Counted from the first letter of the stretch, positions 1 to 64,000 are shown. The stretch is DNA of 64,000 nt from Klebsormidium nitens (GCA_000708835.1 DF237090.1:27753-91752), one strand, 5' to 3'. Notes: a model not told the origin generated them from the sequence alone. Numbers and translations: made by a program.

Positions 1-3000
1 TGGCTTGCCGGCTCTGCTTTTGGCGATTGCAGACTGTGGGCATGAGCCGCCGTCCGGGCAGGCGGATGACTGACGTCATCAGTGTCTGAGTCCGGGAACT
101 CGATGGGCTCGGCCTGGGATTGGCCTGGGACGTTAGGGCTGACGATTGCAAGGCCGCGGGCCGCTTTCTGCAAAAGACAAGGTATGTCAGATGCTTAGAT
201 TGGAACGCGTATACTCCTACATTCCCTAATAAGACACGACCCTTCGACCAAAGCCAGCATCCAGTATAGGACACGCTCTGGTCTCCGCACCAGCGCTGGT
301 CTGTTTGATAGTACACCAATGGAAGCCGAGTCTGCTTCACATAGATGCGGACCTTGGGCCTTGGACTCTAATCTATCTGAATGAAGCGCATTCGAGATCC
401 CGGGCATGTCTGCAAGTTCGTCACAAAGTTGCAAAGTCGCTGCGGAAGCGGTTTGATTCAAAACCGGCTGCAGAAATACTGAGTGCAGAATGGATTTGAT
501 CACTCGGATCATCCTTAACATGGACGACAGAAGCAAAACCAAGAACGGACCCTCAGAATTGACTCTCGACAACCCGTCCTTGTCAATTCGTCGCAGAAGG
601 GAGTCGGCAGAAGACGCAGTCTGGACGAACGGACAATCGAGGAACCATGATACCGCAACCACCCAGGGGCGTGAACGCTAGTATCACATCTCTGATTTCG
701 GACTCTGTAGCAAACGACGCTTCGAGTGCAGATTACCCTCCGCAATCAGACTTTGCGAACCTGGACATATGACCACTGAAGAGAGCTGCGTCGCCGTCGC
801 TCCTGTAGGCTTCGTGAGAAACAAACTTCTTAAGAAAGTCAAACGCTAAAAACGATAATTTGAACAGCAAAAAGCCGGCTCACCAGGCCTTCTTCTTGAA
901 GCAACAGATCCACGTTGCCGAACCAGGACGCCTCGCGGTAGTGCGCGTGCTTCTCGCCCAGCTTGTCGCCCGGCTCCAGCTGGATGGTTGAAAAACTGTC
1001 CGACTTGAGCGCGCCGCGCGCGGGGGCGAGCGAGCGATGCAGAGCCCACTGCACACAGTGTCAAGTGTCACGCGCAAGCAGCATCCAGGTGAAACTTCAC
1101 GCTCGATTCAGTTGTTGAAACGAATCAAAAATGCTGGTCATGATGCGAAGAAGGGCTTCTATCCCTTGCACATCCAGCAGCAGTAGCAGATCACAGCCTT
1201 TATAAGTCGCAGTGGTCGAAAGTTGAGAGGAAGCACAGGATCGACCGCACAACAAGCTCGGAGGAAGCGCCGTTATTTTCTGACGTTCCAAGGCAAAACC
1301 CTGAACTCCAGCAACCTGTTGGTCAACCACGATCAGCAGCTGCAATGGTCCTACCTTTGAGTCTTGCTTGACCGGGGTCGTCTCCCCATAGCGCCCCTTT
1401 TTAGAGGCACCAGCGGTATCCTCTTTCTGATGATTCCTCTGATCTGCAGTCCTCTCTTTTCTCTTTGCAGGCCCGCTTCTTCCATTGGTCGCCCTCTTCC
1501 GTTTCGCCGCCTTCTTTCTGCCGTGCGCCCTCCTTGCTTTTTGATTTAGCTCCTCTTCGAAATCCGGGTCGCTATCCTTGTCCTCATCGGAAGATTCTTC
1601 GTGAGAAGAGAGGTCGCTAAGATCAATTTCGGCTTGCTTGATTGTAAAGATGGTCTCGCATACTACGCCCGTTTCCGTTCTCAATTCCTCTTCCCAATTT
1701 CTGCAAGCTTCCTTCACTTTGGGCCGTTCCTTGAACTCGAACCTTGCGCCCTCGACAGACGTGCTAGAGGCTGTCGTCTCGTACAGGCAGGCCACGACTG
1801 GAGACTTGTCCGTGGCTCGCGCTGCTAGATGCCACCTGCAGAATTCAAAAGATAATTCAGTGTGAGGAAGTATGACTATCTAACCAAATGGCGCTGTCAG
1901 GAGAGCGAAAGCTGTAAGCTAGTCTTACTAACCCTTGGATCCTTACAAAGTTAGAGAGATGGCGCACAGAATGCGTGCAACGCCCCACATCGTTTGTGAC
2001 ACAGAACACAGCAATTTTGAGAATCTGTTGCTCCAGGCCCACCATTTTGATGGAGTCTGAGACACCAGCTTGGATTCTGGCACTACAGACATGCTGCAGT
2101 CTCAAAGAAAAAGTGCCTTTCTGACAGCTGTCATCGCAAGGGTTGACAGCTGTTCCCATCAAGCCCACAGAAAGAACCCTGGCATCAGGATAGCCGAGAA
2201 TCCAACCTGGTGATTCTCGACAGCAACATCTATTATCGCAGAACGATTTAGAAAAGCAACCCCTTGACAAGACTTCAAAGAGTTCAACGGCTGAAGTTTT
2301 CAAAGACACATGAAGTTATTTCCCTACAGAAAGGCACTCTTCTGAGAATCATAGCACGATCATGCCACCTCAGTAATGGTCAACACAGAGGTCTGCTGAA
2401 ACTCACCGATCACTTGATGTTGTGGTGCCGTCCACGCTGTTCTCTGTCAGAAATTCTTGGTCCGCCCAGTTGACCGTCACCGCTTGGAACTCCTGCCCGG
2501 GCTCCGCCAGAAAGTAGAACCCAGCTTCCACCGGCACCTTCCCCCCATGCACTAAGTAACGAGCTGCCACCCAGAAAGGAAAGCACCACCAAATGTCCTT
2601 GTTTGCCAGCTCCAGAGTCATTCTTTTGATTATCACACAGGAGTTTCCTGAGCTTTTGGCCATTTTGAGCTCCACTGTCCCAGTTTCAGAGTCGACACGC
2701 ATCACCACTCCTTGCAAGCAAGAGGGCCTGCGGCCAATGTCTGATGCTTCGTACAGAGGGACCCTTCACTGAAGAGGACGCACGTGCCCATTGAGCTGCA
2801 CAACAGATGTTCTTGGCCGCCCAAACTAGTTCCCTCGCTGTCCCCTGTGTAAATGCTGATAGCGCGGCTGCCCACATCAGATTTCTTTGTACCTGCTTCA
2901 TTTGTGCCCGCATTTTGAGTGCCCATATTGCCCAGATTGCATGGGACAATGAGATCTTGGTGGGCAGACAGCCACTCTCCGCCACGCACAAAGATGGGTG

Positions 3001-3060
3001 TATCAATGTTGTCAAGGGGAGAAAGGCAGTCGGGCAATTCCCCTTTCTTCTGCCATTGCC
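1..3060 (-). CDS. Multi-exon hypothetical protein, runs off the left edge; acidic and basic low-complexity region, possible BAH-like segment
   Basis: Phase-consistent exons 2407-2563, 1355-1835, 884-1048 and ~551-677, all with GT/AG boundaries (e.g. ...TTTSSDR|WHLAARATDK...KQDSK|WALHRS...LQEEGL|RSRPWVVAVSWFLDCP). There is a probable donor at 2893 and a further exon at 1-167. The 5' end and the junctions below 551 are unresolved. Confidence 0.5.
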
Positions 3061-3880
3061 GCGCCTCGTAGCCCAGAGCTCTTGCGGTGAGCCACAGCCT
3101 GGGCCAGAAGTGGTTGAATGCATGGGGCCCAGTTGTCAGCTTCCTTGCAGGATTTGCCATCTCGAAATTTCAGGCTTTTCAGACCCTTGGCCACCCTACA
3201 AGCTGGCCCACATCGGGACTGAAAGCGACAGCGTCAATGTAACTTGATTCTCTGCACCATTGGTTGTGCTCTCCCCAGCAGCGCAACTGAGGGACAGCAT
3301 TGTCGACAATTTCCGCCAATGCAGCGCCACGAAATGGTCACCTGCTAAGCCTAAGCAATCCGGAGACAGACATGCCCTCGCAATGCTGATCAACAGTTAC
3401 AAGAAGAACATGCTCTGGAACAAGCTGCGGCTGGGCATCATGATCAGCATTGTCAACAGGAGGTCAACAGCATCCTTCCATTTGGCATTCCTTTCTTCGA
3501 TCTCGAAAAGCTTCAAAGTTCGACCATTGGCATTGGAAAGGCACTTCCCCGGTGGTTGTACACCCCCGGGGCTTCTCCCAGCTGCCGTCTATTGGGACGG
3601 CGATTCCCCACGTCGACGGCGCATTACCGTGATATGTCCCTAGACTTGGTTTTAGAGGGATAGGCACCTATTTTGCTCGGGGAACTGGCAGCCAGTGTCA
3701 ATGGGCCAGTGGCGTCTTTTCTGTCTCACACGCAGCGCTGCTGTTGATCACTGAATAGCTGGCTCCGGGTGCCCAGCCCGGTCTTACCCCAGCATTAAAA
3801 AAAATAATGAATTTATCTGCTGCAAATTGCAATGCAGCAAATGGCGAGATTGTGGTCAGCTGGCTGGAGCATTGCCATTA

Positions 3881-6800
3881 ATGTCAGCTGGAAATGCCGC
3901 ATCTTTGTTTGTCAATATGGCAGCAAAACATCACTCTCTGCTGGGGTCCTCTCCTTGCAGCAGGTTTCAAAGGGACCTCTGTCGTTCAGAGGAAGCTGTT
4001 CAGCGCTTGCCAAGCTGCTTAAGCTTGTCCCAGGCCTTAGAGAATCGAAGTAACCTGCTGATACCAAAACCATGTCAGCATTCTGCTGCCGCCAGCTTCA
4101 AACAGCTCAAGAATGGCCCCTGCGTACTCAAAAAATGGCCTAATGGAAACTTTCATCAAGTGCTGTTGCGAAAACTTTGTAAAAGGAGGTTCAAAGTTAC
4201 AACCGCGAGGGCCGGGGGGGATGAAGACCGGCCACCGTCAAGTAGCGACGACGAGCTTGCGAGCCAGTTTGCTAGGTTTGTCAATGAATCAATGCAGGTA
4301 AGCAAGCGAGGGCAATTGACTGCCGGTGTAATGGTGCGAGATGCTCTGCAAGCACGTGTGCCCGTCAGTTTGTTCCTATGCCACAAGCACTCATCATGTA
4401 CAACAATCTGAAATTGTTTCATGCTGTGAAGGACGCATCTACTTTTGGCTTCCGATTCACTGCTGTGCTGTTAAAGCAATGGCGATCAGATGTGCCACCC
4501 TCGAACAGTTGGGCGTTGTGCATTGGAATCTGCCCGCGGAAAGAACACTTTGAACTGTGCCCTTAACGACCTGTTATCTGCTGCAAATGAGGAGCGCTAT
4601 GTTACCCACATTATTCTCACTTGAGTAATAGGAACAATTGTAACCATGCCCACTCGCCTTTGCCGCGTCACTGGGCAGCTTCTCTGGCTCAAATTGCCTA
4701 GCTCAGGACAGCTGCAACCCTCTGCTCTAAGTTTTGTCAACCTGGGACCGTGCAGGCTGTTGCATCACCAGTCCGGAGGCCCACTGCTCTTCTGCCGCCC
4801 ACCGCAGTCATCCGCGCCCAGATGGAAGCTCTCCAGCGGAACGACTATCCAGAAGTGAACGCCGGCATCAAGGTTGCTTTCGACTTTGCAAAGCCCCAGG
4901 GGGTGGAAGAGTTTACGATGGGAAAGGTGGGCAGCTCTCCGTCTTGTCGTGATCGATGTCTTTGCAATCTCCTCTTGAATACGACCTGAAGACGCCAGAA
5001 GTCTTCTAGCCCGGACACAAGCCCGATAGGACCAGACCACCGCACAAAGTCACTCCAACTCGCGTCCCGTTAGTCCTCTTGGTCTACCTTGCTCGCAACT
5101 CGCTCAATCATGCCATCGAAGTCTGCCCAAATGGTAGAAACAAGACACCTCTAAAACGCTGGTCGGATATCCCCATCATGAATCCTTTCACAAGTTGTGT
5201 CATGAGTGTTTGCTTTTCCATGTAGGGGCAGCCCGTGGTGAAGGCGTGCCGGACCTGGGAGGCCAGCGAGCGCTACCTGAGTATGGACGGCTTTGAGCTG
5301 ATGCTAAGACAGCCCATGTACAGCGCACTAATAAACTGCACCAGCTGGGAGGTAGGTGAACGTCAATCTCAATTTGAAGTCGTCCCTCTTGAACTCCTTT
5401 GATCTCCCACAGAACAATCATCTTGCTGGCCGCCCGTTTGCTTTCCCGACTATTTCTCTCATCATTCTTTGACTTCTGTGGTGAGAGGTGAAAGATAGAG
5501 AAAAACTGCGCCTTTGTGGGTGTGATTTGCAGAGAACTGCTCCCGACACATTGCAACAAGTCAAGACTCCAAATCCATGGTTGTGAGAGGCCACAGTTAA
5601 ATGTGTGCGAACGATGGGGAGGCAATCTCCCTTTTCATTTTGTTCCTATGGAATGTTGGCCTTTGATACAGGTAGCACGAGACTTTGGTTCTGGACACAA
5701 AAGTCCTGAAACACTGTAAACAGCCACTAATAGCCGAAGCTCTCAGTCCAAAGACCTTGCTTGCCTTCGGGGACCAGATATCGTTGGCTTCAATCTATTG
5801 AACGTTGCAACAGATTATCTTCTTAGCATAAGAACGACGGGAGCTGTTCATTCGTTTGCGAGGCGCTTTACAACCACAAACTCAACATTCCGGACGCTGT
5901 CGGACGACTGTTGTTTGATGTGGAAACGAATGCGTGTCCGGGAGCTTCATCTTTCGACGACATTCTGCAGAAAAAACCCGGTGTTGTATGCAAAAATTGG
6001 CTAGATTTGCTTGGACCTCTGTAATCCCTTGATCTCCCAACAGTTGCTCTGGGGGATCGTAGAATCCCTTACACACAGGTTGGCGTCGCCCAAGAGAAGC
6101 TGGGCCGTTTGCCTCCTCAAAATGACCGGAGGCAGAACACGGTCATTGATCCAGAGCTTCTACTCTTGGTGCAGATCAGCTCTGCTCTAAAGTTCCATGG
6201 CCGAGGCGATAACCGGGCAGTGCAAGCAGTCAAAGTGACGGCGCCAGTGGAGGCCGCGGGGAAAGAACCGAGCGCGAGAACGTACTCCTACACCTTCTGT
6301 ATGGAACGGGTGAGCAACGATGCCTCAGAGCTGACGCGAAGCGTGGTTTATTCTTTCGAAAACGGAAAACTAAATTGCTCTGCTATACCCTATCGAAGGA
6401 GAGGGAAGCTCACTTCTGTAGGCAGGGACGAGCGTGAGCAGAAGGAAACGGGTTGCTTTATGAGGTCTGTTTCCTGCAAGCAAGGTCTTCACTCCATGTT
6501 GATAACTAATGTGAGTTCCATCCGCGGGATTGGCAGCAAGAGTAGGGGCATAAATGGCTCGAAGTAAGAAAGAGCTGCCAGCCGTGTGTCAGCGGGATAG
6601 AACAAGGTTGCGAGGGTGCGCGTCATCCTTTCTGTAACTCGTGGAACACCGCTGAAGTATACCACGAATCGGGCGCATTAAGTCGACAGTCTCACCATTG
6701 GATTGCTGTTGCGAACCTTCAAAGGGAGGCGATCGAGAGTAATATTCTCGCCCCAGATCACTGGTCAATACTAGGCCCGCTGGTAATCCGGTCAGCCCTG

Positions 6801-7093
6801 ATCTTGTTTATTAATGCTCGTGTTCCCTACAACGGTTCCGACAGCATTTGGAGCTTGTCAACCCCAGTCAAGACTCTCCCATGGAGTGTGGGGGGAAGGC
6901 CTCATAGCATCTGTCACTCAAGGTAGCGTCGAAGACATTCCAACCAGAGTCGATAACACATGTTAAGCTTCGTTGTCCTCTCCTCTCCTTGCAGATAGAA
7001 ACGGGCGCATACAAGGGCTGCTGGCTAACGGTGGGCCTACGGCTGGGGGACTACACCGTCGAACCTCCAAACGAGTCACGAGAAGTGACGTGA
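3881..7093 (+). CDS. DUF4864-like (NTF2/SnoaL-like) protein with probable plastid transit peptide
   Basis: Exons 3881-4297, 4755-4928, 5226-5351, 6175-6309 and 6995-7093, all phase 0. Motifs AQMEALQRNDYPEVNAGIKVAFDFAKP, RAVQAVKVTA and YKGCWLTVG match this plant/cyanobacterial family. The long N-terminus is rich in Ser, Cys and basic residues. Confidence 0.75.
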
Positions 7094-8156
7094 CCGACAC
7101 CTTTCGTTTTCGATTCAGGATGAAGCTGCTTTTGCGCGCTGTCTGTATTATCAAAGCTGCCCAATCATGCAGTCGGACCTCCCTCTGCGTCGTCGCCCAG
7201 CGCTTGAGTTTACCGGGTGGCCAGGCACTGACTTGCCCCAATTGTCTGTCATTACCGACGGGGCTGCACAGCCGAGGGTGGATAAACACACATGCTAATC
7301 TGGTCCGGGCACCCGGCCACTCATTGTGTCTGCTGCCGCCAGAGCTGTCATATAGGGCAAATGATCGTCGCTTCTTCACCGTGGCACTGTGACAATACAC
7401 TCAGAGCGCCACATGGCTGCATATGGATGGCCGGCATGCTTGCACCGGTCGTTTTCTTTCTTGCATCTACGAGCGTCCGCAGGCGGCCTACTACTTTGCA
7501 AAGCGCATGTGCCTCATTGTGTAAAGCTAGTCGATCGGTCGAGTCTGCATTGGGCAGATGCGGTGATGGCTGCCGCATATATGGCGGCCATTCCTACGGA
7601 CGTGCAATTAAGTGGCCCAGCTCCATGTAGACTTATTTTGAAGGCCACTCGTGCAGCTACATAGGCGGCGGCCGATGATAACCATTTGCGATCAGCGATT
7701 GCGATCGTTGTGACCACTGCGCGCCACAGCTTAATCGCTGACGAAAGCCGCAGTTTCGGCGGCAGGGCGAATGTGTGGGCATGCGCATCGACATGGTGAA
7801 AGCTGCCGGTGCGCTCGGCGTCAGACACCGCGTGCCGCACAGCTACCTGCACGTATGTCACAGGTTACGTAGTCTTCATGATCGAAAACTCTGAAATACT
7901 TTGATCGTGACAATGGCGGGACGAGAGGACTGCAACCGACCGGAGGCGCCACCGAAGCGGTTCCTTGAAGCGAGGTTGGCAGTAGCGCATCTGCACTTAA
8001 CGAGGGCATCATTGTTGACAACCACAAGCCATGCCGTCACTCTACGCGCCCGAATCCCGCTTGCAATCAACCAGTATTTGCCACTGGCATCAAAGGGCCT
8101 GCTGAAATCAAAAGTAAGCATAATGTACAAAGGCAGGATGAAAGAGTGGCTCTGTG

Positions 8157-10231
8157 CTACTGCTGCATCACATCGTGTCCCCTGTCCCCTTCTAATTGCA
8201 TCATGTCGTCTGCCCGCACGACGTCCGACTCCACTTTTTGCTGCGGCGCTTCCTCCTCCTTGTCCTGGTCGAAGTTGATCGGAAATTTCGTGACCCTGGG
8301 CTTGTCTGCCAGGATCACCCGTTGCAGCTTGTCTAGTTGTACTCTGGCAGGCGGCTCTTCTCGTAGCTCCTCGTCAATGTACTCGTTGTTTACGTAGTAG
8401 CCTACTCTAATGAACTCCTGACCCCGATATGAGCATGTGAGCAGCAGGACAGTGACCCCCACGATGTCGCCCTCTGGAATCTTCGACGGATCAGGAGGAT
8501 CGGCCTGTAAAGTAAATCGATATTAAAAAGACGACAAAGGTCGTGCACCAAAATCTTCGCAATGGGGCATATAAGACAGGGGTGGCTTGACCCCCAAGAC
8601 GAGATTCCATATCAGAGTGCACGGCAGTGCCTTTGCAGAGACCCAACTTTAGAGGACGACACAAAAAGAATTGTTGATTGAGCCGTGATAGCAAATTTGG
8701 GAGGCTGTATCAAGGGCCCCACGCAAACCACAGATTAATTCATTAATCTCAATTAATCCCATAGCTATCAGTGGGCTGTATAAAAGTCGAATCAGGAGGG
8801 GTTTGTTATGCGACTCTGTCTTAAGGATAAACCAACTGCGACCATAAAGCATGGTTCCCTGTATCTCGAAAGAATGGTCACAACTGTATCTTACTGAACT
8901 CTTCCCCACAACAATCCCTCGACATCAATGACCAGCATGCCACCTCAGAAACAGGCCAGCTTACTTCAAAAGAGTTGATCCAACTTGGCATTTCAACTTG
9001 GCATGCCCTTGTACGTGCAAAGTTGATCAGGAAATAGTTGCATTTAGAAACTCAAAGCATTTCTGCCACGCTTTGACGGAAATTCTGGCTGAGACCGTTT
9101 ACTTGCAGATCTGTTGAAAAGTGCATTTCATACGAGCACACGGAGAAACTCACCTGGAAGACAAAGCGAAAGCTCCCCATATTCACGGGCCCCACGAGCA
9201 CACTTTCCAGCGTCTGATCGTACTTTTCGTCCTCGGCAGACCCCACGTACACCAGCTTCCACTCCAGGTCTGCAGATAGTCACATTCAGCGGCACTTGAG
9301 AAGCAGATTCTACAACAACCAGACAGAACCTTTGCATAGTGCTGGTGAAAAGACAATAGAAGCCGTAAAGCTTCTGATGTGCAAGAATGATTTATCCCAG
9401 CGGTTAACGCTCTTGAGAAATGTACATGCTCCATATATTCAGCCAGGCACAAATGAGAAAATGGAAACACGCAGATGAGAGCACCCCAGAAGGTAAAACC
9501 ACTGTCGTGTATCAAGGAAGTTCTGGCTTTGAAAGCCTAAGTCGCACAGCCTTTGCGAGCATTGATTTGGTTTCCCATCTTTCCAATAGATGGCTCCTTT
9601 TCAAGCAAGCACGTCTCAAGAGGACACGGAAAATAACTCTGTCAAATAATAATCATGGCAGCTAACATGGTTCTTATGGCGTGCAAGTACCTAGTTTAAT
9701 CTGGTTAAACCACACCAGATGAACTGAAAGATAACCAACCATGGCTTGGTTTGAGATCAAGAACACAAACAAACAGGTCCAAAACTTCTTCCAGCAAGTC
9801 GTTTCAACAAAATGAACCTTTTGTCTGGCACGGTCGAGCCTCCAAGTCAATGAACCTTCGTTAGCAACATGCCGCAGGCTTGTCTAACTTTAATTTCAGA
9901 CAACCTACTTCTCCACAACCTCGAACCTGGTGTAGCAGTCAGTATGGATTAGCCCTATAGGCTGCTTGTGCTCTGAAAGCACCGAAGAGTTCTACTGAGC
10001 AAAATGCTGCCAAAGCTTTCACCCATTGGTCTTCTACTGAAGGGGAATAAGCAGACCAGTTGCGATAAGTTATAGCTTGAAACAAAAACAGTCTAAGCTC
10101 GCGCAGGCAACGAGCTACTCACCATCTTGAAGATTGTGTAGACATTCGTAGGATATCTCAAATTGGAAGGGGTTTGTGAACATGCTTGGGTTGTCGAGCA
10201 CCACCACACTGGTCACATTGATGGCGCTCAT
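8157..10231 (-). CDS. ASF1: Histone H3-H4 chaperone ASF1 (190 aa)
   Basis: Exons 10123-10231, 9154-9269 and 8157-8504 join in frame: MSAINVTSVVVLDNPSMFTNPFQFEISYECL...DLEWKLVYVGSAEDEKYDQTLESVLVGPV...GVTVLLLTCSYRGQEFIRVGYYVNNEY...KPRVTKFPINFD. Confidence 0.97.
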
Positions 10232-11285
10232 GCTGCTTGATGCACCACCGCTGCGCTACCTGGGGACTGTCTTCTATTGACACCAGTTACAATGTGACTG
10301 TCTCACCAAGGGAGGCACAATCCTGCTATAACGCTCCTAGGAAGGGGGTCTGCAATGCAAGCTCTGACGCTCCTGAAGTTGCCAGAATGTAATCCGCCAA
10401 ATTGACAATCAATCAAAATCAAGACGGTTGCAGGACTTGCGCGAGGTTACTCCTGGGAGATCGTATGCAAAACAATCAAATTGGTGGCGCTGAGTGGCTG
10501 CTTGCAGCCTGTCGCCGCGGATGGGGCACCCGTGGAAGCAGCAGCGATTTTCTGCGTGGCAGCCTTTGTTGAGTGGGCAGATTGTACAGCTAATGAGACG
10601 CGCAGAACGCTTGCAGAAGCAGGTAGAAATTGTGGCACTAGGGCGATAGAATTTTCTGCTTGTGGGAGCGACTGTGGAATTTCTGACTTTCTGTTGTGGG
10701 CTGCGTCTTCTTCTGGTGCTGCCAATGCTGGTCGTACGTCTTCTGAAGTTCTTCCCCCTCCACAGAGTTTGTGCACAGAAATCTGGCGGGAGAGGATTCA
10801 AATTTGGGAGTTTTCAGCTACACCTCTTGCAAGTAACGCTCCACGTGTTTGCAGCACAAGCATTACGTTGCAGCTTCGAGCTCGTTTCGCGGTTCCATTT
10901 GAAACCCCAAACCCTGGGAGCATTCCAAGGTTCCGTTCCGGTGACGTTCCGGGCGGATGTTGCTTGTAAGCACTGCTAGCGGCGTGCGCGCGTATTTAGT
11001 GTTCTGTGGTCTGTACGTTCTGCTTTGCTGCTTTGCTGCTCTGCTGCTTGAGATTGCTCTCTTGTTACAGTAAAATTTTACAACCTGAGGGGCAGCTAGG
11101 CAGCAGCATTGTGCCAGCAACAACCCATTTTCGCAACCTCTAAATGTTACATGTCCGTTGCTACATGAGCTGGGAAAAACGTTAATGGAAAGCTCTGGCT
11201 CTAGCAAACAATCAAACACTCGTCAAGGATTACGCTTGTCTCCGGCATACACTTTACACACGCGTCTTCAACAACTTGAGGACCC

Positions 11286-14114
11286 ATGTCTCGAGCCGCT
11301 GTCAAAAAGCCCTTGCCCCGACTTGCATCTTTCCTCACCACCTTTGGCATCGGCCGCAATGCTGTCGCACTTCACCCTCAGATGGTCGCTCAGGAATTGC
11401 AGGTTGCGCCCGTCCTGAATCTAGATGAGGCGGGCCATGCAAAACGCCTCTCAAGCGCCCTTTTCCAGAAGAAACATGGGCCGCTTCTACTCAGAGCCTC
11501 CCTCCACAATCAATCCTGGCAAACGGGTACAGAAACATTTGGATCACGGGCAGCGGCATCCGATGAGGCGGCATATCTCAAGCTTAAAAATTATCAGCAT
11601 TGCATCGGCATAAGCGGGCGGCCTAGCCCCATAACTTACAGTGCAGTAAGACAGCAGCACAGCAATGCTGCCCCGCATGCGAGCGGTGCTTCGACAACGC
11701 AGGGGGCCAAAAAGGTGCATGGGGAATCCACCGGTGGTAAACAGGAGAACGGCGGTGGGAAACAGGAGACCAACGGGGGTGGAACTGGGAGAGGCTTCTT
11801 TTCCAACCTGCAGGATGTCCCTCTGGTCCCGCTGCTTCTGGGGTTCGCAGGGGCAACCCCTTTCGTCGCTCTTGCGCCACCTGTCGCTCCCCTGCTGCCC
11901 CTGCCAGTAAGTCCTTCCGAATCCCGGCCCCCTAGCGTCCCTTCGTGTCGTACATGTTCTCATGCGCCTGATCAAACACGCTCCAAAAAGGACACCTTTT
12001 GGTTAGTGGTGTCAATACAAAGTATCCAACCGTCATTACTAAGTGGTGTGTGATTCCTGTTATGGTGGTGGCACGCTTCGAACCTGTCGCAACATGTTCC
12101 TGAGGTCGTTGGTTTGAAAAAGAGCAGCTGGTCGACAAAGAGCGCAATGTCGTGTCTGGCCCACTTCTGGGCCCCTTCGCACAATCTTGACGCAGCAGAT
12201 GAGATTTGGCCGGGAACGAACTACATGCGTGGATCCGTTTCAATATCCGCTGTTCAGGAGGACATGCACAAGCGGCGAGCAGACTGGCAAGCTGCGTATG
12301 GAGCGGTGATTGCGTCCTTCCTCGGGGGTGTCCACTGGGGGCTCGCAATGGCGGAGCACGGACACCGGGCCTCCATGGCTAGCTTCTCCATCTCTACGCT
12401 CAGGTAACAGCAGGGCGGGAAGCACTCCTGCTTGCATCATAAGTTGTTTTCCTTCGCGGCATCAGAGGAGGATTGCATAGATTCAGGCGGAAGCCAACTT
12501 GCTGATAAGGATTTCCTTTCAGTTCGCTGGGTTATACGTCAACTTCATCTCGATTTATACGTCAACTTCATTTCGACATCGCCCTTCATAACTTGGCTAC
12601 AATAAATTACAGAAGTATGTCGTGGTTATCTTCCCCCTTGATGTAATCATGACCGGCGTCAGGCAATCTGCACATTCAAGTGTGTCAGTTTTCTCGAAGC
12701 GAAAATAAAAGTCTGCGGTTCTTTAAGATTTTTGTCAATGAGTAGGGCACACTTGCTTGAAAGCTGGATTCGAAAGCAAGGATCCTGCCACTCTGCTTAC
12801 TGCCCTTTCTGCTGGTGCCTCGGTGCAGGTACACCTGGGGCGTCATCCCGTCCCTCCTGGCATGGCCCGCTCTCCTTCTTCCCCCGGCCGGGAAGTTCGC
12901 TGCTCTGAGCGGAATACTCACCCTGGTGAGGCGTCGTGGCTGGACTTGGCAGCTTGTGGTTCACAGAAGCGACCCATCTTGTTCAAGATCAAGTCTGATT
13001 TCCTGTATAGAACGGTCGCTTATAAAACGACTCGGCCGTGATGCGGAAACGGAAACGAAAACGGACTCGACGTTGGATCATAAGCGGCCCTGGAAGCCAT
13101 GCAACTTCTTGCCTCTCCCGAAAGACAGCGGCAATCAGACTTTTGTGCGCCTACTCTGAAAAGGGTGCTCTACGTCACCCCTTGTAATGCGAGGATGAGG
13201 AGATCATCTTGCGCCGGCATCGGTTTTTCGTCTCGTGCACCTGTTGTTCACAACTGTCTTGTTGTTGGACAGTCCTTCCTGGTGGACGCTGGATTCGCGC
13301 AGCTCAAGCTACTGCCAAAATGGTGAGATTGAAAACGGACCTCGTTGCTCAGGGCTCTCGGTTGGTCAGCCTCTTTTTATAACACCAGTATGTCCTTTTT
13401 CAAAGCCCCACGGCGATGACTGAACTCGTCTGAAGAAAGGGGCGGTTTTCAGGAAGAATAGGGCCTCTCAATGGGCGTTCTGGTATTGAACAGAACGGGG
13501 ATTGAACGACAATCTGTGGGGAAGAGCTTGGCAATGGAAAATCCGGATCAGAAGATGATTGGTTGGAATGCTATCTGAAAGCTATAAATCCGAGAATACG
13601 ATCATCAGGAATGAGTCGCCATACTTCCCACTGTTTGGCTTTCGAGAGTGTGAGTGCCAGCCCTTTGAAAGAAACGAATGGTTGTAGGCGTAGCTGATTG
13701 GATTGCCTTCTACCAGTGGAAAGCTTTTCGCTTTCTCTTGACAAAGCAGCTGCCTGACCTCTACGTCTGACCTATTTACAGCAATTAGGACACCTCGCGG
13801 CTCTCATGCATTGACATCAACCCTCATATCATTAGGAGCTTTACGGAGGGGGCCTATACGCAGGTCATTCGAGAGGAAGATTCTCCCGACTCAATCAGGT
13901 TTTTCTGGCGCTTTCAACGAGGAATTGTCTTCTTACTGCGTGCAGGTACATGCCCCTCCGCGTCTCCCTGACGGTGCTGGCTGTGGGCAGTTTGATATCA
14001 TCGTGGTCGTTAGCGGCCGTCAAGTCAACGTACGACATGGCTCGAAACCCAGTGAAAGTCAAAGAGGAGCGGTCTCCAGAAGTGAAAGTCACGCCAGAAA
14101 GCAAAGCGCTCTGA
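11286..14114 (+). CDS. TMEM69-like / DUF3429 membrane protein, probably organelle-targeted
   Basis: Exons 11286-11906, 12258-12403, 12829-12925, 13273-13322 and 13946-14114. Hallmarks LGFAGATPF, YGAVIASFLGGVHWG, WGVIPSLLAWPAL, LLPKWYMPLRVSLT. The N-terminal extension is basic and Ala/Ser/Leu-rich. Confidence 0.88.
12532..12575. repeat. ~23-bp imperfect tandem duplication in a TMEM69-like intron
   Basis: TTATACGTCAACTTCAT(C/T)TCGA occurs twice in tandem. Confidence 0.8.
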
Positions 14115-15472
14115 GCTAACAGATGAGAGCAGTTTCGAGAAAAACTCTGGGGACCGTGCTGGCTGCGTTCCTGCTGAGATCATTGCTTGCTTAAAGAAGC
14201 TTTGTACATATGCCCAATGGGAAGTTGCCGGGGTGGATTCGGCTAGCAAAGGTGGGCTTGTAACGAAGCGTCGGACATTGATCTCGAGAGTGGAAAGGCT
14301 ACGAAGGACTGATTGACAGTATATATGATGACGTGACCAGACGGTCAACAGAGAGATCCAACCAGATTGTCGGATCGATTACACGATTTCCCCATACATT
14401 GCCAGCTCAGTGGATCCTAACATGTCAAGAAGCTTAGTTGACCAAGGTTGAGTGACAAACTCGTAGATGATTACCGGAACAAACTAGAATATAGAACAAC
14501 AGGTAATCGCGTCAGGTCCATTCACGCGACTTGGGCGGGATCTACTGGAGCAGGGCGGCCGGTAGTGGGCCGAGTTTAGGGTGTTACATCATGGACTTCG
14601 CCTGTATTCGCCTGCATGACAATCTGCCGCGCGCAACCTTTGCTCGTGTTGTATCTTCTCAATATAGTCGCTCTGTGTGGACGGTGCCAGTAATGAGTGT
14701 ATAAGTACAGGCCCATGGCGCGCCTTTAGTACGATCCTTTCGAACATTGCGAATACGACTACCTACAGCCAGCTAGCCGGCAGTTTCAGATTGCCAGACG
14801 GCCGGAGTGACAAGTGCGCGAAGCTTGTTATGTATAAGCACATTAACTATTTTCATTGTCTGTAATGTGGCTTTTGCTGCATGACGCCTAGCTGGGCGGC
14901 AAGTGAGCATCAGGGTTATGCATTGCCGAAATAACAGCAGCATGCTCCAGATCCGCACGATATCGATAAACTCTTCACGATACGATTGCCGGAAGCACAT
15001 TCCTTTGAAGTATTCAAGGATTTCTCACCGGCCAACTCAATTGTCAGCTGTTGTTATAGCTTACGGGCCCCCTTCACATAGAAGTGCATGTGGTCGACTG
15101 CATGTGCATTCGATCAGGAGAGCGGACTCGCTTAATACACCTCGCCTCGAGTTAGAAATCGCCTGATTTGACGCTTCCCACAATAGGCAGCGATTGAGCT
15201 CTGCTCCCAAGATGTCAGCCTGTTTCTTATTGACTTTGCCAAACCTACATCCGTTTCTGTAAAGCTTCCAGAATTCACCTGACCCCTCTAGCAAAGGCTC
15301 GCTCTAGCCCTTCGTCGTCCTCCCCAGATTTCAGCGGTTCGCGTCCCGCTCCGACTGGTATGAAGCCGACGCCTACTTCTGCCGGTCAGATACGCTGAGT
15401 CTATCTCTGGAGGGGTAGATAATAAGGAGTCGAGTAAGGGTACGACCCCCCAGCTTGTCCGGGATAGTAACT

Positions 15473-16421
15473 CTAGGGAGCCTGTGTTCCAGACGGATAC
15501 GGCGCCCCCGGGAACTGTGCCGGAAACTGCGCCGGATAGGCCGCCTGGTCTTGCGTGACGTGAGGCCCGCCTGTGCCGTGATTCTGCTGCTGCTGCTGCT
15601 GTAGAAGGACAACGTGCAGGAAACAATCAGCCCCGAGACATATCCTGAAACGCCTAACACTTTGTGGACGGTTTGTCTCTTTCTTGGCTGAGCTGGAGCG
15701 TTGCTTGGGAGAGGAGAACTGCTGCCACAAAGGGTACGAAGCGAATTTGCCTTGTCTAGAGGAACAATGAGCAGTTGGAACATTTACTTGCGCAAGAACT
15801 CTGCAGAACTCCGCAAGGAGCTGACGTTGTTTTCGAAAGCAACCCGACCCGGGCCGGGACCGCGCTTTCAGAGAGGTCAACGCCGACGAGATTATCATAG
15901 CTTGACCTTACATGGCACGAAACCGCAAGCCCGAGGAGCCCATTTGTAGATTTGATAAGATTCTATCCTGCCCACAGAAAGAAGCGTCTTGCGCCTCGAG
16001 AGGGATCGGGACTTCTATCGTTCCTCTCAAGCTTTACCGCCAGTCCCAGAAAAGAAAACGAGTTTGACATAGCAGCCAGAACGACGCAAGCTCTCGTCAG
16101 AAGCTGATGTGAGTTTGAGGCCCTGGAAAGACGCGCGCCCAGAACCAGTAATGCATGCGAGTCTTTCAGAGCCGCACGAGCCGATCTCGTGACACAAACA
16201 CTCTTATGCATGGCAAGTCCGTATACATACGGCCGCGCCACTCACTTGCTGCTGCCTCATCTGCGTTTGGAACTCCTCTTCCTCCTTTTTTTCTCCTTGT
16301 GATGGTGATGACGCGCGGCCGCGGTGGCGCCGACGGCCGCGACTTCGACGACGCCACGCAACGGGTTGAACTTCTGTGGACCTTCCTCGTCGGAGGAGCT
16401 AGAGTCGTCGCGACCGAACAT
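15473..16421 (-). pseudogene. Small His/Gln/Pro-rich protein, paralogue B; 1-nt frameshift in an A7 run (pseudogene or assembly error)
   Basis: Exon 1 (16246-16421) is 176 nt and reads MFGRDDSSSSDEE...VAAVGATAAARHHHHKEKK. Adding one A at the T7 run 16286-16292 gives ...KEEEEFQTQMRQQQ in phase 0 with a GTGAGT donor. Exon 2 (15473-15598) reads QQQQQNHG...AAYPAQFPAQFPGAPYPSGTQAP*. Confidence 0.7.
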
Positions 16422-17430
16422 GCTTGCTGAAGTCTGAAAGAAGCGGGCCAGGGAGAGGCAGCTTGAATCCGTGAAACAGCGTCAGCTAGAGAAGCGGGTT
16501 GAAAAGTTTCGATGAGGACGCAAGGCGATCGCGGATTGATGCGAAAAGCTTGGCGATCTCGTGAAGGTTCAAACGCTTGCGGCTCTTTAAATCAACAATG
16601 TGACTTGATAGACCTCTGTCGGCCAGAAGAGAGACGCCAGGTCGGAAACGTTCAGCGGCGCATGGTGGGACGCATCAGACAACCTTAGAGATATTGTCGC
16701 GTCGACAAAGCCAGAGTTCAGATTCGAGACTCGGAGCGCCAAGGACGGGACTCCGTTCCAGAGTCGAAGAGGAGAACCAGAGTATGGTGCTATCTGAGAT
16801 AATGCTATGTCGAACGGCCAGTCACATGCACGCCCTCAAAACTTGATATAATGTCAACGGGAACATCAAATCGCCGTTTGATCTGCCGATGCTGCCCGGG
16901 CCTCGAGTATGCTTCATTTTCAGACACCGAGGAGATCTTTGCCAGGTCAGCAATATAGTAGTACGGCCGCAATTCTGCGTAGCGATCAATTGTAAGCCGG
17001 CTTCGTTAACGTTCTGCCTGAACGTTTTCTCTTGAGTTTTTGAACGGATGGTCTTCCAACCGTAAGAATTTTTCCGTCGCTCTACCCGAGTGTATCCACC
17101 AGCACTAAGATTAGATTCTGACAAAATCACTGTGACGTATCGTGCTGTCCGGAGACAAGGTCAGGTGGTGCAAACCAGGAAGCTTCAAGGCATGACAACA
17201 CTGAGTAGCGGGGCGTTCAGCCTCCGTGCTTTAGCAACGTACGTAGCCGGAGGCGCGGCTTTCCTTTTCGCAAAACAAAAGGAGCACTCTCACAGAATTC
17301 TCACGCTCTCCTCGAGTTGAGGCCATAGGTTGCTGTCACCACAATTTGTGCCGCTGCTGAACAGGCTCCCTCGTCTTAACCCCGAGCGCCTCCATCGACT
17401 CTTCCCCTTCGACTCTCAGCGTCTGCAAGC

Positions 17431-18762
17431 ATGCCTCTCGGAACATTTGGGAGGATCGCGGTCGCGAAGCACATTCACGACAAGAGGAAGGACGACGACT
17501 CTTCCTCCTCGGACGATGAGAAGCGTGGGCTTGGCCCGGTGGGGAAGGTCGCGGCGGTGGGGGCTATTCACCATCGCCGCGAGGAACATGATCGGGAACT
17601 AGGCCCGGTTGGAAAGGTGGCAGCGGCTGGGGCGATGCATCACCACCGGGAGGAGGAGAAAGAAGAGGAACAGATGAAGCGGCAGCAGGTGGGGCTTGAC
17701 TAAAGGATGGAGTTTGATGGGTGTGTGCGCGCGCAGAAAGCATGTGCGCGGCACCTCTCTTTCATATCTCGTTCCTTTGACAGGTGCTTCGTACCTCTTT
17801 AGCTAGAGTAGATATCAGATGTTGCTGCGAAAGGAGCGGGACACCCACCTATATCTTCTTCGCTGCTTAGTTTCAAGTTGCTTAGTTTCAAGTGTGTCAC
17901 CTTCAAAGTCTCTGGGCATTGTTAAAACTTCCAGAGCAGCAGCCTTCTTCGAGGAGATCATTCTTGTGAGTGATTCTAGAGCGGCGGGTTTGATTTGTTG
18001 TTCATGCGAAGCTTATTTTGCCACAATTTCTCTACCAACATGTTTTCAACCTCGCCTCGTCTCCGTTTTGGTAGATTGAGATAATTACGTGCGTGGGAAT
18101 GTTGTGGCAGAGGCCCAAAACGGATTAATAGAAGAGCCCATTGGACGTTCAGCATTCATAATTCAGAAGATGTTCAGGGACATTGATTACTGCCCGCCAC
18201 GAGCAAATTTAGATCCAAAGTCCAGGGTTTGTTGCGCAAAGTTTCTCCGTTAGAAAGATCTGCTCCTCCTCGACTTGAATTTGCCGGGGATCAAGGAAAC
18301 GCTTCGCATTCCTGCTTTTGGTTGTTTCTCTTCTTGCGTCCTCGCATTCAAGGCTGACAAGCACTAAACAAAAAACTGGATCAATTCTAGCTTCGAACAT
18401 ACAAACAAACCCAGGTGGCATCGAAATTTTGCATATCTTCCAATCTTGAAACTGGACGCCGCAAGCGGGGATACTTTTATCTTCGCAAGAGTGCTTGCGT
18501 AATCGCTTGGATGCCTGTAGCAGTAACATGCACGGCTGTGAAGTTTGACGATCCCTGACAAACTAAGCTCTTTTGCTTACAGCAGCAGCAGCAGGCGGCT
18601 TACGCGGCGGGACAACAGGCGGCCTACTATCCGCAGCAGCCCGGCTATCCGGCCCAGTACCCTGCCGGGGTCGCCCCCAGCCCAGCTTACCCGGCTGGGT
18701 ATCCCGCTCAGAGCGTTCCTGGACCGTACCCATACTCGACACCATACCCACCCCCTAAATAG
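17431..18762 (+). CDS. Small His/Gln/Pro/Tyr-rich intrinsically disordered protein, paralogue A (~145 aa)
   Basis: Exon 1 (17431-17688) is MPLGTFGR...DDDSSSSDDEK, two copies of LGPVGKVAAxGAxHHxREE, then EEEQMKRQQ. Exon 2 (18583-18762) is QQQQAAYAAGQQAAYYPQQPGYPAQYPAG...YPYSTPYPPPK*. The phase-0 GT-AG intron is at the same position as in paralogue B. Confidence 0.8.
17864..17893. repeat. 15-bp perfect tandem duplication in the intron of paralogue A
   Basis: TGCTTAGTTTCAAGT occurs twice in tandem. Confidence 0.85.
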
Positions 18763-20376
18763 GCAGCCACTTTACGGACTTGAGTAAATAAAGAGCTGCC
18801 GTCCGTTAGCGGTTGAATGGCTGTATAGGCGCAGACATTTTTTTCGGGGTCTTTCGATCAACGTTTGTGTGGGATGAGCTCAGGAAAGCGGCTCGCAGAG
18901 CTGGTTAGCTTTGGCGAGCACGGAACACGTCTTCATGCAGCGCGCACATGCTGCGGCATGGCTTAGGAACGGACTTCTCCAATAATCTTCAAAACTGGTC
19001 CCTTCTGAAGTTTGCCTTCACGTTTGCGATATCGAGTCCGTTTACATTGGCATGGATGCCATTTTATGAGCAGCATATATCGCAGTCGAGTAGAAATCAT
19101 GCGCATGACGTTATAAGCAAAGATTAAATGTTACTCCACAGAAAAGTTGCTCTGCTGCTGAGTTCACTAAACTGCAGTACACATCTAGCTTTCTACGCGA
19201 ACCCGTCGCCTGTTTTAAGGCCCCTGTCCTGGAACACGCATTGCGCGCTGCCAGGATCTGACAACCGAACTTACAAGCGATAGCTATGGACAGAGAAACG
19301 TCCACTCCGGCCTACCGTAACACGGAGTCAAGTTGTTTTCGTATCCTGCATAACACGTTACGTTCGATGTACAGACCGTCATAGAGCCTGCTTTTTTGCG
19401 AGATCCAATCCGTTAAGTAATCAGGCCGGCGCGCCGGACGGTCTAACGGAGGCAATCTCATGCAAGACGGTCATCCACGCCGCATAAGGCGTGCCTAGCT
19501 TCAATATTACCTATCTTAGATGTGCGAGTCAAAGCTGCGCATATAAAAACCTGCGCGCGTACTAATTGTGGTCTTCAACCTGTTCTGCACCACGGGTTCA
19601 ATATATGCACGAGCTTTCCGGCATGTGGGCTCGACTGGCTGGGGGCTGCATGGCTCTAGCTGAGAATCGCGGTTTTGCGGACTCCCGGAGATCTTGGTTT
19701 TTGCAGATGTGATCGATCTTTTTGAATCGCGATGGGAGCATTGAAGACCATGTTCGCTTTCGCCTCTAGACTCCCTAAAGTTCTTGAATGCAAACACGCG
19801 TGAACACGTTTGCTTTCCAAATCGATCGCGGATCATTCAAAGATTATATTCGAGCTTACCGCCACGTACTGAGGGCGGCCGCAAGTCGCTGAACAGCTAT
19901 TGATGCCAAGCAGCTGCTAACATACGGGTTAGTACCACGATGATGCATGAATGTGAGGTGCCACGCACTTCTGCCAGCGTTTAGTTGAGCGTTCGCATGG
20001 CAGCCAACCACTGGGCCACTTGAACTTAGAAAACGACAGAGCTAGGAATTGGCTGTCTATGTGATACAAAATGCTGGGCCCCTAATGCATGAGTGTCCTT
20101 GGTTATTTGAGACAGAGGGACTGCGTCCCGTCAAGGTCTTGCAGTAATAGTATCACTTACTATACAAGGGAGTTGACTGTGTCTATGCTGCATTTCTACA
20201 AGGAACACGTGCTTGTGATGTCTTCGTCAACTCCCTGCATTGCGAGCACGGAATATGTCCAACTCGGTTCCACAAGCAGAGATTTCTAGTTAATCATCAG
20301 CTCATTGAGACAGAACGGTGTTCGGAACCACCCCTCTCCAAGTAACGTCCATTGGCACCATATCCACGGGGACTGG

Positions 20377-23300
20377 TCAATCATCCCCGGAACCCCCAGT
20401 TGCGACTCCTTGCTGCCTCATGCTCTCGTAATCTGCGCGCAAAACCAGATTGGATGAGCCTCGCCGCAGTTGTACAGTGCAAGCTGATACAGGTGAGGCA
20501 ATTGGTTGCGTTTGATTAAGCTAGCTTCCTGGGCGCCAGCATGCTTCACAACAAGGCCCGAAGCACCTTCCCCAATGTAACAACTGCAGCGGACAATTAT
20601 GTCGCAGAAGACAAAGGGTTGAGAAGCGAATCGAACACAAGCACCAATCCTGCGTGTCGTTCAAGCAGTACAAGCTCGGCCGCTCGCGCAACTTACCTGG
20701 GTCGTCAGTGGGCAGCTGCAAGCGGCAGAGGGGGCACGAGTTGCGGACGTCCAGCCAGGGGTGAAGACAGTCCGCGTGGAACAGGTGGCGGCACGGCATG
20801 CGCAGCACCTCGATGCGGGCCTCCAGAACGCTCCTGGAACCAGGTGGAAGCAGCAAGTAAGATGCTGATAGGTGGAGTCAAAGTCGGACCCTGAAACACG
20901 CATGGTCGGGTCGCTCCTGAAGCGGGGGGGCTGAGTTACGGAAGCAGGACACCGTTAGAAGCCGCTACCTGACCAGACTCGGTTCTTCTGGATTCTGATT
21001 GCCCAAAAACGAGAACACTCTCTCTTACGCAAAAGCTTTTCAAGCGGTGTATCCTAGTCGTCTCAGGCAGAACGGGCCACGCTCAGCAGGAAGAGACAGC
21101 AAACAAAAGCGGCAGAATCGAGTGAAGGGTTGCTGACAGTATTCAGACAGTGACTCAGAAGGCGCCGGGGCCCGCTTACCTGCAGACCGAGCAACTTTCT
21201 TCGCCGGGCTCCTCTGGCATTGTCACTTTCTCTAGGGCTTGTACGGCGGCCCTAGACGCCGGCGGGGGCCACTGCGGGTGTGCGCCGGCCCCCAGCATGG
21301 CCATGACTTGGTCCAGGTTCTCGTCTACTGCAAGGGGAGGATGCTGCTCAAATGAAATAGGGAAGGAAAGACGAGAATAAACGGACGCGGTGGACGGAGA
21401 ATGACGACGTAGATGCTGAGACAGTTGAGTCAGACTTAAGCAATGGTGGCAGGAAGCGACGGGCAAGACCGGTGGGGACGCTTGGCACAACCAGAAGGAT
21501 CGGGAATGGTAGTTGCATCTTTCGAGCTTGAAGGGGGAAATCGAGCTGATGGAACATCAAGTTGCTCTAATCTACATGATCGTCTTGGCGCAGGTCCAAC
21601 TGATACAAGGGGCTGACGGTGGTGCTTTGCAGACGGACAGAAAAGGGACTCAATTGCTCGGGACAGGCTGCCTGCTTCCGACGTTACAACACTGTAACAA
21701 GTCCAATACTTGTTTTGACAAAAGCCAACGTTGGTTTTTAATGTTGCCTTCAAAGCCCACAGTCGAACCCTAGGGCGTTTGCTCTATGTAGCAGTCGCCG
21801 CTCTTAATGCTCAACCTGTTTGTCAGCGCGTCGACTTCGGCAAAACGTGTTTGAACAGAGACTTACGGACGAAGTCTCCAGCGCGAAAAGCCAGGAGGCG
21901 GTTGCGGGCAAAGTCGATCCCGAAAGGTGGGATGCCGCCGCTGCAAAAACCATGGCAAGAAAATCAGGAAGGCATGCAGGAGTAATAAGAATTTAGTCAA
22001 TGAACCACTTTCCTCTCCAATTCGAAAGCTGGACCTGGGAGTCTATCTCACTTCAATGTGGCTAGGCCAATGCCCCAGGATTGCTTGACTTGAATAATGG
22101 GGATGGAATACGAGACTCTCTATCTCATCCAGAAAAGGGTCCCTTGAAGAGCATCTCTTTGTGTTCGTTCCACCCAAGATCACTATGGCCTTTTCTAATA
22201 GCAGCTTTGGTTGGCCGCCATCATAAAAGATCTGGAATTCAGGCACCTAGCTTGAAAAGCCACGGCCCGAAGTCACCTCGCTCCAAGATCCCGACTTTCT
22301 AAGCAAAGAGCGCGGTTGAGCTTACAATTGCACGGCCATCTGCACGCCCGCTCCAAAATTCGTTGGGCCCCCGTAAAAAGCCAAGCCCCCCGGCGGGAAA
22401 AGCCCGCCCCGGCGGGCCGCCCGCGCAGGGCGAGGGGTGCGCTCTCCATCCTCTTCGTCGTCTTCATCGTGATCAGAGCCAGAAGACTGCAAGTTTAAAA
22501 TACAATATTTTGAAGCGTCCCAACCTTTCAAGAGCAAGGCTGCCTCAATTGTTTTCAGATTCAAGCAAAGGCACCAGGGCGCGCTTGACACCTGCCAGAC
22601 GAAAATATAGGATGACTACAACGTTCGTTCTTCCTGGGGCCGCAAACTAGCAGGCTTCTTGAGTTCCAAAATGACAGTTGAGAGGGTCCAAAACGCTCTT
22701 GCTGTAGCCAGAAACTAGACAAGAGGACCCTCAGCGCTTTGACCAAACCTCGGCAATGCTTTCGAAACCATCCCGTGCTTCCCAGGAAGCAAACCCAGCC
22801 AGGAAAGCAAAAGCGTTTACAAATCATCAGAGCCCATTTCTGCTCAAGCAGGATTCAGTCATTTCGAGGCTAACAGAGTCCACGAAGCTGCAGAAGAGCT
22901 ATCACAGGCGGGCAGGAGAGGCCCCTCGTCCTCACCGCTGAGTCTGGGAGCAGGTCGGGCATGTCCGCGTACTCGTCCTCCTCGCCATCGCTGTTCAAAA
23001 GAGGTGGCAGGTCATCATCGTCGTCGTCTTCTTCCCCCTCATCTTCCTCGTCAGTTTCATCATCCTCGTCCTCAGCGCTCAACAGATCAGGAACATCATC
23101 ATCGTCTCGCTCCACCCCACCAGAAGGGGATCCCCGGCCACCTCTTTGCGTCGCCAAACCAGCCCGTGGCGCTCTTGCTGTGCTAACTGCTGCTCGCATG
23201 GGCCCCAGAGGCAGGAAAAGCGTCCCCCCAGCACTTCGCTCGTCGTTCGAGGCCCGGTTGGCAGGAGACAGGCGTCGACTCCGTCGCCGGTGGCCCCCGT

Positions 23301-25369
23301 CCTCGTTCTCTGCTGGCTCCGCCACCCTAGCAACTCTGCGGCGGCGTTCGCGGCGCCGGGCCTCTCTCCCCCCGCCCGCAGTGGGGGCGGCTGCCGTACC
23401 CGGCTGGAAGCCCGTTGAGAGGAGGGTGCGCAGGGAGACGGCGGCGCTGCGAAGAGCGGACACTGCGCCTGACGGATGGAAGTCGGGGGAGAAGACTGGG
23501 CCGTGCGTGCTGTGGGTGCTGCTGTCCTCTTCGTCGTCAGATTCTATAAGGAAGAAGGGACGTATGACCTTGGGTTTGACCATCACAAATGAGTGTTGCG
23601 AGCAATGAAGCAACGGCCTGTGCCGGAGGTGATGGAAGAAATGGCGGTGTGCATGTTGGACGCTATGGTTTCGACGACCAGCAACTGTCAGAGGTTTGTT
23701 CAAATCTACAAGGGGGGCAACAATCAAACACCTCAAAGTAAAAGGGATTCGTACAGGTGGCAGACGACTGCCTATACCACATAACAATGCTGGAAACATT
23801 GATCTGCCAAAGAGCCGCCCAGACTCATCAGAAGAGGGGGCAGCGCTGAAAGATGTAATGCAGCATAGAATTGCACCTCCAACTGATCTTCTGATACTGG
23901 ACGAGCAATGGGGCATCCCCACTTGCACATAGAGCAGAATATACTTGGGACGCCAGATCAGATCAATGACGATCTTCAGAAGGGTGAAAGGGCTGATAAA
24001 GTGGTCAACAGCAATCCAAAAGGAGACTGTTCAAGATCGAATATAAGAACATTCATTTGCACCGCCACTCGTCGGGACATTAACGGTGCAGTCTGTTTGA
24101 ATGCAGAATCACTTCTTTCAGAGAAAGTCATGAGGAAAGTGGACATGAACACTGAGGGTGATTTCAAATTTGAAAATCCAGTCAAGCAACTTAGGAGTTG
24201 ACCACTAGAAATGCTGGGTTTAATGGCAAGCCACAACCTTCCATCAAGTCAATTTCAGAAAAGAATTCTTATTTCTCTTGTCTGTCTTCGGTGCCAGTCA
24301 TAGCTTGATAGCAGGAAGATCTCACTTCTTTGTCTTTCCTCAATCTTAATAAACCCTTAGAAGACAGTGTTTACACCTCCAGCCCACTCAGGAATCCCCA
24401 ACATCCAACAGCATGCACTGTCTGACTTGACCCACCTGCATCGAGCAGGTCCGGAAGCTCATCCCAGTCCTGATCCTCGGTCGCAGGTCTCTCACTCGGG
24501 CTCCTGTGGAGATTAGAACGTCCAGAAGCAGCACTCGCTGTTAGGCCCTCTTGCTGGCCGCCATGGCCAGCCTCCGCAGAAGGGCTTGCGTCAGCAAACG
24601 AGTCACTGTCTGACATGTCAGAACCGAGCGCTGGAAGCGACTCCATTTCTGAATCAACATCCGAATCCATGTCTGACTCAGACTCCCCAACAAGGCCCGG
24701 TGGCTCATCATCTTCGTCCTCAGACTCGCTGAACGCCTCCGGGCCCAGCAATGCTGGTAAATTATCATCCTCAGAGCTACCTGCCGAAGGCAACCCGCTG
24801 TCATTCCCCGAGCTTGTCTCTAATTGACTCCCGGGGTAGCTAGTTTGTTCAACACCCGCAGTGGATGCGTGTTCCAAGGCCATGGGAGCGTTGGTTCCTG
24901 TGGATTGCTCGGGCTCAGCTGCAAGCAGAGTCTCTTCTGCAGAATGGTATGATTGTGAATCATTCTCAATGTTTGGAGAGGGCTCGCCCTGGTAGGACTC
25001 AAAGCCGTGACTGGCTGCCCCTCTATCACAGGCAGCTGCCTGACCCATTCCTGCAACAACTGGCCCCGGTTCTCCATGCCTCTGTTCATTCTGGGGGCAC
25101 GTCCCTTTCGCACTACCTTCCATTTCTACTTTGACAGCTTGCTTCTGCTCCAAAAAGCTGGTACCAGAGTCTGAAGCACCTTCAGTTTGCCTCGAATTTT
25201 CCTGGTTGCTAGAACTACTTAGCCTTTCAGGAAGCCCCGACCCATGCCTGGATAACTGGACCTCTTCCCCACGCTTGCTAGTTGGGTCTCTCAGAAGGGC
25301 GACTGCCAGGCCCACATGCGTTTGAGAAGTTGGCCCTCGCATATGGTGTGCTGCTCCGCCAGCATCCAT
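20377..25369 (-). CDS. RING-H2 E3 ubiquitin ligase (RNF115/RNF126/CIP8-like C-terminus) with a very long acidic disordered N-terminus
   Basis: Seven phase-consistent exons (~24436-25369, 22937-23547, 22324-22487, ~21867-21941, ~21181-21327, ~20694-20835, 20377-~20433). They give the pre-RING motifs GDFVLDENLDQ and [14 protein letters not shown], then C-x2-C...CRHLFHADC...CPLC and LPTDDPDYE. The start codon is uncertain; a short upstream exon (MENLLE, ~25670-25687) is possible. Confidence 0.88.
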
Positions 25370-25720
25370 GGATTTCAAGCGGGCAAGAAAGTGGCTACAT
25401 GGACACCCGCAGGCGGCCCCTCATGTCAAATGCAAAGCAACAAAGCAAGACACCATTGATGTGGCCAGAGTGCTCTCATCATGGAAGATTTCAACACGGG
25501 GGAAAGGCAGGAGAGGGGAAATGCGAACCCTCACCTAGGTAGCATTACGTAATACCGACGATTCAGTCAACAGCAAGCTATACCTCTAGCGGATTCTTCG
25601 GGTTGTGGACGTTATAGAGACAAACCGGCCTGTGGAGACGCAAGCTGACGAGCTTTTTGAGTACCCACCTCGAGCAGGTTTTCCATCACAGTCCCGGCCG
25701 CAGAAAGAGAGAAACTAAGA

Positions 25721-25729
25721 TTAGGGTTT
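25721..25729. promoter_or_regulatory. Telo-box (TTAGGGTTT = reverse complement of AAACCCTAA) in the RING/NBP35 divergent region
   Basis: Exact 9-mer in a short divergent intergenic region. Telo-boxes are established plant promoter/5'UTR elements, but one match can arise by chance. Confidence 0.3.
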
Positions 25730-26397
25730 CGCACCACTGGCACCAGGACTCGAAGCTTTTCACAGTCACTGTTGGCAGTGTCATAGGGTATTCGCACCTA
25801 AAGGATTTCAACTATTCTTGTGGGTCTTTTCTTGCCGCTTTTTTTGTGAAAACAGCCAGAACAGGCAAGAAAAGACCGGTTATTCGCACCGGGCTGTAGT
25901 GTGCTCAATTCTTTTCTGCCCGGCCCAACAGCTATGATCTGACGGCTAGGAATGGCTTTGATTCCCGCACAGGACCGCAATCGGACGGCGTCGATGGTAT
26001 TCAAGCTCGACCGTACGCGGATGGATGGCATAAGCTATGTACCGCACAAGAACCGGCAAGAATAGCCGCCACAAGAAAAAGTTGCCTGTCAATTTTCTTG
26101 CGGCCGAAATGGACAGAATCGGCGAAAACTCGCAAGAAACCCGCGAGAAAAGAACAGATCGGCCGGGAAATGTTAGGTGCGAATACCCTATCAGCGGTTC
26201 CACAATTCACTTCCAGCACCTTCCTGGTTTCGCTTCTTTGCTGACAAGCGCTGAGACAGTCTGAGAGCTTATTTGGTCCGACTTGCCAGCTGATTCAATT
26301 GGAAACAGCGCAGCGCAGGCCAATCAGAGGAGCAACGGAAGAGCTTGGCACTTGCTGCTGTGTCCTTGAAGCAGTCAGCCTTATTGCTTGTGAAAGC

Positions 26398-29300
26398 ATG
26401 GGGCAGCCAAATGGAGATTCGCAACCGAAAGGGGACGTTCCGGAAGATGCCCCCGAGCGTGAGTCTGTCTTTCCTGGGTTTAAGTCCTGTTGACAGTTTG
26501 TTCTACAGCGCCTCTTTACAACTTGTGAGTTTGAAGGTGAATGACAAGCAAAATGGCTTCGGCTCACAGCATTGCCTTCACGGAAAAGGTGGTCGTGTGG
26601 TGACTGCAGCATGCTGGCAGTCCGACGGTGTTGAGTGCTTACCACCTCCTAATGATGCTTTTGTCAATTGCAGACTGTCCTGGGACTGAGTCCGAGCAGG
26701 CTGGCCAGGCTAGCGCCTGTGAGGGGTGCCCCAACCAGCAGATATGCGCGACAGCCCCAAAGGGCCCAGATCCTGGTAGGTTCCACCTTTTGTAGAGCTC
26801 TGACGAGGTTGGTGAGCCCTGATAAAGACGTCTTTCACACCGAACTTCTGAAATGTTGAATCATGATGATGGTGGTGGTGCAAGCTGTACGTGTTTGTGA
26901 GAGGTGGTGCAATTGGCAATTACGCATCAAGGCACCAAAGAAAAGCGTACAGTTTTCAAGAGAATAACTTTTAATTCTTGTCTACGTCGGTGGTGTGAGG
27001 GTCGTTCACACAAACATGTTGATTGCTCCTAAAGGTTACATACCTGCTTGTGGTGATTACTATCCTGGGTGTCTCTAGTTATCGTAGCGTTCCTGCCCTC
27101 CCGTCTACGTAATACCAGTTGTTAGACTCTGTGTGGCAAGGACACTATAGGCGTCTTGTAGCCCCCCTGGGTTTCATGTGGAGTCTTTGACCTTCTTGTT
27201 GCATGTTTTCTTCTTAGTTTGCTTTTGAGCTGTTTGTGTTCCCAAGATCACAATCAGAAAGGGCTGCATCCCCAAGTTGTATCGGACTTGCTCTCCAAGT
27301 GCTCCAAGTGCTCCAAGTGCTGAAAGAAGGGTCACCCGTCTGTCCGTGGTTTGCAGATCTTGCAGCGATAGAGGAACGGATGCGGACTGTCAAGCACAAG
27401 GTTCTGGTACTGTCTGGAAAGGGTGGGGTGGGGAAGAGCACCTTTGCAGCGCAGCTGTCTTTCGCACTAGCAGAGGCCGACAAGCAGGTAAGCATTTCTT
27501 GGTTGTAAAACATGCAGGGCTTTCAGGACCCTGTATGCGTAGCCCAATATTGGTGTCGCTATCAAAACTAGCGTCTCAGCCCTGATTATCTGATCCCTGA
27601 GCAACAGGATGAAACTAAGAAGCTTGAGTAAGATCCTCGGGGCAGTCCTCGAGAATGACTGTACTCGCAAAAATCTGAAGGCGCCTCAGTATTGTCTTGG
27701 GATTGTGTTTTGGGTCTTGCACTCTTGCAAGAGGACTTTGACGAGAACTTCTCCTAGCGTTTTCCAGCCTTGCTGAACTTTCTCCTTAGTTTGTTGTGGT
27801 TTTCTACCTGCACCTCCGTGGTGATTCTGCCCCGTCGGGCCAGTATGTCAGTTGCCGGGGACTAGGACAACAGTCATGTAGTGATTTCTTGACTTACATG
27901 CGTGGAAGTTCCCCCCTCCCGACAAGGCTCACCGATCTTTGGTTTCGCAGGTCGGCCTGTTGGACATTGACATTTGCGGCCCCAGCATACCCAAGATGCT
28001 GGGGCTGGAGGGCGAGGAGATTCACCAGAGCAACCTGGGGTGGTCACCAGTGTAAGGTTTCAATCCCCCTTGCTTCCAAAAACACTTTCTCCCTTTCAGC
28101 CTTTTGTCTGCTTCCAAACTTGGAAGAAGGCTTATGTCCTGAGATTGCAGTTGAGGTGAGCTTAGATATGAGAGAGTCCCTGCAGTGACCAAGAACATTC
28201 GTGATGCGTGGTACAATTGGCTGCAGGCTATCACGGGCAGCACCCGAGATAGCGTTCAGACCCTTGCTTTGACACGGAAGCGTCGATTAGGACTTTTCTC
28301 GTTTTACTTTCTCAGATCACATCAACTTGGCACGCTCGATTGCAGGTATGTTGAAGACAATCTGGGTGTCATGTCCATTGGCTTCATGCTGCCTGACCCG
28401 GACGAGGCGGTCGTTTGGAGGGGCCCCAGGTGAGCGGTTCGCCCACCCTTCTATGCATGAGTGTAGAAAAGTTGCGGTTGTCCGTTTCTTGTGCGTTGGC
28501 TGGGCTTTTCTATCAGGGCATTCCGCCTCTGTGAGTTGCTGTGTGCTGATTGCGAAAGCCTTGTGCGAGATACAGGGAGAATTTGCTCATTGTCAAGGTT
28601 TTTGTTTGCAATCATCCGACTGTAAGCAACTTCTAGAATGTATCTGTTCCTCGCACTCGATAGGAAAAGAGAGTTTTAAGCGGATTCTTTTTCTCATCTC
28701 GAGGTCATAGTGACGGGTCACTCCTTTACAAGCCGGTAGGGTGGTTTTCTCCATCTGCTGGTATCGCTCGCTTCGAGTGTAACGAATCAGAAGGCGGCAT
28801 TTGCTGACCGTTTCTTCTTGAGCTCTCAGGAAGAACGGCCTGATCAAGCAGTTTCTGAAGGACGTCTACTGGGGCGATCTGGACTACCTGGTCATCGACA
28901 GTGAGTCCGCTTTTACGTAGCTAGCGTCCCGTTTTCATGGGCTGAAATCGATAGGTCTCTCCTGAGGTTCCCTTCTTTCGGACTGACCAGTTTTGGTTCC
29001 GGTCCAAAGTTCAGCCCTTGCGTCCAATTCGAAGATGTTCGCGAATCAAGTTGGGGAAGCTTTTAAATAGGACAGGGCATGCTCGTCTAAATCAGGTCAG
29101 CAACGGAGCATTTCGGCAGTTGTCGTGCCAGGGGTGGTCACGCTTTACCGAGTAGGGGCGGTCTGAGTATGCGTTTAGTATTCGCCTCCCAGAACTTGCC
29201 AACCTCAGCCTTCTGTGTTCGGGGTTTCTTTCCTCTTCAATCAGCCGGTAAAGCTTTCACGGTCGCTCGTTCGGTATATGACCTGTAAACGTTTACGCTG

Positions 29301-32300
29301 TCCCTCTACTTGCCCCCAATGACGAACTTCGCCGCTGCTTCTAGTATCTGGTCATTGCTTTATCCTCCCTGTTGCATACAAAAGTCGTTGCTGCGACCAT
29401 TGGCCTGTTACACACAAAAGCTGTTGCTGCGGTCATGTGTGATACATAATTCCGTTCTGCTTTTTCGTGCATCTCCGAGTCGTTTTGCGCGTGCTTGCAG
29501 CGCCTCCGGGTACTTCGGACGAGCACATTTCGATGGCGCAGTTCCTCAAGGCGACGGGAGTGGACGGAGCGATTGTGGTCACGACGCCGCAAGAGGTGTC
29601 CATCATCGACGTTCGGAAAGAAATCAACTTTTGTAAAAAGGTGGGTCCGCGAAGATTCATTGAAGCAGAGCGGTAAAACAACTTGGAGTTTCACTGGTCT
29701 TGGTGCTTGCCGGGATGCGTTGAAGATTTGTGCGGTTGAACGCAGCCTGTACAGGCGCTTTACAAAGCTGCCTTCGATTTTAAAATGTTGGATGCATTGC
29801 CAGACGGGGCTTGCCTTCCCAAAGCTTGCGAAACCTCCCGGTGCTGCAAGAAGTTGTTGCGCTTCGTTTCCAAGAATCAACGGACGCACTTCGTAGGATC
29901 CCACAACGATTTTTAAGGGAGATTTCGGCTTCTGTTCTTGGCTGTGTCTAGGGAATCCTGTCGGTCGTTACATGTATTCGAGACATTGAACAGTCGAGGT
30001 GCCTTATTATGCAGGTCGGGATACGGGTCTTAGGCGTCGTTGAGAACATGAGCGGCTTCCAACAAAAGCTGGGCGCATTCACCTTCAGAAAAACCGGGCC
30101 GGACGGTCTGGAAGAGGATGTGACAGAAAAGGTGAGACCTGGTATACACAAAGAAGAAGTACTCTGTGGGCAAATTTGGTCGCTACGAAAGGGGTGGGAT
30201 CAAATGTTCGGGGGTGGGATCAAATGTTCGGCCTGGATTCAGAAGCTTGTTCGGCTTGGACTGGAAGGCTGCAAACGAAAGCCGAAAGCACGCCAAGCTT
30301 AGCTGCAACACGTTTGTGCCGCTCCTCCTTGCCTTCTGAACGCCAATCTATCCATCTATTTCTGTCTTTCGTCATTCACCCCGAAGTGAGCAACGCTTTG
30401 TTCCTGAGAGGTTGCTTCAAGGCCTGCAAGCTCTTTTGTTGGACGACTTCTTTCGAAGAGCAGCGAACATAGAGCTGACCCTTTGCCAGCTATTTTTGGA
30501 CTGCAATTAATCTGACGCTGTTGAAGTGGTTGGTTCTTGAATTCGATGACAGTGGCGGAGTTTCAACGAACCGCCAAAATCACCCCTCGCGAAGTGAACT
30601 CTTATTTGATTGAAACAGGTCAATTCCTTCTCGAACGACTCGCTTAGGAAGCCAACTTCCCATTAATATCAGCAGTTCTCAGCGTGTTTTACCTCTGCTC
30701 TTTCTGCAGGTCTTAGCTGAGATCCGAGCGGTCGCTCCGCACCTAGAAGGTCTGACGGTGAGTCTTGTAGTTACCGCTACTCGATGTATCACGGTTGCTT
30801 TTCAACGCTCTCAAGAATTCGTTCAACTGACTGCCCCACTGCCACGTTTGTGCGGCGTTCGCTTCTAAGCTGGCAACGTGCGTTGCCTCTGAGACGCAAA
30901 CTTTGAACATGCCGGCAAAGCGTCCCTTATTTGCCTCACCCGCTGCTTCAGGGCAAGAGGGACTGCCGTATGCGCTTCGTAGCTTCTTATGTAACGGTTT
31001 CAGCTCGCCACCTTTTCAACTCGGACCCGAGACCTAGTTCATGAACGTGTAGCGGCAGGCTCTGACCCGTTGGCTGAAGGATGCGCATCTCGATATTGAT
31101 TTGAGAGCTACCTGGTAGCCGTCGGCTCCAAGTACTAAGTCCACGTCGCTTCGCTCGCAGGCTTGCACGGAGATTTTACATGCGAGTGGTGGGGGCGCTG
31201 AAAAGATGGCCAGAGATCTGGGCGTTCCGTTTCTCGGTCGGATACCTCTGGATGCCACCCTAAGCAGGTGCGGCCGTTTACCTTTATAATTGCGCCCGTT
31301 TCACGCATTTTCATTGTCGCTGCACCTTTTCGCATTAAACCGCAGCGAGTAGTCCTTAGAGTTATGTCATCTGAAGTCGTGCAGAGCGAGTCTAGTAACC
31401 ATCGTCCTGTTCATCAAGGATCTTCGCGTGGTCCTACTGCCAATCCGTTTAATCCTTTAGAAAGTCCTATCATCTCGTCGTGGAGTACATCTTTCTCGCC
31501 GTCCTCTTAATTGGGGATCGAGGAACGTGCGACGGCTCTGTATCATGGATAAGCTTGCTCTCCGTCTTGAAGGTCTTCTCTGCGTAACCACTCTTACAAG
31601 CTAGAGTTGGCATTCAAGGTCCATGAACGTACGCTTCCATTCATGCGCCCCCCCAGTCATGCGGCCCCCTAGGCCCGTGCTACACCACCAGACAGCATCA
31701 GCGAACCAGTGCGAGGCTTGCTTTTGGGGCCTCCGCGTAAAAAATCGAGATTATGTTGCATATGTCGGTGGTCCGCACTGCTGTCTTTTGCTGACTTGCG
31801 CTATTGTGTGCAGAGCGGCTGAGGAGGGCCGCTCGTGCTTCACGGACTACAAGGATGCCCCGAGCTCCTTGGCTCTTAAAGCCGTGATAAAGAGTGAGTC
31901 CGTCTCGCCCGTGATTTGCTGCTGCGGTTCTTGGTCGTGTACCCAACCTAAAGCGCAGCGTGACTTCTTTCGGGATGCAACATCCCGAGCAAGGCCGTCC
32001 TCACCTCGAACACTTGATCCGACTTGCAAAACGAAGGTTTTTCTACGTGCCGGCTCCGCTAGACGCTTTGTTCGACTGATATTGGTTCCTGAATGCCGGC
32101 TGTTTAGCCAAACTTGTGGGCAAGGGGAGGCTTCGGAGCCCTGCTGGGCTCTTCACCATATAGCGGAGCCTAAAGAGACCACAGCAACTCGCAGTAGTCT
32201 ACCTTTGTGCTGGGTACTGGAAAAGAGAGCAAGCTCCGTAGGCTCGTTTTTCGCTCATGCTCAGATCTCTTTTCTCCTTTGCAGAGGTTTTGCAGACCGT

Positions 32301-32313
32301 CGAACAAGCGTGA
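26398..32313 (+). CDS. NBP35: Cytosolic Fe-S cluster assembly factor NBP35, green-lineage type
   Basis: Twelve exons in frame. N-terminal C-x13-C-x2-C-x5-C ([24 protein letters not shown]), deviant P-loop [71 protein letters not shown]. It lacks the C-terminal CPxC motif, as plant NBP35 does. Confidence 0.97.
30191..30230. repeat. 20-bp tandem duplication in an NBP35 intron
   Basis: GGGGTGGGATCAAATGTTCG occurs twice in tandem. Confidence 0.9.
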
Positions 32314-34197
32314 AGTATATGGAGGGGGACACTTTCGCTGTGCTCCAATAACGGGCAACTCGATAAATGGTACATAGTAAGTCTCCTTAGATTTATAGGT
32401 GTGCGTGCTACAACGACTCTAATAAAAAGCTTTCAGTTTTGCAGAGGCCTTACGTTACATTGTCAATCCCATTGGACGGTCGTCTCTGATGATGACCTGC
32501 TATTGGCCACATCCTTATGGCGCGCCATGTTTGTCATTGGGTCAGGTTGAGGTCATGAGCGTGGCATGAGCCATGAAACTAAGTCAACCAGTAGTTTCCA
32601 GAAGCTCGTAAATTGAACTGTGTGTTTTGAAGCAAACCTAGGTTAATCCAATGGGCTCCGCGTACCGTAGGAGCGAGAGATTGTATTTTTCGCATGCGAA
32701 AATGTTGCAGTTACGGGTTGCCAATGCCACATTCATTGGATGGTGTGCGCCTTTTTGGTCGGCCCGACGCTCTGATACATGTAAAGGTTTGCGGTCCTCG
32801 GGTTAGCGGGCCTCGACACGACTTGATGCCGAGCAGTGGCGCAAACCCCTACATAGGAGCACCAAGTCCATGTTCTCGGTTGCTGAAAAACCCACATATG
32901 AATGGCAGTTGCACACAAAGTCGAAGTAAGAAACAGGTCGACCAGCCTGAGCCCTTATGATGATCGGCAGTTGTTATAACCGCGTTGAACCCGTCTGTTG
33001 CAAAAGCAGATGGGAACAATCTCAGTAGTTGAGGTAATCAGCTACAGCTTGTGAATGCTTGACTATAGGGTGAATTGTAAGCATCCCGTCATATACCTAT
33101 TTGCGTACGTGTATCCACCTGCATCATGCCGACCGTCGGAATCTGTTGGTCGCTTGCAGACGACTTAGATGCGACTTGGATATCTGGTCTTCAGCGTGGC
33201 CAGTTGTGCAATTGCCGGTCTTGCATCCGACAAACGTGCCGCGCGCCCGGGCGCGCATTGCGATCAAGGATTTGTTAAGTTCGGCCACTTGATCGAGCAG
33301 CTGTGCCAAGAAAGAAGTTCCGGTTGCGCGGCCGCCCGCGCGTTGCATGAGCGGGGTTTAGTAAAAGATTTTGTGGTCCGGTCGCGAGCCTGCGAGTACG
33401 TCTACGGTACATACCGAGCCCGACGGTACGGTCGGATGATCCCTCTGTAGCAATTCTGTGCACTGCCGGTGGAGTGCTCAGTCTGGAAAGGTACAGCGAA
33501 CGCAACCGGCTGGGTCTTGTGGTCAAAGATCCGCATCTGTGGGGATTCTGTCTTGTCATCCTTTGGGCGCAGGACGAACTGACAAAGAACTGCAGCGGGA
33601 GTCCGGCCAGCAAGACGCCCGAGTGAACCTGGCCCGCGCTGACAGCGCACAGCTAACCTGATCAAGTGGACCAAGCTTCATAAGAAAGCGTAGAGAGCAC
33701 TTGAGTCAGTACCCTATGACTGCACCACGGTCTAAGGCTCACCGTGACCATTTGCGGCACTGGATTGCTAGATGTGACATTGAAGGTGTTTGTGCTGATT
33801 GAGTTCATGGATCAATCTAGGCCAGTGTCTTAGAAACCTACAAAAAGTTCACGGCCGCGCACGTTCAGTTGTCGTTATAGGTAATGACAAGGCCAGAGAT
33901 CTAGAGATTGTCGGACTTTTCTGGTAACAATGAAGTGCTCAGGCTTGCTTGCGATGGTGCTGGCACCAGCCACTGCACAAAAGCTCGTTTTTATCAGATC
34001 TCAGTTGCATGATTCTTGAAGCCGCAACAGCGGCTCCAGCACACCAACAAAATTGGCACAAGTCTGCCCGTATCCATTCTCCAATCTGCTCCAGCCCACA
34101 GGCCGTCTGCCAGCTGTCCTCTGACCAACACAAGGGCAGCTTAATTTACCTAAAGGTCACACCCACAAACACTAGTCATCCCAAAGCGCAAGTTTGA

Positions 34198-36103
34198 ATG
34201 GGTATCCTCTTTACCAAGCTTGGGAACGTTATTGGGCTCTTTTGCTCCAAACGGAAGGCGCGCATTCTTTGCCTGGGGCTGGACGATGCAGGCAAGACAA
34301 CAGTCCTGTACACGCTGAAGCTGGGGATTATGGACCGGTACTCAATTCCCACCATTGGCTTCAATGTGGAGACCGTGCGGTATCGCAACATCAGCTTCGA
34401 AGTGAGATGACCAGACTGGATTGTCAACTTTTCGAACCATAGTCTAAACATTTCTGGGGTTGCATTGTATCGCTCTATGGAGAAGGGTGTTGCTTGGGTG
34501 CATAGGTCTTCCCTTGATTTGCGAGATTCTCAGAGAGCGCCCATTGCAGCATCCATCTAAGATCTGCTCCAAATTGGGTTGCAGAATAGTCCTTGGGACA
34601 TGCTTGGAAGGACTTAAAAGAAGGAGGTTTTTCTAGCTCAACTTCATATCGGAATTGTTCCTAGCGATATACTGGTATTATAGTAGCAGCCACCGAGTAT
34701 GAAGGTACAAAGATAAGACCTGTAGCTGTTTAAGAGCTTAGGAGTTTTAAGAGCTCTATTGCTTTGGTGTGTTCAGCCAATTGAACCAGGTGCTTTGAGG
34801 TGTCTGGATCGGGTGTCTGGATCTCCTTGCCTTCGCCTAAAGGCTGGAGGAAATTGAAGAAAACGAAAACAAAAACTCTTGTGAACGACCTGCTGATCCA
34901 CAAGGCTTTCACTTTTAAAGCAACTTCTCCCGTTCGAGTCTCTTGATAACGATCTCTCTTTGTATCCAGTGAATCCGGATTCTTCTTTTGCAAAATTGCC
35001 GATAGGGATTCTGCACCAGAAATTTCGAGTATTGGCATCAGTGCCGGTATTATCAGACGTCGTCTCAATTCGGCCCGTCTCACGTGCGTTGGGCGTTTGT
35101 TTAGCATGAAAGAACAGCTTTGAATGGCTCCTTGCAAGACCGAATTTACAGGTGAAGAGTTCTGCAGCTCGTATCAACAAGGAGAGAGCGGAATCTTCCT
35201 GCTGGCTTCCACACCCAAGAAGCCAAGAACCGACTCGCTTTGAAATCCTTTTTTGCCCCATTTTTGACCATTGTGGCTCTCGATTGGTGTGGGCAGAGGA
35301 GAGCACCACGAGTCCCTGGATGTAGCAGTCGTAGTTATAAACAACAATGCCCCTGTAGGGGACCAAAGCAGTCTTGCTAGCGCTTAACGTCGAATTCGTC
35401 ATACTACGTTCAATTCCACTGACAACGTTCGCTTCCGTCTTTGACACTCGCAGATGTGGGACCTGGGCGGGCGGCAGCAGCGGCATCTGTGGGGCCACTA
35501 CTTCCAGGGCACGCCGCAGGGCCTCATTTTCGTGGTGGACAGCCAGGACCGCGCGCGCGTGCAGGAGGCGCGCGAGGTGCTGCACGCCGTTCTGAGCGCT
35601 GAGGAGATGCGCCACGTGGCCGTGCTCGTCTTCGCCAACAAGCAGGTCGGTCGACCGGGGCTGGGGGTCCTTCTTTTAGACAGGTCTTGCTGAGTGAATG
35701 AAAGAGGGCAAAGTCAGCGGCGGGTTGTCCTTGTTAAGGCAGCTTCTCGACTCTGTTTGTGGACAGGAGTTGCGTCTCAAGATGCTAACAACCAGTATTG
35801 TGACAACCAACGTCCCGATACCGGTTCACTTCGGCACGAGGTTCTCTACTATGAGCAACGATCTCAAAGAGCGGGAAGAGACAGAAAGGTTCCGGACGGT
35901 TCCCCAAATCTGAACCCGTGCTTATCTTTTTGTAGGACCTGCCCAATGCGATGACAGCCGCCGAGCTGAGGGACGAGCTGGAGTTGTTCTCCATCCGGCA
36001 GCGCAGCTGGTTCGTCCAGAGCGCGCGCGCGCGGACCGGGGAGGGGCTGAACGAGGGGCTCGACTGGCTGGCGGGGCACCTGCCCGAGAAAGACGAGACC
36101 TAG
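34198..36103 (+). CDS. ARF-family small GTPase, divergent tandem copy 1 (187 aa), with atypical switch I/II
   Basis: Exons 34198-34401, 35454-35645 and 35936-36103. It has Gly2, [26 protein letters not shown] and [10 protein letters not shown]. Intron positions are identical to copy 2. Confidence 0.92.
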
Positions 36104-37684
36104 ACTCAACGGAAAGCGTATAATATCAAGATGAAGAGAAGCTTTGCCAGAATAGCTGCAAAGAGTACGTCTTTTATTCTCTCAAGGTCTGATTTGAGCC
36201 TTTTGTAAAAGAAGTTGGAGTTGCACATGTACAAACGATCAGCCCCTGTAGATTGTCAGATCATGACGTTTAGCGCACGAGACAATTGGACTAGGAACTT
36301 CTGCAAGAACTGTGAAATGAATAGGATGCATGAATGGCGTCAGTTGAACGGTGGCATGCCACAGCCCTTCATTTCCGAGGACCTTTTCCCGGACATCCGC
36401 GATCAAACAGCGTTCAGTATCGAGTGCTTAGTCTTTGCTGATTGTTACCTTGTACCAATACGTACTCGAAAGCTCAAGAACTGGCTACGGACATATATAC
36501 TACGTAAAGGCAAGTTCGAAGCTACAAATGACACTTCTCTGGATTCGCGTATAAGTTATCAACCAGTTGGCGGCAGGCTAAATTATTCAATCTAATGAAT
36601 CTATTGTTGACATTGTCTGCATCGAAGTTCAACGCGTATAAAAGACGGTCTTCACCACCACTGCAACATGATGTAGCTTACTTTGCACAAAGAGGGTCCT
36701 TCGCGCTTCTGATCCCACGTTTCGCTAATACGAAGCCCGTGCGGCTGCCGTCAGTTGCTGGATTTTTCGCTGACTTGGGCACCTGTGGTTTTTCCACATG
36801 TGCTGCGTGCCTGACTACTGTTGGCCGCGCGCTGTCGCTACCATTTGCCGCCATGGCTGCGCGGCACTCAGTCGGTGACCGCGCGGCGGGCCGGCGCCGC
36901 GTGCATCCCGGCCCGACGTCATCTCGGCGAGGTTTAATATCGTAGCGGACTGGCCCGTGCGGTACGGTAGTACGGTCGGATGATCCCCCGGCCCCGCTCA
37001 TCGCTCACGCTGCAGTTCCGACACCTCGAGGGTGCCCCTGCATGGGCGGAGCATGGGCTGAACATCCTGGGCCCAACGACCCGTGTAACCTGAAGCATCT
37101 CACGTTTTAAAGACTGGATATACACTGCTGAAGTCGTTCAGATCATGAATGCATTACCAGTGGAGTGCCCGGAAGGGTACGAACGGATTTAGCCAACTGC
37201 CAGCGCATGGGTAAGTTGAATTACTGACAGTACGAGTGCATCTACTATAATCGACCAATGGCTGACTAGTTGAGCATCACTGGTCATGGCCTTTAGTCAA
37301 CGTCGGAGTCTGTTCCGTCACCCTTTGACTGGTCGTGTTACAGCGGCCAGTACAGTGGTAGTAGTAGTACTAAGATGAATAACTTGGCAACATGACCTTC
37401 GTTGTAGAACATTGTAGAGCAGATGAATCTTCTACGTATGGTCCCATCACCCTGTAACCGTAGCTACTCAGCTTTCAGACTCTGAGAAGCAAGATGCGGT
37501 GATTTTTGTTGGACTATTTATCAAATGTCGGCCTCCTTGAAAGCCCACATCATTTTAGCGCACACTCGGCACTGATAACGTTGAAGGCCAAGAGTTTTCA
37601 GCAACAATCTTCCAGTGACTTTGAGCTGGTGCCAAATTCTTGAGTTGAGGACCAGAGCGCCAGTCACAGTAATCACAGTACTAG

Positions 37685-39752
<2,068 letters not shown>

Positions 39753-41758
39753 ACGCCACGGAAGTGTCAATTCCTTGGTATAAATGTGATCTCAAACGGT
39801 ACTAAGGAATATTAAGAATAGCAATTCTAAGAATAGCTACGAAGCTCGTGGTTCAGAAGGAATTGAAGTAAGAGGGGAGCAGGAGCTTGTCCAAGAAAAA
39901 GCTGATATCGACTATCGGTCTTGTCGTATTCACGAGATGTTTGAGTAGGTCTCTAGCTATTTGTAGTACCAAGACTGTACTGTTTATGGAAAAGGAAAGA
40001 CTGAGGACGCAAGCTGCCCGCTAGCATGCCAGCACCATCCAATGCAGAACTTAATCCTAACAGGTCCGCTATCAATAAAGCTTAGATATGATCGCAACAC
40101 TGGAACTGCTCTGCTTTACAAACTAACGACCCAAATCCAAAGGTGAACCGCACGGCTCGATGACACGCATCCGCTCAGTTGGTCTTTTGTTCTCTAGCTG
40201 CCACGGTGCCCAACGATTGCACGTACCTAACAGAGATGACCCCTTTCTGGCGAACCATGTATGCATGTACAAACGTCTCCAGGGCGGGCACAAATCATGA
40301 TGAGGATGGTGACCATCGCCGCTCCTGACAAGCTGCGTTGATTCTTCCCTGCATACGTAGCGAGGCCACATATGATAAACCAATCGCACGCAGGATGAAC
40401 CGGCCGGCCCCATGTCTGAAGCGTCTCCGCGGAAGCTTCAATGACGAGAGTCAATACTTTTACGAGAAGGAACCGTTCATGACATGATGTTTCAATGCGC
40501 TCCGTTTACGAGCGACGATGCTTTGACTGCACTGAGCCGCCGCGGCCGCTTGCAGAAGATCGATCATCTCCAAAGCGACAAGAAGTTGTTACGATATATG
40601 CGAGCTAAAGGGTGTTTCCATGACACATGCAATAAGCTTGTTGCACATGAGTGTGAAGTTGAACTCGGATTTGTATCGAAAGAATGGTCACAGTTGCAGT
40701 CTAGTGCAATCACGCCCGCGTGCAGTGTTAGCAACCGAGCTTTGCACGCGCGTGTAACTTAGTTCTACTGGAGTCTTGTCGAGTAGCCTTGAACCTAGCT
40801 GAGTAGAACTTACACGTGCTTGAATCAGTTGAACTTATGTGTCCGACTGCACGAGAAGCTGCATGGCACATGTACATCTGTACAACTACAAGCCATCTCG
40901 ATCAGGATCAATTGGAGCTTACACACAAGTTGCTTTGCAATCGGCATGCTGACAGCTTGTTACTCAATTTGCATCGTGCTCAATGCCTCTACAAGAACCC
41001 AGGATTTCTAGGTGACAGACGGAACCTTTTTGTCGAGATCAAAACACAAATTTGAATGTTACTTGGGTTAAGTCCGCGAAAATGACCAGACAATCCCACA
41101 ATGCCCAAGCTTCAGAGTCTGAACATAGCTCTTTTGATGAGCACACGGTTGAGCAGTAAGACGACTACACCTAATTGAAATCGTAAAAAGCCAGCGGCGA
41201 CCTTATCACTACCAGAAATTGGGAGTCAATTGACTTGCATCATATGTTCTCAACGATTTGACAACTTGACGCAAAGACTCGTAATTCGCTGCCTCATGTT
41301 AGGCAGACATGTTGACCGATTGCATGGAGCATGTTTTCAGCTGAAAGCCCGGCCATATCAGCACTGTCGCGCTCCCGTCGCGCACCACCTAGTGGGGTCC
41401 AAACCCACGGCTGCCTCTCAGCATAAACGGGACTTGCAGCGCCCGGAGTGTAGGCTCGCAAACCTGCAAGAATGCAAAAGGTCCGAGCTTTGCTGCGCAC
41501 CTATCTGCCAAAGCTCAAATAGCTATGCAGACAAGGGGCAAAATGGGCATGTGGATCTCAAAAGCGGCCCTGGTCTTGCTTGAGTTTAAGCTTGAGAACC
41601 AAATATCAAGCAAAAAAGGGCCCAGACGATCATGTCACCTGCTGGTCATCACCAGGTTCATTTGCATCGCTTGAATCTGGTCAATAATATAAATGCTTCC
41701 AAAAGGCAGCTTCTGCTATGACTCTGAACGAATGCAAAGTCATGCTCACCTTGGGGCC

Positions 41759-43042
41759 TTAGTAGAAGCGCATGGTGACGGTTGGGTATTCCCTCTGAAT
41801 TGCCATTATAGTGTTCATAACGTCCACGTCGTTGAAGATTCTAAAGAATCTGAAGCACAGGTTCATTCTCTCCAAATTGGTCGCATTCTCCAAGATCCAA
41901 AAGAGGCAGTCCCGGCAGTCTTTCTCTATCGGGGCCGCTAAGTACACAGTAAAGTCAAGCAGACAGGGAAGCAAGTCGTCACATCCCCAACCATCGTCAA
42001 ATACCTTCAAAGACTCAAAGAAGTGCAAGTCTAGCTGTAAGGTCTCCACTTCTGCAATCCGCCCAAAGAACCTAACAATGTCAATTCTGTCGTTGCTTCC
42101 AATCGACTCCTCATCGGCTTCCCAAGGCCCGTTTGAGTCTGGAACCTTTTGCTCGATTGCCATGCTTCTCAACGAGGGGCTCAGATCTACCAACGTTTTA
42201 AGCACTCTCTCCCACCCGCCTTCAATCTCATATCTGAGGGATTCAGAAGGCTTGGGTGGACGGATGGTGAGATAAGACACCAGTGGCAAAGCAAGGGTAT
42301 CGCTAGCCAGAGGCACCATGTGCAGATTTAGGTCTAAGGTCACAAGTTGGTGCTCATCTAAGATCAGAGTCTGAGGACCGCACGCCTCCAGGAACACCAG
42401 CTTTTCCAACAGAGGCGTCCTGAACCTGAACTCTACATTCTCTGTCAAAACAGAGCCTATTTCGAATTCCTTCAAATGAGGGCTTTCTACTTCCATTTTG
42501 TGAGTAGTAGCGTCCCGATTGCCCTTCAGATCAAGTTCATCTATCTTCAGGTTTTCCAACTTTGGACAGACGGCTAGAATGGCATGCAGCGCCTCGCTGC
42601 TGGTGGACACATTGTGTAAGTTCAACGTGCCGAGAAACTCAAACCTGCTGTGGCCAGCGGGGAGACGCGTTCGCTCCCAATGCCACACCCTCCTAAGGAT
42701 CGAAAGCTCTTGCAGGTGGCATAAGCTCTCTGAGATTTTGTCAAGTGGCAGCTCGAGAACATCAGTATCCCAAGTCAGCGTTTTGAGCGCAGGCAGCTGT
42801 TTTGCTATGTCCGCACAGATTGGAAGTAAGGACGAACCTATGACAAAGCAACCACGTCGGTAGAATGGGGGAAGATGCAAGCACTCCACTTGCATTGTTG
42901 CAGCACGCCAAGCTCTGCATACTTGTCTAAAGCTCCGGTACTCATCATATGCGGGAGCTAACGAAAAGATCCGTGCAAGGAGGGCATCTGGGAGACGCTC
43001 CACCGGGGCGCAACCTGCTGATGCAACCATCAGTAGGCGCAT
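41759..43042 (-). CDS. Intronless F-box protein with LRR/RNI-like (FBD-type) C-terminal region
   Basis: Uninterrupted 427-codon ORF. The N-terminal F-box is LPDALLARIFSL...FRQVCRAWR, followed by LxxLxL repeats (LKTLTW, LQELSI, LGTLNLHNV, CPKLENLKI, SPHLKEFEI, LEKLVF) and a C-terminal WILENATNLERMNL. The start is at 43042 or 43030. Confidence 0.88.
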   Translation of the reverse strand: MRLLMVASAGCAPVERLPDALLARIFSLAPAYDEYRSFRQVCRAWRAATMQVECLHLPPFYRRGCFVIGSSLLPICADIAKQLPALKTLTWDTDVLELPLDKISESLCHLQELSILRRVWHWERTRLPAGHSRFEFLGTLNLHNVSTSSEALHAILAVCPKLENLKIDELDLKGNRDATTHKMEVESPHLKEFEIGSVLTENVEFRFRTPLLEKLVFLEACGPQTLILDEHQLVTLDLNLHMVPLASDTLALPLVSYLTIRPPKPSESLRYEIEGGWERVLKTLVDLSPSLRSMAIEQKVPDSNGPWEADEESIGSNDRIDIVRFFGRIAEVETLQLDLHFFESLKVFDDGWGCDDLLPCLLDFTVYLAAPIEKDCRDCLFWILENATNLERMNLCFRFFRIFNDVDVMNTIMAIQREYPTVTMRFY

Positions 43043-43557
43043 TCAGGCTTTTGATAAAAGCTAGGACCTTAGATAGTAACAATAAAGCACCTGATAGTGA
43101 TTATGTCATGGCCCATTCATATTTCATTCAGTCTCTTTGACTCTTTGAACAGCGTTTCGTTTGAACGAAGTTCTGACCTTCACCGTTCACGTGAAGGTTG
43201 CAGAACCTTGAAGTCTGTACAATGTACATGCAGCGCCCGCCGCGGCCCCCGGCCGGGGACCGTCACTTCGGCAAGTAGGACAAAGTACACTACCCGTACC
43301 GCCAAGGGAAATCGCCTTAAAATAAATATTTTGGGGTCGGTGCGAAAAGTTGGAAGTAAACGGGACCCTAACTGCGAAAAGGCGAAACTAAAGAATTACC
43401 TCAAAATGGTGAAAAGTCCTCTTTTGAAGGGCAAAAAAAGCAGAAATCCGCTTTGTGCGAAATGTAAAATAATTTCTCAAAGCGTCAGGTGAAACCTCAA
43501 AACGAACGAAATTAACTTTTCGCACCAAAAGGTGGCGAATTCCCTTGGCGGTACGTA

Positions 43558-44233
43558 TTATATTAGTGTCTCCGGAAAATCTTCTGTGTTAACACCCTCC
43601 CGTGCCGCGACCATAAATGAACAAATCTATGAAGCTGGCCGGTAGGTACCACACCTGCACAGCGGTCGTCCGGGCACTTGCTATCGCCGGCCGGGTAGCT
43701 GGACGACCGCTAAATCTCTCTGTGTCAATCAGGTTTGAATCTTTCTGAGCTACCTATTATAGGGTTATCCATTGACTGTGACTGTAACTTTGTTTTATGA
43801 TTGACACTGTGACTGTGGCTGAGGCTGTAACTGTGTGACTGAGACTAAGACTGTGACTTTGACGATTAAACCTTAATTGTGACCGTATACTCTGGCGCTT
43901 TTTTACCTGCCGGAAACCAATTGTGACTCATACTGTGGGTCTTGACACTGGACACTATAACACCAGACCTGGTATTGGTCCCTAGACTGTGACTGTGACT
44001 GTGATGACTGACTGTGACTGTGACTGAAAAGGCCCGGGCAGTGACTGTGCACTGGGCAGTGTCCCCGGGAAGTAGCTCGGTACCATGCCGGTGCCCGGTC
44101 AAAGAGGACCGGAGTCCCGCATCCAAGCAAACAGATCACTCTGACACATGTCAGACCATTAACCAATGCCTGCACAGATTGACGCCCTGTGAGAGTATTT
44201 ACTCTGACAGATCGACCGGAGACACTAACATAA
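43558..44233. mobile_element. Second non-autonomous TIR element (676 bp) inserted at a TA inside the first element's right end
   Basis: The 18-bp TIRs TTATATTAGTGTCTCCGG (43558-43575) and CCGGAGACACTAACATAA (44216-44233) match at 17/18. TA is duplicated at 43556-57 and 44234-35. No transposase ORF is present. Confidence 0.8.
43773..44050. repeat. Degenerate (GACTGT)n hexamer arrays inside the inner element
   Basis: Runs such as GACTGTGACTGTGACTGTGATGACTGACTGTGACTGTGACTG at ~43985-44027, with degenerate copies at ~43773-43860. Confidence 0.85.
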
Positions 44234-45103
44234 TAGTGTAGATTGTCCCTTTTGCGTCAAGCTTCGAAGCGACATCCCGAGACGGTCGCCGCCGGTAAAG
44301 GTTTGAGATTCAGCCGCCGGCGACGACCGCCAAAATAAACGGGCGCTCAACGGGAGTACCGACTGGCCGTTACCGCCGTACCGGCCGCCGACTCGATCAA
44401 CGGCAGTAGGTAGAAATGCATTATGCATTTGATTCTCACCGCCCTCTCACCGGGCGCCTGCCTCGTGTGCAAACATCCAAACAGTGCAATTTCAGTACTG
44501 GTCCACTGGATTTTCAACTTCAGCTGGACTCGACTTTCAAGAGTTCCATGCCATGGAACGTACCATGCATGCATGGTGCTGTTTGAGACAGAGGAGGGCC
44601 CTTCTTCAATCGATCAGTGCAATCAACTTTGAAAGAAACTCCAAGAGTATTGATTGCCCAGTTGATCAGCAAAATGCATGCCAGTGATTGCGCTGTCCTT
44701 AATTGTGGCGCTAGTACTATACTACTAGTACGTGCAGCTGACTTCTAGTAATGACTTGCGGGCATCAATATAGGGAACAGCGCATTGTGCCTCACTCATC
44801 TGAGCGAGACGGGTTACAGGTCTAGGGCTTAAGCGAATTCGTGCTCTGTCGTGCTTAAAGAACAAGATGACAGATTTGTATCTATTGCTGCCCAGATTTA
44901 TCGCAATGTGCTCTTATACTGGGCATCTTTGCTTGCAACATCAAAGAGACTCCCTAGAAAGACCCCTCTCAACATTATCAAACGCCTCGAGTTTCCTTGA
45001 TCAACTGCATGTCATGATACTCATAGCAACCGAGCTGCAAGATGAGCAAGGACTGAAATTATACATCACCTCATTGTGCAGGAGCCAGCATCAGCAAGGG
45101 GAA

Positions 45104-47508
45104 TCACTCTGTTCGTTCAACTGGTTGGCCCTCAGTGGTCGTGCTTTTGCCTACGTCTACTTTTGGCCGTTTGTCAGCCCTCTTTACCAAAGGAGTCCAC
45201 AACTCGGCTTCGTCATCCTTGCGCTTCAGTCCCCGCTCAACTTGCAGGGTCTCAATGAGCTTTAACGAACCTTCTCGTTGCTCCTGCAGGAAGATGAAGC
45301 GAACTTCAAGTGTCGGTCATCTGCTCGGAGTGGTAGATACGGGGCTGAAGTTTTGCTTGCAGACCATCAACCAGCTTGGAAACAGGGTGGGGGAAATCAG
45401 GCAGGCGAAGAGATTCCTCAACTGAAGAACTACTGTCTTCGACCCTTTCCTGATTCGCGACAACTGACATACAGGAGGAACCGTTAGCAAGCCCGAGTAT
45501 TTGCATTACATCAGGCAAGCATGGAACGCAGAGAAGGGAACGTGTGAAAAAAAGTTTTTTGGCCCAAACAACTGATAAACACGGTCCAAAAGGTTTGCTG
45601 CAAATCGCCCAAATCGACGACTTTTGAAGCTGTCACGGAGATTCACGTAAGGATTACCCAAAATCTATTCAAATTCTGGTCATGACAACGCAGCTTTTAT
45701 CGCTGCAAAATTCACGCGAATGTTGGCTTAGTTCGATGAAACTGAGAGATTCGGCTTGAAACATCTGTGTCAAATGTGGTACGTCAGAACCCTCCACGAT
45801 GCCAAGACCAAGTAAAAACAACGTCCTTTTTCCAGATCGCGCGACCTTCTACGCAACAGCGAGAACAGCAGTGGCAGAAGCTGAGAACTGAGGGCCACTA
45901 TGGTTGTTCTGACCTTCCACTTTTCAACCAGCTGTTTGAGCACGTCGGTACGGATCGGGTCCACAAATGACATGGGGAGGCCGAGGTCGGTGCAGACGCT
46001 AAAGGCAAACTCGTCGGGGGAGTTCTGGGGCTCGTTCAGGTCCCACAGCACCCTGTCCTTGTACGTCCGGCCCTCCAACTGCGCCATGCGAACCACACCC
46101 TTAGGATTAGATCTGTTCGTTTTTTAAGCTTGCAGCCGTGGATTTTGAGAGATTCAAGTCACGCCTTAAGCCCATATTGAAACCTTGCCTTTACTGCGTC
46201 GGACGTTTCACAATCTTGGGGAGCAGAAACGCTCCCCTTTAGCCTGCAAGAGCGACTGCCTTTGCTATCACGCGGCTTCGATGTAAGTACGGACAACAGC
46301 TTACTTTGAAAGCTTTCAACCGGTGGACCCTTTCAACTCGAATTTCCTGGCCCTCATTTGATCCAATGATGCAGGCAGTTGCTGGCAAAGAGGACAACGC
46401 CGCTTTATGAGACTGTTCGACTGCGGCCCAGCTGACTGACAAGATAAAACGCCCATGCCTATGGATCATCCGTATGCTGATGCTCTGGTTCAAACATCCA
46501 GCCCGAGCATATCAGTATGCATCTTCAGAACTCCTCCTGCCCTGGTCAACAAAAATACAGATTTGTACACCCAGGCCCCCACCTCCACGTTCAGATTGAC
46601 CTCAACAAGGTGTTCCTTGCACAGGTCCTTCTTGTGGTACTTCTTGAGCCCCACGTTCAACTGTGTGGCGATAACCCGCTCCAGTGCGGCTGGGACCCCC
46701 AGCTCCTCCCACATCTTGCGCGCCACCTTGATGGGTTCAGGGGGAGCATGAGCCTGGGAAAGCAAAGCAAACAGTGCTTCGTAAGACACAAAGTCTCAGC
46801 AGGGACTGTCCTTCCTGTGTTCCAACTTCCAACGTGAATCCAGAAAGAAGAGGGCCTTCGGCCTTGCCGCTATAAGTGATAGTAAGAGAGAACTTCCAAC
46901 GCAAAGTCTTTCTTGCTTTAATCAAGGCCCTGTGGACTAACTGAGATCTTCAGAGTTTGACAATCATCTGCAACGAGAACTGTGATGTTCCTAAGGTTCT
47001 GACCTGGCAGTTGTCTCATTGCCCGTCACTCGACAGCAAAAATGCAAGCCAGGAAGAGACCAATAAGTCAGTCAAGCAATGGTGGATCTCAGACCTGGAA
47101 AAGCTACTGAAAACCTTTTCAATCTGATGATGGGGTGGAGAGGCAGACTAACTACATTTGACAGTGTGCCACTGTCTCAGACATACTCGACAGAGCTGCA
47201 TGGCATTCTAGAACCTGGGGCAATGCGGGGTTTCTCCTTTCAGCATAAGTTCAGCCCTGACTTGCTAAGAGCTACAAGCAACCTTAGAAGATGCTATGAA
47301 GAGAAAGTGAGATATATACTGCCTCGTTCTAGACAGTGAAATGGTCGAGGACACCCAAAGAGGCGTCCTCGGCCCCCGTGAGGTGCAGCTCGTAACAGCT
47401 CACCTGCAATCTGTAAAGGAAACAATCTTGCAGCTGGAAGGTGTTATGTGTCAGATTCACATAGATAGGTACAAGACCTTCCACGCGGCGGTCAGCTGGC
47501 TCCCCCAT
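45104..47508 (-). CDS. Divergent SNF5/INI1/BSH-type repeat protein (SWI/SNF subunit-like); middle exon structure unresolved
   Basis: Exon 47404-47508 (EGLVPIYVNLTHNTFQLQDCFLY) resembles the start of SNF5 Rpt1. Exon 45914-46099 (YKDRVLWDLNEPQNSPDEFAFSVCTDLGLP) is a good SNF5 repeat. The last exon, 45104-45283, has KRKDDEAELWTPLV, like the post-repeat W-x-P-L motif. The 46305-46753 segment needs a small intron or a +1 frameshift. Confidence 0.7.
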
Positions 47509-48336
47509 CAGGCCTCACTACCAGCCTCAAGGTTATGCTTCTGGCACAGGAGCAGAAGACGCAGCAACTTTGGAGTGCTGCAATTGATTGTCGTTTTTGG
47601 AAGCGAGCTGAGCTTTAGTCTGGTGCCTATCCGGACAATTGAATGACTGAAATACAGCTCCAAAAGGTAGAAGCATCCTTTGTGGTCTCCCTTGCTTTTG
47701 CTGCTCGCTACGAGGAGCAGGGGTATGCGCTTCCTACAGGCTACAGTAACACAGATCCTGGGCAGCTTCTGAAACTGGGAGCTGCAATATTATCACTCTG
47801 CAAGATTGAAAGTAAAAATGGAAGGAAGTGAATTCACCGGCCAACACGCGATGGAACTTGAGCAGGTAGACCGGCACCGTTTATTCGCCACTTTTCCGCT
47901 TTCCTGGAATGGTAGCAGAGCTCTAAAAGGCTCTACATTCATATTAGCACACCGGCCGAAGGAACGGTCTAGACGCCGTCATCAGCGGTGATACCGGACT
48001 GCCCGGTAATTGAGAACAGAAAAGCGAGGGAATTCTTTTTGTGGACTGGTGCAGCTCAGGAAGAAGAACGTGCATTCACAAGGACGGAGCGAACTCTCTT
48101 CGTTGGAGGCAGAAGCCTAGGATAAGGACAGGAGATGAATCATATGCAGAGCTAGAGGTGCTACCCTGTGGAGGGTTGCCCATTAATCATTCCAATCATT
48201 TTCGGGTGCATGCTGTCTGCCATTCAGGTCAGCAGTGCTCTTTGTCAGCAGAACTACGAGGGCAACGTGAAGCTCATTGGAGCAAGCAAGCTCAGAGCAA
48301 GGTACTGAACTCCCGCCCCCCCTCCCAACAAGTCAA

Positions 48337-51300
48337 ATGTCTTCTCGGTCCCTCCTCAGCGAGGAAGACTATGAGGAGCTGCTCGAGGAGATTCACGGAA
48401 GGGCGAGAAGCAACTGCCTGCCCAGTGTTAAAGAGCTTTTAGGACATGAGGACGAAACATTGCATGACACCTTGGTAGAACCTGATGCTGAGGTGGGGGA
48501 GCACAAGGCCAGGCTGCATCGGCGCCTGTCATTTGCTGATGGGACAAGGTGAAGTGGCAATTGTATCAGTCTTTGCTAATGATCTGCTTCCAGCTCAGTC
48601 ACAGCCATGCTTGGCAAAATGAAGTCTCCATGCTTCAATGCGTGAAAGAGTTTGCAAACGAGCCTTAACATTGACAGTCTGACATGGGCATTATTTGTGG
48701 ACAGCCAGTCATGCGCTGCGGTCATGGGCATTAGCTGCATGAAGTTAGTGAGGTATCAGCCTTCAATCTAAGCATCAGCCTTCAATTTGCCTCAAAGTAG
48801 AGAGAAACAACTTTTCATGGCCTATCCGGAGGATTCCATCACCACTCATACGAATCCTGTCACTTGTCCTCTCCAATTGCCGAATTTCGCTTGTCTTGTC
48901 TGTTGTTTCTTGTCACATCATTCAGCGTACTCCAACGTAACCAGGATGACAAAGTGACGTACCTTTGCGTTGTTGCAGTTTTGTTGTTGGCGTCATCGTT
49001 GGAAGTGGTATCTTTGCAACGCCGGGCCAGGTTCTACTCAACGCCGGCAGTGTGGGGCTGACCTTGTTGGCCTGGTTGGCGGCTGGGGTGGTGGCTCTTT
49101 TCAGTTCCTTCATATATGCAGAGCTTGGGAGTGCCATACCCCATGCTGGGGGTGATAGCGAGTACCTGAGGGTAAGTCCTCGTTGTGCTTGGTCATCTCG
49201 AAGAAGATGAAAGAACGTAGGTTCACCAGGATCGTCTTTCTTGCCCTGTCAATGTGTCAATCTCTTTGGGAATTAAGATGCGGAGAGAGAGGGAAAGAGG
49301 GACCTTCTCAAGAAAGAGAAGATATGAGAAAATTGACAAGAAACCGAACGCTTCGAACGCAATCAGGTCACAGATCGACAGAGGATCATATTACTGTCGC
49401 ATAGCTGAGCAGTCTACCTTTTCTGCTTGCTTGGACGCCCAGCACCATGGCCTTTAGCGAAGCCTGCTCATAAACTTGACTCTGTTGACGAGAAGCAGAC
49501 ATCAATTTACACCTCAAAGCTCGATCACACTCCCTTCTGTCATCAAACATCCGTGAGCAGGTCATTTAATCCGACTTGATTGGCAGGTTCCTGTCAGATC
49601 AGAAGCTTCCAAGTCTAAACTTAATTTCCTGACTTCGGTCGCAGCTTGCCTTTGGCTACCCCTGGTCGTTCGCCTTCGTTTACTCCATGTTCTTCGTCAT
49701 CAAAACGGGGGGCCTTGGAATTGTGGCCATCACTTTCGCCCGCTACCTCGCCCCCCAGATCTTCTCCCTAAGCATCACGGACCCAGATCTAGATTCGGAC
49801 GTCCGAGTCAAGGCGCTGGCCGTGCTGTGCATAACCAGCCTCACAGTCTTCAACTGCTTCGGTGAGTACCGCCACTTTGGTTGCCCAATGTTTCCCAATT
49901 ACATTGAATTTTAGAGTCGTCCATTCCTATACTTTCAGATTGACATAGATCAGATTGAGAGCACCTCGCTGCATAAGCTTCTCTTTCATTTTCCCCTTGC
50001 ATCAGATTGGGGGCCAAAGGCTACGGTTGATGACGTCTGTTGATACCTGGCCCTCGTTTCCATCATCAGTGTTGCTTGTATCTCAGACCAACAGCCGGCT
50101 GATCATCAACATGCATCTCAACGGTATGCAAACGAGGCCGTACCTCACGCTCTCTGCTTTCCCGCTTCGTCTGCCTTCTGCGTACTTATCAGAAAGTTTT
50201 CAAATAAAACAAGGGGTAGTGTGCTTTCGAGCTCTTTCATGTATCAATTTCCCCGTAATTTTGTTCCTCACATTGCCAGGCGTGCACGCGGGTGCGTGGC
50301 TGCAAAACCTGTTCTCTGTCAGCAAGGCGGCCCTCATCACGCTCCTTATTTCGGCCGCTGTGATGGGCGTCTTCCAAGACCCCAGCATCGCAGTTGACAA
50401 CAGCCGGGGACTCTTTGAGGGCAGCTCGCTCACAGGACTCGGGCCCGCCATGATCGGCGCCCTATGGGCCTTCGATGGCTGGTAAGGGCCGGTTGCCATC
50501 TCCTTTTCTATTCTACTTCGGGTTTGCCAAATTTGGTGCGGTTGGCGTGCCGCTTTGGAACGAACTGACCCTCTTGTAGAGTAGTGCTGACAAGCCAACC
50601 ACTGGGCGGAAGGCCCGTCATCCTAGTTTTGGGTGTGTGCACGGCGTGTGTGGAACCGCACCGGGGTGTTGTCAGCGCGGTTATCTCGAGCAGCCTGTGC
50701 CCGGGTGCTATGCTCCGACGGCAGTTCAAGTCATGTCAGGTCAAATCAACATTTCCGCACCCGTCAAGTCTCGACTGGGCAGGTTTGGCTTAGGATGGGC
50801 TGCTGTGGTGGCCGCCTCTCGCCGTAGAAGACGACGAATATTTCTGGCAGGTTCCGTGAAGGATTGGTTGGCTCATGATCGAACGAACCGGTTCGTCATT
50901 TCATCCTAGCTTAGTGTTCTGCCTCAACCAACCCCCGGCTTGTCTGCAGGAACGACATCGTGTTTCTGAGCGAGGAGCTGAAGAACCCGGCCCGGGACGT
51001 CTCACGGTGCGCCATCTACGGAATATTTGGCGTCGTGGCCATCTATGTAAGCGCCCGTTTGCCCGTCGAGGGCCGTCGACCGAACTTGCGAAGGATGATC
51101 TTCTCGAAACGATTCCTCCAACCGTGTCTTACCTCTCTTTTGTCACCTTCGTCAAGTGTTTGGAATCAAGTCCGAGAGTTACTTCCATTCGCCTCTCTGG
51201 AGATTCGGAGTGCTTCAGCTTTGGAGCAGAGTTCGCTTTTTGAAACGTGTATGTCAGTCGTTTCTCGTCCGTTAACCGTGTTCTTCGTCGAGGCCTCTGT

Positions 51301-53352
51301 GGCTGGACTGAGGCTCAAGGCAGCGCCCGGGAACCGAAAGCTCCTTGATCGGTCTTCGGAGAACGTCAATTTGTTGGACTGTTTGCAGGAGGGTCTTCGC
51401 TATGAGAATATGTGGAGCTCTTCAATCCCTAACATGCATAGAGTCCCAAATACTAAAGTATCTGTTCGAAAGAAGATTTGAAACCTGGCTTATACGAAGT
51501 ATGTCGTGCGCAGATCCTGGTCAACATTTCCTACCTGTGTATCATCCCAGCCGCTGGTAAGTTGCTGGCATGAACCTCCTCGTCGTCTCGTTCATCATTC
51601 TCCGGACACGATACTGTAATCGCCTACGGCGCTCTGACCTCGTTGTCCACCCAAAAACTCGTGCACCTTGCTCCTACGAAGTGACTGCTGGACGTTTTGA
51701 AGGAGATATCCAAGCGGATCGCAGGCAATTACTGGTGTGCAGTAAATATTGACTCTTTCAAAACAACGCAGTCTTTTCAAGTATCCCTGCATTATAACGT
51801 TCATTGTTTTACTCCGTGTCCTGCATCGCAAAGCCGCAACATTCCTTGTCCCTCCACAATCTGGTGAAACGCCGATTCCATAAAGAGCGCTGCCAGAAAG
51901 TCCGACTCGTTAACTTCAGTTTGCCGCACCACCCCGTCCTGCTGCAGCCTTCAAAGTGAGCCAAGTGATCGCTCTCGACGCCGCCAGCCGCGCGTTCGGG
52001 CCGTGGGCCGGAACATGCGCTGCGCTGCTGACTGCCGCGTCAGTGTTGGGATCCTGTAACGGGAGCATCCTGGTGGGCGGGCGATATCTATATGCCACGT
52101 CGCGAGAGGGCCAGTTCTTCTCGTTCCTGGGCCGGGTCAGCCGCAAGACCGGGGCGCCCTACCCGGCACTGCTGACCCAGGTGTGACGTCAGCAAGGGCT
52201 GCTTTGTTACTCGTTCGGTCGCAAAGACAGAAGCAGGCTCTCATTGTGGGCCTGATCTCTTTGTAACTTCGGCTGCGAAAGGACGTCCTCTTAAGACGGT
52301 AGTGCCACTCCAGTTGCTCGTCGGAATGATGTGACCCTGGAGTCAGCGTTTTCACGTATTCCGAAATGCGAACACGTGTTTAAGACCACCGGTGTGCAGG
52401 TCCCGCATCTTGAGATTGCTTGCTTCCGTCAACCATTATTCTCCCCTTTTAAGTCGTCTATGAGACATTGAGCCCCTTCTTCCGCAGGGCGGTCTGGCGT
52501 GCCTCGTCCTGCTCGCGCCTGCCGCCAACCTCGCGTCCCTCATCCAGTACTTTGGCGTCGCCGTCTGGCTCTTCTACGGCCTGACTGCTGCGGCGCTCAT
52601 CAAACTGCGGCACGACTTTCCCGACCTCCCGCGGCCGTACTCAGTCCGGCCCTACCCGCTGGTGCCCCTTACCATCATCGCAGTTGCGGGGTGAGCGGTG
52701 CTTCTTGCTTTACTGCAGATTCGTCAGTAATGCAGTTTCGGTCAAATTCGTGCCGTTTGATTGGTAACTGTCGGTTCATCAAGGATCCAAGTTTTCCGCA
52801 TCGGGCAAAGTTTTGCAGGTTAGGCAGCTGCTGGCTTGACCGAATCTGCAGTACCTTGTCATCACTCCCTTGAGCTTTGCTCCTTTCTCTTCCGTAGCCG
52901 GTAACTTTGCCCGATGCCAACATCTGACTAGCTACAAGAACTTACGTTTAGGGATTTCAAATCGGACTGGCCTTCTTGAAGTCATCCTACTATAAGTCAA
53001 CTCTCGTGATGCTTTACGCAATTTCCCCTGCGTTCGCCTCGCAGTTCCCAACTTTGCACGCTGTGAGTAGGTCAAAGTGCAATGGCACCGAAGCCTGCTG
53101 TATAGTTGCTTTTGCCCGCAGCGTAACAAGCTTCGCCCGCTTTTCACCGTGCATAATGATCCCAAACCAACAGAATAGAGCAGTGTAGTGTCTGACAAGT
53201 GCCATCCCATAATCTGCAGGTACCTCATTGTCACGTCGTTCGTTGAGCAACCATTCCCGTCGTTGTTGTCGCTGGCATTCGTTTTGTCGTCCGTCCCTGT
53301 TTACTACCTTTTCTTCCGAGTCCAAGAACCGGTGGTGACCCGACTGTCTTGA
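48337..53352 (+). CDS. APC-superfamily amino acid transporter of the SLC7 L-type (LAT/y+LAT/MUP1-like) group
   Basis: Ten exons in frame: 48337-48548, 48979-49171, 49645-49861, 50280-50481, 50950-51046, 51514-51556, 51948-52180, 52488-52690 and 53220-53352 account for nine junction-checked blocks. Motifs: VGVIVGSGIFATP, YAELGSAIPHAGG, AFDGWN, EELKNPAR, SCNGSILVGGRYLYATSREG, LPRPYSV. About 12 hydrophobic segments. Confidence 0.93.
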
Positions 53353-54273
53353 GTTGCGGACGGGCCACATTCAGAGATCATTAGCCCAGGCTTTGCAGAA
53401 CATATATCGAGCTGCTGCGGAAGAAAAGACTCAGCAAATAGATTATTTCAAGATTGGAACGTATCAATGAGTCGCCTACCAAGCCTGACTACAGTCGTCT
53501 TCTTATTGCGCGTCTTTACTGAAGGTTTTGGAGTTGCAGCCCACTCGACACTTTAGGAACAATGCAGATAGGAAGTATATATGGGATTTGACTGAGGTGG
53601 CCAAGATCATAGTAGAGGCCAAAGGTGATTGTCAGGCGCGCAGCTGTAGGTGCAATAGATATGCGCACAATGCAGACGGATCTAGGAGAAGAGCATGTGG
53701 ATCGACGCGGAGACAACCGCAGCAAGAAGTTTCAAATCTGCAGTGTTGCCAGTGAAAAGGGCAGCCCTTCGAAATATCGTTTCAGGAACCATGAGTTATT
53801 GCTCCTTGAGAACTTGACCTTGAGCACATGCTCAGTAATTTCTCGGTGACATCAACTTTGACTCGATCTTCCACTGAAGTTGACGTGTTAAATGCTTGGC
53901 CGGCGCAGCGACTGCTGCGGCATGCGATGTTCGGATCTGTACGTTGTATATGCAAACCTAGCCACGGAGCTGAACTCGCGAGACCAATGGCCTGCACATG
54001 TGGTCGAGGACTAGGTATACGTCGCTATGTCCGCCACCTCTATATATCCGCGGGCCGGGCCGGGCCATATCGACGTACATGATACATGCAGTAAAGCATA
54101 TGGCAACTCAAACATGCTTGGCCATATTGAGCGATCGCGGTGCGCAAATAATAGTCGGATCGTGCGCGTACGGCGACCAAATTTCTACCATGCAGCTTCT
54201 GAATGTGATCTGGCTTAGAAACATGAAAGAAACGGAGAGCAAACAAGACCGTCAGCAGCAAATCCATTTATAT

Positions 54274-57155
54274 TCAACCAGGCGATATTGCGAAGTACTT
54301 GTAGCCTGTCCGTTCTAGGTCTCTTAGACGACATTCGAGTCGCTTCGCTTCGACCTCGACGATCTTGCGATCACTTCGCGTCAGCAGCAACGGCGTGAGC
54401 AACGTTCGCGAACCTTCGATTCGCGAGAACGTCCACGTCATGTACTTCGGGCCCCCTTTCGTCCCTTCCGAATCTGCCGAGGCGCTCTGAACGTTTTCCT
54501 CCCCTCGTCTCGGTGTTTCTTCCGACAGCGCTTCTCTACCGTTCGTTTGTGACAAATTTGCACAGGCTTCCAGCCCTCCCTCCTCGACACCCGAGCAACC
54601 AGGCCCACTCTGAATAAAGTCTCTGACTCTCAACCGGAGCGCTTCTTCCCAGATCGGCTTTGCAGCCAACAGCAGCTTCTCAGCTGCGGCGGGCTGAAAA
54701 GGGATCTTCCCCGGTTCCCTTTCGTCTGCAGCCCCAGTCTCGTGAAAGTCCGATCCCCCAACTTTGAGTAATTTGTACAGGTCCGCTAAGGGGCCGTAGG
54801 CCGTGATCTTGGTGGAGTCCTGGTACACCTCGATCCCGTCGAGACCTGCAGTCAGAGACGAAATGAACGGTGGTACAGGCTCGTAGAAAATAAGCCCTTG
54901 GCTTTTTTCATACTGTTTAAGGCTCCACGGCTTGTGAACGGTTCTACGAAAAAGGTGAGAAGGAGACAGCAAGTTGTTCCGAGGCGCCGACCATCGTGCC
55001 GGCTGAATCCATACCCCAAAGCAAGGGGCCCTGGATTGTAGAGAAAGGCAAAGCACGTTGACATTTGTACGCTCTTGAATCGCTTGTCCAATGATGTTCC
55101 ATTCAAGCGAAGCCACCCATTCATGTTTGTTCTTTTCTCTGTATTAAATGATCTCCATCCTCTGGACTGGAGTATGAATAAACGACAAAAACCCAGACAT
55201 TTGACCATAATGTATGTCGAATGAGACGTTGGCCGAATCTCCTCCTCGTTTCAGAAGGAGAATTTCCTTCTCGTTTCAGAAGGCGGATCCGCAAAGAATA
55301 ATCTCATCCCCCTCACCGGCTGCGGCTAACCGCCCAACAATCGCCATGGTGTCTTTCCGGATGGACCACGGGTGCGCCAGCACAGACACGCCGCCACAGC
55401 GCCGGATGAGCGGAATGGCCTCAAGAGCGGGGATCTCGCAACCCCTGCAACCAACGAGCTTCTCCGTTAGAAAGTGACGGTCTGCTGTAACAAAGAGGTT
55501 GACGCTGGCAAGGACCTCTTGCTGTAGCGTTAGGAACCGGGTACAGATTGGCTACAAGGTCAGAAACGACGAGAAAGGCCCCGTTAATCTTCAACCGCTC
55601 ACGGAAAATGATCCTCGAAAAGCTGGGTGCCACGGTCAGATACGAGGGTCCTGGGCTCAGTACGAAGTTCCTATCAGAGAGTGATGGGGCGAAAGGGAAT
55701 TCTTTGAATCTCAGATCAAGTTTAACAATCGCACCAGCTTCAACTAGAAAGGAAGAGTCTGAATTGGTTCTCCCATGAGACATCGAAATTGTCCCCTTAA
55801 AAATTACGCGAAGGAAAGCGATTCTAATGGGGAGTAAGTCCAGACTACTGTGCACCCGATCTCAACGAATCGAATCTCGACAACCATTGGACAAGGATAT
55901 CAGCCATCCCTCGACGATGTTGCTCCAGTAAAAGCAGTGCTATTCCGAACCTTTGATGACTAAATGGTCACCCTACCTGGCAAAGGCAGGCCCGTCATCC
56001 CTCAGGTACAGCCCAAACGCGTCCTTCTCCGAAGCCACATGCCCCGCCTCAAGCAACGCCCGCGCTACATGTGGCCGCCCGGGAGCCACCCCCGGGCCCG
56101 CAATCTCAACTACCCGAGAGAGCTTGATAGGCTTCCCAAGCGCCCGGAGCTTGTCCACCATGCACTTTGCCCGCCCAAGGCGTCCAGTACGAATCCTCGA
56201 GAGCGCCCGGTGGAAGTCCCCGGGGTTGCTGGGGCCTCCAGGGGCAAAGTAGGCCAGGATGTGGATGACTTCGCCCTGGAGGGGGTCGGAGGGCTTGCTC
56301 GCAAATGCGGAGATCTCGACGCCAGGGATGACCCTGGGGGAAAAGAGGATAAGTAGGGGGTGCATGAGAACAATGAACTCTGGCTTACCTGCCAGTATTT
56401 CAAAAAGTCCTTTGAGTGATGCACCTGAAAGCAATGCTTCGCAGTCTTCTTCCTCATGTGCTTTGGAAAAGGGGCAATCATTGTGGAGATTACAAAAGCT
56501 CAGGGTGGACCTGAGATGCTCCCAGATTGAGCAGGGGGGGATCAAAAATGGCATTCGATGCATTATGTGCCCCCACAGGTAGAAGTATGAACTATAGCCA
56601 GGGCAAATACAGTTCCGAGAAATTCTGAAATGTACCATCCATCGCAAAGTCAACATCAGTTGGTAGGAGCGGTGGTGTGGGGTAGTGGCACTTCAAGGAG
56701 CGCATCTCCACGCACCTGACGCCAAGCTGCGCTCCTGCTTCCGCCGCCTCCTCAACCCCCGCCATGGTGTCATGATCTGTGAGCGCCATGATCCTGACGC
56801 CATTCGCTGCAGCCTTCCTCACCAGCTCTGTTGGCGAGAGCCGGCCGTCGCTGCATGTGCTGTGCATATGCAAGTCCACAAGACCATGATCTGGCCGCAC
56901 GCCTTTCTGCGTTTTGAGATTAATTGGAGAAAATGTGGTGAAAGAATGGAGTCTCCCCGCTGTTGAGGAACCTTTTGATTCTCCAGGAGAGGGGCTGACA
57001 CCGTCCCCATCGCTACCGCTGCTGTCAGAATCTGAAAGGGTACAGCCTATTCCAAGGCCGTACGCGGCCAAGATCCTTTCTTCTGCGGCCTCTGGATCCA
57101 CGTGACTACTTTTCTTTCTGCAACTCGACTTTTTACTTTTACTCCGCCTGGCCAT
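54274..57155 (-). CDS. PHP-domain phosphoesterase of the YciV/TrpH (3',5'-nucleoside bisphosphate phosphatase-like) family
   Basis: Exons 56716-57155, 55977-56333, 55317-55444 and 54274-54845. All PHP metal ligands are present: DLHMHSTCSDG, ALTDHDT, GVEIS, HILAY, GRPHVARAL, VLAHP, GIEVY, GGSDFH. The N-terminus is basic (MARRSKSKKSSCRKK). Confidence 0.93.
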
Positions 57156-57496
57156 CTTGCCCGGATTGCTGGCCTGCCTACATGAATAGCGTTCACCTCG
57201 CAGCTGTGCAGGCGTCACTCCGTCCTGCTCATTAAGACGCCTTCCAAAGCTTGATTCGCAGGAGCGCTGATCCTGATTCTGACGACCACATTCAATTTCT
57301 AGCATTTTGATTTTCCAGCATTTTGAGCTAGTGCTTTATAGGGTTTCTTTCTCGAAATTAGGGTTCAACTTCAAGCACCTTAAGCTGCAGAATTTTTGTC
57401 TTCAAAGGTTGGAAAGAAAACATTCATCCTCCGTGCTGATCAAGCTCGCCAAGGAGCAGAGGTTGATGCTGAGCAGGGGGAGTTGTACTTGTGAGG
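57156..57496. promoter_or_regulatory. Compact bidirectional promoter region between the PHP gene and MRS2
   Basis: Only 341 bp separate the two divergent ATGs. The AT-rich core at ~57300-57420 contains telo-like TAGGGTT motifs. Confidence 0.5.
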
Positions 57497-60400
57497 ATGA
57501 GGGCTCTCCAGGGCGTTGGTGCACATGCGGTGCGCATGCGCAGGCTGTGGAGCTATCAGGCAATGCAGATGCTGCGGCCGCCGCTTTTAGCGGCAGATCT
57601 TTCCCAAAACCTTCTCCTCTCCAATCAATTTCTGGCTGCCCATTGCGCAAGCTTACTTTCTCAATTCCAGTCAGCATCTTTTGCAATGCACCAACGCCCC
57701 CAGATTCAGCTGCCTCAACCATCATCATCTGGCAGCATTGCACACCACTTTCATCGAAATCTCTGGAGACCAACCATGTTGCTTAGCATGGAGAACCGGG
57801 CCACCTTCAGCACAGAGTCTGAGACTGAGGCTGAGATTCGGAAGGAGGCGCTGCGCCCATTCGCGCAGAATCGGCAACACTCAGAAAAGGGCAGCCTGGA
57901 GGGGCCAGCCCCAAAGTACAAGGTGTGGAAGGTGACACGAGATGGGCGCAAGACCGAGGAGGAGATTCCACAGGAAGCACTGGTGGGCCCACACCCTGAT
58001 TCTGCATTAGGTGACCTCATTTTTAATCAAAACTGAAGATCTGATCAGGTGACAATTGACCGTATAGCAATTCACAAACTTTCATCAAACAGATGGGATA
58101 AACACAAATCCCTTAAATGGAGCACTTTTGAAGCATTGAAAACTCCTTCAGATTGAACCCAGCTCATTGAATGAAGCTTACATATTAGTGGTGCATCTCC
58201 TCAGTTTGAATCAGACAGTGGTACACTCATGGATCCAATTGGAGATCAACTGCCATGGCCCAGGTCTTTGGTTAGGTCATCGAGCGAGCAATAATCAGGA
58301 TCTAAGCCCTCACTTTAATGGCTGTTTGAGCAATAGTGAGAGGCCTTGTTTTTCTGCCAGGGGCTTCCTCCCAGGGACCTGGACATCCTGAGCTCTGTTA
58401 CGTTCACCCCCCACAGGGCCCAGATCGGAGCCAGGGGTGGGAAAATGCTAGTCCGAATGGAAAATCTGCGCGCTCTCATTGCCCCTGAGGAAGTCATCTT
58501 CTTTGGCGGGCGCTTCGCCAGGTGAGGGGTCAAGAAAAGTATCATCTCCTCTTTTGCATGGACAATTGTAAGAAGACAAGTTGGACCTTGAATCTGCTGT
58601 GCTATCTCATTGCCTGTGGCTAAGAGTCAGAATCAGGTGCACATTGACCCAGGACCCTGTTGTTTCTGCCAGTGTTCAGTTCTCTGACCCCTCTAACCAA
58701 TCAAACTCGATAGGGCTTTTTCTCGATACAACAGAGAGCCCAACTCACATGTTTGACACGTCTTTGACAGGAGTAGGACTTGACTTCCTCCACCGAGTCT
58801 TTCTATAGAATTTGGTCCCAGAAAGTACCTAAAAGTATTGACAGTTCCCCGATCGCTTTCGCAACTTTAAGCTCGTATTTCCTTGCTCCCTTGTCTGGGC
58901 TTCTCTGTGGTAATGTCATATCATATCTTGACTTTTTGCCTCCAGTGATTGAAGGTCAGGCAAAAATTCCGTCTCCTTCCTTCTGCGGTCCGACCCCTGC
59001 CCATTCCTCCATGCCCATTGTCGAATTCGTTTGTATCTGTTTTGTCCGACTTGTCCTCTCGTTTTGTCCCACATTAAGGACCTTTGCCCCCTTTCCATCA
59101 ATTTAACGCCCCCTTCCCCGCCAGATCAGCCGCCACCTGTGCGGAGCTGGCCGCCTCGTTTCTGGCGCAGCACCCGCAAGGAGGCAGCCAGTTCCCGTTC
59201 GAGCTGCGCATGCTGGAGTGCATCCTGCGCGAGACGCGCACCTACTTTGTGCACAAGATCGCCAAGCTCAAGATGGTCGCAGAGGCCATGCTCGAGGACC
59301 TCGCCTCCGACATCTCCACCGCGGGGTGAGCTTCGCTGCAAAACGACAGGCTTTGAAAACGATTCAGGAGCTGCCTTCCGCCATGAGAAAATGTAGAAGT
59401 TTCCCTGGACGACTCACAATCGAAAAGGCGGTCATAATTGGCACAAGCAAGAGGTCAGAAGATGACAAAAGTGCTTCTTTTGGACAACAAACTTCGACGG
59501 TTCCCATAAATTGAGAGGTCAGACGGCGCAGTTACACTCGACTTAATCGCACTCTTGACGCCTTACTTACCAGGAGTGAACTGATAATTGCAAGCTCTCG
59601 ATAGATGGACTAAAGGAGGATTCTCCGCATCACTCTCTAAGGAAATGAATCGCGTACGCAAGGTTGAGAGCTCAGGGGCTTTCGGTGAAGGTTTCACCTG
59701 CTTAAATCTATGGTCCCCCTTCCTCCCTCAGGCTTCACCTGCGGCTGCTGCCCCTGAAGCGGACAATGACCGAGGTTGACAATGACGTCAGGGAGACGTA
59801 CGAGGCGCTGACGGAGGTGATCGAGAACGACACGCTGTTGATGGACCTGTGCCGGACGGTGGACGAAGGCTCGGAAGGGGCAGAAAGAGCAGGTAATGAG
59901 GTGAGGGAGGGTTCCATGCGAATGGCTGACGGCCTGCGTTATGTGTTTGAAACGAAGCTGGCGCTGTGGCTGCTTGATCTTTTGTCAGACAGCCTCAGAT
60001 GATAGTTCGAAAAGCCTGACGTCTTTCTGCGTGCCCTACTCTTCTTCTTCAAGTTCCTGAGCCTTGGATACCTCTTGTACCATATACCAAGCCTCGAAGA
60101 AGCTTTTTGCGTACGTAGTGGTTGTTGACTGTCGCAAGTAGGGTCGAAAGCGACAGAGCTGTCATGTGACTTGGTTACTCTCACAATCTGCATGCGCGCC
60201 TCCCTCGCTCCTGCTGAGTCGAAACAGTACAAAAGGTTGCTTCGTATTGCTTTCCTTCACATCCCCACCCCATTTCCGTTCTCTGGTGGGCGGCATCGCA
60301 ACCTGTTTTGGACCCATCAATTTCCGGCCGAAGCACCGTAGCGAACGCTCGAGATCGGAAGTAATGCTTCTCCTGCTGGTCGGAACCTTCGTCCGTCTGC

Positions 60401-62813
60401 TCTTGCCAGGCGGGTGGGTCGGGGCGCAAGCGCGCGGTGGTGGCGATGCTGCTGAGCTACCAGCGCGAGGTGCAGGACGTGGGCAGCGCGCTCAAGGAGC
60501 TGCGCGAGAACATGGACTCCGCGCAGGCCGTGTGGGAGCTGGGGCTGGACAGCACGCGCAACCGCATCATCAAAATGAACCTCTACATCGGCATGGCCAC
60601 GCTCTCGGCCTCCTGGTGCGCGACTGATTTTACTCGCAGCTGCCTTTTAGCTACTCCCTCGGTTTATAGCTGTTCTTGCCGTTGGAAAGCCTGGCAATAG
60701 CCTGACACCATTTTCATCTCTCCTCAACCCTGCCTTATGCAGGCCCTGCTTTGCAACTCCTCCTGCTTTTGGTGATGAAAAGATGTTCTCGAGGCTCGGT
60801 TTGACGACTTTGATCGAGGTCGGGTGGTGCTGAGAGGTAGAGCAAACACGCGCTGCTTGTTAAGTGACTTTTACAAAAAGACTCCCGAGTACGAGGCATG
60901 GTCCCTTCAGGCGTCATTTTGTCGGAGGGGTAAGTTTGTGATGCTTTTGTTGGATGGTTCACAAACCCGTACCTTGAACCAACAATTTGTACTCCGGATT
61001 CACAAGGCAGAATCTCTCCGGTTGAGAATACCCAGACGAGAGAATCCATGGCAGGACAGGCGTTATCCTTCTTTGAGCTACATCCGGTACACTTCGTATG
61101 TTTCTAACGACCACGGTTCAGCATGCCCCGAATGACGGACAGCTTGATCGAAGCCCACTGGAACTGCACCTGACCCGGAATGGGCTTTGCATCACCGAGA
61201 TAAGCCCTCGAACACGCCCAGAACGGCTATGTCGCAAACTTGTTGAGAAGCATCCTCCACTGCCAATCGCGATCATCTTTTCCACTTGCTGTCAACAGCG
61301 CGCAGTTGCCGGCCGCGTTTTTCGGCATGAACGTCCCGAGCGGGCTGGAGGAGGCGGGCGGCCTCTTCCCGTACATCACCGGCGCGGCATGCGCGGCGTC
61401 GCTCGGCCTCTTCGGGTACTGCCTCTACTGGTACAAGTTCCGGCCGCAGAGGAAGCACCAGCGGAGGCTGCAGGCAAGCCGCTGACTGTGTACTTTAGCG
61501 ATCTACATTCAGGAAACCAATGGACCCTTGTGATGAAGCTTCGAGTTTGTGATCAGATTCCAGAAGACTGGGCTGGTTTCTGTCTCGCAGGGGCTGACAC
61601 TTTGATGGTGCGTGTCTGTGAGTGTAAAATGGAGGCTTAATGAATAGAGTCCGAGGGCCCACCCACACATTCAGGCAGCATTCTGTGGGCTGTGGCCCTG
61701 TATAGTATTGCGGGCATGCGTTGTTGATCTTTTGTAAGATGAGCGATGTTTTGCCGGCTCTCGATTCAACTCGTTCGGGTCGTTTACAATGCCAGGGTTT
61801 CTTTTTGACTAGTACCTCCGACGCAATCCCAACGCACTGACCACTTTCGAAACTCGACAAGGAGCACAAGGCTGCTACACAATGGCAGCCAGCACCGCAT
61901 GCCGATGGTGGCTTGCAGCTGCGTCTGTCTGCTTGTGTGAGCTTTTGCCACGTGTCGCTCGTCAGGACATTGCGGCCCTGCGGGATCTACTGCATCACAT
62001 CGACGACCTGGATGACATCATCAAGAAGGGGATGGGCAAACGGCCGCACGTGAATGAGCAAGAGTTCACCGAGATTCTGAGGAACCACCCCGCGACCGCT
62101 CAACTGAACAAGGTACGCGCACGTTTGCCTCTGAGTTCTAGCGATCTTATCACCGATCGAGGTGGCTCGATTCAACACGAGGTTCAAGCATAGAACTTCT
62201 TCAGCGTTCTCTTTTATAATCAATCTGAGGCCGGCGCTGCACCGTTACATTGTCGAACCCTCTGTTTCGCATCCTGTTGTAAGGTGGAAGTAGCAGAGTA
62301 TATTCCCGCGGCACCTTTCAAAAAAAGGTATGGTGCGCTGCCCTTTCAAAACAAGAATGAGAGGCTTTCAGAGCGGTGGAGATAAGCGGTTCATGATACG
62401 TCTTTGTTTGCATGGCTCTTCATTGGTTCGAAGATTTTTGCACTGTCACTGGAAGCATTTTGCGTATAACTGCAGGGTTCAGTGGCGCTCATTTTCCGCA
62501 TGCTCGACCAGAATAAGAACCACTGCATCGACGTAAGCCCCGGCCGAAACCTTACCCGACGAACCGTCTGGCAATCAAGCATCTGCTCCTCCTTGCCGGT
62601 CCGGACATGCTTCGCGTTAGAATACAATCTCTTCGAGGCCTTTGCAATCCCACTGGTGGACCATTTTCTCTGTCGCAAGGGTCTTTCAAGGAACTTGGAG
62701 TTCCATATGAGAGCCGTCTCGATCCTAATCTGCATCGCTTTTTTCAGGTTGAGGAGTTCGGCAGGGCACTTGATAGCCCAACAACTTACAAGAACTCGCA
62801 ACAGATCCAATAA
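57497..62813 (+). CDS. MRS2: MRS2/CorA-family Mg2+ channel, probably mitochondrial, with a C-terminal EF-hand extension
   Basis: Exons 57497-57982, 58361-58521, 59125-59325, 59732-~59858, 60410-60615, 61299-61473, 61966-62112, 62476-62532 and 62748-62813. Motifs: GLPPRDL, FPFELRMLECIL, LLPLKR, LDSTRNRII, AFFGMN, two TM helices. The presequence ends in R-A-T-F-S-T. The exon 4/5 junction is uncertain. Confidence 0.9.
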
Positions 62814-64000
62814 CCAGATTGATAGAACCGTTGGACACGCTGGTAACCGCTGCCAAGTTCTCCAACATGTAGTAAAAGATAGTAGGCAGGTACACACTCA
62901 AACTGACTCATTAATGATAATTCACTGGCAATTGTCGCCAGAATGATGATCTCCCCGAGCAAGTGTCAAATGTTAGTAGTTGCCTTACTAGCCAGCCAAT
63001 AATAATCTTGCAAAAGTGTACATTGCCGAACTCAAGATCGGAATTTATGAGAACCGATCGGCACTTCCCATGCAACTTGAAAAGCAGAGCAGCAGCTTGC
63101 GATTTCGACATCGATAAGCTTAAGACGTTCCATGGCACGTCTACCGTATACGTTGCTCACGTCGCACATGACACTGAATGTCGGTCTTGTCAAAGACTGG
63201 TTGCATGCTCTTATGTTTGCCGCGCGCAACATTTCGGGTTAGAGAGCCGACTCCGGTCCTTGTCCCCGCGCGCATTGCTCGCGCTATTGTATTGACCATC
63301 GATCTTGTTTGATATAACTAACTATCGGGTACAGCTTGAGCGTGCAACATATATCATGTGTGACGCCCATGATTGTCGACCGTCGTCTGTTCCTACTCGT
63401 CTGAGCTGACCTCAGGTCCGGCCAACTTATACTGAGATTGAAAGGTATTTTCATAATCTCGTCCTTCGAGCTACCAACCGAGCGACGGATTGCATGCTCG
63501 AACACGCGCACATTAATTGCAACCCTCTAGAGAGAGCAATACTGTTCCTTCATCCGAAGGTGAGGAACAGAATTTGCGGCTTGCTTTTCTCCTTTGGCTA
63601 GATTTAACCCAAGTAATCGGTAGATCGCCGGTAGTTGTAACTAATTTCTGCTCGCGCACATGTGTGTCCCGGTCAAAGGAGGATATGGCCGCCCGGGGAT
63701 AGGGATACCTACCCGGTTTAGCACAGCACCAAACGGACTTTCAAGCTTCATTCAATATACCATATTGGCAAGTAGCGCCACAACCCGGGGCTCCAGTCGA
63801 AGTGAACCTCCTCATCCCGGGGGTTTGTATCCTTTCCAAGAGGTATGCACCGTACGATGAAGTGCTGAGTTTGGACAAAACTTGCCATAACACTAACCGT
63901 CCATTGGCTGGCTGCACTTATCGGACGGTTGCTGTGATCTGCAGGAATCTAGCCCAGGCACATTTGCTCGCATGCGCAGCCTGACTGCCGATCATCGGAT

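Follow-up and report, generated by a model that had tools for sequence, protein, structure and literature searches.

The window analysed here, a 64,000-nucleotide stretch of Klebsormidium nitens DNA, carries a gene of nine exons that is predicted to encode an MRS2/CorA-type magnesium channel of 555 residues. The coding sequence sums to 1,665 nt and divides into a 466-residue MRS2 core, which ends at the splice after exon 6, and an 89-residue tail contributed by exons 7 to 9. The reading frame is consistent through all exons, with boundaries set by RNA joints, and the three tail exons (61966-62112, 62476-62532 and 62748-62813) are in phase 0 throughout. The features of the locus, in window coordinates, are as follows.

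57497..57982, + strand: exon 1, 162 residues; placed from the open reading frame, the first in-frame ATG after a stop and a GT donor context
58361..58521, + strand: exon 2, with the MRS2 N-domain motif G-L-P-P-R-D-L and an R-M-E-N-L-R-A-L stretch; donor joint, alignment to P0015
59125..59325, + strand: exon 3, MRS2 N-terminal domain; RNA joints, boundaries, alignment to moss P0015
59732..59900, + strand: exon 4, MRS2 N-terminal domain; RNA joints, boundaries, alignment to moss P0015
60410..60615, + strand: exon 5, long stalk helix and start of TM1; RNA joints, match to human MRS2
61299..61473, + strand: exon 6, end of TM1, GMN, TM2 and a basic stretch ending R-R-L-Q; RNA joints 60614>61298 and 61470>61963, hydrophobic stretch
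61474..61965, + strand: GC-AG intron, 492 nt, phase 0; joint in four runs, boundary context
61966..62112, + strand: exon 7, 49 residues, conserved helix D-I-A-A-L-R-D-L-L-H-H-I-D and predicted degenerate first EF-hand; RNA joints, tail alignment, profile
62029-62064, + strand: predicted degenerate EF-hand loop within exon 7; profile match to EF-hand proteins
62476..62532, + strand: exon 8, 19 residues, entering helix and positions 1-9 of the predicted canonical loop (loop from 62506); RNA joints, alignment
62748..62813, + strand: exon 9, 21 residues and TAA, loop positions 10-12 (V-E-E, 62748-62756) and exiting helix; RNA joint 62532>62748
62814..63070, + strand: 3' untranslated region; transcript contigs end from 62995 to 63070, so the ends are approximate

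Exon 1 and its joint to exon 2 were placed by inference from the first ATG past a stop, the lengths of the transcript contigs and the presence of a moss intron at the matching place. Transcript contigs reach 576-635 nt upstream of 58400, which agrees with exon 1, and the donor joint of exon 2 (58515>59119) is present in four runs. Residues 1-40, with five basic and one acidic residue, resemble an organellar presequence, which the protein is predicted to carry. A divergent neighbour lies on the minus strand at 54274-57305, and its first exon (open reading frame 56592-57305) contains the PHP-type phosphoesterase motif H-M-H-S-x-x-S-D-G. Only ~80-190 bp separate the ATG of this neighbour from the point where the MRS2 transcript is inferred to begin, and the two genes therefore probably share a bidirectional promoter.

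The locus had been assigned to the MRS2-type channels in the first-pass annotation, and this identity is supported by the GMN motif, by the match of exon 5 to human MRS2 and by colinearity with a moss protein. The GMN triplet (61324-61332, within F-F-G-M-N at 61318-61332) aligns with the GMN of the moss, fern and Coleochaete proteins and is followed by a hydrophobic stretch with a mean Kyte-Doolittle value of 1.33 over 19 residues. TM1 is split over exons 5 and 6 and aligns with TM1 of the 540-residue moss protein P0015, inside the CorA Pfam match of that protein. Exon 5 matched human MRS2 structures at E values of 1.6e-5 to 3.2e-5, including residues 293-349 of 8ip3 at 3.2e-5. Exons 2-8 are colinear with P0015, exons 2-6 being 29-49% identical, and P0015 itself scores 85 bits against PF22099 (MRS2-like) and 33 bits against CorA in Pfam. 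Searches with single window exons against Pfam, tail exons included, returned nothing significant because the exons are too short. Exon 6 alone matched only noise among solved structures, and the ESM Atlas contained generic MRS2 clusters and one 143-residue cluster, with nothing else recovered.

Transcript evidence for the tail exons

A search for sequencing runs containing the locus gave 20 matching runs from seven studies, and the contigs of four of these (X1, X9, X10 and X12, from four studies) were examined over 58400-63900. The nature of these runs as RNA was a guess, and is accepted because contigs without seven introns can hardly be anything else; as the data are contigs, all levels are approximate.

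The joint 61470>61963 was found in all four runs from all four studies, skipping 492 bases with 4 bases of slack. The gap was assigned to a GC..AG intron at 61474-61965, given that this is the sole placement within the slack that belongs to a known splice class. The donor reads CAG|GCAAGC at 61473/61474 and the acceptor cag|GAC at 61965/61966. The proposal made from the genomic sequence, that a tail is joined to the MRS2 core through a GC-AG intron, is thus seen directly in transcript contigs, and the exon, GMN, donor and acceptor coordinates put forward with it were all exact. The two further tail introns predicted there are also used, with joints 62110>62474 and 62532>62748 present in four of four runs. 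The four upstream joints are all GT..AG, three of them found in every run and the fourth (60614>61298) in three of the four. A single contig of 1,912 nt (X10 record 7) carries every exon from 58400 to 63006 contiguously, and its internal coordinates add exactly.

Unspliced contigs were also present between 58522 and 62747, with depths of ~3-13 over the three 3' introns and 0-4 over the 5' introns. This uneven coverage may reflect the order of splicing or carry-over of DNA.

Distribution of tailed proteins and the GC-AG intron

Tail exon 1 was searched against 1.84 billion representative sequences and gave four matches, of which two (P0001 and P0004) are true relatives; the others (P0002 and P0003) were dismissed as repetitive proteins. 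Given that no full-length protein containing tail exon 1 was among these representatives, the public Klebsormidium nitens gene model probably lacks the tail. P0001, a 74-residue unspliced Logan fragment, derives from this strain or one very close to it and is identical to tail exon 1. It differs from the window by small indels just upstream and downstream of that exon, suggesting that public data include another strain or allele of this species. P0004 is an open reading frame from a Coleochaete scutata transcript in which GMN, TM2 and the tail follow in the same order, with 51% identity over tail exon 1. Within residues 127-183 of this Trinity-assembled frame, the EF-hand match ends after loop position 9, at the conserved site of the last intron. 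The transcript model therefore probably retains that intron, and its last ~48 residues are probably not real protein.

A word search from P0004 led to a protein of the fern Adiantum nelumboides (P0005), and a search from the fern protein led in turn to Physcomitrium patens (two paralogues), Taxus chinensis, Ginkgo and four JGI/Logan clusters (P0006, P0007, P0010 and P0011). The full-length moss forms are XP_024372147.1 (540 residues) and XP_024372148.1, the latter being UniRef A0A2K1KWY6 (isoform X2), and the second moss paralogue, XP_024388534.1, falls within the P0007 cluster. No angiosperm protein was found at E <= 1e-5 from the fern query among proteins of up to 455 residues, tail-only searches over proteins of 143-455 residues gave nothing new, and a metagenome scan with alignment A3 matched 567 patterns, none of which was confirmed. 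On the sequences recovered, MRS2 with a predicted EF-hand tail is a clade-wide form across streptophyte algae, moss, fern and gymnosperms. The rarity implied by the first-pass annotation does not hold, as the same architecture recurs in public protein sets throughout these groups.

Three introns of the tail region occupy identical sites in the window, fern (L001) and moss (L002) genes: one where TM2 meets the tail, one ahead of the helix that leads into the second hand and one following loop position 9. The donor of the junction intron is GT in both fern and moss, against GC in Klebsormidium. Since the tail and its intron positions are common to moss and fern, the fusion arose before the lineage of the alga parted from that of land plants, and the GC donor is a local peculiarity. 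In the fern locus (L001, 10001-21041), the public 260-residue model is truncated at its N-terminus and begins at the equivalent of window exon 4, and the tail of the Adiantum nelumboides gene holds a 9-kb intron.

Two readings of the locus give the GC-AG intron a different role. It had been suggested that the weak GC donor may produce isoforms with and without the sensor, in which case the donor would be a regulated switch with which cells set the ratio of subunits. Retention of intron 61474-61965 would give a tail-less channel of 469 residues, as the frame then stops at TGA 61483-61485, three codons (A-S-R) past the splice. GC donors are, as general knowledge, often tied to alternative splicing, and low-depth unspliced contigs do span the boundary between exon 6 and the intron (X1 record 4, 61445-61992; depth 7.8 versus 58.8 spliced). 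However, the ratio of unspliced to spliced contig depth for the GC-AG intron was 0.13 in X1, 0.24 in X9 and ~0.3 in X10, similar to the two neighbouring GT-AG introns (0.16-0.27) as far as coarse depths from four runs allow, and the homologous intron carries a GT donor in fern and moss. A regulated switch is improbable on these figures, and the GC donor is the species-specific form of an old constitutive intron. The tail exons might otherwise constitute a separate small gene, since an ATG at 61882, in frame with tail exon 1, opens a frame of 103 codons with a hydrophobic N-terminus and the intron is covered by low-depth contigs; the join to MRS2 would then be an artefact of assembly or read-through. 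This is difficult to reconcile with a precise GC..AG splice present at the highest depth in four runs of four studies, with the continuity from TM2 to tail in the Coleochaete transcript and in the moss, fern and Taxus gene models, or with the conserved position of the junction intron. For the major product a separate gene is largely refuted, and the idea as a whole retains very little probability. The open reading frame itself (61882-62193) starts within the GC-AG intron, runs into tail exon 1 and is covered only by low-depth unspliced contigs; if an internal start site were used, an independent EF-hand protein could result.

EF-hand character of the tail

The tail had been described as a pair of EF-hands, one canonical and one degenerate, and both a profile built from homologous tails and borderline Pfam matches on the homologues support this description. 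The canonical loop reads D-Q-N-K-N-H-C-I-D / V-E-E followed by F, providing D1, N3, N5, I8, D9 and E12, and is interrupted after position 9 by the last intron. The degenerate loop, GMGKRPHVNEQE followed by F, preserves just the hydrophobic position 8 and the E at its end; its identification from the genomic sequence was well founded, as it aligns with a true EF-hand loop in Arabidopsis CML18. When the window tail was aligned with eight homologous tails, one hand was degenerate in every species.

All eight species or fragments whose sequence extends into the canonical loop have D at position 1 and N/D at positions 3 and 5, and position 12 is E or D wherever present. The single D occurs in P0010, a JGI fragment (loop residues 177-189), where Asp replaces Glu; in other EF-hands, Asp at this position shifts preference toward the smaller Mg2+. 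Position 6, usually G, is H in Klebsormidium, and position 9 is K in moss. Four homologues match a PROSITE-type EF-hand pattern applied as a regular expression, and the window loop fits it by eye.

The profile (A4) comprised ten rows, with window exons 7 and 8 entered separately, and was searched against solved structures. Its best match was CML18 (E 2.6e-7), and EF-hand proteins made up 60 of the 60 matches listed, among them calmodulin, NCS-1, centrin, troponin C and MICU1/2. A profile of only two tail sequences gave weak EF-hand matches alone. Pfam scores were marginal, with EF-hand_8 at 28.1 bits on moss P0009 (cut-off 28) and EF-hand_6 at 25.2 bits on P0011 (cut-off 25) just reaching the threshold, and scores on P0004, P0005, P0015 and P0030 falling under it. 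AlphaFold models of the fern and P0010 tails, built from shallow alignments, had pLDDT values of 60.7 and 72 and placed the loop in a low-confidence helix. Searches with models of homologous tails in Foldseek and VIA-align returned generic helical matches and nothing specific, with the citrin EF-hand domain as the sole EF-hand match, and a weak one.

Proposed gating role and comparison with known systems

The explanation that best accounts for the locus as a whole, with a probability of roughly 0.6, is a streptophyte MRS2 whose 89-residue tail, consisting of a helix, a degenerate EF-hand and a canonical EF-hand, would render gating responsive to ions. CorA and MRS2 proteins have their N- and C-termini on one side of the membrane, that of the large N-terminal domain. 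This would place the five tails of a pentamer at its matrix (or stromal) mouth, next to the N-terminal regulatory domains. A divalent cation, most likely Ca2+, would bind in the canonical loop. As the first tail helix continues directly from TM2, binding would be expected to shift TM2 and the inner gate, or alternatively to alter contacts with the N-terminal domains. Entry of Mg2+ would in this manner follow the organellar level of Ca2+ or Mg2+.

The tail may instead be EF-hand-shaped without sensing anything, acting as a static module for structure, assembly or the docking of partners in the manner of pseudo-EF-hands and leaving gating independent of ions. The clear degeneracy of one hand in every species, the marginal Pfam scores, structure models that form no canonical loop and the replacement of glycine at loop position 6 in several members would all fit such a module. 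However, the second loop retains oxygen-donating residues at positions 1, 3, 5 and 12 in alga, gymnosperm and the groups between, and the non-ligand positions around them vary, which is the pattern expected under selection for ion binding. A non-sensing module is considered rather unlikely, and the sensor reading of the tail is given somewhat better than even odds.

Human MRS2 and yeast Mrs2p are not known to carry an EF-hand after TM2, nor are the MRS2/MGT proteins of Arabidopsis known to have an EF-hand tail. The window protein otherwise resembles human mitochondrial MRS2 (PDB 8ip3, 8tul and 8ts1) and yeast Mrs2p in its GMN motif, two C-terminal membrane helices and long stalk helix. Human MRS2 is reported to be regulated by Ca2+, and its regulation by divalent cations is attributed to sites within the pore and the N-terminal domain (bioRxiv 10.1101/2023.08.12.553106). 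The Arabidopsis MRS2/MGT family (clades I and II of PMC8733655) belongs to the same superfamily and shares the GMN channel core. A third clade of plant MRS2/MGT proteins contains algae, bryophytes and lycophytes and no angiosperms, in a study that nowhere mentions an EF-hand (PMC8733655). Among proteins of up to 455 residues, the tailed relatives recovered came solely from streptophyte algae, moss, fern and gymnosperms, and we infer that the tailed proteins correspond to this Clade III.

The closest known counterpart is the moss 'magnesium transporter MRS2-I isoform X1' (XP_024372147.1), a computer-predicted model whose name omits the EF-hand. It shares with the window protein the TM2-to-tail junction, the tail motifs and the three intron positions of the tail, and the moss proteins carry MRS2-like and CorA Pfam matches and borderline EF-hand ones. 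Unlike the window gene, the moss gene has a GT donor at the junction intron and an extra intron in tail exon 1, and its loop follows the D-x-D-x-D-G scheme and carries K at position 9. No functional study of the tailed moss MRS2 was found. EF-hand modules also act on organellar transport in MICU1/MICU2 of the calcium uniporter and in the aspartate/glutamate carrier citrin/aralar, where they make the transport step dependent on Ca2+. MICU1/2 are separate subunits on the intermembrane-space side, whereas the window tail is fused to the channel; in citrin, the hands form the N-terminal part of a protein with a carrier fold, whereas the window protein has a single predicted pair after the last helix of a predicted pentameric channel.

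Proteins of this kind are already present in public databases, named plainly as magnesium transporters, and a full-text literature search found no paper describing an EF-hand on an MRS2/CorA protein. The EF-hand-tailed MRS2 is a variant of a known channel for which no published description was found, and the names of the clade's public gene models hide the extra domain. MRS2 is the main route of magnesium into mitochondria and its regulation is actively debated. If the sensor reading is true, this would be, as far as was found, the first case of an MRS2/CorA channel fused to an ion-sensor domain of its own. A small module fused after the pore helices provides a clean way to ask whether calcium controls magnesium entry, and the same protein occurs in Physcomitrium patens, a moss whose genes are routinely targeted. 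It may be proposed, tentatively and at somewhat less than even odds, that non-flowering streptophytes keep an organellar MRS2 in which an EF-hand sensor gates Mg2+ by Ca2+, and that this form was lost in flowering plants.
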